A stretch of 64,000 nucleotides of DNA, from contig OX597815.1 of NCBI GenBank assembly GCA_951406725.2, positions 154,752,001 through 154,816,000 on the forward strand. The letters are read 5' to 3'. Position numbers and translations under genes: made by a program. This document shows positions 1-64,000 of this stretch, in pieces (position 1 is the first letter of the stretch; the number at the start of each line of letters is the position of its first letter). This stretch comes from Octopus vulgaris. Lineage: Eukaryota. The notes below the pieces were generated by a model, which did not search any database, was not told where the DNA came from, and saw only the letters and a program-made list of their open reading frames with translations.

Positions 1-527
1 GGTATCACATACCTTCGTGTTCGGAACAACAGAATAATATCTCTTGCCAGCGTCTTCTACCAAAGCTTTGGTTTGACAAATAACATCTCAGTGGAATTTG
101 AAGAGATATACAGTATTGTCAATATAATTGGCAGTGTGTTTCCTTTCTCTCTTTCTCTCTCTTTCTCTCTGTCTCTCTCATATCTAGACATGCACGTCAG
201 AACTAGTTAGGTGATATGAACATATAACTGTATCTGTATTTCGTTTCAGTGTTAATTGCTCACTAATTCGAATTACGCATTATAAATTTAACTGTCCTTG
301 TAGGAATTATAGTTGATATATAAATATATATGCACATGAATGCGTGTGTGTGTGTGTATGTGTGCGTGCGTGCGCGCAAGTGCTATTTTTTGCTTATTAC
401 ATGATAAAGAGGAATAAATATACAATTACTACATTAAATATAATATACCACAAGCAATTAACATTAAAATTCAATATTTATCACACGGGTACATACTACT
501 GTGTACATGCACATATAAATAGATACG

Positions 528-593
<66 letters not shown>

Positions 594-739
594 TAGTAGA
601 GATACCAGGCGCCACTCGGGTATAAAAGGGCATAGCTTTGATTGGTTGAAATTGCCGAAATGCAAGAAATTAAACAACAAATAGCTTACAAACTACAGAA
701 TTTTCTCAAAAAAGCCAAGAGAAAAAAATGTTTTATGTA

Positions 740-2031
740 CGAGGGGCGTTCAATAAGTAATGCCTCTGACCCACTTGCAGTTGTTTGATCTAGCTGAAAG
801 TTTGCATGTGCAATTATTTATATCTCTACAGATTAAGTGGCAAATTACAGCTCTGCACTAATTGTGGTTTCCGATTAACAGGTGTTTGAACTGAGTCAAG
901 TGTGAAATGGAGCATGTTGAGTGTCGAGCAGTGAACCGGTTTTTGTATTTGAAAGGACGCACACCACGGGAGACTTTTGATGAAATGAAAGTAACTTATG
1001 GTGATGATGCCCCATCATATGACGTTGTAAAACGCTGGCATCGTGAATTCAAACATGGTCGGAACTCTGTGGAAACAGCTCCCAGATCTGGTCGCCCCCT
1101 TCTGCCATTGATGAGGCATCTGTCCGTCGTGTTGAGGCTGCCATTTTGGAAGATCGACGCATAACTATTCGCCAAATAGCCCATGAGGTCAAGATTAGTA
1201 CCGGGTCTGTGGAAACTATCATTCATGACCATTTGCATATGCAAAAGGTGTCAGCCAGATGGATTGCCAGGTTGCTCACACCTTTCCAGAAGCAAGAACG
1301 CGTCGATTGCCCGAGGATGAATTTGGAGATGTGCCAAGAAGATGAGTCAAAATTTTTCAAAAGACTGATTGCATAGGATAAAACCTGGGTCCATCACTAT
1401 GATCCAGAAACCAAAGCCCAGTCAATGCAGTGGAAGCACCGTGACTCACCTCCTCCAACGAAGGCAAGGGTGCAGCCCTCCGCTGGCAAGGTCATGCTTA
1501 CAGTCTTCTGGGACCAGGACGGAGAAGTGAAGACAGATTTCCTGGCAAAGGGTGCCACAATTACAGGAGCCTATTATGCTTCACTTTTGAGGAAATTAAG
1601 AGAAGCTATCAAAATCAAGAGGCGGGGCAAGATCAGCAAAGGCATCCCCTCCTGCAGGACAACGCTCCGATCCACAACTCGCGTGTCACCAGATCAGAAG
1701 CACAGGCGTGCGGCTATGAACTCCTCCCCCATCCCACCCTACTCTCCTGACCTTGCACCCTCTGATTTTCACCTCTTCCCAGGCATGAAGTTGTTTTTGA
1801 AAGGAAAGCGTTTCCCAGATGATGCAGCCTTGATTTCTGAAGTCACGTCGTGATTGGAAGACCAAGCTGGGGTCTTCTACAAAAACGGCCTTCAGAGCTG
1901 CATCAAACGATGGGAGAAATGCGTAACTCTGGGTGGTTCCTATGTAGAAAAAGACTAATAACTGTTCCAAGTTTCGTTGCTCTACTGCTATGGGAAGTGG
2001 GTCAGGGGCATTACTTATTGAACGCCCCTCG
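740..2031 (+). mobile_element. Tc1/mariner DNA transposon (DD34D mariner), full length 1,292 bp, copy 1
   Basis: TIRs CGAGGGGCGTTCAATAAGTAATGCC / GGCATTACTTATTGAACGCCCCTCG. TA target duplications at 738-739 and 2032-2033. Transposase fragments inside. Confidence 0.97.
907..1958 (+). pseudogene. Mariner transposase, frameshifted and with stop codons
   Basis: ORF pieces 907-1164, 1146-1376 and 1425-1853 contain the HTH region, WIARLL (WVPxxL motif), GKVMLTVFWD and YSPDLAPSDFHLF. In-frame TAG near 1374 and several frameshifts. Confidence 0.95.
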
Positions 2032-2124
2032 TAACACACTACCAGTATACGAAGTTTAAAAGTGTTTAGTTACAAAGAAATTATTTTAAAAATCTGCCGG
2101 CCAAAGTGAAACGATCCTAGTTTT

Positions 2125-2340
2125 TTATTGTTTTAATTGTTTTGGTCATGTGACTGCAGCCATGCTGGAGCAGCGTCTATAGATGAAGAAATCGAACCCG
2201 AAATTTATTCTGTGTCAGTCTAGTACTTATTCTATCAGTGTGTTTCACCGAACGGCTAAGTTACGGGGACTTAAATACAGCAGCATCGGTTGTCAAGCGG
2301 TACAAAGACAGACATGAGCTCGCGCACAAATACAAACATT
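2125..2340 (-). mobile_element. SINE family A, partial diverged copy (3' part)
   Basis: Matches the TGACTGCGGCCATGCTGGAGCAC and GCTAAGTTACGGGGAC blocks of 2405-2748. Confidence 0.75.
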
Positions 2341-2404
2341 AACATATGTATACATACACACATATATATACATATATAAAAACAATATATATATATATAT
2401 ATAT

Positions 2405-2748
2405 ACTCTTTTACTTGTTTCAGTCATTTGACTGCGGCCATGCTGGAGCACCGCCTTTAGTCGAGCAAATCGACCCCAGGACTTATTCTTTGTAAGCTTA
2501 GTACATATTCTATCGTTCTCTATTACGAACCGCTATGTTTCGGGACATGAACACACCAGCAACGATGTTGAGGGTGGGGGCAAACACGAACACACACATA
2601 TATATATATATATACATATATACGACGGGCATCTTTCAGTTTCCATCTACCAAATCCACTGACAAGACTTTGGTCGGCGCTAGGCCATAGTACGATAACC
2701 CGGAACCATGTGGTTCATAAGCTAGCTACTTACCAGACTGCCACTCCT
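2405..2748 (-). mobile_element. tRNA-derived SINE family A with an internal (TA)n/(CA)n tract
   Basis: The minus strand starts AGGAGTGG...TGGTAAG...GGTTCCGGGTT (pol III A/B-box-like head) and ends GGCGGTGCTCCAGCATGGCCGCAGTCAAATGACTGAAACAAGTAAAA. Many copies in the window. Confidence 0.9.
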
Positions 2749-2784
2749 TATAAATATATATAGATATAATATGTATATATATAT

Positions 2785-3103
2785 GTGGTTAGAGCGTCGA
2801 GCTTACGATCATGAGGTTGTGACCTCGAATCCCGCAGCGGGCTGCGTTTTGTGTTCTTGAGCAAGACACTTTATTTGACTTTGCTCCAGTTCACTCAGCT
2901 GTAGAAATAAGTTGCGACGTCACAGATGCCAAGCTGTATCGGTCCTTGCTTGCCCTTGGATATCACTGGTAGCGGGGAGAGGGGAGGCCGGTATGCATAG
3001 GCGACTGCTTGTCTTCCATAAACAATTTTGCCCGGACTTGTGCCTGGGAGGGTAACTTTCTAGGTGCAATCCCATGGTCAGTGTCGTGACCGAAGGGGGT
3101 CTC
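2785..3103 (+). mobile_element. tRNA-derived SINE family B (CORE-like central domain)
   Basis: GTGGTTAGAGCG...TCGAATCCC head, then CTTGAGCAAGACACTTTAT...CAGTTCACTCAGCTGTAGAAA. Homologous to 36379-36720 and 14520-14720. Confidence 0.85.
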
Positions 3104-3105
3104 AG

Positions 3106-3160
<55 letters not shown>

Positions 3161-3210
3161 TATATATACATATATATGTACATGAATATGCATATGTACA
3201 TATATATATA

Positions 3211-4253
3211 TCTTTATATATATAAAACTGAGAATGTCTGTCTGTCTGTGTGTTTCCCTAAAACTTGAGAACTACACAACCAATTTCCTTCAAATTTTAC
3301 ACATGCCTTAATTAGGGTCCGGGGAATGTCATCGGCAAAAAATTTTAACTTTTTGCCTAGGGCGAGCCGACAGCAATATCATATCATCTCCACTATTTCA
3401 GTATTATGTGTTAAAAGTGAAACAAAAACGTTTCTCTATTTTATGTCAGATATTTTCACTTTAACAATAAAAATAATAACAGTTGAATTATATGTAGTAA
3501 GTAAAAATTAAAATCAAACTAAACGATAATATAATCGTAACATAACAAAAGTAAAAATAGCAATTGGTATAAAATTGCCTCAATGATTTGAACTTGAATA
3601 AGTGGTTTCACATGAATGGGAATAAATTAAAAATAAAATTAGCGTGCAGAAATTGAATAGTCCAGATGGATAATTAAAAATTAAATTAAATTAGAATATT
3701 AATTAAATTAAATTAGAATATTGTCTATAAAGTATACAATGTAGAGAAAAAAGAAGATTTGAACACATGGAGGAAAGCACCTTCGAAAAGTGTCTTGGTG
3801 CGACTATGAAAGGTATCTAATCACAGGCGGTAAATTCGCCACAATAGAAGCAAGGTTCGAGTCAACGGAGCGTGCAAATGAGTACTCCACACGAACTTGC
3901 AAAGTGGAAATATTTTATTTTTACCTTTATATCTGGGACGTAGGACGTTCCGGAAAAAATTTAAAATGACCCCCCCACCAGAAGTGGAGGTAGGCTGGAT
4001 TGTTGCCACACTTCTATACAAGAGGGAGGAAAGGATACAATTGATCGAAATTACAAAAGACGGGCTAACAATTCCAGTCTGTTATATATTTTGAGTATTG
4101 TTATCACTAGCGATATCAAGATATAACTTTGTATTTTGTATTTTATGTGTAGATGTATATATATAGATGTACATGTAATATGTACACATATATATACACA
4201 TATATACATGCACTAGCACTATGACCCGGCAACGACGGGTCTTTAATGGTAGT
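3211..4253 (+). mobile_element. Non-autonomous Helitron-like element
   Basis: A|TCTTTATATATATAAAA start followed by (GTCT)n. Candidate terminal hairpin GACCCGGCAACGACGGGTC at about 4223-4241. The 3' boundary is uncertain. Confidence 0.55.
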
Positions 4254-4306
4254 ACATATATAAAGATGAATCTATATACATATATATATGTATATATGTA
4301 TATATA

Positions 4307-4364
<58 letters not shown>

Positions 4365-4374
<10 letters not shown>

Positions 4375-4662
4375 TAGGGATGGTAATAGTAAAATACCAT
4401 CTCGAGTGGTAAGCGAGTTACCAGCCGAACAGGTAAATTAATAAAATATATACATACAATATAAGATATGTACATATATATACAAGAGTACTAAATGATT
4501 ACCTATATCGTTAAAAAATAGAAGTAAAAAAATACTTGTATACAACCGAATAATCACAAATGTATATTGAATGTAAATATTTTATTAATTTACCTGTACG
4601 GCTGATAATTCGCTTACCACTCGTGATAGTAATTTAATAATATCATCCCTATATTTATTTAT
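4365..4662. repeat. Foldback: inverted arms of about 85 bp (4365-4450 / 4576-4662)
   Basis: ATAGGGATGGTA...GAGTGGTAAGCGAGTTACCAGCCGAACAGGTAAATTAATAAA is the imperfect reverse complement of TTTATTAATTTACCTGTACGGCTGATAATTCGCTTACCACTC...ATCCCTAT. Confidence 0.85.
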
Positions 4663-5849
4663 AAATTTTACAGATTTCGTTTGGTCCTATAGTGTTTGGT
4701 CACTTCAAAAGAACTTTTTCAGGCATGGTGTGGGAGAGTGTTGGTAGTGGTTTGGCTGGTAGACTTTGGCTGATGGGTAGTCGGGCACATGTTCGGCGCT
4801 AAATTTCGAAACCGGTACCCGGTATCGAAATTTTAGAAGAATTGAAAGAAAATATTTTTTAAAAGAATATTTGTATAGTGTTCAAATACATTAATCACAA
4901 GTTTTCAAATTCAGATTTTACGAATTTCTTTGCACGAAATGTTCATAGATTATGCAAACACATGTTCCTACACGAAACAAATATACAAATAAAATCACAC
5001 ACAAACAAACACATATACATAAATGATGTTGATTATAGTAATTCGAACCACCCTTAATTTTGTTACATTTAATAGGCTTCCCAAAGCGGTTTGAGTTCAA
5101 CAAACTTATAAGAGGGAATATATGTAATGGCCTCTGAATTTGACAAGTCTAAACAATCAGAGCTTCGATCGTATTTAATCAAAGAAGAAACAGGCAATGA
5201 TGATTTTTGGATCGTAAACTTGTTATGAAATCAGTGACTCAACAAAGAAAGAATATATTTGAAGAGAAAAAACAACCTGTAATGTATAAAACAAATTGGA
5301 ATAATCTTGAGAAATTGATTCACAGTTATAAAAATATAGTTTCAATTGCTGCAAGCATTAGCTTTGTAATATGAATTTTCCGGTATAGTGACAAGACTAT
5401 TTAAATGCAGATGTATTCATCGTAATAAATGACAAAATAGAAAGAATTGAAATAAGCTTGCAGAAATATACAAACAAAATTTAATTATCAGGACTCGGAG
5501 GTAAATACAAGAAATATTTAAAACTAGGCAATATGCATTGACGGATTGATAAAGAAAATAGATCCTGAGCAAGTTCATAACACTTGAAATACTAATATTA
5601 CATGATGTACAACGGTAGATTTTGTAATCATCCAGAACTATCTTTGATATATATATGTTTACTGTGAGGGAAGTTAAATATTAAAGATCAGAAAAAGCAA
5701 TATATCATGCCTAAAGGAAAAAATTAATGGAAAATACGAATGTAACAACTCTTTGTGAGAGAGAGATTAGAGCTAATAATCTGATCGGTGACACAACGAA
5801 TAAAAAACATTTACCATACCCAATTCATGTTTTATGATTGTACAAATCG

Positions 5850-5941
<92 letters not shown>

Positions 5942-6009
5942 TATATATATAATATATATATATATAATATAATATACACACATACATATATAAAATCTAT
6001 ATTTTTTAT

Positions 6010-6173
6010 TTCATCTAGTTTTAGCTCACGAGCTGTGGCCATGCTGGGGCACCGCCATTTGGTGTTGCTACATCATTTTCCTTCACGAATGTTTTTTAGC
6101 AATTGACATTTGTTACAAGAGAGAGTTTGATGCAGCTGCCCTCATCTGCACCTCCTGCTGCGAAGTTGGTTCA
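6010..6173 (-). mobile_element. CR1/L2-group LINE 3' end, short copy
   Basis: Direct-repeat homolog of 6308-6465. Confidence 0.75.
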
Positions 6174-6209
6174 TATATGTATGTATATACATAAACAAAC
6201 AACAACATA

Positions 6210-6261
<52 letters not shown>

Positions 6262-6307
6262 CATATATATATATACATACATATATACATATATATTTTT
6301 GGTATTT

Positions 6308-6610
6308 TCTCTAGCTTCAGCTCAGAGCTGCGGCCATGCTGATGCCCCGCCGTTTTACTACACTGTTATTACTAAGAGCCACATCTACTGTGTGGCACTT
6401 GCTGAAGAACGGAGTTTGATATAGCTACCCTCATTTGCACCTCTTGCCGTGAGGTTGGTTCATCTGGGACTCTCGACAGGAAGAGGTCCAGCTTTGATTA
6501 AAAAATCCCTACATCTACTGTATGCAAGTTCCTCAGACTCTTTGGGAGAATATTAAAAAGCTGCGGGCCCTTGAAACCCAGGCTACTGCAGTAACCGCTC
6601 CTGAAGCGTG
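6308..6610 (-). mobile_element. CR1/L2-group LINE 3' end (C-terminus of ORF2 plus 3' UTR)
   Basis: The minus strand translates to SLGFKGPQLFNILPKSLRNL...KLDLFLSRVPDEP, typical of the CR1/L2-group ORF2 C-terminus. Confidence 0.8.
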
Positions 6611-7136
6611 ACCAGAAGATATTGACCAGTCTCCGTGTATAACTTTCACGCTTGCACGCAAGCCATTTTACTGCACATTAGTTGCTTGCTGATGTTCGAA
6701 AAATAAATTTTTTGCCGGTGGAGTAATACGATTTTTGCTCTCGTGATTGGACTGAGGCTACGCTGTTTTCCCATTATTAATCAATTGTATAATAGCGTTA
6801 AATTATAACACTATATAGTGCACTTAGGCTACTTGTGTAACCACCCATTTTGACAAAAAAAATTGCATACATATTACATGGTCTTAAACTAATTTTGCCT
6901 GTAAATTTGAAACGTTTATATTAATTTAGCATTCGAATTCTTCAAGTTGAATAAAATTAATTACTGTTTCCATCATTCGAAAGAGAAATACATTCTGCAT
7001 AAGGTGTAAAAGATAGAAATAATTTGTATGGAGTTGGTAAAAAAAAATATGGTAACAATTAGAACTTTTATCAGCGGTCTTAAATTTATTTTCGCCAGTG
7101 TATGAAGCAATCATCCAAATACCTCTTCCAGTTCTC

Positions 7137-7232
<96 letters not shown>

Positions 7233-8485
7233 TGTATGTATGTATGAATATCATATTAATGATAGACATAGAAACCAACATTATATAAAAAGTTAAAATG
7301 GAAATGATAAAAATGTTGAGAGAATCCTGAAAGAATTGCTATAGACGAATATAGCAGTTGACAATATGTGAAGGAATTAGCAAAGTGTAGCAAGTGCTTA
7401 CACTCAAACCTTTTTTCCTGCGTATTGCCCATTTAGAAAAAGAAATTGATGCAACAACTTTCGCGTATAAACTTATATAAAACTTAGAGGCAAATGTTAC
7501 TGTGTCAAGTGAATTTTGATTAAATTATGAAAATAGTCACGCAAGTTAGTAACAATAAAAAGATATTGCAGCTATGAAAACCGTTGTGAGATTAGAGAAA
7601 TGTGTGAATAAAAAAATACACAAAATACATTTCCAAATGCAGCTTTAATAACATAGAACTGCCGTTTAAGATTTTCTGAAGTGTATAGATCTCACCACTC
7701 AAATCGGATAGCCATTTGTTGTATTTAAAATATTCATAGAGGTATAGAAAGTAAAGAAATTTAGCTTCAGAACTAGTACAGATATAGTATAAATAAAGTG
7801 AGTTGTTTCTCAATGCATGCATTATTGTGTAATATAACTCATTGATTCCTGAGGTATCAGTGTATAAACGATTATTAATTCATTTTGTAATAATCTTGAT
7901 GTAAAATGGTGTATTGAAACATATATTATTGTATTTCGGGATGTTCATTTTTTTTTACCGAATAAACACGCGCGCGATATTTTTTTATATTCGCTCGTTT
8001 ATTACTGTTCTTATTTTATTATTTTAACTCATGTCCATTGTCCGGAAATTTATCGTTTCACATTTGTGAGCTCTTCAGCTACAGCTTTTATTTTAGTGTG
8101 TGCTTTTGCTCCACTTAAACAATTCTGCTCTTCTAAGATGTGTATCCGTATGTGCGCATGCGTTTGTGCCTTTGCTTGTGTGTACGTGTGTCTGTATGCT
8201 TGTGTGTATGTCATAACTTTTAGCATCAGTGTGGCCTTCCCCTCAGCCCCATCATTTCACTCCATTGTGCTCCTGGTGTACTAAGATCCCAGCAAAAAAA
8301 CACTAAAAATAATATATATGGTGTTGTGTCTGAGGAGAGTCATTCTGTTTTACTGCCTTATAATTTTACACACTCACCGATAAAATTCTCATTAACTTCT
8401 TTTCTATTTTTCTAAACTTTTCGTTGAGTCTTGCAGCCTTATCAATAGTTTTGACTCTGTCCGTTATTGACACTGCATTCTTTTT

Positions 8486-10015
8486 GTTTGTTTGGGCGCA
8501 TATATGTCAGTTTGTGTGTGTGTGCGTGTGCGTGCATAAACTTTCATGTATATATGTATGTATACACGTGTGTATGTATGTATGTGCATATGTATAAATG
8601 TATGTATGTGTGTATATTTGTATGGATGCATTCTGCATAATCATGTGATTGCATGTCAGTGTTTGTGTACTTTTATGTATGTGTGTGTGTTTGCGCGCGC
8701 GCTGGTGTACCTCTGTCACCTTCTGTGTGTATGTCTGAGTGTGTGTGTGTTTTGCAATTATATACGGTGTTTTTATGTATGGATGTGTATCTCCATATGT
8801 GTGGACATGTATCCCCATAAATGTCCTCGTGTGAAGTAAAGTGTGTGTGTGTGTGTGTATATATGGTCATGTCTTTCAATCTTCATTTGTGTGTGTGTAC
8901 TTGTCTGTTCATGTAAACTATATACCTGCCCGTCTGTATGTTGATCTGTTTACTTTCATATCCATATGCTTACATATATGTGCATATACACATATATACA
9001 TACCCCCCCCCCACACACACATACACTTATATATCTACATAACAGCCCACTAACTATTCTACTCTACCTGTGTAAACTGTGGGTGTGGGGGTATGATATC
9101 TACTATGCATACTTCCTATTTAGTATTGGGAAGTTTCATTTATGAGGACGTACTCCTGTATTTCTCTGAGTGCTTAGGGTGCTTGGATAAGATGCGGATG
9201 TCAAGTTGACCCAGGTTGCCTACTCTACCAACATACCAAAAACCAACATGGAGGCAACCTGGGTCAACTTGACATCCGCATCTTATCCAAGCACCCAAAG
9301 GACCCAACACTCAGACAAATACAAGAGTACGTCCACATAAATGAAATTTCCCAATACTAAACAGGAAATATACATAGTAGATATACCCCATATCTACAAT
9401 TTAGTAGTATAGTAAGTGGTCTGTTATATAGATAGATGAGTGTATGTGTGTGTGAGTGTATGTATATATATATATGTATATGTATGTATGTATGTATGTA
9501 TGCATGTATGTATGTATGTATGTATGTATGTATGTATGTATGTATGTATGTATATGCACATGTATGTAAGCATATGGATATGAAAGTAAACGGATCAACA
9601 TATAGACGGGCAGGTACATAGTTTATATGAACAGCCAAGCACACGTACACAAATGAAGACTGAAACACATGAATATATATACACACACGCTTTACTTCAC
9701 ACAAGGATACATATAGAGACATACGTCCACAGATATAGAGATACACATCCATACATACAAACACAGTACACAGTTGCAAACACACACTCTCAGACGTGCA
9801 CACACAAGGAGACAGAGGTATACACACACACATATATACATAAAAACACACAAACACGGAAGGCAAACATGAGTATGCAGAATACATACAAATGTATATA
9901 CATACATACATATATACATATGCACAGACACACATACATGCATACACACATGCATACATACATACATTCATGTGTATGCACACACACTAACCGACACATA
10001 TGCGCACAAACGAAC
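8486..10015. repeat. Long foldback: arms of about 740-760 bp (8486-9221 / 9252-10015) with a 30-bp spacer
   Basis: The innermost arms GGTGCTTGGATAAGATGCGGATGTCAAGTTGACCCAGGTTGCCT / AGGCAACCTGGGTCAACTTGACATCCGCATCTTATCCAAGCACC are exact reverse complements. Similarity continues outward through (TG)n-rich sequence. Confidence 0.93.
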
Positions 10016-10101
10016 TTGACTCTAAAACCACATTAAATATTCATACTCACCAGGAGAGAAGACAAAGAAACAAAATAAATTAGCAAAATAATTACTGGAT
10101 A

Positions 10102-10159
10102 ATTTCAGATCCCGGATTTCTGACTCTGCATAAGAAATGCTCTGCCTTCATCAGCAGAA
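10102..10159 (-). ncRNA. Type I hammerhead ribozyme motif (inverted paralog of 10611-10667)
   Basis: Minus strand: UUCUG CUGAUGA AGGC AGA GCAU UUCUU AUGC AGA GUC A GAAA UCC G GG AUC UGAAA. Core intact, stem I mismatched. Confidence 0.65.
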
Positions 10160-10465
10160 TATACTCAGATAGCACATGTCAAGTTTTGGTTGCCATTTCC
10201 AGCGTGGTGGTATCTCTTAGATACCCTAAATTATAATTTTAATAATTATTATTACATTCGAAGGTTTTTATTCCCATGATGGCCACCTGATAAGATCGGT
10301 ATTTAAATAACGATGTTATCCTTATTCATATAAATTTTTATATTTATTTCGTCATTATATTCACTGCGGTGGTATTTTGACCATGTCCCACGAGGGGTTT
10401 TAGGCGGGCAATTGGTCGTGTGCATATGTACATATATATCTATGTATTCGTATTTTGTGTATATA

Positions 10466-10501
<36 letters not shown>

Positions 10502-10610
10502 TGTATGTATGTATGTATGTATGTATGTATGTATGTATGCATGTATGTATGTATGTATGTATGTATGCATGTATGTATGTATGTATGTATTTATGTGCTA
10601 TCTGAGTATA

Positions 10611-10667
10611 TTCCACTGATGAAGACAGAGTATTTCTTATGCAGAGCCAGAAATCCAGGATCTGGAA
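10611..10667 (+). ncRNA. Type I hammerhead ribozyme motif
   Basis: Stem I UUCCA/UGGAA, core CUGAUGA (10616-10622), GAAA (10650-10653), near-palindromic stem III AUCC-A-GGAU, AUC cleavage triplet at 10660-10662. Stem II partly mismatched in this copy. Confidence 0.75.
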
Positions 10668-12729
10668 TTATCCATTAATTTTTTACTAGCTTATTTTGTC
10701 TCTTTGTCTTCTCTCCAAGTACTGTATGAACATTGAATGTGGTTTCAGAGTCATGTTTTGGCTGCTATTTCCAACGTGGTGGTATCTGTTAGATATTTAT
10801 CTATTTTATTTATACATCTATTTCTATTTCTCAATAAGTCTCACAGGTAAGTGCATCAACGGATGTTGTGTGTATATCCTAGTATGTTTCAGTGTATTAT
10901 TTACGATTTTCCTCTTCTTACTTCCCATCCTTAGTTATATGCTGTGGTGTGGTGGTGAGCGTTACTGTTCAATTCGTATTTTCTATTGAGGCTCGGGCTG
11001 TCTACGTGTAGCCTCTGTGCGTCAGTTCTATGTGTTGATAGTACTTTAACCTCTATATTATTAATCGATCCTCCATACTCTGCGTACGCTCTGCTATGCT
11101 GCATGGAGCCTCTGCAATGTAGGTAGTTGTCATGTTTTTGCACCGTCCCTCAGTACATCATAGGCTATACACTATATTACTAACCTTATATTTAACTTGT
11201 GGACTTACCCTACATACAACACAACTGTATTCCGTACATGGGGGCTTATCAAAGGCATAAGTATTGCAGATTAGGGATCTTTAAGGGGCACGAAGCATCT
11301 CTTATAAATACAACAATAACAGTATATATATACGTGTGTGTGTGTGTGTGTGTGTCGGTGTACATGTATGTGTGCATGTGTGCATGTATGTATGTGTGTA
11401 AGAGTAAAAGGTCAATTCATACAGATTTTATATATGAAGCTTATAAATTACATATATGCATAATGGCCCTGTTGTTTTCAGCTGTGAGCCTTATCTTCTC
11501 ATTTTAATTGTTTACATTCAGGTGCATAAGCTCATTAGCTATAGTACCATAAAAAGCTGTTAACCTTTCGCCCAGCAGACCGACATCTTACCAAACTGAC
11601 CAGATGAGAATTTCCTACAGCCTACGCTTCCATGAAAACCAAAGTGGGGAAAAAGAAACAATATTCTGATACATATTATCATCGAAGTGTCAATTTCTGA
11701 TGTGGGAGAATTATATAAATATATTATGACATATTGAAAAATCCCAGAATCTATTGGCACTTAAATGGATGATTACCTTTCAGCTAGCAGGAAGTAAAGG
11801 AAAATAATTACGTTTTCAGAATAGTGATGTGTACAATGCACACGTATATAGAAATATCTACATGGACAGAAGCATGTATAGACATACGTATGTCCACAGT
11901 ACATAGGTGCATGTGCCGGCACAAAGACATGCGTGGCAGAGGAAATATATTACAGTAATTGCTTTTCTGGACTTATCTGGAATACTAATTAGAAGGAATG
12001 GAACGCTTCAAATAGAAATGTCCCATGACATTTCAAGATGTATTTTTTCTAGAGAAATGTTTACTAAATCATTTGTTTTACCGTGTTAAACAATAACTTG
12101 ACCTACGTGACTCAGCTCTTGTCTTAAAAGAATATTATACAACCTATTAATTCAGTTGGCGAAAAATCTAAAATGAAGGCTGGATATCCCCATTTAGATA
12201 TTCCTATCTGTAGGCAGACTGTATTTGCCATTCGAGAGAAATCTCAATTCATCAATGAAAGCCAATAGTACTCATATCGATATTTGCATAAGGTTATCAT
12301 TTTGCTTGCGCAATACGAAAATTAAAAAAAAAAACCTTTATCAGTAATTACATTGGTAATATGCAATGGAGTTCGATAAGGCGGATTAAAACAATTGGGA
12401 CAGGAAACAAGAAAAGTGCAGCACAAAATAAAACAAGAAAATAACTTGTCTTCAACGCGATTATTCACATATGATACGTGGCAGTAAATAAATGTATTGG
12501 ACTTGGAATTCATTGGTACAGAATTCGGTGGCTAATATACTGTGGATGTTAATAAATCTAGTATATATTTATGGGTATGTATTTAAGATGCTCGTAGTGC
12601 AACTGCATGGTTTCGTGATCAAGCTCGACATCTTGGTTAAGTGTCTTCTACTGTAGCTCCGGACCGACCACGCTCTTTAATAGACAGAAACTGTCAACTT
12701 CTGATGTAAATGTATATGCACATATGCAT

Positions 12730-12962
12730 GAGGCGGCAAACTGGCAGAAACGTTAGCGCGCCGGGCAAAATGCTTAGCTGTATTTCGTCTGCCTTTACTT
12801 TCTGAGTTCAAATTCCGCCGAGGTCGACTTTGCCTTTCATCCTTTCGGGGTCGATTAAATAATTACCAGTTACTCTCTAGGGTCAATATATTCGACTTAA
12901 TCCCTTTGTCTGTCCTTGTTTGTCCCCTCTATGTTTAGCCCCTTGTGAGCAATAAAGAAATA
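12730..12962 (+). mobile_element. SINE family C (Meta-domain-like core)
   Basis: GGCGGC..CTGGCAGAA...GAGTTCAAATTCC head, then GTCGACTTTGCCTTTCATCCTTTCGGGGTCGAT. Homologs at 20254 and 47879. Confidence 0.85.
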
Positions 12963-13756
12963 GTATATATGTGTGTGCGCGTGTGTGCATGTGTGTGGGT
13001 ATGAGTGCATGTGTGTATGTGTGTGTGTGTGTGTGTCTTTGTTCCTGTATCTCTGTATCTATATTTGTTCCATATATTCTTCCCCTCATCAACACTTGAC
13101 AAAGGATGTTGACTTGTTTCCGTCCACGTAATCTGTAACCGACTTTAAAATGTTTTCTAGTTTCGGTCTCACTGTATAGCATTTGAGGGAAGTGTCATCC
13201 CTGATAGCAACAATTCTGTCAATTAAATTTCTGTGGAATCTGGCAGACAAAATCCCGTCGTATAATCACATGCATCAGTATCCCTGCTAAACGCCAGGAA
13301 CTATGACTTGCTACCATGTACCATCTTCCTCTCAAATGTTTTGGGTGTTTATGTGGTTTTTATGTGATGTTATGTGATGTTTGGGTATTTATGTGGTGTT
13401 TATGTGATGAGACATAAATCACTTCTCGTCTCCCATCATCCGTGAGGCAATGAACCATCTGCCGTGGGGCAGCTGGAGAGAGAAATGGCTGTAAAAGGAC
13501 TATGCTGTTACTCGTCACAGATTAGTAGACTGCAGAAATGAAAATAATGTCTCTTAAGAATGAACAGCTGGTTCTTATGCTACTGGTACGAAAACCACCT
13601 GCCCATGCGTCTTTCCCTCTCTCTCTCTTTCTCTTTCTTTCTTTCTCTTTCTCTCACCGACTTTGCTATGGAATGGAGAAACTGTTTGTTGTTTTCTGAA
13701 AACGCAACGGTTTGGACTTACGACACTTTTGGATAATAGCAACGTTATATACATAC

Positions 13757-13810
<54 letters not shown>

Positions 13811-13812
<2 letters not shown>

Positions 13813-13975
13813 AGGTGTGACTGCTTGGTAAGAAGCTTGGTTCTCAACCACGCGGGTCTGGATTCAGTCCCACTGCGTGGCACCTTGTATAAGTGCCTTC
13901 TATTATAGCCTCGGGCAGACTACAGCCTTGTGAGTGGATTTGGTAGACGGAAAGAGAAAGAAACATGCCGTATAT
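13811..13975 (+). mobile_element. SINE family A, 5' half
   Basis: Shares GGTAAGAAGCTTG...TTCAGTCCCACTGCGTGGCACCTTG...GTGAGTGGATTTGGTAGACGGAAA with other copies. Confidence 0.85.
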
Positions 13976-13989
13976 GTATATATAAGATA

Positions 13990-14395
13990 TAAATAGACAG
14001 CAGTTTGCAATGTTTCACCTAGAAGGAAACTTAAAATCGTTACTAAATGTGTTGTTTACACCTATAATAGTAGAAATGAGGCCTAAAATGCTCTAATGAT
14101 GCAGTCATATATACTGACAGGGACTGTAAGCGTACGAAAACACCGTTCGAGAATTCTTTATACTGACCTTTCAGTTTCGACTTAATTCTCTGTTAATATA
14201 TATGTTCTCATCATAGAAATCAATGGATGATTTAGCGAATCCCTAATGTGTATACAGAAAAATAATATAGACAGCTGTTTGTAATATTTCACCAAAAAGG
14301 AAAGCTATAACAATCACTAAATGTGACTAGGGCGTTATAAACACATTCATTCCTAGATATAAGAGCTAAAATACTCTAATGTTGTAGTCAAAACA
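13990..14395 (-). mobile_element. Tandem repeat of about 270 bp from the same family as 53710-54142, with a decayed hammerhead at about 14157-14219
   Basis: ATAGACAGC...CTAAATGTG...CTAAAATGCTCTAATG occurs twice. The minus strand has (A)UGAUGA...GAAA CUGA AAGG UCAG UA followed by GAAUUCUCG, as at 53964-53992. Confidence 0.7.
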
Positions 14396-14519
14396 TATAA
14401 TTGTATACATATGTGTGTGTGTGTGCATGTATGTGCTTTTCTGTGTGAGTGTGTGTATACACATTATCATATATAAATACTTCCATATTACTAAAAAGGT
14501 AAGGTAAAGTTATTTTCTC

Positions 14520-14720
14520 GTTTCATAAGGACCGGTTTCCATAGCGTATAAGTTCCCTACGTGTATAGGGGAGGAATTTAGACGCAAATGAATGAACTAG
14601 AGTAACGTGATCGAAGTGTTTTGCTCAGGAACACAACGCGTAGCCCGGTCCAGAAATCGAAACCACAATCTTACGATCATGAAGCCCAAACCTCCTAACC
14701 ATTAAGCCACGCGCTTCCAC
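14520..14720 (-). mobile_element. SINE family B-related copy
   Basis: TTGCTCAGGAACACAACGC...AATCGAAACCACAATCTTACGATCATGA...CTAACCA is the reverse complement of the family B head. Confidence 0.75.
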
Positions 14721-15589
14721 AGTGTAATACCAGTTTACACTAGTGATTTTTCTGTCAAAACATAACCTAGTGATTCGGTATTGGATATTGATGTAATTAG
14801 TCCATATTCACATATACCAACACTCAAATAAAGACTTCTAAAATATTGTCTTTGTTTCATAATTTGCATTAAAACTACAGTTTACAAATTATGTTCAAAC
14901 CGTTCTGTAATTTAAATGAAATTATCATTCTTTCTGTGCTATAGTGAACACTGTACTGCTTCTCTTCTCTTTGACGCAAGAAAATCATCCTGCAATCTTG
15001 AAGCTCTTTGATGGTTATTTCATTTCAAAATAACCTAATTGCGTAAATTGTAGCGTGAATGATTTTGATATGAAGGTTTTCAAACGGTAAATTTAACAAA
15101 TATGCGATATCTTTCAACACTACTTTGAGTGTACTAAAATTATGCATTAAACCTAATTCTGCTCTGATTTTCAAACGAACATTTTAACGTATAATTTTTT
15201 TTTTTTTTTTATAATTGCTTCATATCTTTTGCCTGTGCTTTGTGTTTTTTAGAAAGTACTAACCAAAAACAAAGACAAAACCAAGGCAACATGAGAATAT
15301 TGTCTTGAGCTGATGAAATGAAAAATACATTTCTAGTTAAAATATTTTATTTATTTGTTTTGCAAAATAACCTAATATACCATAATTAAAGGTATCTTTA
15401 TATCAAACATGAACATGAAAGAAATGAGACAAAATTCTAAGTGAGGAATGTCTGAAAATGTTTGTAGAATTTCCATGCAATATACATACATACATACATA
15501 GAAACATCCATCCATCCATTCTTACATACATATATACGTACATTTTATATATATATATATATATATATGTTTGTATGTATGTATGTATT

Positions 15590-15686
<97 letters not shown>

Positions 15687-15960
15687 TAAACTTCACTACG
15701 ACGAGCAATTTTCAAACGATTAACTTCATCGGAAGAATTGAAGTAACAGAAATATTTATGCATCCACAAACCCTTTTCGATAGATTTGATTTCTTGCTAT
15801 CATCTCAGCTGTGTATTTCTGGATTATACATAACTCTAATAGCCCTAGACATGGGTATGTAGTTAAGAAACTCACTTCGCAGCCACCTTGGGCAAGCATT
15901 TTTTTCTCTTGAACCTTCGAGCCGACCAATGCGTTGTGAGTGTATTTATAAGCAGAAATT

Positions 15961-16198
15961 TGTAACACGAAAGATGAACTGAAGGCAAGGATTATGGCAG
16001 CATTCACCAGCTTAAACAATGAGACCATCCAGAAGTGCTGCAGGAGATTCCGAAATTGTCTGAAGGCCGTGGTTGACGCCAATGAGGATTTTATTAAATA
16101 AAATGTAATTTTAGTAAATATATCTGTTAAAATGAGATGTCAGTGTCATTTTCATTTTTGCATTATTTAGACGACAATTTATTCACTGCAATCTGCAT
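15961..16198 (+). mobile_element. 3' end of a Tc1/mariner-superfamily (maT-like) DNA transposon
   Basis: Reads CNTKDELKARIMAAFTSLNNETIQKCCRRFRNCLKAVVDANEDFIK*, a typical transposase C-terminus. A TIR-like end follows near 16175-16198. Confidence 0.65.
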
Positions 16199-16419
16199 AC
16201 TTGTAAGGCTTGGTGTTTCTGTATTTGAATGTTTTTTTTTTATCATACCTAATGCACCTACTATAATGTGAATTGTTTCTGTTTTTAGGCTCAATAGCTA
16301 ATGAATTTTATAACATATTTGCTTAGTCCTTTGTCATCCTAGTTTCTTATTGCCACTCTGTATTCGAATGAGCCTATGTATTTTTAGTTCTAAAACCAGA
16401 GTACTAGTACCGCAATGCC

Positions 16420-16518
<99 letters not shown>

Positions 16519-16537
16519 CATATATATATATATATAT

Positions 16538-17295
16538 GGAGCAAATAATTCACGAAAATTAATTTGCGAAAATACCATTGACTCTGTTATTATCTAGTGT
16601 AAAAATTAAAAAATGATAATAACAGAATCAATGATATAGGCGATTGCACCTCCCCAAAATGTATTAAATAGCTAACGGATTACAATTAATCAAAGGACAT
16701 ACTGAGTATGTCTATTTGCTGGGAATAACAGTCAAAACTCTTATTTAAATCGCCAAAATACACTGATAATAACTACAGAAATCAACCGTCCGAAGGCAAA
16801 AGGGCAAAGACACCCCTTCAGCATACATTCAAGTATTTGGACTCATGTGGACCGGTTTCTGAACTGGCATAATAGACTAACCTTCCTCAGCACGCGTTAC
16901 CATGATGGAAAGCCACGAACCGTTATGTTGGAGTCTGCGCTGCAACTGATTCGTTTTGCGCCGAAATCATGTCAGCCAACAGTGTGAAAATAATTTCAAT
17001 GTTTATCTAAGCCGGTGTCGCTTCGGACGGTTGATCTTTGTAATTATTGTCAGTGTATTTTAGCGATTTAAATAAGACGTTTGACAGATGTTTCCAGCAG
17101 GTAGATATACTTAGTATGTCATTTGATTAATTTCAATCCTTCGGTTATTTAATGCTTTTTTGGGGTCAGCAATCGCCTATATATTGATTCTGTTTGTAGC
17201 ATTTTAAAATCCTTACACTTGATAATAACAGAGTTAATGGTATTTTCGCAAATAATTTTTTCGTAAATTATTTTTCTCGTCAATTATTTGCTCCG
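16538..17295. repeat. Foldback/MITE-like element with diverged inverted arms of about 260 bp (16538-16796 / 17021-17295)
   Basis: GGAGCAAATAATT...TTTGCGAAAATACCATT...TATAGGCGATTGC...ATCAACCGTCCGAAG is mirrored on the right. Starts at the edge of a (TA)n tract. Confidence 0.85.
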
Positions 17296-17329
17296 TATTG
17301 AAATTATTTTCACATTAAAATATTGAAAT

Positions 17330-18290
17330 TATTTTTGTATGTATGTATGTATGCATTTATGTATGTATGTTTGTGCAGATTTGTATGTTTTATGTGTGTA
17401 TTCTTATGCATAGAGTAACGTATCAAGACATATATATATATATATATTGAAATGATAACCTTCTGGAAGGTTTTACAGATTTTTACAGTTCCAGTGATAG
17501 ATTTTAACTGTAGGCTTCCAATTAGTTCTCTTCTTTCTGGTTTTGAGAAGCCTAGATTCTCAAGATTGGTATTTAGGTAGTGTGTTACATATTCCAGGAC
17601 CCCAATAATTACAGGTGTAAACCTAAACTTGTAATCTGGATAGAGTAACTGTATATTTCGCAATAATTCCGCATAGGTGTTCTCTTTTTCACAGATCTTC
17701 AGCTTTATGTTAACATCCACTGGGCAGCTAATTTCCACAACTGTGCACAGTTTTTCTTCTCTATACCAAATCATAATATCAGGTCTGTTGTGCTTACCTT
17801 TTACTGAGGTCTTCACTAGTACATTCCACCAGTATTCCTTTTCATTATGAGTGGCTATGGCTTTTACCATATTGTGGGATTTTATTTCTTTGTCCTTGGG
17901 ATTATCCTTCCGATGGATTTCATTATAGAGTGTCCTAGCTACAACATTATGTCTCATCGGTAGATAATACCGTGATGATACTTTCAGAGAACTGCTTATG
18001 ATGTGGGTAATATCTTCAGTGTGAACTCCACAAAGTCTGCATCGGTTGTTACATTTTACGGTTTTTCTCGCATCTCTATCTCTTTGTTGCATCAGGTACT
18101 TGGTCGATATTCCCCCTTCCTGGATTGCAAACGCATACTCTTCATAGTGGGAGGTGATAAGCGCCTATCAGACCAGGATAAACTGCTTTGATGATCGATG
18201 TCACTATCATCACAGAGCTTTCTACTAGCATATCCATGCATAGTGTTCTGCTCCTATAGGGTCATCCTTTCATCTAATGATACGTTGCGT
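17330..18290 (-). mobile_element. RLE-type non-LTR retrotransposon (R4/Dong-like), 3' fragment
   Basis: ORF 17310-18092 has a CRLC...EDITHIISS zinc knuckle (last Cys lost), RHNVVAR, RPDIMIW, VVEISCP, EKENTY and PVIIG, which form a restriction-like endonuclease domain. Upstream frame is broken. Confidence 0.88.
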
Positions 18291-20253
18291 TAGAGCCGTG
18301 CGACTTCTTTCGGTGTGTATTCTAGGTTATCAAAGGTCGCTGTACATCTTCTACACGGGCAGAAACAAGATTAGTCTTGTAAGTTTTGTTTTTCAGGTAT
18401 AAACACTCCCTCCTTATGTGGTGAGTGCATTTAACTTAAATTCTGCATTACCTCGCACATAAGTTTAGGGGTCTCATGTTTTGAGACTATGGCACACCTA
18501 ATACTATGTTTATTCCTGTTACGTATTGTTCACTTTAAACTATGGATTTCCTTGTAAAAACTGTTCCATCTGTTTATTGAGAGGACCTAAGAAAAGTAAT
18601 GCGTTGACTTCTAATACCAGTACATGCAAGATAATGGTGACCATGAGAAAAACAATTTCTTTCAGGTAAAGCCCAGCAAGAGGTAAATAATGCCCTGATG
18701 ATATATCAAAGCAACGTTTTACTGAACCGCACAAACGTATGTGTCTCCGAGTTAGACCGCATCATAAATATTTTGATGTGGAACAACTATTCAGATTAGT
18801 AGGTAAACAACATAAGGCATTAATATTTTAAGAACTTGTGAAGTGACGTATCATACATAACCGCAACAAGATTAAATTCTGGAATAATGTAGACACTTGT
18901 TTAAACAGAATTCGCTGTAGAGAATTTACAAATCCAGTACATGAGTTGCGAACTTTGTAGAGTCAAGATATTTGTAGTAAGTGGATTTGAAAATTTGGGA
19001 AAATATCAAGCTGTTTATCGGTTGATAAAACTAACGTTCTAATTGAAGATGCATCTAATAAATGTGAAACACTCGGTGTGCCCTGGTAGCAGCTATTCTA
19101 ACGGAGATTATCACTTCAGATAAATCTTGTTGAGGTCAGAAGTTTGAATTTTAAATCGGAGGAAATTGCATATAATAATCATATTTAATTTGTAAGGAAA
19201 AATTAATTAATCAATTAATATTTCCTTATTAAATTGTTGTCTACACTTTATATCACAGCTTTCATTCAATTTATTGCATTCCCATCTCATATTATGTCTC
19301 GCTTTGTAACTATTTACTAATTCGATATCACCTCATGTTATCTACTGTATATCTCTCTATATACAACTTTATCTCGCTCCATTATCCCTTACTCTCTCTT
19401 TTCCCCTCTCAGTCTCATGTCTTTGAACCATTACTTCCCATTCATAAGTGACATGAAATTTCTTTACTGTAACAAAAAATTAACAACACTTTTTGGGCTT
19501 CAGGTTTCCGAGGATCTGTAATCTACTGGATGTTGTTTCAGAGTAAACAGGTTTGAGTTTATAACTTCATGAGTTGAAATGTTTTTTTAGCGCAATAAAC
19601 TGCATTTTATAAATTTGTAATTCACACAAAGATAAATACTCAGGTCACTAATTATATACATACATGTATGCATACAAACATACATCGATGTATGTTAGCA
19701 TTTATGTATGTATGTTACTAGTAGTACGTACGTACGTACGTACGTATGTATGTATGTATGTATGTATGTATGTATGTATGTATGTATGTATGCATGCATG
19801 TATGTATGTATGTAATCATGCATGTATGTATATAAACATGCATGTATGTACACATGCATGTGTGTACACACATATACATAGAAGCTGGTGATCAAATCTA
19901 ATAAGAAATGGCAAGAAAGTTTAGAACTTTCCCAGCGATTAACTCATTTCTTATTAAATTCATCGCATAATACATACTTATTGAAATCAAACTTTCTTCA
20001 ATTAGATCAAACATTAGATTTTTCTCTGATATATTGCCGCTGCGGATGAAAAGATGATAAAGATGAAATGTACTGAATATCACATTAGGGATTTTTATAA
20101 ATATATAAACGTAAACAATAGCTACAAAAAATGAAGTCTTCTGAACGAAAGAACCGCAATAAGGTAAACCAACGTGTACTTTAGTTTATTTTGTATAACA
20201 AAAAGCAAAGAGTAAAGTAATATATATTTGGCATTTATTATTACCGCGTTTCA

Positions 20254-20470
20254 CGGTGGTGAGCTGGCAGAAATATTAGCACGTCGGACGAAGTACTTAG
20301 CGCTATTTCACCCGTCGCTACCTTCCTGAGTTCAAATTCTGCCAAGGTCGACTTTGCCTTTCATCCTTTCCGGGTCGATAAATTAAGTACCATTTGCGTA
20401 CTGGGGTCAATCAAAATCGACTGGTCCCTCTCCCCAAATATCCGGTCTTGGGCCTATAGTAGAAAGGATT
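20254..20470 (+). mobile_element. SINE family C
   Basis: Homologous to 12730-12962. Confidence 0.85.
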
Positions 20471-21494
20471 ATTAATATAGTTTTTCTTTTTGCTATGTGT
20501 ATGTATTTAGCGTGTTAACGCACCAAGGTACGTCGTTGTAACCAAAGTGAATATACTACTCACAGTCATAACCACGGGGAATATAAATGCTTTGGAATAT
20601 TTTAAAACTAAGTAGAATTAGAAGTCAAATGTAATATGAATTTTAGTATATGAACGCCATATATGTTTTATATAATTGATATGTATTTGAGTAATATGGG
20701 TGTCATTGTTTGTTTTTTTATGATTTGAATTCTTTCCATATAGCAGTTTACAAAGAAACAACGGTACATCGACGGAAATTAGATTTTAATTATTTGTTTT
20801 ATTGGATTTTATTTTTGCACTAGTTTGGTCTCAAGGCAGATGCATTCCCTTTGACATTTACACAATCATTGTGATGGGCGATCTCGATGCTATTAATTCT
20901 CCTTTAGAATTTGACTGATAAATATCTACAGGGAAGATATGAGTAAGAATATTCCAGGAAATCTGTCTTCTTGAGAAATGGAATGAGCATGGTGGTTCAT
21001 TCTTAGGAATTTAGGCACATCAACAGTGACAAGACGTGGAACTACAAGTAAGAAGTCAGGAGTGCCTGGGTGTCGGACGTACAAAACGTACCAATTCTGA
21101 AGAGAGAAGTCGTTATGGTAGCAATGAAAAACAGAGAAGTAAAGCAGCACGCTCATGGCTAGAGGCTAAAATGTGTGCATTAACGACTGAATCCCAGTTA
21201 CTTGAAGTTTTCAATTATTTGAAAACTTCTTTTTAGGAAGAGGCTAATTTCTATCAAGTATACAATGCTCCATCGTTGGAATGCAGACAACAAAAGCATA
21301 TTTCCATTTTGAACTTGGTAAAATCATGCATACTTTTAGTTTTGTGTTCACAGATTGTATTTCTGCTCTAACAGTTAGCTCGTCGATTTCTTTTCCTTTA
21401 AACCTTAGCTTATCCAGATTGTCACTTACGTATTTGATTTCAATATACGCACAAAATCAAGTGCTCCAATTATTATTGGTATACATATGAATTA

Positions 21495-21881
21495 GTGGAG
21501 GCGCAATGGCCCAGTGGTTAGGGCAGCGGACTCGCGGTCATAGGATCGCGGTTTCGATTCCCAGACCGGGCGTTGTGAGTGTTTATTGAGCGAAAACACC
21601 TAAAGCTCCACGAGGCTCCGGCAGGGGATGGTGGTGATCCCTGCTGTACTCTTTCACCACAACTTTCTCTCACTCTTCCTTCCTGTTTCTGTTGTACCTT
21701 GTATTTCAAAGGGCCGGCCTTGTCACTCTCTGTGTCACGCTGAATATCCCCGAGCACTACGTTAAGGGTACACGTTAAGTGGAGTGCTCAGCCACTTACA
21801 CGTTAATTTCACGAGCAGGCTGTTCCGTTGATTCGGATCAACCGGAACCCTCGTCGTCGTAACCGACGGAGTGCTTCCACC
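21495..21881 (+). mobile_element. tRNA-derived SINE family D, full length with target-site duplication
   Basis: A box TGGCCCAGTGG and B box GGTTTCGATTCC. A 12-bp TSD ACATATGAATTA lies at 21483-21494 and 21882-21893. Confidence 0.93.
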
Positions 21882-22664
21882 ACATATGAATTAATAATTA
21901 GGGCATAGAAGCTGGAGGTTTCAAAGTAGTTGTCCGTAGTTATCTTCTATCTCTGATATTCGAAGAGCTATTTCCACTAGCATTTTAACTGACCTCTGTG
22001 AAGGTACAAACTTTCCTTGACTGCCTCAAACAGCAATATCTTGCAATATATTTCGGAGAATTTTGTGATAAGAGCAGCGGTTTGTTTACATTATTTTCGA
22101 TTTACTTTATTTTAGTTGTTATCGAATTCTCAGTGTCTTGAGCACACCAATTAGCATCGCGAAAGCAAGCCAATTTTTATTTCCAAGAAAGATTTTTGTG
22201 GCTGAATCTCTTCCGCCATAAATGTCTTTAAGTTGAGGTGACCTTCACCCAAGTGATTTTTAGCAGTTTTATATAGCCGATAAGAGAGGGGGGTCATCAC
22301 GGGCTTTTCATAGCACCGAAGTCGTTCTTGGTTTAGATTAAGGTTAAATAAAATGAGGATACTATTTACGTCACCTTAGATAGCTTACTGATAACTCAGT
22401 GCTGGTTGAATCGATGATGCTATTAGTTTCAGCGATAATCGTGCTAGCAGAATTCCATATTGTTTTTAAGCCAGTTAGAATAACCACATGTTGATAAGTC
22501 GTAAAAGGTATTTTTATTTATAATTGGATAAATACAATGGTTACTGTTTTAGGCTGGGGAGGTTGGCGTAATTGTAGAAAAAAATCATCCAAACACGAAT
22601 GTTAAAGATTCTCCACGTCTGCAAGTATGATGTTGACGTTGCCACATGGGTGCATCATACAGCC

Positions 22665-22665
<1 letters not shown>

Positions 22666-22695
<30 letters not shown>

Positions 22696-22785
22696 TGTAT
22701 GTATGTATGTATGTATGTATGTATGTATGTATTTATGTATGTATGTATGTATGTATGTATGTATGCATGCATGTATGTATGTATG

Positions 22786-22817
<32 letters not shown>

Positions 22818-22879
22818 TGTATGTATGTATGTATGTATGTATGTATGTATGTATGTGTGTATGTATTATGTATGTATGT
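22666..22879. repeat. (TATG)n microsatellite, representative of dozens of (TA)n, (TG)n, (TATG)n, (GATA)n and (CT)n tracts in the window
   Basis: Directly visible. Other long tracts are at about 533-590, 4290-4365, 10445-10590, 15545-15683, 16425-16537, 30885-31084, 33530-33615, 34003-34105, 53105-53180 and 54195-54275. Confidence 0.99.
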
Positions 22880-23708
22880 TAATATTATAATAATTGTATT
22901 GCGATAATATTAATTCCTGTTGATTTATTATTAATTCCTTAATATTCGTCCGTAATTTTTGTCGTTTGCGTTTTAATTTCCGATCAGAAACCAACAGCAA
23001 TTTATTGCAGAACATTGACCACAATTACTCTATTATATTTTGTTCATAATGTTAAAAATCACTAACTATCTTAACGAGGTTTAAAGATTTAAAGAAAATC
23101 GAGAATGGTTTTCAAAATCAATGTTTTCTTCGAAATTCTCTTCTTAAGCTATCGTTAATATTTCTGTATTAGTATGTTTCATAAAATTAAACCTCAGCAT
23201 GATTTATAACATACAGATCGATGACAGTACAAACCGTACTAAGTAATTATTTGTTCACATTTCTCAGACAGGCTATTCTTAGAGCTGACAGTATGCAGAA
23301 AAAAAGCTCTGTTTGAATAAATGGTTTAGTGTTAGAATGAATGGTTCTGAGCACAATATCACTGAAATGAAGAATTATTGCGCCTGGAAACAATTTGGAG
23401 GGACGTTGACCAAATTTATGTGGAATATAAAAGTAAAGAAAAAAAAACAAATAACAACAACAAAAAAGTAAGGAAACGTATGTAAAATACTCTCCTCCTT
23501 GACATGAAATACAACTTTGAAGTTATTTCAAAGATTATATTCTAATTTACAACGTCTAGGAATATGTGTATAGAAACATATATGAGTATATTCATACACA
23601 CTCACACATACTCACACACACACACCATATGTATGTATATGTATGTATATTTCGAATATATATAGTATATATGTGTGCGTGTGTTTGTGTGTGTGGAGTG
23701 TCTAGTCC

Positions 23709-23945
23709 CAGGCGTGGCTGTGTAGTAATAAGCTTGCTTCCCAGGAACATTGTTCAGGATTCAGTGCCACATAGTGGCACTTTGGGTAGTGCGTGTATGT
23801 CTTTATATCTGTGTGTGTGTGTTTCTTTGTAAATGTGTTTGTTCCCCACCACCGGTTGACAACCGGATTTGGCGTGTTTACCACCTCGCAACTTAACGCT
23901 TCGGCCAAAGGAACCGATGAGAATATACCGGTTTGAGTAATTTAT
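23709..23945 (+). mobile_element. SINE family A, 5' part (continues at about 26730-26829 after the Gypsy insertion)
   Basis: GGCGTGGCTGTGTAGTAA head and TTGACAACCGG...AACTTAACG body. The diverged tail CAGTCTAATGACTG lies after the LTR element. Confidence 0.7.
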
Positions 23946-23949
23946 AAAT

Positions 23950-26728
23950 AGTAACAATCCGAGTGAGTTCAGATTTCAGAGTCAAGTGAAGTTCGTGTTA
24001 GTTCACAGTGAAGTCAAAAGGTGTCGGTTGGTTTGTCCACAAGGAATATTGATTGTTGGTTGGTAAAGAGATTTGTTAGTTCGTTAGATTGTTTTACTGA
24101 TGTCTGGTTATCTTATTTATTGTACGTAACAAATTACACTACAACATCTGGCAACGAGTGTCTCGAAGCTCACATAGGTTATTTAACAATTTGTTCGTGA
24201 TACCACTTGTTAAATTATAGAAGACTCATTCGGTTCCATTGCACATTGGTAAAGCAACAACGAGAGCAGCAACAGGAGTCGCAGAAGCAACTATTGCAGC
24301 AACAAATACAACAACAGCAATATTCAAAGAAGCCCCAAAATGAGGTAAGTTCCTTGTCGCCAGACAGCATTTCGATCGTGATTAATGAATTTAGTTATAA
24401 CCCAGAGGAGGGTATAAGTTTTGTATCATACTACAGAAGTTACGAGGAGATTATTAAGCAAGATTGCAAATCATGATCAGATAAACAAAACGTGAGATTG
24501 TTATTGTGAAAATTAGCTCCGGTAGAGCATAAACAATACTGTAATTTCATATTGTCCAATACAACCTAATGAAATTTATTTCAGAGAAACAAAAGAATTA
24601 CTGTCTAACATATTCGATGATAAAACTTCTCTATTTAACACTCGAACGAGAGTGTTGTAATCTAATGAAAAAAGATAACGATGATTTTATCACATACGCA
24701 GGAACAGTCAACAAGATGTGTGGAAGTTTTAAACTCAAAGAAGGTAGACCTGAGATGATCAAGTGTCTTATTTTCGTACAAGGCCTTACATCAGGCGAAC
24801 ATGCAGCAATTCTGGCAAGAATTCTTTTTAACTAGGAACAAGTGAACCAAGATCTAACCTTACAGTCCGTGGCAGAAGAATACCAATTGATGGTAAACCT
24901 GAAATTCGGTGTAGAAACAGAAACAGACTAACTACCAAATAAGAAACTTCGTACAGTTAAAAATAAATGCAATACATATTAAACTTCAATTGGATATTGG
25001 AAGTGATATTTCAATGGACAAATGGAAGAAAATAGGGAAACCTATGTTGAGAGAAACAGCGAAATCTGCTCGTAACGTGACGAGCGACAAATTACATTTC
25101 ATGGGCAAAATATGGACTAATGTCACATTTCGAGGGAAAAAATTCAAGGCGAAAATCTTTGTCGTTAAAAAGGCAACCGATCTGTTTGGTATTGATTGGT
25201 TAGAATTATTCGATTTTTGGGACCTCCCCACATATCTCTATTGTAAATTCGTAAATGGTTGTCCTAAAAATAATTCGTCTGAGGAGTTAAAGAGAAACAT
25301 TTTAAAAGTGTTTCCGCAAGTACTCTCGGACAAATTAGGTTTATGTACAAAGACTGAAGCATGTTTTAAATTAGATGATAATGTTACACCTGTGTTCAAG
25401 CCTAATAGAAAAGTGCCTTTTGCGGCAATAAAGCATGTGCACGATGAGTTGGACAGATTGGAAAAAAAACAAAATCATTGATAATATGTATCACGCGAAA
25501 TGGGCAGCTCTGACTGAATGTATAAAAAAGAAAAAAAACAAAATTATGTTGTGTGCTGATGCTCCGACCGGTTTAAATGACCTTTTAAAAATGAACCATT
25601 ATCCACTACTGATCCCAGAAGATAATTTTGCAAAACTAAACGGAGGAAAAATATTCTCAACACTCGATCTATCTGATGCTTACCTACTAATCAAAGTAGA
25701 TAAAAAAATACTCAAATTTTTTAACTGTCAACACGCACAGAGGTCTATAGAAATATAATAGTCTACCTTTTGGACTGAAGGTATCACCTGCAATATTTCA
25801 ACAGTTAGTGGACGCGATGTTAGCAGACTGTCAATTTGCTATACCATACCTTGATGAGGTGTTAATCAAAAGTGAATCGTGGAATGAGCGTATCGAACAC
25901 ATGAGGTGTGTCTTTAAAAAATTTAGGATTATGGTTTTGCACTCAGTGAAGAGAAGTGTGAATATTTTTTGTCTAAAATCAAATACTTAGGTCAAATCAT
26001 AGATATGAATGGAAGACATTCTGACCCGTCGAGGGCAGACGCAATCATGACTATGCCTCCTCAAACGAATGTACTGACATTACAAGCTTTCCTTGGCCTA
26101 CCAAATTACTATCAACAGTACATTCCAAATAAACATAAATTGAGAGCACCATTAAAAGATTTACTAAAATAACAGAAGTAAACTGGAATTGTCAGTAAAG
26201 TGCCAAAACGCATTTGAAGATATAAAGAAAATACTAAATTTTGACTTGTCACTAGCGCATTTCGACCCTAGATTGGATATTGCAGCATCTGAGGCTTCGG
26301 AGTATGGAATAGGAGTAGTGTTGCTACACAAGTATAAAGATGGAATTATGAACCCAGTAGTTCATTGGTTACGATCGCAGACATCAGCGGAAAAAAAGTA
26401 TAGAGAAGGAGGCTTTATCGATTATTTTTGCGGTAATAAAGTTTCACAAATTTCTAAAGGTTGAAGTTTTTTGTTACAAACCGACCATCGGCCATTACTA
26501 TCAATTTTTAGATCAAAGAAGGTATTTCTTACCCATACAGCGAACCGACTAGAAAGCTTAGGTACACTATTGCTGAACTACAATTTTAAGATGAAGTATA
26601 ATCCGTCGAACAAAATTGGTCATGCAGACTGCTTATGAAGGTTAATTCCCGAGTTTGTTAGTTCGTTACATTGTTTTACCGTTGTCTGGTTATCTTATTT
26701 ATTGCACGTAACAAAGTACGTTGCAATA
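23950..26728 (+). mobile_element. Decayed Ty3/Gypsy LTR retrotransposon (gag-PR-RT-RNase H; integrase deleted)
   Basis: The LTR 3' segment TTTGTTAGTTCGTTA...GTAACAAA is repeated at about 24072-24146 and 26654-26728. PBS TGGCAACGAG at 24149. Motifs: protease LDIGS, RT IFSTLDLSDAY / YLDEV / IKYLGQII, RNase H ASEYGIGVVL and QTDHRPL. Many stops and frameshifts. Confidence 0.93.
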
Positions 26729-26827
26729 AAATGAATAAATCTTGAGCAGTTTTACTCAATTTTAAAAAACCTTCAAGTATGTACCCTAGCATAATTGCAG
26801 TCTAATGACTGCAACTAGCAGAAGATA

Positions 26828-26860
<33 letters not shown>

Positions 26861-26899
26861 CTTAGATAAATTTCGACCCCCGGAAAAGATTTAATGATG

Positions 26900-28480
26900 C
26901 TTCATATTGCAATCATTATTTGGGCACCATAGCCTGTCCGAGTAAAGAGTTATTGTTCGTAGAGGTATATCCGGATGTACAGAGTTTACGTAGCCTTTTT
27001 TGGAGATATTCAATCAGGGAGCGTTTGAATGTTATGAGACGTTTTCTTCATTTGTTGTCATGAGGTTAAAGAGAGTAGGACAAATCGAGGTGAAATAGTT
27101 CTGCCTTAGTCTTGTGATGTGACACAGGCTTAATTTTTCTTAAAGACGGATGTCACAGGCACCAACACCTCAGTGAATTTTAAAGTTAATGCCAACATCC
27201 TTGATATAGAGCTTACGGTGATTTTGCAAGGAATAAATTTTGAGTTCTCGATCTGATCTCAATAATCACGATCTATCATATATATTTTCTCATTTTGTGA
27301 TTGATCACTTCAATTTACATCGTGTCTGTTCTGTGTAGAGAAACCACAATGGACAACAGTATCCAAAGTGATGACAGGTGAATGTAGAAAAGAGAAGGAA
27401 CGTTTCTAGACCGGAAAGACCTGGGCCATGTCAACTTTATAGTTGTTGTGAACATTCTTACTTGTTCTCGACAGTAACTCCGAAATTTCTAGCCGTGTCT
27501 GTTACCACGAAGTTTCTTTCCGAGTTAAGATTGTATGGTAGCTTAAGTGCAGCATCTTTACCGAAGAAGATTAATTCAAATTTATTCTCTTTTTACTGCA
27601 TATATTGTTTTTGCGACCATTGGATAATTTCAAACAAATCCTATTGGAAATTTGGCCGGTTCCCTATGCTATCGCCTAGATGACATCATTAATATAAATA
27701 ATGAAATGTGTTCAATAGTCTTTAGTGAGACTCTACTAATTACTCTTACTGAGCTTGATCGAACATCATCACTATATGCAGGTTATGTCTATCGGAAAAC
27801 ATTCAATCCACTCCGATAGTTTCCCTCGGATTTCAACGTAAGATAGTTTCTTTAATAGGATGCTGTGAACAACCTTGCTGAAGACCTCAATGAAGTCAAG
27901 ATATATGACAACTGCTTAGGAACCCTCTTCCAGAGCACTTACGTTGTATTGAAAGTGATGCAGGACCTATATTAAGAAGTCCCTGCCATTGCAGAACCCA
28001 TGCTGTTTCAGAATAAGCAAACTATAGTAGACCGTTACCTTCTAACAAGTGAGTTACGTGATATCTTACCACACTTTAAAAGAATTTGATGATATGAGAC
28101 GCGATATCGGTCGGTAATTCACAATCAGTGATTTATTGCCCTTTGTGAAAACCGGGGCAATCGAATGGGATAGGAAATTATTGGGAATATAGCCAGCGTC
28201 CAATGATTTCCTGCAGAGAATCGCAAAAGGCAATGCCAGTTGATATCGACTATTATATGACTCTAACAGATGCTGTCGGGGCCTGTATCTGATTTCTTGA
28301 TAATTTGGTTTATAGCTGCAATGATATCCGAAACATAAAATGATACATAGGATCGTGAGTACTGGGGGTTGGTTTCGTTGATACTGTCCAAAATAAACGT
28401 GTTGAGATGGCTCAAAGGGGAGCAGTATTGCTTCTTCAGAATCTAATCCATATTTTCTGCACCACAATGCAGAGTGTAGA
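26900..28480 (-). mobile_element. CR1/L2-group LINE reverse transcriptase remnant
   Basis: Minus-strand fragments IAPVFTKGNKSLIVNYRPIS, QHGF and YLDF..VFSKVVHSILLKKL. Heavily degraded. Confidence 0.8.
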
Positions 28481-29249
28481 CTTTATTAATTAGATGTCCA
28501 ACACATAAGAAACTTATGCTTTTTTGGCGGATAAGATCATTTGGGGATACACTTACATTTTCTAAATGGTCCACTTCTCTTCTACTGTTCTTTTACTATC
28601 AATGACAGTCTTCCTACAGTTTGAAGATAATGTTTCTTTGATTACGGAAGTTATATCTATCGAGTGGGCTGGGGGTCGTTGCACCAGACAATATCTTGTC
28701 CGGTTCTCTTCAGTTCTCTTCAGTTACTTGGTGGACTGGGTTTAATTTTGCTCATGAACCGTAGTGGAATCTGGGGTGGATATATGTTTGTGACAATGTC
28801 CACACAGAGAGGATGTGTTGATGTTGCTTGGAGTAAGACAGAGAGAAAAAGACCAATGAACGAGTGAAAGATCATGGGTGATCACAATTCAGTTAACATT
28901 GTAAAGATCCATGAATTCAAAAGGGTGTGCCGGAGTGAGATCATTTAGTGCCAGTTTTGTCTGCCAGGATCCTCGGCTACAGAAGACCATATCGCGCCCG
29001 GAAAGGAGGGTTATTTCCCCCACTGTACTGTTATGAATAGTGTAAGTGTAGTTACTAAACCTTAAGAAATATAAGGTAAAACTATAACCTTGTTGTGTTT
29101 TCTTGTAGTTTACGTTATATCTTCCCGTATTGCTCCGACCTTATTCAAGGAGCCTCTTTAAATTTATTTAAAAAAATTTATTTTTACATATATTGTATAT
29201 TATTATTTTATTGTATATCACTATATTATGACTCTGATATAATATCTGA

Positions 29250-30650
29250 TCCCTGGTTGCTGGGGATCCCCTGAATAGGGTTGACTAGAAGTTATAGCTT
29301 CATTAAGGTAACTAGTCTAGAAGATGGCAAACTCTGAAATAAAAGCCTGAAACGCCTGGAATTATTGGCCTTCTAATTTCATGTCACACTAATGAAATGT
29401 CTGCTTAAAACATGGTCATCAGTGTAATAACGTTTTGCAAACTATAGTCACAGTTAACATCAGCTATATGGTTAGCAGTAACCGTAAATGTACACTAAAC
29501 TCATTTAAAATGTTTCAGACAGAACTACTAAATGACAACAATTAATTAGAAAGGATAGGTAAACAGGTCGGGCTAGGCAGGTACCCTGCTACTTTGGTTA
29601 ATCAACAGTAAGGGAAGGTTAAACATTAGGAAAAACTGATTGTTGGAATGTACGTACTACAGTCAATGACAATTTGATTCAAAGATGAAAGAGACGAATT
29701 GCATCGGTAGCTTACGAACTGCTAGAAACTCTTCACATATTTTGAAAATTATCCAACTGATTCCTCAAACCATATTATGTCATACCGTCTACATCAGAAG
29801 GAAAATGGGGATACCTTACGATAAGACATGTTTACGCCCCCACAGTGTTATCCAGAGAAGTATCTATTGAACGCTTCTACAACGAACTGGGAAAATTGAA
29901 AAAAAAATGTGCCAGCTTCCAATAGGCACATAATTATAGGTGTATTCAAGTGGAAAGTTGGTTCTAATTTCATTTTGGATAAAGATGATGTAGAGAACTG
30001 TCAGCAGAATAGTGTTTCATTCCCTCTTTTAGCACTAAACATCCATTTATAATTTAAAATAAAAACACTTTATTTCAACAGAAAATAAATATAAAACAAT
30101 TGGATGCATCCAGTGCCTAACAATTAGCTTCTCATTGATTGTATTTTAGAGAAAATCTGTATTGTAAAAGTTGTATGTTATGTGCGCAAAATGCGTGATG
30201 AAGAATGCTAGGTGATCATCGACTAGTCAGGGCCAAACTCACTCCAACTGTAAGAGGAAGAATTAGATATTCTGCGACTTAAGAACTAAAGGAACTCATG
30301 CTGTCCACAATTTTTTTAATGTTGTAAGAAATATCAAACTTAATCCGAGCAAACCTTAGAAAGATTTCAAGATAAAAGTCATCCATGTAACATTTGCATT
30401 AGTTGATATGAAATCAAAGAGTTCCAATGAGTGGGTTACAGATAACAATCTTGAAATGTGTGGCTTACTTAAGGATAAACAAAATCTGTTAAAAAGTTTT
30501 TCCATCAATCAATTCTAATTCTAATGACTTCTTATAAGCAACTAAAAGGAAAGTTACAAAATGTTTTGAGAAATGTTAAGTAGCAATGGTGGTAGGACAA
30601 AACCAAACAAACACAAGCAGCAGTAGTTAGCAAGGATATTAAGGCATTTT
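29250..30650 (+). mobile_element. RTE-clade LINE 5' region (AP endonuclease remnant)
   Basis: Recognisable motifs in shifting frames: WNVRT (about 29644), VYAPT (29830), IIIG.F..KVG (29930), WMHP..LID (30100) and DHRLVRAKL (30213). Confidence 0.8.
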
Positions 30651-30668
30651 GTCACTTACATTACACGA

Positions 30669-30709
<41 letters not shown>

Positions 30710-30880
30710 TTAGGAAATAAGTCCAAACTTACAGGGAAAAATCGTAGGCAGGAAACGATCGTAGTGGATATTAATTATATTTTTTAATAATTGTTACATA
30801 TCTAAATAATATAAATTAATCATATGTATTGGCTTAAGTCTTTCATTGTTTGATTTGCCTAATAGTGGTTTTGTCTCTAA

Positions 30881-30998
<118 letters not shown>

Positions 30999-31003
30999 GC
31001 AGA

Positions 31004-31087
<84 letters not shown>

Positions 31088-31089
31088 AA

Positions 31090-31245
31090 ATCGCTAGCGA
31101 CTACACACATTTTTTCTCTCCTTGTTTCTTTCTGTGTTCCTTTCTGTGGCAAAGCGTTGGCTCGAAACGTTAAAGACTTTTTCAATTCCCGAGCGTTTTC
31201 TACACCACCTGTCTTCGTCTTTTGTTGTTTTTTTTAATGAATTAT
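31090..31245 (+). mobile_element. Short repeat in (TA)n related to 38395-38612, with a decayed minimal hammerhead at about 31140-31175
   Basis: CUUU CUGUGGC A AAGC GUUG GCUC GAAAC GUU AAAG. The 3' half is intact and the core is mutated. Confidence 0.6.
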
Positions 31246-31327
<82 letters not shown>

Positions 31328-32105
31328 GAAACAAGAATGCAACAGATTACAATAAAATATTCGGACAAAGAGACGTTACAAACGCGAAGAAGAGAAACAA
31401 CAATTAGAAGGACAGGCAAAAAAAAAGATGGGTCATTCGTGGTTTTCTTTTCTAAGTCAAGTACCAGACGTTGCGACGAATTCGGGCACTAACACTTGAG
31501 ATGGTTCGATCTGGTTGCTCGCAAAATAGCGTAAGCTAAACACATTAGACTCCTTTGTAAGAAACCTAGCGAATGTGTACGGCAACAAAGACACAAAAAC
31601 AAACAAATAAAAAAAGGAAGAAAATGTTACACAATTACGAATACAAGCAACAAGAAATAACAACAGGTATCTTTCGACTGAGAACGAATCAAATTGAGCA
31701 GGTGTTTATGAAGTGAAAGCCTAAAGGCAGGAACATAGGAGATGAACATAAAAGGAGTTGGTGGTTGGCAGTCAGCCCAACAGAGAAAGATCATGACAGG
31801 CCGGACACTGGTCAAATGGAAGGAAGAGAGATGAGTAGGAGCAGCGGGATTGAAGGATTAGAAAAAAATCAGAGACAATGAGAAAGGTACAGGGGAGATA
31901 AACGAGTGGGAAATAGTGGGAGGTAAGGAAAAAGAGGGCTAAGATATGTGAGTGAGGGAGCGAGAAAAAGGAAGAAAATGAAAGGGGAATAAAAGATAGA
32001 GTAAGAGTCGTACAAAATTTAGATACATACCTATTATAAGGTGAGCGCAAGGTTGTACGTACGCCGCTATACATATATAAATACATACATACATACATAC
32101 ATACA

Positions 32106-32237
<132 letters not shown>

Positions 32238-33179
32238 AATGGAACAAAAACGCAATAGAGGGCAATAAAACATTCGGAGACATAGATGATACAAAGGCGG
32301 ACAGATATAGATAGATGGTTAAGTGGATGGATGGATAAACGAATTGATGAAGAGCGGTTTAGATAAATAGACAGACAAACAAATAGATACATACATACCT
32401 ACATTCATACATAAATACATAAATTCTCACAATCAAATCTTATCTTGAAAAAATACTTTATTTCCTTATCCCTCAATTTTGAACACTATGGATATGTACA
32501 AAATACGAGGATTTATTTTATTTAGAAATGCTAAAAGCTTCATTCAGATTTTATTTTGAATATGATGTTTCCTGTAGGAGGATTGCATAATATTTTACGT
32601 GACATAAATTTTGCAGTGTATTGGTTGCATTATTCTCTTATAATAGCTTCGTTTTGTTGTATATAATGAAAATTCAAACAGAAATAGCAGGCCAAACAAG
32701 AAAATAAGAAATATTGATCTTTGTGTACTGTACCTCACTTTAAATATTTCAACTTAGCGCAGTCCCCTGTAGGAAAAGTTTAGAGAAGTGAAAACGAGAA
32801 TCTACAATATTATTTCTCATTTTATATTATTCTCTTTCCCCTCAGATTCCCTTTCTCAGTATATGTTAATGTTCTTTTTATCTATTTGAAAGCGGAAGAA
32901 AAAGTTCATATTCTTATATATCACAGATTATATGATGCAAAATAAAATGTTAACAAAGAAACCTATATTATATTTATTTATATTATTTCTATGAAAAAAA
33001 AAATCGAGGCATATAGGGACGTAGAAGGAAATAATGTTTTCACCAAGTTAAAGAAAGGTTTATTTAACTATTTAAATAACGTATGCGTATAAAGGTTTGC
33101 GTTTTGTGTGTGAGTATATAGAGATAGATAGATAGATAGATAGATAGATACAGAGATGTATATTCAAGTATGTATACAA

Positions 33180-33234
<55 letters not shown>

Positions 33235-33333
33235 CACACACACACACACATATATATATATGCGCGTGTGAGTGCGTGTGTGTTTAGAATTACGTATATA
33301 TGCATGTATGTATATCTATCTCTCTCTCTCTCT

Positions 33334-33370
<37 letters not shown>

Positions 33371-33398
33371 TGTGTGTGTGTGCATGTGTGTTTAGAAT

Positions 33399-33447
<49 letters not shown>

Positions 33448-33523
33448 ATGTGTGTGTGCATATATAATTGTGTGAGTATATATAGAGAGAAGAGAGAGGG
33501 AGAAGAGAGAGAAGGAAAGGCAG

Positions 33524-33599
<76 letters not shown>

Positions 33600-34001
33600 T
33601 GATTGATTGATTGATAGATAAAGATGCAATATTGATTTATAAACATGTAGTATGAGAATTATAAATACGACTAACACATTCTCTTGCGTTCTTTGTAATG
33701 CGTTTAAGTTTTTTTTTATTACGCACATGAAATCAATTGCAAACAATTGTGATGTGCGTCAGAGAACATGATCGAAGAAGATGTATTACCAATGACTTCG
33801 ATTACATCTCAATAAATTGTGTTTTGTTAGAGAGAATGGAATAAAGGCTTGTAGTTGCTTTTTTTTTTATTATGATCGGTGGGGCCTCAGGTAGAACCTA
33901 CAAAAAACATTTCTGTATCAAGTAGTACGCATGTGTTTGAACGTGCTTGACTCTATGTGCTTTGCATCCATGTGTTTTTTATTTCTACATTATATTCGTA
34001 C

Positions 34002-34108
<107 letters not shown>

Positions 34109-36378
34109 TACATACATATATATATATATGTATATAGATATATATGTATATATCTTTCTATCTATATATATGTATGTATAAATGTATGTACGTACGTGCG
34201 TATGGATGGATATATGTATTCATGAATGTATGCATTTATATCCATGTATATGTGTACATATTTACGTGCATAATGATTATTACATTCTGATACGTACAGC
34301 TGCATCTATAGGTACATTTATAATAACATCGTAAGAGATATGTGCGTAGGTATATTTTGATGATTGTTTTGATTGAATTACATTTATGAGAATCATAGTT
34401 CGTTGTTATTCTTAGTTTATTGTATTTGTTTCTGTGGCCAAATCAGGGAGAAATATCTCTGGAAGCGTCATTTTGCTCTCAATTATTAAGCAATCGCTTT
34501 TCTTTCCCAGAGAAAAATCACCAATTCCAGTCTTCACAGAAAATTATATTATTTTTCTGTGTTTCAGATAATTGCAAATAGTTGTAGATATGGGGATTAT
34601 GAGAGTAACATTTATATTGTAAATACTGATTTGTTTGTCTCAGAGGCAAGATGTTTAATTTATTGCACTGGCATTGGTTACCTGAACATACATTAATCGA
34701 CAAATCGTACGGCTTTAAGGCAAAACAACTAACACACACCGCATTCTATGCAATGAAATATCGAAACAAGTCTAATTGGTTTGTCTTTCAATTTATTTGC
34801 GCACTCACCCGCGCGCGTCTACACAAACACACACAGAAAAAAAAACACATGCACACACCCAAACACACACACATGCACGTACACTCACACACATTGACCT
34901 ATGTGTGTGTACCTGTGTTTTAATATACGGTATTTACTTTAAAGCAAGTTAAAGAATTGCAACGGACTACTCCATAGTGGCATGCCTGTGTAAGAATAGT
35001 AAAGTCAAATGAATTGTCCACAAAAGCTGATCTTCTGAGGTGAGGCATATGTTGGACTGGCCAATGTTACCTTAATATTATCTGAAAGAACGCGTAAGAA
35101 GTTTCTGGGTGCACAATTACTTTGAAGACAAAAGAAATTCTCTTGACATAGGGTTAACCGTAATGAGAAATCTGATAAAACCGTAATGAGAAATCCGATA
35201 AATAAAAATGGCTTTCATAGCGTAAACAAATGATGCCTCGAGGGTTATGGTTAAATTGCTAAAATAAAAGTATTGTTTTTCTCATGATCTACGTGCGGTA
35301 GAATAGTAGGTAATGAGTGGTTAGTGACAAGTTTTTCTAATTATTCGTTCTAAGCGGCTATTCCTCCACTCCATTATTATTGCCGGGGCTGACCTACCAG
35401 AAAGTCACTGTAACCGACTCCTTGATTAAACGTTGACCAAGGATCTCTCTTGGAACATTGCAATGTAGACTGCCAAGAGGACTGGATCTCTCTTCCACGA
35501 TCGCAAATTTCTTAAGCCAAAAGAACAGTTTCTCCCCAGATTTATATCAGTAGGCATAAGTTTTCTGTAAAAATTCATACCTGATATGTCACTGAAACGA
35601 TCGAGATGAAAGCACTAATAAATAATTATCCAAAATTCTGGCCACCTCCTTTTTCTAGCTATATAAAACCTGTAAACCACTTCAAAATATCTACACATAA
35701 ATACAGACAGGCAGACATACACACATACATACATTCATGCATACATAACGACAGACAAACCGACAGATAGACATACATGCATACATACATATACATACAT
35801 ACATTCATGTATGTATGTATATGTATGTATCCGTTTAGTGTTATGAAACAATAGTTGCACACTTGTTTCTAACACGTTTTGGCAGATTCGAGTCTAAACT
35901 ATGCTGGCCACTGTAATGTATATGTTAGAACAATTTCTTCTTTTAACAACAATAGTGTGTTCCCTATACACGTTGTAGTGGTGCATGGCATTGTGGTTCA
36001 CCGGTTCTTCGACTTGCTATATCTCGTCAATCCTAAGTAGCGTGAACTTTGGGACGGGTTTTGTTTATACTTTCAAGAACAAATTATTACGTTATCGTTG
36101 ATCATATATACCTGCCTACCTCGAATAAAATCGTTATTTGACCGACTACAGCAAGGCTTGGAATAAATATTTGCATATTTATTATTAACATGTCTAGGTA
36201 GGTTCACATGTAAAATATGCTAGACACTATACTGTATGGCTTATGAGAAGAAAAAGAGTACTTAGTACTATACTATAGATTAATAATAATATTTTTAATT
36301 TCGTCAATTGTCCCTTCTACTCTGAGTTTCACGTGCAGGTGCTCAGGCAAATTATATCATAATTAAACATCATAAAAA

Positions 36379-36720
36379 GACACCCTTCGGTCAGGAATGA
36401 CCATGGGATTGCACCGAGGAAGTTCCGTTCCGAGGTGCTAGTCCGGGAAAGTTTGTTTGTAGAATGCCAGCAGTCGCTCACGCATAACAGTCTATTCTCT
36501 CCACGCCACCGATGTTGTCCACGAGAAAGGCAAAGGGCGATACAGCTAGGCACCAGTGATGTCCCGACTCATCTCCCATTTCCACAGCTGAGTGAACTTG
36601 CGCTGCGTGAAAATAAAGTATTTTGCTCAAGAACACAACACACAATCAGGTCTGGGAATCGAACTCACAACCTCATAATTTTTAGCCCAACACCCTAATC
36701 ACTGAGTCATGCGACTTCAC
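36379..36720 (-). mobile_element. SINE family B
   Basis: Reverse-complement homolog of 2785-3103. Confidence 0.85.
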
Positions 36721-37063
36721 TAAACACCATATTTAATAGATAAATATAATATTTAGATGTCGATTAACAATGCTAACGATGTTTTGGCGCGGAAAACTTC
36801 TTTAATTTTCCAGCGTTCTACTTAAGAATGGTGCTAATCTGTTAGTATGTCGGGTGAAGCTACGTCAGATTACACGAAATTCTATGGGATTTCAAACTTG
36901 TTTTCGATATTAGATACATAGGAAGCGGAAGTAGCATGTGTATATTGGCCATTTTATGGGCGTTTACGACGTTATACGTTTGTAACCTTATGAACTTGTA
37001 ATTTTAAGGTAATTTATTGCATAAATACCTCTGGTATGCGGTATATAGGTCTATATATATATA

Positions 37064-38354
37064 CGAGGGGCGTTCAATAAGTAATGCCTCTGACCCACTT
37101 GTAGTTGTTTGATCTAGCTGAAAGTTTGCATGTGCATTTATTTATATTTCTATAGATTAAGTGGCAAATTACAGCTCTGAACTAATTGTGGTTTATGATT
37201 TACAGGTGTTTGAACTGAGTCAAGTGTGAAATGGAGCCTGTTGAGTGTCCAGCAGTGATCCGGTTTTTGTATTTGAAAGGACGCACACCTCGGGAGACTT
37301 TTGATGAAATGAAAGTAACTTATGGTGATGATGCCCCTTCATATGACCTTGTAAAACGCTGGCATCGTGAATTCAAACATGGTCGGAACTCTGTGGAAAC
37401 AGCTCGCAGATCTGGTCGCCCCCCTTCTGCCATTGATGAGGCATCTGTCCGTTTAGTTGAGGCTGCCATTTTGGAAGATCGACGCATAATTATTCGCCAA
37501 ATAGCCCATGAGGTCAAGATTAGTACCGGGTCTGTGGAAACTATCATTCATGACCATTTGCATATGCCAAAGGTGTCAGCCAGATGGATTCCCAGGTTAC
37601 TCACAACTTTCCAGAAGCAAGAACGCGTTGAGTGCTCGAGGACGAATTTAGAGATGTGCCAAGAAGATGAGTCAAAATTTTTCAAAAGACTGATTACACA
37701 GGAGGAAACCTGGGTCCATCTCTACGATTCAGAGACCAAAACTCAGTCAATGCAGTGGAAGTACCGTGACTCACCTCCTCCAACGAAGGCAAGGGTGCAG
37801 CCCTTCGCTGGCAAGGTCATGCTCACAGTCTTCTGGGACCAGGACGGAGTAGTGATGACAGATTTCCTGGCAAAGGGTACCACAATTACAGGAGCCTATT
37901 ATGCTTCACGTTTGAGGAAATTAAGAGAAGCTATCAAAATCAAGAGGCGGGGCAAGATCAGCAAAAGCATCCTCCTCCTGCAGGACAACGCTCCGGTCCA
38001 CAACTCGCTTGTCGTCAGATCGGAAGCACAGGCGTGCGGCTATGAACTCCTCCCCCATTCCCCACTCTCCTGACCTTGCACCCTCTTATTTTCACCTCTT
38101 CCCAGCCATGAAGTTTTTTTTTGAAAGGAAAGCGTTTCCCAGATGATGCAGCCTTGATTTCTGAAGTCATGTCGTGGTTGGAGGACCAAGCTGGGGTCTT
38201 CTACAAAAACGGTCTTCAGAGCTGCATCAAACGATGGGAGAAATGCGTAACTCTGGGAGGTTCCTATGTAGAAAAAGACTAATAACTGTGCCAAGTTTCG
38301 TTGCTCTACTGCTATGGGAAGTGGGTCAGAGACATTACTTATTGAACGCCCCTC

Positions 38355-38355
<1 letters not shown>
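37064..38355 (+). mobile_element. Mariner DNA transposon, full length 1,292 bp, copy 2
   Basis: Same TIRs as 740-2031, TA duplications at 37062-37063 and 38356-38357, inserted in a (TA)n tract. Confidence 0.97.
37231..38282 (+). pseudogene. Mariner transposase: 280-aa open frame, then a frameshift
   Basis: WIPRLL and QDNAPVH are present. The first catalytic Asp appears as ITQEETW. A frameshift precedes SPDLAP, and the third Asp codon is TAT. Confidence 0.95.
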
Positions 38356-38396
<41 letters not shown>

Positions 38397-38473
38397 CAAA
38401 ATGTAACCACAGGTGGGTCGTTGGCGATTTTTTCCGTCATCTTCCTTTTCTGTGGGACTTTCCTCCGTTTCCT

Positions 38474-38508
38474 GTTTCTGATGAAGAGCTTTGCTCGAAA
38501 CGTAAAAC
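38474..38508 (+). ncRNA. Minimal type I hammerhead ribozyme (Penelope-type)
   Basis: GUUU CUGAUGA A GAGC UUU GCUC GAAA C GUA AAAC: stem I GUUU/AAAC, stem II GAGC/GCUC, palindromic stem III ACGU, GUA triplet at 38502-38504. It lies within a repeat of about 220 bp (38395-38612) flanked by (TA)n. Confidence 0.85.
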
Positions 38509-38612
38509 CACCTTTCTTTCCTTCCACGAGCGTCTGCTAACACTTTGCATGTACTACGACCTCGCGCTGTTGTTTTTTTTTCTTGTGTTTGTTCTTCGTT
38601 TCTTTTGTTTAC

Positions 38613-38645
<33 letters not shown>

Positions 38646-39332
38646 AACATACATACGTACATACATACATACAGAGTTTCTGGGATTGAATACAGATAGT
38701 ACGATTCTTTTTTATTATATCTATTATGTTTAACATTATATCTGTTATATATCAAATTCAGTCAGTTGGGATAGGCGGTGAGATTTACGTGGGATCATGC
38801 TGGAAGTTTTGTAGTTTTTGAAGTCCACAAAATAAAACATTATACAAAATAAAACATAAAGTGCAGGCGTCTGACATATAAATTTATATAAGGGTACAGT
38901 TGAATGTATTCGTTTAGGACAATTAAATCGTGCTGAACGCTAAATATAATCAACTCCGAGCTTATCAATATGCACCAGCATTTACGAAAAGAAAAGGTTA
39001 ACGCAATAGAAATGATAATTGAAGAATATTCTGCACCAGTTACTCCCACTTATCTGCATATTTAATAATCAAAGCAACGTTTGAATCCCCGAAAAATTTC
39101 GTGTAGTCTCATGTCTTATACAATATGGTGACATATTATCAACATTCTTAAATGGAGTCTTGAAAATTGAATAATCTCCCGCGCAGCAATAGATTATACT
39201 TTCAAAATGCCTTCCGATATTTGCTTTCCTCCGTCTTAGGTATTAGTTAAGATCGGCTTCGAAAAGATTGATTCGTAATCCATAAATCCGATTTCCCCTT
39301 AACGCATTTGCAAGTTATGTAATATACAAGGT

Positions 39333-39510
39333 ATACCAGGTGTTTTCAAAACACTACCCTTCTTCTAACATATTCTTTTTACCATGTTTTTCAGATAAAT
39401 AATTCCAGACGTCAGGTTTAATCGGCAAATGAAAAGGTACTCTGTAATCGTTACCTTAAAAGAGCAGCATAGTGATACAGAAATAGCTTGCTTCCTGAAA
39501 CCTGATGTTC
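39333..39510 (+). mobile_element. Possible 5' end of a Tc1/maT-like DNA transposon
   Basis: TA|CCAGGTGTTTTCAAAA start and a short frame MKRYSVIVTLKEQHSDTEIACFLK that resembles a transposase N-terminal HTH. Confidence 0.4.
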
Positions 39511-39621
39511 CTACGTGAGTAAGGGTATTGCTAAGGTGCATTAGCCAAATATCCGGGACTCTGAATTTCCGATGTTGTTGGCATGTCACCTATTGATATG
39601 TTTTTTTTTACTTATTCTTTT

Positions 39622-39934
39622 ATACTTTCATTTGTTTCAGTTATTTGACTGCGGCCATGCTAGAGCATCTCCTTTAGTCGAACAAATCAACCCCTAGGAC
39701 TTATTCTTTCTAATCCTAGCTCTTATCCTATCGGTATCGTTTGCCGAACTGCTAAGTTACGTGGACGTAAGCACACCAACATCGGTTGTCAACCGGTAGT
39801 GGGGGACAAATACACAGAAACACACGCGCACATACACATACACATATATACTACGATCATTCAGTTTCTGTCTATCAAATTCACTCACAAGGCCTTGATC
39901 CGCCCATGGCTATAGTAGAAAACACTTGCCCAAG
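39622..39934 (-). mobile_element. SINE family A, head truncated at the adjacent LINE fragment
   Basis: Homologous to 2405-2690. Confidence 0.88.
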
Positions 39935-40995
39935 CAACTGATTGGTTATGCGCAAACTTGTTCCATCCACGACGACCACCACCTCATTCGACATAATATA
40001 AACAGGGTGGGGAATGAAGATGGCATGGACGGGGAGTTGATCGATTTGGACAGTCTAAAGCCTTTGATAGGGTTAACCACCCATACCTGGCAGCCGCCCT
40101 CACGTAGGACGCTGAACGGAAGGACCTGTAAAATTTCTCGGTTCTGGTTCGGCCCAGATCTCCAGGTGGAGAAGAACTGGGTCGAGGCGGTGAGCAGGGT
40201 GGCCAATCTCACGCCAAAATGGGATGAGAGAATGTTATACCTGAAAGGTCTGGTGGCAATGGTGAATGCTTACATAGCATCTGTCATCTACTACCGCCTC
40301 ACCGCCGTGCCTTGTCCCGATTCGAATCTGACCAATCCGGAACACCTATTATTCCGCTTTCTATGGACGGGACGCGTTTCACCGGTCATTCGTTCCATTT
40401 TCTGTCAGCATGCTAAATGGGAAGCTAGGCATTCCGTGACTATTGATGTGCAGACACGCGTTGAGACTGCGACATCTTCAGCGATTCCTAGACGCTGAAC
40501 AATTGTGATCGCCGTTTGTCAGATGCAATTTCCCACAGCTTGTTTTTTGATTGAGCCACAGTCCTGGATCAAGCGTAGACAGAGGAGTGGCGCATGGCAC
40601 CTAAAGTGTCGTCAGGCGTTCACACTCCTCTGTCAGTCGGGCAATACGGTCCGTGGAAGTACCACTATAGAGGGTTAGTGGCGGGTAAGTGAGACGACGT
40701 TCTCGGGGAGTCTCTCGGCGTCGTAAATAACGAGTTGGCTGGTCAATTCCGGTGAATATTCATGGCCTGGCACTGCTACCGGAGGGCATTATCTTTTCGA
40801 GATAAATTCCACAGGCATGAAAGTGCATGCAGCTGGGCTTTGCTGAAATGTGCGCAGAACGACGAAACCGTTTTGCATGCTCTAATCCAGCGCCCGAGTA
40901 TTTCTGAGTTGTGGGTTTATGTCGAACACCTGCTGTCGCGTGTAGGACGAATCCAGCTATCAGCTGAGACCATCGTGAGGATAGTCCCACTGTCT
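39935..40995 (+). mobile_element. L1/Tx1-clade LINE ORF2 remnant
   Basis: HLIR...LIDLD.KAFDRV (frameshifted), WFGPDLQVEKNW, VNAYIASVIYYRL and a C-terminal C..ETVLHAL zinc-knuckle-like segment. Internal deletions. Confidence 0.82.
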
Positions 40996-41000
40996 TTATC

Positions 41001-41024
41001 GTTCTTCTTCTTCTTCTTCTTCTT

Positions 41025-41117
<93 letters not shown>
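41001..41117. repeat. Compound microsatellite (TTC)n(TTA)n
   Basis: Directly visible. Confidence 0.98.
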
Positions 41118-41375
41118 TTATTTGATGAAAACTCTCAGCTTATTTTGCTGGGTATGGTGGAAAGTGTCAGCTGTCCACATCCTGCAGACTAAGGCAACAC
41201 TTGTTTAATGGCCATGCTTCAAGGACCTTGCAAAGAATCCTTGTGGTTCCAAGCAATGCGAATTTTTGTAGGTGTTCAACCTTACATTTGTACCAATCTT
41301 TTTGAGCCATGTTGGTAGATAAGTGATGATATTTCCAAGTCCGCTCATAACTATTGGTATCGCATCTACTCTCTT
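41118..41375 (-). mobile_element. R4/Dong-like non-LTR element, extreme 3' end abutting (TAA)n
   Basis: The minus strand reads IPIVMSGLG...LQKFALLGTTRILCKVL, a typical RLE-element C-terminus. Confidence 0.75.
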
Positions 41376-42472
41376 TATTAATCTATCATCATCATCATCA
41401 TCATCATCATCTTTGTAATTTATTATAGGGAATGGACATCACAGCCGAAGATTCAGTGGAGAAGAAATTTTGTCCAAGAATGGAAACATTTCGCATCATT
41501 TTCCCAACAGAAGAACGTGAAAACTATCTAAACATTGTTCTCTTAACTTACAGCTTAACTGCAATATTTATTCCAATGGAAAGATGGCCACCGACCACAT
41601 TATAAAGATGTGTACGATATCAATGATTTGTGAAATTTAGTGGCAGGTGGTTGATATCTCTTTCTACCATTGCAGTCAGTAATTTTGAAAGATTAATGCA
41701 GACCGATGACAATACAGAGGTCGAACGATGACGTTTTTAAGATCAGGATTAACGTCAGAATCTTTAACAATATCAGTATCACAAAGGATAAATTTGACTC
41801 AATAACAACAGTAGCTGACTGTCTACTTGATCTTTCCTTCTCGTGATATTGTCTGCACAAATTAAAACAAAGATGACTTTGCCTTCATGTCACTGATTTT
41901 TTCATTTACCTGTTTTGTTTAATTAGACTGAAAAGGAAGTCGAAGTATATAAATCTTAGAGGCATTTAACACCGAAATCTGTTTCCAAAAGCGTGGGCAA
42001 TGCCTGAAACGCAAAGGCTTTATGTCAGTCTTGTGATATTAGGTGAGGCTATCGAGATCATCCTAGAGCAAGAAGGTTCTATTTTTGAGAAACAGGGCGT
42101 TGTACTACAATTCAACTTGACGTAGGTTATTAATGAATGGTCGTTGGTGAGGCGGACAACGCCACAGTTGTATTTAATCCTTGCGATACCAATGATATAA
42201 ACCAATGCAAGTGATGGAAACCAATTAGGGTAGTGGATAGACATGGAGTAATAGTGTATCGAAATATTTTTACTCTGTGGGATGAAGTTAAAATATTAGA
42301 GAACACGACAGGAAAATACAAGCAACTAAAAGAAGGCAGCACATATGCTAGGACACAACAACCTCCTAAGCAGACTGAGTGCACATAAAAGCAGCATATG
42401 GGAACCGGTATTAAGTAAGAATAGAAAAATATTAGATTTATAAGCCCTAAAATTCACTCCTTAATTACCCAC

Positions 42473-42705
42473 GGACATATGGCTTAGTGGTTAAGAGCGA
42501 GGGCTACTAACCCCAAGTATTCCGAGTTCGATGCCAAGCAGCAATAATAATAATAATGAAAATAATAACATCGAAAAATACCTTCGAAATTTTCCCAAGA
42601 CACCGGGAGGGTGCTTCAGCCGAAACGTTGTGTTAACAGCAAACAAGATCACAAATATCCGTCGAATGTAAATAATATGCATAATTCCTCATCTCTTAAA
42701 TATAG
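42473..42705 (+). mobile_element. tRNA-like head joined to a repeat carrying the 3' half of a hammerhead
   Basis: TGGCTTAGTGGTTAAGAGCG...GAGTTCGATGCC head, then (AAT)n, then ACAC...CAGCC GAAAC GTT GTGT at 42600-42633. Confidence 0.55.
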
Positions 42706-43021
42706 TGTAGTAATATACTCTATTCTACAATTTGACTGCGAGCTTCCTTATCCAGCTTTTAACGGTTCAGCAATAAGTACAAAGGTGTATCTTTTAGTCC
42801 GGTATAATCCTTCTACAGAATACTGCTTCTGTAGTGATCTGTTACACAAGGCAGTTATTGGCAACGTTCTTCACTATCTCGGAATCGCAATTGTAGCTTT
42901 GAATTTCTACAGTATTTGTTGTTTCTATGTCAACTTAGAACAACAACGCGTTAAAGATATCGGTTTTACCACCAACAGTGACTTTGATTCTGTAATTACC
43001 TAAAATATATTTTCTGTTACT

Positions 43022-43290
43022 TGGAGGTGCAATGGTCCAGTGGTTAGGGCAGCAGACTCGCGGTCGTAGCATCGCAGTTTCGATTCCCAGACCTGACGTT
43101 ATGAGTATTTAGTGAGCGAAAACACCTAAAACTCCACGAGGCTTCGGCAGGGGCTGATGGCGATCCCTGCTGTATTCTTTCGCCACAACTTTCTCTCACT
43201 CTTTCTTCTATTGGCCTGCTCGCTTAGCCTGCGAGGTGGCGTCATTTGAAGGCTAAAACAATGCGAAGTGCATTGTGACCATGTCGGTCA
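43022..43290 (+). mobile_element. SINE family D variant
   Basis: The first ~190 bp are homologous to 21495-21680. The 3' part differs. Confidence 0.85.
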
Positions 43291-44583
43291 CGGTGATATT
43301 GTTTTAATTGCATGGTCTTATATGCTATTTGAGCTACTAAACTGTCTTCACATTGCACCTCTAAATCTTCAGCGTGTAGTATTTGCTAGGGTTACGTGTA
43401 GGTATGATGTTGACCGGGTAACTACAAGATATGAATACTGGACGAGTTTACTTGCTGTAAATAACGTTTAACCACAGAATTATGTGTAAGCCTGAGAAGG
43501 TTTACTATGTATGTGTATGTTCTTCAAATAATTTTTCTGAAATATGATATCCATTATCATGTATTAGAGTTCAAATCTGAAAACGTTTTCATGATATCTT
43601 TGATGGCATTCTTTGAATGAACATATTCATTTTCCTTAATTGATCTTATTCTCTGTGCACTCTCATCTTCTCGCCCATTTACTACAGCTAATATGACAAG
43701 AAAACCACGTTATCTGTCAACTTCAAGTTAAGGTTGATTATTCATCAGTAGGAGATAATTGACATTACATCAAATCTGACAAAACACTCACATGCAAAGT
43801 TAAAGAAAGTCCACAAATAAGCTTCCCTCCAGCTACTAGATTTGCATTCAGCTTTTCTCACATCTTATTAGTATAACTGCCATTGCTCTTTTATTAGCGA
43901 TATTGGCTGCAATTTTAATGGTTCAGGAATGAGATTATTTTGAATTTAAGTGAAATTTGTACGTCACATTTTCTTTCGCCAATTCAAATATTTGAATGTG
44001 ATATTCATAAAACTAATCTAATCAATATTTAACCATACTATTTTTAATGGTTTTAAGGATTTATGTAATATCTGTAGTTATGTAGTTATGTAGAGGTTTC
44101 AACTAAAGATCAGGAATTGAATACTCACACAAAGCGCATCAGAAGGATTTCTTTATTATAGCATCGCTGCCATTTTAAAGAAAGGATTATGTTGACTATA
44201 TATAAATACTCCCATAATATCAACGGGTATTGAAATGGTATGTTATATCAGGCATAATTTATGGAAGAAAACGCATTGGAAATGATGGACAGATTTTCTA
44301 TATTGTTATGGCATAAGGTCAGTATGTAACAAAATCTTCATAGCCTTTGGAAAAAATCCTTTAAGTAAGAAGTGATGCTCCTTATAACTTAAGTGTAAAT
44401 AAAACGAGGTAATAAAATATGTAACATTCGATTCGATTGATAAAATCTTTCTAACAAACGTGTGGACTTGTAAAACATTGCACAAAAATTGTAGGAACAC
44501 GCTCACATACACGCACACACACAAACAGACACACACGCGCGCGCGCACGCACACACACATATTTGTATGTATATATGTGTGCA

Positions 44584-44948
44584 TTATTACATCCGCCTTC
44601 GCTAAAGCGGAGGTATTGTTTTCAATCGTGTTTGATTGTTTATTTGTTTTTCCGTGGACAAGATAACACAAGAGCAGCTGAATACATTCTAATGTTTGGC
44701 TTCGTGACTGGCACGATTTATTGGATTTTGGGATCGATCATGTTCCAGAGAAGGATCGTGGATTATTTTTCCTGCTTTTTTTTTTACTTACATTTTAAGA
44801 GTGGTAGGTTTCATTTTTAGTATTTTCGTTTGTGACAGCAGTCAAGTGTATTTCAGATATTTTCATTTAAAAAATAATCTCTGGTTAACCGTTGAGATGA
44901 CGTTGGTGTTGCCTTGGCGGAGGTTTGCGCTCTCTGAGTGCACCTGTT
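44584..44948 (+). mobile_element. Helentron-associated non-autonomous element (HINE/DINE-1-like)
   Basis: Subterminal inverted repeats ACATCCGCC / GGCGGAGGT, a 5' palindrome TCCGCCTT..AAAGCGGA, a (TGTT)-like tract and a 3' hairpin GCGCTCTCTGAGTGC. Confidence 0.7.
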
Positions 44949-45044
44949 GTGTCTGTGTTTGTCCCACCCATCACCGATTCATAACTGGTGGTGGTCTGTT
45001 TACGTCTTCGTTTCTTCTTTTTTTGTTTTTTCTTTTACATGTTT

Positions 45045-45219
45045 CCCTCATTGCTGGATCATCGCCTTAAAGGGTTTTAGTCGACGAAGTTGACCCCAGG
45101 ACTTATTCTTTCTAATCCTAGTATTTATTCTATCTCTTTTGTCGAATCGCTAATTTTCGCGTACATAAACACACCGGTATCGGTTGAAAAGCGATGGCGA
45201 CTGGACAAACACACGCATG

Positions 45220-45285
<66 letters not shown>

Positions 45286-45572
45286 GCGAGATATTTAGGT
45301 TATAAGAGGTAATGGTATCAATGACCCAAAGGTGTCAGGTAATGCTGAATAAGTGCTATAGACAGACCAAAGTTAAGTTCCAGGTTCAGTGATTTTGCGA
45401 ATAAGGGGTTCAACGTTGGTCATATGTCAGCGTGTGTATATAAGAATTTTTTGCATAATGAGATAAAAAAACCAACGATGCTATAGTAGAAAACACTTGT
45501 CGAAGGTGCCATACAGTGGCACTGAATCCGGAATCGTGTGATTAGGAAGCAAGCCACTTATCACACAGCCAC
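45045..45572 (-). mobile_element. SINE family A in two pieces (45045-45225 and 45478-45572) split by an unrelated insert
   Basis: Both pieces match 2405-2748. About 190 bp of other sequence follows the internal (CA)n(TA)n tract. Confidence 0.7.
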
Positions 45573-47211
45573 AAACAGACATACAGAGAGATAGTTAGAT
45601 GGATATCCGCCGGTTTCGAAGACCATCGATCACTTCTTCAAAAATGTGAATTATTTGCTCATTGAATTGGCGTGTAAATAAATGAAGATTTCGCAGACAC
45701 GTGAATCCATAGTCCACTTCTCACGAATAATCAGTCTGAGGCAGTAAGAGATAAGGTTGCGTTTTTGAATTATAGATACGCAGTGTTTACTTGGGGTGAT
45801 ATTAATACAAAAAGTAACAATGATACTTCTATAGAAATTCCTAAATTTCGTTTGGAGAGAAATTTTCAATGTTTATCTTTGAATAGTCATTGTTTAGTAC
45901 AAATCATATTTAAGAAAAATCCTTGTTCGTCAACATCGACATCCTGACGACCCTTTTCATTGCTGCGTATCAGTTTCAAGCAATCATATTGCGAAAGACC
46001 ATGCGAATAAATGGAAGTGACACTGCATCTGAACAGTCCATAACACTGCCGCTGGATCTTATCTTACGGTAAGACTCTTCCAGCCTGCTGAGAAGATTTT
46101 AATTGCTATCACATATATTTACTTCTATTTCTGTTGTGATAAGCAATGGTTGTTAAAACAAATATGGCTATGATTTTTTTTAGCATTGTCAGTACCGCAT
46201 TTGGGAGACGTGAGCGGTTTAATAATATCGTGTATGATCTTTTATTTGCTTGGAAGTCATTTTCCAAAGATACTTCACTTTAATACGTAGCAAGCACAGC
46301 AGATAAATACAAACCCAAACACTATGACAAAAGTTGATGGGAAAGAAAATAAGTGAAAGCAAAATTAAAGAATAAATGTTGAGAAACGATGTTGATGGTA
46401 CGTATATACTAAGTTTTAAATAGAAGAGGAGATGATCGGAAAGTGATGAACGACAGCTGGTGCCCAGGTGTCAAATACAGTTTTTAATACATAAATAGCA
46501 AAATCTTGTTAGTAACAAAGTTTCAAATAGTTGAAATGATATTGTGTCAGTGATCTATTGATATTTCCGTGACGGAAATTTTGACACTTCAAGAAATATA
46601 TGAAAGTGAATTTAAATAGTCGTTTTGTTTGTTTGTTCTCAGGGAGAATGTCTCGTCGAAGATGTACTTATTTCCATTTCAATACATGGTTTCTTATGAA
46701 GTGGCTTGGCTGACAAGTACACTTGATATTAGTCATTTACAGTTTACTTGTTATAGTCATGACACCGAGGCCATGCTGAGGCACCCCTTTGAATGCTTTA
46801 TTCAACCAAATTAACCTCACTACTTAGTTTTTAAAGCCTAACCTCATGCCAATTTAACCATTTTTTTTACGAGCCGCTATGTCACGGGTTGTCAGATGGT
46901 AAAACAGAAATACAAATACTGAGATACACATATACACATGCACATATATACGACCGATTTTCGCATAGTTTCCATTAACGAAATTTACTTCAAAGACATT
47001 GTTATAATACACATGTGCGTATCTTCTGAAGAGAGATCGAACTGTTGTAAACCACAACAGAATTCAAGACAATTTCATATATCTGTGCAAAATCAATAAT
47101 TATTTACATATGTTTACTTGTTACAGTGGAACGATATAAAATTTAGGTTAATTTAAAAAATTTTATATCAGATTTTTAAAAAATACAGGCTGATTAGTCA
47201 TAAAATATCTG

Positions 47212-47303
<92 letters not shown>

Positions 47304-47304
<1 letters not shown>

Positions 47305-47804
47305 CTATATATATAAAACTTGTGTGAGTGTCTGTCCCCTTCGATTTAGATTCCTAACTCCTCCCACATTTTGCGGTGCAGTTTAACCAAATTCGGGTAT
47401 CTTATAGTCGTGATTCATATCGAGCCCGTCTGACTATTAGCGCGCGTCAACGATGAGTCTACGATTTTAAAAATAATTTAACATCCTTTTTCATTCCATT
47501 TTAATGCATAAAATGCATCGTGTGTCGATGGCGGCGGAGTTGGCGTCCACGCTCACAGCTGCACCTGTTTGCTTCTCCCCCTTCCCTCCCTCGTGAAGCT
47601 GTGGGGAAGGGAGTGTAAAGAAATCAACGTCGTAATGCGTTGTGAAGGAAACCAGCGTTCTTTTAGAACAACGACTTCATGGCTTGAAGACACCAAAACA
47701 AAAATGGCTAAGAAAGCCCGAATTTATAAGGGAAGTAACTCTCTAAAAATGCTTATATAGTTATTTCCCTTACAAACCCGAGCAACGCCGGGCGATACTG
47801 CTAG
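47304..47804 (+). mobile_element. Complete non-autonomous Helitron
   Basis: A|TC start, hairpin CCCG-AGCAACGC-CGGG, CTAG|T end, no TSD, inserted in (TA)n. Confidence 0.88.
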
Positions 47805-47874
<70 letters not shown>

Positions 47875-47878
47875 TAAA

Positions 47879-48092
47879 GCGACAAGTGGCAGAATCGTTA
47901 GCACGCCGGCAAAATGCTTCGTGTCATTTCGTCTGTCTTCGCGTTTTGAGTTCAAAATTCTACTGAGCTCGACTTTTCCTTTCACCCTGTTGTTAAGATT
48001 GATTAAATAAGTACCAGTTGAGTACTGGGTTCATTGTAATCGACTTGAACACCACCACCAATATATTGCTGGATTTCCGCTAAAATTTGAAA
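47879..48092 (+). mobile_element. SINE family C, diverged
   Basis: Homologous to 12730-12962. Confidence 0.75.
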
Positions 48093-48105
48093 CCAGCTTA
48101 GCTAT

Positions 48106-48149
<44 letters not shown>

Positions 48150-50015
48150 ATCTCATTATCTGTCTATATATGTTACATATATATACACGGACACACATAT
48201 ATAGAGAGAAAGTGAGGAGAAAATGGCTGCCAGAACATATCGTACTGAAGAAAACATATTGTACTGAAGAAAGAAACTGATTTTTTCCCATTGCCTCTCA
48301 ATAAGCATAATACAAGTTATTTCAACAAAACATGTGCAGTCTTGCTATTGTGTATCACCAAGCTTAGTTTTACAACTCTTAACATATCTTTATGAAACTT
48401 TGATATTCCAGCTGCTTTTTCAACAGACATGCATGTAGCAAAACCAGCGTACTGGCAGTTTGGTTCCTATATTATCATTTAGTTTCGTTCGTGTGCATAT
48501 CTTTCTGTATTTCGTTCTTCAAAATGAAGTAGATTATATACATTGCATGCGTGACATGATTATATCTAGTCACGCAATGTTTTCTAGAAGATATCATATG
48601 TTATGTATCACAATGCGTAACATTATGTAGTGCACTAACACTTTTCTATAATTTTTCGTAGCCTGTAGACAAGGAAAACTTGACGCGTTATGCTATGATT
48701 TTCTAAGCATTATAAATTCTTCTTGTTGATTTAATTTTTCTTTACATTGAACGATGATGCAGAAGACTCGTTTACACGATCTAATCTTTAACTAATGCTA
48801 AGTAAGTCATTGGACATATTCATCCCATGATCATGCAACTCCGTTACGTCCCTAAACATAAACAGCACTGTAGTTAAATTTGCAATCTCTTTAAAAAGTA
48901 GCAGCTTTATAACATCTCACAATATTTCTAGGCGAAAGAACAGTTATAGTTTTTTTCCCATATCTGCAGTGATATATTGAAAGCTTGATTTTTTTTCAGC
49001 GACAAAAAACAACTTTATCCCAAGTCATTTACAGATTCTCAAAGAAAGCTCAAATGTAATTCTCGTTAGTGAATTATTCATGCATTTCGAACTGCATAGA
49101 TGCAGAATAACCAAACATTACATAGCATAAGATCGATCGCCAAATACTCACCATATACATCTCATATACATTTATTCACAACGATAAATGAATAAAAATA
49201 ATAGTTTAAAACAATTGATAACCAGGACCTGGCTTAGACGACATGGCTAAACTGCATGAGTGGTAACACATGAATCAGCGACATTATTAAATGAAAATAC
49301 TTGTTTTATGCATATATAGAGGACAGAAGAACATCTAAAGTAAGCTTAATGTAGATAACCCATAGTTTATCATCTCTGCTCCACAGAAACTAAATAGATG
49401 TGAAATAAATTTTGTCATTCATTTCATAGGCAGAAAAACAACGATTGCTGAAAGATTCTCTTTATGGTTTGAAGCTTAGGGCTTCTATCAACCATGAAAC
49501 GAATTACGTAGATCCTGGTTTACATTTGTTTATGAAGCGGTTATTCTCAAATTCTCTTTCTGCGTAATGAATGAAAGGTAATTAACCCCTGAATAAATAC
49601 CACCAACACCATACAGTCACTTTACAATTATAATATCACAGAATATATCGACCTGCCTACTACACATGAACCTAAATATTCTTTTATCCTGATTTTCATG
49701 CACTATTTTATATATTTGTAGTGCTCCAACGTTTCTGAATACTTCTATACTCGCAACACTTGACAGAATTTTATAAAAGTCATAAAAACTACATATAATC
49801 ACCGCAAACATACAATAGTTAGCATTTAAACAATACATTAAACACGTCATGAACTATGCGTCTGTTACCTGGTATATCAGTATTTACTCAAAGAGGCACA
49901 ACAAACAAATTAATACAAATTTAACCTTTGCATCCTACATGCTGCCCACAAGTTATATGCACAGAATGTTGCTCAAAACCAATGAAGATGCTGAAAATAA
50001 GGTTGTACTTTGATA

Positions 50016-50465
50016 TCTCTCTATATATAAACGGCAGTTTGTCTGTCTGTGCATCTGTGTGTCTGTCAGGTTGTACCCTCACCCTGACCACGGCTTTCAA
50101 CTGATTCTGATGAAACTTGACACACACATAGCCCAATGTCATAATTCAAAAGTTTGAAAAGTTCCCCCAGTTCTGAAAAAATCGATAAATTCGACATGGT
50201 GTCGAGAATCTAAGCTTTTTATGTGCAACACATTTTCTGGGCTGTACGTAGGCTGTTCACGCGTTGGGAGGCGCAATGATGTTTTCATGTTTTCGCCCAA
50301 AGGGACAGCTAGGAACATCGTATACACAGAAGTATTCGAGTGAAGAGAAGACATTGCAACCTACACATGCGCCTTCGTTCCCTAGAGGGAAAGGACTAGA
50401 TTGGGATTAGTCGTTGCCTACTAGGGGCTCTTACATACCCGGGCAATGCCGGGCTATGCTGCTAG
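50016..50465 (+). mobile_element. Complete non-autonomous Helitron
   Basis: A|TCTCTCTATATATAAA start with (GTCT)n, hairpin CCCGG-GCAATG-CCGGG, CTAG|T end. Confidence 0.88.
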
Positions 50466-51747
50466 TATACAGATGCAGATTGAAGCAGTAGGATAATTAA
50501 CTCCCCAAAATTTCTCATATTAAACACGGCAATATGTATCCAAAGACCCTCAGAGAGTTTAATAAGTCTGCTAGAAATTGATACCAAATCTTTCTAAAAT
50601 CATGTGGTACAGATTTCGAAAAGAAGAACATTCTGAACAATATAGTCTTAGGGATACAAAAAGATGGGATAATTACTGCTGGAAGTCATAGCCTTGAAGA
50701 TCAGGACTGCCATGTGGCTAAACAATATGACCAATGCATCAAAATACATCTTCAACACACCAGAAAACAACCTCTACCATACTATCCTAAAAGATTGTGA
50801 TTCTCTCTGTCTTTCTTTCTCTCACTCTTAGCTCTCATTGTCTGTCTGTCTGTCTCTGTTTTTCTCTCATGTTTTTTCACTTCAGCTCCCTTTCCTCGGG
50901 GAGGAAAAGGGCAACCTCAAACAAACAAAAAGGGAATTTTCATTAATAATTATTTTATACTTCGAGGTATACACTCAATTGCAAATATCTTAAGTTTTGT
51001 AGCCTACAAGAAACAGAGAGAGAGGGAGTGTGTGTGTGTGTGTGTGTGTAAACTATTTATCTTCAAAGGTTGCGACGCAAGTTTCAAAGTCCAATGACAA
51101 ATTCTCCTTCAGCCTCTTCATGACAAAAACAAGACGCACGATGAAGGAGCTTGTTGTACTCACTCATTCTGCTAGAAATAATAACTAGATCAACGCAAAA
51201 CCTAACCCAATGTCTATTGAGCAGAACTAATAATTGAACCAGTGATATTCTCTCCTCATTATGGGTAATTTCAATTAATTAATATGTTTGGTTCTCTACA
51301 TATGTTAATATGTTAGCGTTGGTGTAACAAGCAATAATCGAAACCGATTGCGGCCCAACTAATAATTTAGTGGAAAATTAATTTAAATTCTCAATACATT
51401 CTTTTAATATTAAGAATTCAATAAATTTTCACTATTTAAAGGAAATGATCGATCACCTTTTCTGGTGTGTTATATTTAATGTTGCGTTTAAAATTCGTGC
51501 TTTAGAGGTAACTTTTTTTCTTCCCCTGAAACAGCCTTACAACAGTTCTAAATTACAAATACGTGATTGAAATACTTTTATAGCATGATGATATAAAACT
51601 AAAAACGAAAATGCGATCTATTAGACTTATTGATTTATAATAAAGATTTCGTGAATTCACTTGGTAAGAGATTTAGTCAACAGAGTCGGCCTCATCTCAT
51701 ACGACCTAGATAGTTTACCGGAGAAATAAAAATAAAAATGAAGTTCC

Positions 51748-51907
51748 GAGGGAGGGGCTGTGTGGTAAGTAGCTTGCTTACCAACCACACGTTTCCGGGT
51801 TCATTCCCACTGCATGGCACCTTGTTCAAGTGTCTTCTACTTTAGCGTCGGGCCAACCAAAGCCTTGTAAATGGATTTGGTAGACGGAAACTGAAAGAAG
51901 ACAGTCA

Positions 51908-51910
<3 letters not shown>
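51748..51910 (+). mobile_element. SINE family A, 5' half (3' half at 53195-53410)
   Basis: Head GGCTGTGTGGTAAGTAGCTTGC...GACGGAAACTGAAAGAAG runs into (TA)n. Confidence 0.9.
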
Positions 51911-51974
<64 letters not shown>

Positions 51975-52210
51975 TAATGCAATACGAGAGTATTGCTTTC
52001 CAATAAAGAATAGCCCGTGAGGGAAAATTATACATAGAAGTAAATATATGGCACAACGAAGTACCGATATTTACTGGAAAATAGCGTACGTAATAAATAC
52101 GACGCTAATGTATAGCTTCACCGTACTAGCAAAAATGCGTGTGTGTAACAAACTTGAAAAAAATTGTCTTACCTCCAGGGAGAACATCTGAAAGATGAAA
52201 TACCTAGAAA

Positions 52211-52295
52211 GGGATAATGTGGGACCGGTTTCAGATTTTTCAAGACATGTCTGCACACACATACTTGATTTATCTACATCAGCCATCATATACCG
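52211..52295 (-). ncRNA. Hammerhead ribozyme copy with a core substitution (CUGAUGU)
   Basis: Reverse complement of 52834-52918 with A9 changed to U in the catalytic core. Confidence 0.75.
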
Positions 52296-52833
52296 ACAAC
52301 ATTTCAGATGTTGCCACATCAATGCTAATACACTCGACTGAAACGCCAAAACGCTGACAGAACGAGAACAGTGAAGAAGTTTCAATAAAAATAGTAATGC
52401 AATACGAGAGTATTGCTTTCCAGTAAAGAATAGCCCGTGAGGGAAAATTATACATAGAAGTAAATATATGGCACCGGTCCCACATTATCCCTTTCTAGGT
52501 ATTTCATCATTCAGATGTTCTCCCTGGAGGTAAGACAATTTTTTTCAAGTTGGTTGCACACACGCATTTTTGCTAGTACATAGGCGGTGAAGCTATACAT
52601 TAGCGTCGTATTTATTACGTTCGCTATTTTCCAGTAAATATCGGTACTTCGTTGTGCCATATATTTACTTCTATGTATAATTTTCCCTCACGGGCTATTC
52701 TTTACTGGAAAGCAATACTCTCGTATTGCATTACTATTTTTATTGAAACTTCTTCACTGTTCTCGTTCTGTCAGCGTTTTGGCGTTTCAGTCGAGTGTAT
52801 TCGCTTTGATGTGGCAACATCTGAAATGTTGTC

Positions 52834-52918
52834 GGGTATATGTTGGCTGATGAAGATAAATCAAGTATATGTGTGCAGACATATCTTGAAAAATCTGAAA
52901 CCGGTCCCACATTATCCC
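52834..52918 (+). ncRNA. Type I hammerhead ribozyme with a long stem II
   Basis: Stem I GGGUAUAUGUUGG / CCACAUUAUCCC (imperfect). CUGAUGA at 52847-52853. Stem II AGAU-aaa-UCAAG-u-AUAUGU / ACAUAU-CUUGA-aaa-AUCU. GAAA at 52897-52900. Palindromic stem III ACCGGU. GUC triplet at 52904-52906. Confidence 0.88.
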
Positions 52919-53102
52919 TTTCTAGGTATTTCATCTTTCAGATGTTCTCCCTGGAGGTAAGACAATTTATTTCAAGTTTGTTGCACATACGCATTTTTGC
53001 TAGTACATACGTGGTGAAGCTATACATTAGCGTCGTATTTATTACGTTCGCTATTTTCCAGTAAATATCGGTACTTCGTTGTGCCATATATTTACTTCTA
53101 TG

Positions 53103-53186
<84 letters not shown>

Positions 53187-53194
53187 TATACATG

Positions 53195-53410
53195 TATGTG
53201 TGTGTGTTTATATGTTTGTGGTTGTCCCCCAACATCGCTTGACAACCGATGCTGTTGTGTTTACGTGCCCGTAACTTAGCGGTTCTGCAAAAGAGACCGA
53301 TAGAATAAGTACTAGGCTTACAAAGAATAAGTCCTGGGGCCGATTTGCTCGACTAAAGGCGGTGCTCCAGCATGGCCACAGTCAAATGACTGAAACAAGT
53401 AAAATAGAGT
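53195..53410 (+). mobile_element. SINE family A, 3' half
   Basis: GTCCCCCAACATCGCTTGACAACCGATG...GGCGGTGCTCCAGCATGGCCACAGTCAAATGACTGAAACAAGTAAAA. Confidence 0.9.
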
Positions 53411-53709
53411 AAAAGAGAGGGTGTATGATCTAAATACCTAAAGACATTAAGGGCATTAATTAATTGAAGCCAAACGTTAAACAATATTTGCCACACAACT
53501 ACCCATAATGCAAAGTGTAGTGTCAAATTGTGTAATATCGATTTAGTAAGTGAGGCTGCAATATCAGTTATTGACATTTGACTTTGAAGGCAAAGTAGCC
53601 GGTGGTGAGATTGAATTCTCGGAATTACGTAATTTCAATAACACCACTTCAAATTTCCCAAAATTGAAGTATCTGTATGTGTGTGTATTTATGTGTGTGT
53701 GTGTGTAAT

Positions 53710-54141
53710 TAATATAAACAACAGGTTGCAATGTTTCATCAAAAAAGAGAATTATAATTATCGCTAAATGTGACTAGGGTGTTAAGAAACACCTACGTTG
53801 CTAGAAATACAAGCTAAAATGCTCTAATGCTGTAGTTAATAAACATGACTAAAAACATATACACTAACGGGACCTGAATCGTCCGGAATGTGCCGATCGA
53901 GAATTCTCAATTAAAGAAAACCGAGATCGATCGGGCTTAACTGATGAGGCAACGGAAATTGCCGAAACTGATAACAGTATTAACAATTCTCGATCGGTAT
54001 TTTTCGGACGATTCAGATCCCTGTTACTGTATAGGTGCTCTTTCATGTGCGTTATCTACAGCATTAGAGCATTTTAGCTCTTATTTCTAGGAATGTAGGT
54101 GTTTACTAACACACCAGTCACGTCAGTAACAATTATACTAT

Positions 54142-54142
<1 letters not shown>
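53710..54142. repeat. Foldback element (arms about 53750-53905 / 53985-54142) enclosing a hammerhead
   Basis: CTGAATCGTCCG..ATGTGCCGATCGAGAATT / AATTCTCGATCGGTAT..TCGGACGATTCAG and AGCTAAAATGCTCTAATGCTGTAG / CTACAGCATTAGAGCATTTTAGCT. Confidence 0.9.
53937..53983 (+). ncRNA. Canonical type I hammerhead ribozyme
   Basis: UUAA CUGAUGA GGCAA CGGAAA UUGCC GAA ACUG AUAA CAGU A UUAA. All three stems pair perfectly and the core is complete. Predicted cleavage after A53979 (GUA). Confidence 0.92.
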
Positions 54143-54181
<39 letters not shown>

Positions 54182-54194
54182 CTGACAAGCACAA

Positions 54195-54275
<81 letters not shown>

Positions 54276-54439
54276 AAAATAGATAGATATGTAAAGGTAA
54301 GAAGAGAAGATCAAGGTGTAGGAACAGTAGTGGATTATTGGAGCAGGTGGTTGTGAATTTTTCCTATACCGAAGTACGTTAAGCTGAAAAAGATAATTTT
54401 ATATTTCACAATTATCATCAGGGATTGTTAAGTGAATGA

Positions 54440-54826
54440 ACATTCGAAATTTAGGGAATCTTGTAGTTAAAATTCAGCCAACATATGATTCATAGCTAGT
54501 GGGACCTCGTAAGTAGTGAATTATTCAAATGAGGAGTCTACTGCAAGCTACTCTTCAGGTCAAGGATGTTATGATGATATTAATTCTGCATTGTCTTTGA
54601 GAGATCCCGTGCTAACTCGTTGGCATTTCGATCGAAATCCCCAAGCACTTAATAGGGCATCTCCCAAAGAGAATGTAAACCTTATATATTCAAGGTATCC
54701 TTGACCTGAAGAGTAGCTTGCGGTCTACTCTTCTTTTGGATAATTCACTACTTTCGTGATTTCGTTAGCTATGAAATATAAGTTGCCAGAATTCTATCTG
54801 CTCCACTCTCCAAGTTTTGAATATGT
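54440..54826. repeat. Foldback (arms about 54440-54568 / 54697-54826), each arm with a decayed long-stem-II hammerhead
   Basis: GCAAGCTACTCTTCAGGTCAAGGAT / ATCCTTGACCTGAAGAGTAGCTTGC is an exact inverse. The right arm reads CUGAAGA GUAGCU...AGCUAU GAAA. Confidence 0.8.
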
Positions 54827-55780
54827 ATGCACACACACACACACAAACATATATATATACAGATATTCTATAATTATAAGCATACTTAGCATAATTAAGT
54901 AAATATAACTTTACTTTAATCCCTAAACGCGTATGTAGCTAATCTAAGTCGTGTGGATTCATCATTTTTTCTCTTTGCCTACGTAAATAAAGTGTGTTAC
55001 TGTCTGGGAGATATTTGTGTTTGCGGAAAAAATATGTTAACTGCTATATCTAAATTCGGTGCATGGAGAAGCAATTAGCTGACCCCCCGATTATAATTAT
55101 GCTTATAATTATAGAATATTTGTATGATGTTACTCAAAAAGGTTATTTCAACGGACCGAACTACTTGGTAAAATTATCAATTATTAATTAATTGATTAAT
55201 TAATTAATTTTACCCTTTCGTCATATATATGTGTATGTGTGGGTGTGTGTAAGTATACATATACGAAAAGATACTGAAAAGTCGATGGTTTTGAGTGAAA
55301 GGAATTACAGGAGGATCAGTTCATTGTAATCTTATTCAACATATTCATCTCTCAGATTCGCATACATATTACAAACTGTTCTTCAGTATTTCTAAGTCCT
55401 GTAAAACAACTCGGAAGGTTGGGCCACCAACCATGCCTTTCGCGACACCTCTTAAAGCCTGGGAATTTTCACCATCCTCTCGTATATAAGGATGAGAGTC
55501 ATTTCATCCTAAAAAGATTTTTCACTGCGACTTATTATCGAGTAAAAAAATTCCTCGCCTACCCTTGAAAAAAGAGGTTTCATAATACCATAATTCACTC
55601 ACCACCTCTATTGGACTGATGAATAAATTTCGAAATTCTTCGCCCTTGCAACCCGCAGTGAAAACTTGAACAGGTTCAAATATCTCTCAACCATTTTTAA
55701 CCGGTTTTAATTTATTTTGCTCTCCGATATTGCTTCGCGCGTCTACTAACAACTATAAGTACATACACAAACACTCACAC

Positions 55781-55834
<54 letters not shown>

Positions 55835-58029
55835 CTCTTTCTCTCTCTATATATATACTTTCAACTTTGTTGGTTCTGATTTATTGTTTCACTTTCCAGA
55901 TGTTTAAATTGCGACCTACGCCATTTACTATAAGCACTTTTGTGACAGTACTCTTCGTAGTATTTTTGCTGGGATTATATTTCTCACTTGTTGTGGTCAA
56001 AAGTTATTTGTTTTAACCGATTGACACTAAATTCGCTCTTTGCTATTTTGTTATTTTTTTGCTTAACTGCAGCCTCGACCATTAACATGGAGATTTACAT
56101 TATTCTGCCGAGTAGACAGACATCACTTTTTATCGACTGTGTATACGTTAACATTTTAAAGAACTTCAGAAACATTTAATGCTGCATTCTAAAAAATAAA
56201 AAAAATTACAATCTGGCAGACATCTCGACTTTTTCTTTGCCTCAAATTTAGTCGTTCAAATTGTTTTTCCGAAGAATATTTTTCAAAGCTTCGCATGGAA
56301 TATACTTTCTCGACACATTCATTAGATTTACATTTTGACATTTACTTTTACATGCCTAAACATATTAAGACTTATTCCTGAGAACTTCCAAATGCTGGGA
56401 AGAACGAAACAATTACAATTATCGTTACACTGGATTTGTAAATAAAATGTCTTGAGAAGTAAGATTGTGCAAGCTGAGTGCTCTCCAGACATAAAAATCT
56501 CATTATTTGTCTACTCTGGGATATTTAACATTAATGTGTTATCTATTACAGCTGCCTTGAACTGCAATTTATGGCTCATGATATCCTTATTTCTGCTCTG
56601 TATCTGTATGTATTTTCTATGTAACCATCTATCCATCTATCTATATCCATTATTGGTGAATTCTACCACTCAAATGACATACAGTTTCAATATATATGAT
56701 AACAACGCAGTGAAAATTGCCCAATGCGATGATGTACATTTGCAAAGTAGACAAAATACGTGGGAGGTGTACGGATATATAACAAAATATCTGTAAATTG
56801 ATTTCAGGGCTAGAAAACATAAAATGACATTTAACTGCTTTGAAAATCCTGTAGGTAATTTTACTTGATTTCTAAAAACGTGCAAATTTACGTATTGCGT
56901 CCAACCAAGCGAAAAGCACGTGTCTATCGTACATCAAGCTATAAATTATACAGTATTAATGAAGTTACTGTTAACATTTTTTACCGGAGGAATTAAAAGG
57001 CTAACAACAAATTGTTATAAAAAAACTGCTTTCTAAATGTTACAATTGAATTTAACTGACACTATGTTGAAATGTTTTGTAGATATACTGAAACTATATT
57101 GAACACTCCCCGAGGTTGGAAATATATCACTCGTTACTTTCTCGATTAACCGGTTCAAAATAATGTGTTACACTGCACTAAATACTTTTTTCTGATAGTA
57201 CCTATAATAAGTGAACATTGGGATCTGTAGACAATTTGGGACCCCTGCGTCGTTTTTGCTTAAGAGATGATATATTTTCTTTAATATCTCTGGATGCCAT
57301 TGAACCTGTTTTCGGGAGTCAGATGAGCGGAATCTCGGTAAAATATAGTGGTTTACATCAGAATTCAAGGATCTTCGCAAAAGATTTAAGCTGAAGATTT
57401 TACACATTGATTGGTAGCTTAATACTATATCCACTCAACACGGGACAGATAAATCTTGAGCGATTTTATTTTAAGAAGCTTCGCATTTTTTAGAATTTAT
57501 CTAAAATTATTCATTTATTAGATTGATACAATTTGTAGACCCACATTTTATGTACTTTATTCGGATCTTTTCTGTGACAGTTTTCAATTCTTTTAATTCT
57601 GTTCCAATTGTTTTCAAACTGGTGCACTGATATAATTTTGTATGCTAATTATGGAAATGAAATATATTTTTGCAATGAATTAATAAATAAGAGGTTAATA
57701 GCTTTTAAAGTTTGCTAATTTGGGATAATTTTATCCAATCAAAATCCACAGACACGTTTGGCGTCTGTTTCTATTGTAAGAATCTAAGATATAATTTGCT
57801 TTAAGCTCCAACCATGTGTATTGTCTTCACCTGTCTATTTTATTTGACAACGGCCTATTTTCTGAACTTTTGTACCACCTCATATTTGTGATTTTCATCT
57901 GGGATTTTTGTTTGTTTTTGTTTCATTCTGAGAAACGAACAGATATTTTAGTTTGCTCTCCAGTCACTGCCTCATTTTGATAATTTTAAACTGCGTGTTT
58001 TCCTGGACATGGACATTTTTAGCCTAAAT

Positions 58030-58680
58030 ACAAGTATGACCACAGCCAACTCGTTTAATCTTTCGGATATGATGGAGAAATTGAAAACCGAGGGGGATGC
58101 GGTTTCTTACTTCTAAGAGAATGGTGTCATCCCTAAAAGAAAATCATATACAAAAACACTAAATGAACAAGATTCTTCACGGGACATTTTTATGGCGGTG
58201 TTCTCGAAAAGGACGCAGCAAGTGATATTTTAAAAAAAAGATATATTGTTGGAAAATGGTACCCTTCTTCTTAGGACTGTACTGCTTTTATTCCTTTTCC
58301 CATGGGTCAAGGAAGTGGCTTCGGTTTTGTGGTGAAGACCAATGCACAGCTGTTGGGTACAACAGCTATGTTTGTGAAACATCTGAGGTGGATCTGCTCC
58401 ACAACCCACTTCACATAAGCGGACCTGGGAAGAATGTTGAGATAGAAGAAACATTCTTCTCAAGACGTAAATGCGATCGAGGAAGGATGTTTTCTACCTG
58501 AGCAGTGGGTTTCCGGGAGAGTGTGCCGCGAAACAAAATATGTTTCCTTTTATGCGATGCCATGTCAGAATTGAGTACGCCAGTCTATTCTTCAAGAAAC
58601 CACAATTTCCAGTGACTTGTCGAGGACCTACTCTCACAATCCCGAAACTGATGGTTATAACCTTCGACATAGAAGAGTGA
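58030..58680 (+). mobile_element. Merlin (IS1016/ISXO2-like DDE) transposase remnant
   Basis: ISGPGKNVEIEETFFSRRKCDRGR, then QWVSGRVCRET in another frame. This matches the GPG..VEIDE..F..RKY.RGR...WVFGG..R signature. TIRs not identified. Confidence 0.8.
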
Positions 58681-59634
58681 ACTAAAGTGTTGGTTTGTTA
58701 TTTGGGTTGGGGGGAGATTTAACTTACTGTTTGTTTTTTTTCATTTTTTCTCAAAAAAAAAACCCAGATTTCATTGAGCATTTGTCGGTTTTATATTGTT
58801 TACATGCCTGTTTCTACATTCCACCTGAGTTTATTCGTTAAAATTTATTAAAACTTAAAAACGTCATACAAGCTTGTCGTCGAAATTTTGTCATGCGCAG
58901 CTGTCACACAAAATGCCAGCTTCTAGATCCTGTTTTCTATTTGGATAAAAGTATGAAAATTTAAATCTCTGTAACGTTTTTCTAAAAGTTCGATGGAACA
59001 AATAAATCACAAAATAACATTCAACGCGAAAAATTACATACAATATATCAGATTAAAATTTATTCTCTTAATTTTAATAATTCAGAAAATGTAACTTCAA
59101 CAGAAAAAAATCTCATTGTCTACTTATCTGTACGTTACATATTCATCCATCTTGACTACTTCACCGCAAATCAACTGTTAAATATTTTCCACATCATTAA
59201 TATCTAAATTAATGAAATGACTCAAGCCATTTTGCATCTATTTAACAGGCATGACATAAATCAATTTGTTGTCGAGCGTGTTTTCTTTTTAATAGCGGAA
59301 TATGAATCTAGAAGCTAGAGGTGTCACATTTGCAGCTTGCTCAATATTGTATCAATCAACATAAAGTCACTGGGAAATATGTCATTAGTATGTAGACCAC
59401 TAACAATTTAATCTGAAATTCTTGATTTTTAAAATATATCGGGATAGCTTCCTATAGCATAAAAAAACAAGTTATCTTTTTCCTCGAGCCGTCTAGTAAT
59501 CCCTGACTCATTAGCATATAACAAATTTATCAACTAATTTCATGTTGTATAGGTAAGAATATGCATTTGGATATATACATTTCTTATGCTCTGGTTCATG
59601 CACACACTCACACAGATATGACTGCATATATGTG

Positions 59635-59671
<37 letters not shown>

Positions 59672-59712
59672 CTGTCTCTCTGTCCTTCTCACTGTTTCTC
59701 TCGCTCTATCGC

Positions 59713-59798
<86 letters not shown>

Positions 59799-60122
59799 TG
59801 AGTGAGAGAGAGAGATAAGATGAGAGAATAGAAAGGTAATTAATAAATTACTATTCACTAAAAATTGACAAAACCCCCTTGCAGCAGTTTCAGTTCAGGC
59901 TTTCAGAAAATTAATTACATCAAAAAACATTTCAAAGCCAAATCTCTTTAGACGTAGATAAAGGTGCGCAAATTAGGTGTTCAGTTTTCTCATACTGAGT
60001 AAACGGCTGCAAACCGTAACTATATAAACCATGGTTTATATAGTTACCTTGCAGTGGAGTATTAAATATAATGTTCAGGATTTTGCTATCCCTGAATGAG
60101 GTTTGTAACCTTTAATTGTGTT

Positions 60123-60190
<68 letters not shown>

Positions 60191-60778
60191 AGAGAGAGAG
60201 AAAGAGATAGATAGATAAAACTTCCTTGGAAAACGATGAGTGGCGTTCGATCATATAATAATATAAATGATTTATAGATATATCAATATATACATCCATA
60301 TATATACATACCTACATATATATGTATATATAAATGTTTATATGGGGACAGTACGTGAAAAAAAAAACCTTGAGCACAATGAGAAACGAAAACATAACAG
60401 CAAAAACATAGAAAACTAACTTTTTTCCCAACAACGAAAAACACTGAGAAACGAGTCATGCAGCATAAATAATATTCCCATTCATCAGTTGTTCCTGTTT
60501 CATCTATCCCGCTTTCCGAGTGCAAGGACAATACACGACTTCGTTGAAACAGTCCTTCCCGCAAAGCAAATTAAATAAAATTTGGTTTTTTTTACGGAGG
60601 GGGAAAGTGGTAACAAGAACAGGACAGTGAGAACAAGACAGTAAAAACAAACGATGTGGGTTGTTAAGCTAAGATGATAGAAAAATTATTATGAACGCTA
60701 GAAGGACGAGCTTATGAGAGGAGACACGTACAAGCACGTGTTATCTTTAGGAAGGAAATGGGCAGAAAGATAGATTAT

Positions 60779-61070
60779 CTTTCGTCCCGTCGCTGACACG
60801 TGACATATCTTTTCAAGATAAGGGAAAAACCTATTGTGAAAACCCAGTGTCCAAGCAAAAAGGTTAAGGAGGTCTCGCCCTGGTATGTGATGTGTGTTTC
60901 TTTAATTTTCCCCTCATTAAGGAGTAATTATTGTGATGCACCCTCGTGCATTAAATACGGTGATGAACCCCTGAAATGGCCATAGGGAATGTAAATATGG
61001 TTTCTTCTCTTTTTTTTTGTTTGCTTGGACACTGGCTTTTCACAATAGGTTTTCCCTTATCTTGAAAAGA
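60779..61070. repeat. Short foldback (about 60808-60858 / 61019-61070) with a decayed hammerhead-like hairpin between the arms
   Basis: TCTTTTCAAGATAAGGGAAAAACCTATTGTGAAAACCCAGTGTCCAAGCAAA is mirrored by TTTGCTTGGACACTGGCTTTTCACAATAGGTTTTCCCTTATCTTGAAAAGA. Confidence 0.8.
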
Positions 61071-61559
61071 AATTTTTAATCGAAAAAAATTCTAAACGAT
61101 GAACTTTTATCTTACCTTATATATTATTTATTTTCATGTTTGCTATATATATGTATTTTTATATCTTTTTATATATTTATATATTTGTATATTTCTTTAT
61201 ATTTTTATATATTTATTATTCTAGATGTTATAATGTTAAAATATATATATTTTAGTCGCTAAAGTATTAATCATTAATTTTTAACCGCAATAGACTGTAT
61301 TCACACATTTTTCTTATATTTTTCTTATATGCTTGTATTGATAAGTTGTGTGATTTTCCGTGATTTTATGCATGTATATTTTATGTGAAAGAAAAAGCAT
61401 TATGTGATTAAATGTTCGAGATATAAAATGTTACATGGATGACCTTATATTTGTTTGTTCTGCAACCATAGTTTAATATATTTTTCTCATTTATTTGAGC
61501 ACTTCAATAGCAGTCCTATTAAATATTTTGCTCCTCATAAGAAACAATCACTTTATTAT

Positions 61560-61616
<57 letters not shown>

Positions 61617-61841
61617 ATAAAAGGGCTTAGTAAAATAAATTACTTTGCCACATACTGAACTCATTAGAAATAGCAGCCAAAAAAATATTTTTTACCCATT
61701 TCTAATACTTAAAGAAAATTTCTCAAAATAACCCACGAAGGTATGGGGGTAAAAACATCAAAAAATCACAAGTGCAAAGATTATTTGAGAACGTACGTTT
61801 CTAGATCAGCCAAATACAATTTTACCCTCATTTGTTGAAAT

Positions 61842-61896
<55 letters not shown>

Positions 61897-63911
61897 CGCG
61901 CGCGCGTGTGCGTGTAATACAATTAGGGAGTATAACTCCAAACTTAAAGGTAAAATAGACGTAGCAGTACAGGGCTTAGTAAATTAATTTGGAGAACTAA
62001 AAGACCACAATAAACAATCTAATTTAGATTGGTTGATTCTCTCAATTTCGATACCTTATGACAAAGGTAAGGACGTCAGTCTGTAATTCTGAACTATTTT
62101 TTATTCTTTTTTCTAAATCTCCCCTTGTAAACATGGTTATAGAGCGTGCATTTGCAGAAACACACCTTTAGTTCATATAAGTGATATCAATCAATATATA
62201 TAATTTAAACATTAATTTTCTTCTTACATATCACATTCACTAGATATATATATATTTCCAAGTCTATATGGTTTTTATTTAACATAAATATAGTCATATA
62301 TTTCTCATTTATTTAGTTTTTCTTTCCTTTATCCCTCCCCTTTCTCTAGGCTACCTCTGACGTTATATCCTATAACGTTGTTTGAAACAATCATAATAGC
62401 GTTCAGTTAATCACTATACATATCCATCATTTTCTGTTAAAATGCCTTATTGACGAGTTTCATTTCTACACTTTCCTGAGCGGAAGGTTACATTGTTTTA
62501 CACTAATTTATTCCTTTGGGATAATACCAGAGATATTTCCGGATATCTTCGAAACATATTTCGGAAATAAAAGAATTTGAATAACACCTGCGTTTAACCT
62601 CATTTATATATTTATTTATATATGTATGTATGTATGTATATATGTATGTATATAGGTATGTATGATTATATGTACACATATTATATAATATACATATACC
62701 CACTTATGTATGCATATGTATACATATACATATATGTGTGTGTGCATACGTGTATACAAATATTCTTGCGTGCAAGTATATATGGAGAAATACATATTTC
62801 CTTAAACTATGAAAAGACACGAAACTACAGCATCAATCAACTGGGTGTTAATACATGTTCCAAGATCGGTCCTATTTCTGCTTACCAACTTTAGGCAAAC
62901 ATATTACAGATGGGTAACAAAAACGGAAAGCGATTAAGCTACGAAATACAATACTTGAACGTTCATATGGTTCTAATAATAATGTTTATTTCACAATGTA
63001 AGAATAACTGAATACCAATAATTTTGGATGCACAACCATAAATTTATTATCAAAGATTTTTTTTTTGTTTCGTATTTACGAAGTTGTAAGTACCTAACAA
63101 ATATGGATATACAATCACAGTTCTGTCAATAGAGATATTTTATTTACTCTCAATGCAAGTCTTTCTCGATAGATTGTATAAACGATTAAATCGCTAACAT
63201 TACGAGATTAGTACCTTAGTCACCTGATGTTTGAATGATATAAAGGCGCTGTCGATCACTGCAGGACTTTAGGGTTAAAAATCAAAATTTACAGAGTCCT
63301 AACTTCATACCATGATGCATAGTATTCGGAATTATAGCTAATCAACCAATTAACCTCCTTCTGAATGAAGAAGCATATTAACATGATAAACATAATTGCA
63401 AATTCAAATATATAAATTCTTTCATGAAGTTCACTGTGTTGATAACACTGACGAAAATATAACTGCAGGGTACTTCTTAATTATATGTCTGACGACAGAT
63501 TCCATCTCTCTGCTTGTAGCTTGACTACACTTCAAGTAATTATTCACACATTTCAATTATCTTTAAGTCTAGCGGTGACTACACGCACATTCATATTTAG
63601 ATGTCCGTATTGATGTGAAGTAAATTTGTGAGACGTAATCTTTTATACACCATTACAGAAGGTCAAAGATTTTTTTAAGATCTTGCTTTTCTCCAGTGAC
63701 ACAGAAATGATGAAGATGGTATCGTACTTTTAGATGAAGATTAATTAAATCACACTCATGTTTAATTAATATACCTTGAAGGATAAAGGTTGTCATTTTA
63801 CATAGGATCTGAAATCTAACGAGTTTTCAATACCGTGTCAGTAAATTTTATCTTACCTTTATTCATGGACACACACACAGATATGTACACATACACACGC
63901 ATACACTCACG

Positions 63912-63973
<62 letters not shown>

Positions 63974-64000
63974 TACGTATATATATGTATTTGTATATGT

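Follow-up and report, generated by a model that had tools for sequence, protein, structure and literature searches.

The insertion at 51969-53105 in the window (the whole 64,000-nt stretch of Octopus vulgaris contig OX597815.1 that was analysed) is made of two arms of a 427-nt unit, placed head to head. It is probably a two-armed insertion of a protein-less hammerhead repeat, that is, a non-autonomous retrozyme which was mobilised by a Penelope-type enzyme. The features are collected in Table 1, in which u is a position within the 427-nt unit and u1 is 52480, the first base after the first GUC.

Table 1. Features of the insertion and of its target in the window
Feature	Position	Strand	Description
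Host SINE, 5' half	51751-51912	+	82% and 75% identity to two uninterrupted copies in the window; target, predates the insertion
Left GT(AT)n tract	51913-51968		57 nt; possible long target duplication or slippage
Inverted arm	51969-52474	-	u175-427 + u1-about 260; 506 nt, 1.19 units; ends 61-65 nt past the plus-arm end (tail)
Type I hammerhead, core-mutated	52211-52295	-	A9 to U at 52276; likely inactive
Head-to-head junction	52473-52479	+	2-nt arm overlap at 52473-52474; retains the helix III palindrome and a GUC half site at 52479
Direct arm	52473-53105	+	u421-427 + u1-427 + u1-199; 633 nt, 1.48 units
427-nt unit between GUC sites	52480-52906	+	38% GC; predicted stable fold
Conserved stem domain	52628-52729	+	11-bp helix (52628-52638 with 52701-52711) and 7-bp hairpin (52712-52729), around the first 3' end
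Tail	52679-52743	+	segment from the first recurrent 3' end (u200) to the second, weaker one (about u264)
Type I hammerhead, intact	52834-52918	+	long stem II, 1-bp palindromic helix III; cleavage predicted 3' of C52906
Right GT(AT)n tract	53106-53181		76 nt
Host SINE, 3' half	53186-53412	+	89% and 83% identity to two other copies

The initial annotation described a unit of about 425 nt, present as about 1.2 units on the minus strand and about 1.5 units on the plus strand, which meet at about 52473. The measured values (427 nt, 1.19 and 1.48 units, overlap at 52473-52474) agree with this description. The distance between the two GUC sites, at 52479 and 52906, is 427 nt; the minus arm, shortened by deletions of 1 nt and 6 nt, has a period of 420 nt. 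The unit folds with a z score of -5.68 relative to 100 shuffled sequences; as a circle its predicted folding energy is -119.6 kcal/mol, with 62% of the bases paired.

The hammerhead of the plus strand has the core elements CUGAUGA (52847-52853), GAAA (52897-52900) and a GUC which ends at C52906. Stem I is formed by 52834-52846 and 52907-52918 (9 bp, a bulge and a 3x3 loop), stem II has 15 bp and is interrupted, and helix III consists of 1 bp and a palindromic CCGG loop. All the attributes of a type I hammerhead are found: the CUGANGA and GAAA core, an NUH site, three helices and an open stem I. A strict type I descriptor detects three motifs in the window (38478, 52847 and 53941) and none in 200 out of 200 resampled windows. 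The motif at 52834-52918 had been called intact and that at 52211-52295 mutated in its core; indeed, the descriptor recovers a full core in the first, and the second carries the A9 to U change at 52276, which is absent from the variant table of the family. Contigs with an identical hammerhead occur in other runs (X8 record 27, X10 record 7, X7 record 32). The Rfam hammerhead models, suggested earlier as a check, give no match on the focal motif, even when 151 nt are searched with E values of up to 10 allowed. This miss is probably explained by the long stem II together with the minimal helix III, and the hammerhead call therefore rests on the descriptor and on the conservation in the family. 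An 8-bp local hairpin is present at 52810-52833 (plus strand), directly upstream of stem I. Family contigs stop or diverge at 52821-52835, showing that the subfamilies differ there, and one X8 contig skips 52822-52924.

The unit, or part of it, is present in 20 of the 24 runs listed (four organism labels, ten studies), and eight runs were examined contig by contig. The six DNA or unlabelled runs hold 1300, 809, 528, 310, 237 and 166 contigs of the unit, which are contig counts and not copy numbers; judged from these contigs, the 427-nt unit is a high-copy family. No RNA-labelled run that holds the unit was found among the 24; runs X8 (48 contigs) and X19 (4 contigs), whose RNA origin is a guess, hold pieces of the unit, in contigs that cannot show ends, strand or circles. 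A metagenome scan with a 22-nt ribozyme pattern gave 0 matches. With an 18-nt tail pattern it gave 13, all of which are limited to 18-19 nt and were taken as chance.

Conservation of the core across copies, proposed earlier as a check on the hammerhead call, is apparent from the complete variant table (29 positions whose variants reach 6% or more; four runs, each with a different organism label), and the call stands. None of the 27 positions of the core, proximal stem II and 5' stem I varies, compared to 29 of the 219 others in 52655-52900 (Fisher p 0.028), the p values of this analysis being modest, obtained with position sets that were picked from the structure after the table had been seen, and with variants that are subfamily-linked. 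This table under-reports near its ends: a C to A change of the cut-site base, which is missing from it, reaches 39% and 45% of the depth in X1 and X2, among the 40 of 55 variant rows listed. The NUH rule permits an A at this position.

The three insertions listed in 52875-52918 (6, 4 and 6 nt) all sit in helix III and lengthen it, and two of them retain a perfect palindrome. In the predicted minimum fold, helix III has 4 bp in both 6-nt forms, but not in the 4-nt form or in the form found in the window. Where present, these insertions account for 2-20% of the local depth, with 1-2 contigs per run each. The lengthening of helix III is the best evidence for selection on the hammerhead fold; the variant tables are unphased, which puts compensatory pairs beyond their reach. 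A global rod as the selected fold receives no support from the variation, since the predicted pairs are not protected along the rod (17 of 155 paired positions vary vs 12 of 91 unpaired ones, p 0.37).

The insertion had been described as devoid of open reading frames, which holds in substance. Its longest ATG frame is 95 aa and has no Pfam match, and no longer relative of the 137-aa element-sense translation was found, which is weak evidence. A coding role of the 95-aa frame was rejected on three grounds: its ATG is variable at 38-46% of the depth (X1, X2), frameshifting indels are present in the family, and it has no Pfam or protein relative. No frame for a reverse transcriptase with a GIY-YIG domain was found in the insertion or among the 150 of 184 filtered frames of the window that were scanned, whose Pfam matches are limited to mariner and LTR-type reverse transcriptase.

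This lack of a protein bears on the first alternative, according to which the unit is the terminal repeat (pLTR and tail) of an autonomous Penelope-like element and the locus is a truncated stump, or a copy with an internal deletion. Hammerheads do occur in Penelope pLTRs, and three traits of the focal motif resemble those described there (PMC4209133), namely the long stem II, the palindromic helix III and an extra base in front of stem II. Besides, retrozymes are often homologous to pLTRs: in Xenopus, 24 of 57 families were reported to match known elements, and 21 of these 22 elements were Penelope-like (10.64898/2026.07.22.740005). However, the sequence runs from the tail into the ribozyme with no open reading frame in between, both in the two arms and in multi-copy contigs with a divergence above 10% (X4 record 17, X7 record 30), and no protein remnant is seen. 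In the six DNA or unlabelled runs, the share of contigs that go on into unlike sequence is only 0-4%, a weak argument as the contigs are short, and a rare parent with an open reading frame could hide behind such contigs. A terminal repeat cut off from its element is thus an unlikely origin for this locus, and a unit that is protein-less by nature is preferred.

Recurrent 3' ends of the family are seen at one place in the unit and, less clearly, at a second. The first is at 52679 (u200), where loose ends are joined to TA repeats in at least 22 contigs of X1 and at least 7 contigs of X7, and where the plus arm of the insertion also stops. The second, at 52740-52747, is seen in at least one TA-joined contig of X8, in X4 records 19 and 20, in X1 record 3 and in at least four contigs of X3 that are not joined to TA. 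These few contigs end near u261-268, which matches the end of the minus arm (u260-264). As 19 of 170 and 24 of 159 loose ends were available for this comparison, the second 3' end is weaker than the first. The spacing between the two ends is 61-65 nt vs 30-40 nt for the tail of Penelope-like elements. In the stem domain that surrounds the first end, none of the 25 stem positions varies, against 24 of 155 others (p 0.021). This domain is a candidate binding site for the reverse transcriptase.

The target is a SINE, and the array had been placed in the TA tract within one such element. Consistent with this, the two halves are contiguous in both of the other copies tested (2406-2750 and 39616-39990), with 75-89% identity. 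The head of this SINE resembles a tRNA, but ARAGORN finds no tRNA in it. The matching GT(AT)n flanks may be a long target duplication or the product of slippage. The arms of the insertion differ by 15 substitutions and 2 deletions over about 1,130 nt (1.3%), and the insertion is therefore much younger than the SINE. A calibration implied in PMC13282606 equates a distance of 0.09 with about 25 million years; provided that its host and rate apply, the insertion would be 3-4 million years old.

The position and the ends of the arms are also what a second alternative has to explain, namely target-primed reverse transcription by a LINE, with twin priming from the read-through of a tandem array, the ribozyme being real but without a role in copying. 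Twin priming yields head-to-head inversions in L1 insertions, and the TA microhomology at both ends suits priming by base pairing. LINE-like relics are indeed seen by eye in the window, at 17313-18164, 28069-28482 and 39899-40495, with no Pfam match. The first of them, on the minus strand, is a 284-aa frame without a Pfam match, which to the eye resembles the end of a non-LTR retrotransposon that carries the zinc knuckle and the restriction-like endonuclease. But the unit has neither a poly(A) nor a simple-repeat tail, its main 3' end has a fixed place within the unit, seen again in a second organism, and the inverted arm shows a recurrent end of its own, which twin priming by a LINE does not predict. 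Copying by a LINE machinery is very improbable. The last alternative, which is scarcely credible, is that of a satellite or foldback produced by duplication at the DNA level and template switching, with a vestigial hammerhead: inverted junctions with a 2-nt overlap can come from DNA repair, and local tandem amplification by unequal crossover is allowed by the authors of 10.64898/2026.07.22.740005, but the insertion sits in the middle of a SINE, fixed ends join TA repeats across the family, and both the conserved core and the insertions in helix III speak against a vestige.

Under the preferred reading of a Penelope-mobilised retrozyme, the comparison of the arms gives information on the template. 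The same allele is found on both arms at 12 of the 13 sites that are strongly polymorphic in the family, these sites being linked and not independent. Both arms therefore come from one haplotype, which is compatible with a circle and with a homogeneous multimer alike. The argument that all differences are private, hence that there was one template, was dropped, because with three copies any site looks private. An A-to-I editing footprint is unsupported, A to G (element sense) accounting for just 2 of the 15 substitutions. The differences between the arms are clustered, with 6 substitutions and 1 deletion in u323-u404 (52223-52326 of the minus arm) and none in u175-u322; two of the clustered differences are attributable to the plus arm. 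This clustering is probably due to chance.

The following sequence of events is proposed. Tandem source loci would be transcribed, and the palindromic 1-bp helix III would allow adjacent units to cleave one another in a double-hammerhead arrangement. This would give 427-nt monomers, the ends of which would be held together by stem I and could be ligated. An enzyme supplied in trans would nick both strands of the TA tract and prime cDNA synthesis from both DNA ends, starting at two fixed sites of the RNA that are 61-65 nt apart (u199 and about u262). Both cDNAs would pass the cut site and extend for more than one unit, the template being an uncut multimer or a circle, and the cDNA ends would finally be joined at the 2-nt overlap. 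In the insertion, the plus arm crosses the GUC site twice, the second time by 7 nt, and the minus arm crosses it as well. A cut linear monomer is therefore excluded as the sole template, unless the enzyme jumps between templates.

A more specific scheme can be put forward tentatively, although the chances are against it: the Penelope-type enzyme would use one and the same 427-nt RNA circle as template for both ends of a DNA break, with two fixed starts spaced by about 62 nt, and would roll past the ligated site on either side. By lengthening helix III three times, the sister subfamilies would then have turned a ribozyme that cuts only as a dimer, which leaves the circle stable, into one that cuts as a monomer. 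If this is true, the family is a natural series on ribozyme strength versus circle stability and spread.

The locus itself seems to be a poor illustration of this cycle. The initial annotation considered that its transcription would release a 427-nt monomer, provided that the upstream site was completed in trans. The spacing of the GUC sites is indeed 427 nt, but the half site at 52479, in which the 6-nt palindrome is complete, is predicted to pair in cis, and 52906 is the weaker of the two sites. In the transcript 52473-52925, whose minimum free energy is -126.9 kcal/mol, the upstream half site pairs with the downstream core through a 6-bp palindrome helix at -126.6 kcal/mol (constrained fold), only 0.3 kcal/mol above the minimum; the local fold that cuts 52906 (-114.7 kcal/mol) lies 12 kcal/mol above it, and its much higher cost suggests that 52906 is the weaker site. 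Such long-range pairing is the double-hammerhead arrangement reported for motifs with a weak helix III (PMC4209133, PMC7229834). When the whole plus arm is folded, the value for the long-range helix, 0.60 before, drops to 0.0, and that for the local stem I rises to 0.48. When both arms are folded as a read-through, 437 arm-to-arm pairs are formed and all the ribozyme helices are lost. The fold thus depends on the length of the transcript. Cutting at 52479 would accordingly be confined to the time of transcription, and the locus is likely to be a poor source. Because of the 437-bp duplex in the read-through, predicted to be inactive, and of the loss of the long-range fold in the whole plus arm, the release of a monomer from 51969-53105 is doubtful. 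The locus is likely a decaying daughter copy. The plus arm has one complete hammerhead and one half site, and the minus arm has one mutated hammerhead; with fewer than two complete motifs, the locus falls outside the rule used in 10.64898/2026.07.22.740005 for an active retrozyme (two consecutive complete hammerheads in tandem).

Other elements of the window also carry hammerheads. A 350-nt foldback at 53770-54121 (plus strand), with arms that are about 74-80% complementary and a z score of -22, has in its loop another type I hammerhead, which is unrelated to the first: its core is at 53941, the cut is predicted to follow 53979, helix III has 4 bp, and there is a sub-threshold match to Rfam Hammerhead_3 (20.8 bits). 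The foldback has the appearance of an old Penelope-type stump whose end is inverted, and diverged relatives are found at 14048-14412. At about 38393-38605 (plus strand), a 210-nt piece located between two TA tracts, next to a mariner relic, contains a hammerhead of the minimal Penelope type, with its core at 38478 and a cut predicted to follow 38504. Two relics of mariner (Mos1-like) transposase, with HTH_48 and Transposase_1 matches, are present at 895-1850 and 37219-38070, and broken fragments of LTR-retrotransposon pol, with RVT_1 and RT_RNaseH_2 matches, at 24915-26461, all on the plus strand.

The value of these observations lies in the family and in the mechanism rather than in the locus 51969-53105. 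Which enzyme moves animal retrozymes, and whether their circles are copied, are questions called open in PMC7229834 and 10.64898/2026.07.22.740005. The locus yields concrete predictions on this point: priming sites at u199 and about u262 that flank a conserved stem domain, and arms which cross the cut site. The helix III subfamilies provide natural variants for a comparison of monomer and dimer cleavage.

Animal non-LTR retrozymes are already on record from coral, mussel and axolotl (Cervera and de la Pena 2020, PMC7229834). They are non-coding tandem units of 150-450 bp with a GC content below 45-50%, a type I hammerhead and a stable predicted circle, but without LTR, PBS or PPT. The octopus unit has the same features (427 nt, 38% GC, one type I hammerhead per unit, multi-copy, no conserved open reading frame), and its 1-bp helix III with a palindromic tetraloop resembles that of axolotl HHR_Amex1. 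It differs from these retrozymes by its two head-to-head arms, by 3' ends that are fixed and lie in a TA tract, by a stem II extended to 43 nt and by the single intact ribozyme of the locus; neither "inverted" nor "target site" is used in the main text of PMC7229834. Expression, cleavage and circles are reported there for the published retrozymes, whereas for the octopus unit they would be part of the proposed cycle. A plant LTR retrozyme (type III hammerhead in LTRs, PBS, PPT, 4-bp target duplication) was rejected, as the octopus insertion has a type I topology, a tandem unit and TA-tract flanks instead. A literature search, which covered mostly the main texts of freely accessible papers, found no paper on a cephalopod retrozyme, and the main text of the 2026 repeat annotation of Octopus vulgaris does not use the words ribozyme, hammerhead or retrozyme. 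The suggestion that the element may be undescribed thus needs to be narrowed: a non-autonomous hammerhead unit with a Penelope-like tandem and inverted insertion is what is found, but this kind is already in print and only the family of the 427-nt unit may be undescribed.

The hammerhead has further points in common with those of Penelope pLTRs, where helix III is also small and use as a dimer is predicted, and where a 2-nt palindromic insertion in helix III is described in D. virilis (PMC4209133). In contrast with the motifs described there, it has a long stem I (9 bp, bulge, 3x3 loop) and three sister subfamilies with helix III extensions of 4-6 nt.

Penelope-like insertions are described as partial tandems with an adjacent inverted, 5'-truncated copy and a tail of 30-40 nt at one end, often in TA targets, and the Chlamys elements of algae (MRC1) offer a comparable non-autonomous head-to-tail arrangement (Craig et al. 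2021, PMC8557442). The anole Penelope enzyme cuts and extends both strands, two internal starts on the RNA, downstream of the hammerhead, bound the tail, and insertion in vitro was reported to proceed without the need for ribozyme cutting (Frangieh et al. 2024, PMC11167929). The octopus insertion differs from endonuclease-bearing Penelope-like elements, as these two studies describe them, by the absence of a reverse transcriptase/GIY-YIG frame, a tail of 61-65 nt instead of 30-40 nt and arms that both exceed one unit. It shares with them the partial tandem, the inverted 5'-truncated neighbour and the AT-rich or TA-microsatellite target, and, to judge from its two 3' ends, of which the second is the weaker, probably also the tail at one end and the two internal starts downstream of the hammerhead.

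Li, Clavereau and Pollet (10.64898/2026.07.22.740005) have tied vertebrate retrozymes to Penelope pLTRs, as non-autonomous derivatives, and observed cleavage in one of the nine predicted dimers that they tested. The origin and the mobilising partner proposed here are the same, and the length of the octopus unit is inside their range of 51-972 bp. The basis of their proposal, as presented for a set of species with no mollusc, is co-occurrence and pLTR phylogeny, whereas in the octopus it is the footprint of the insertion.
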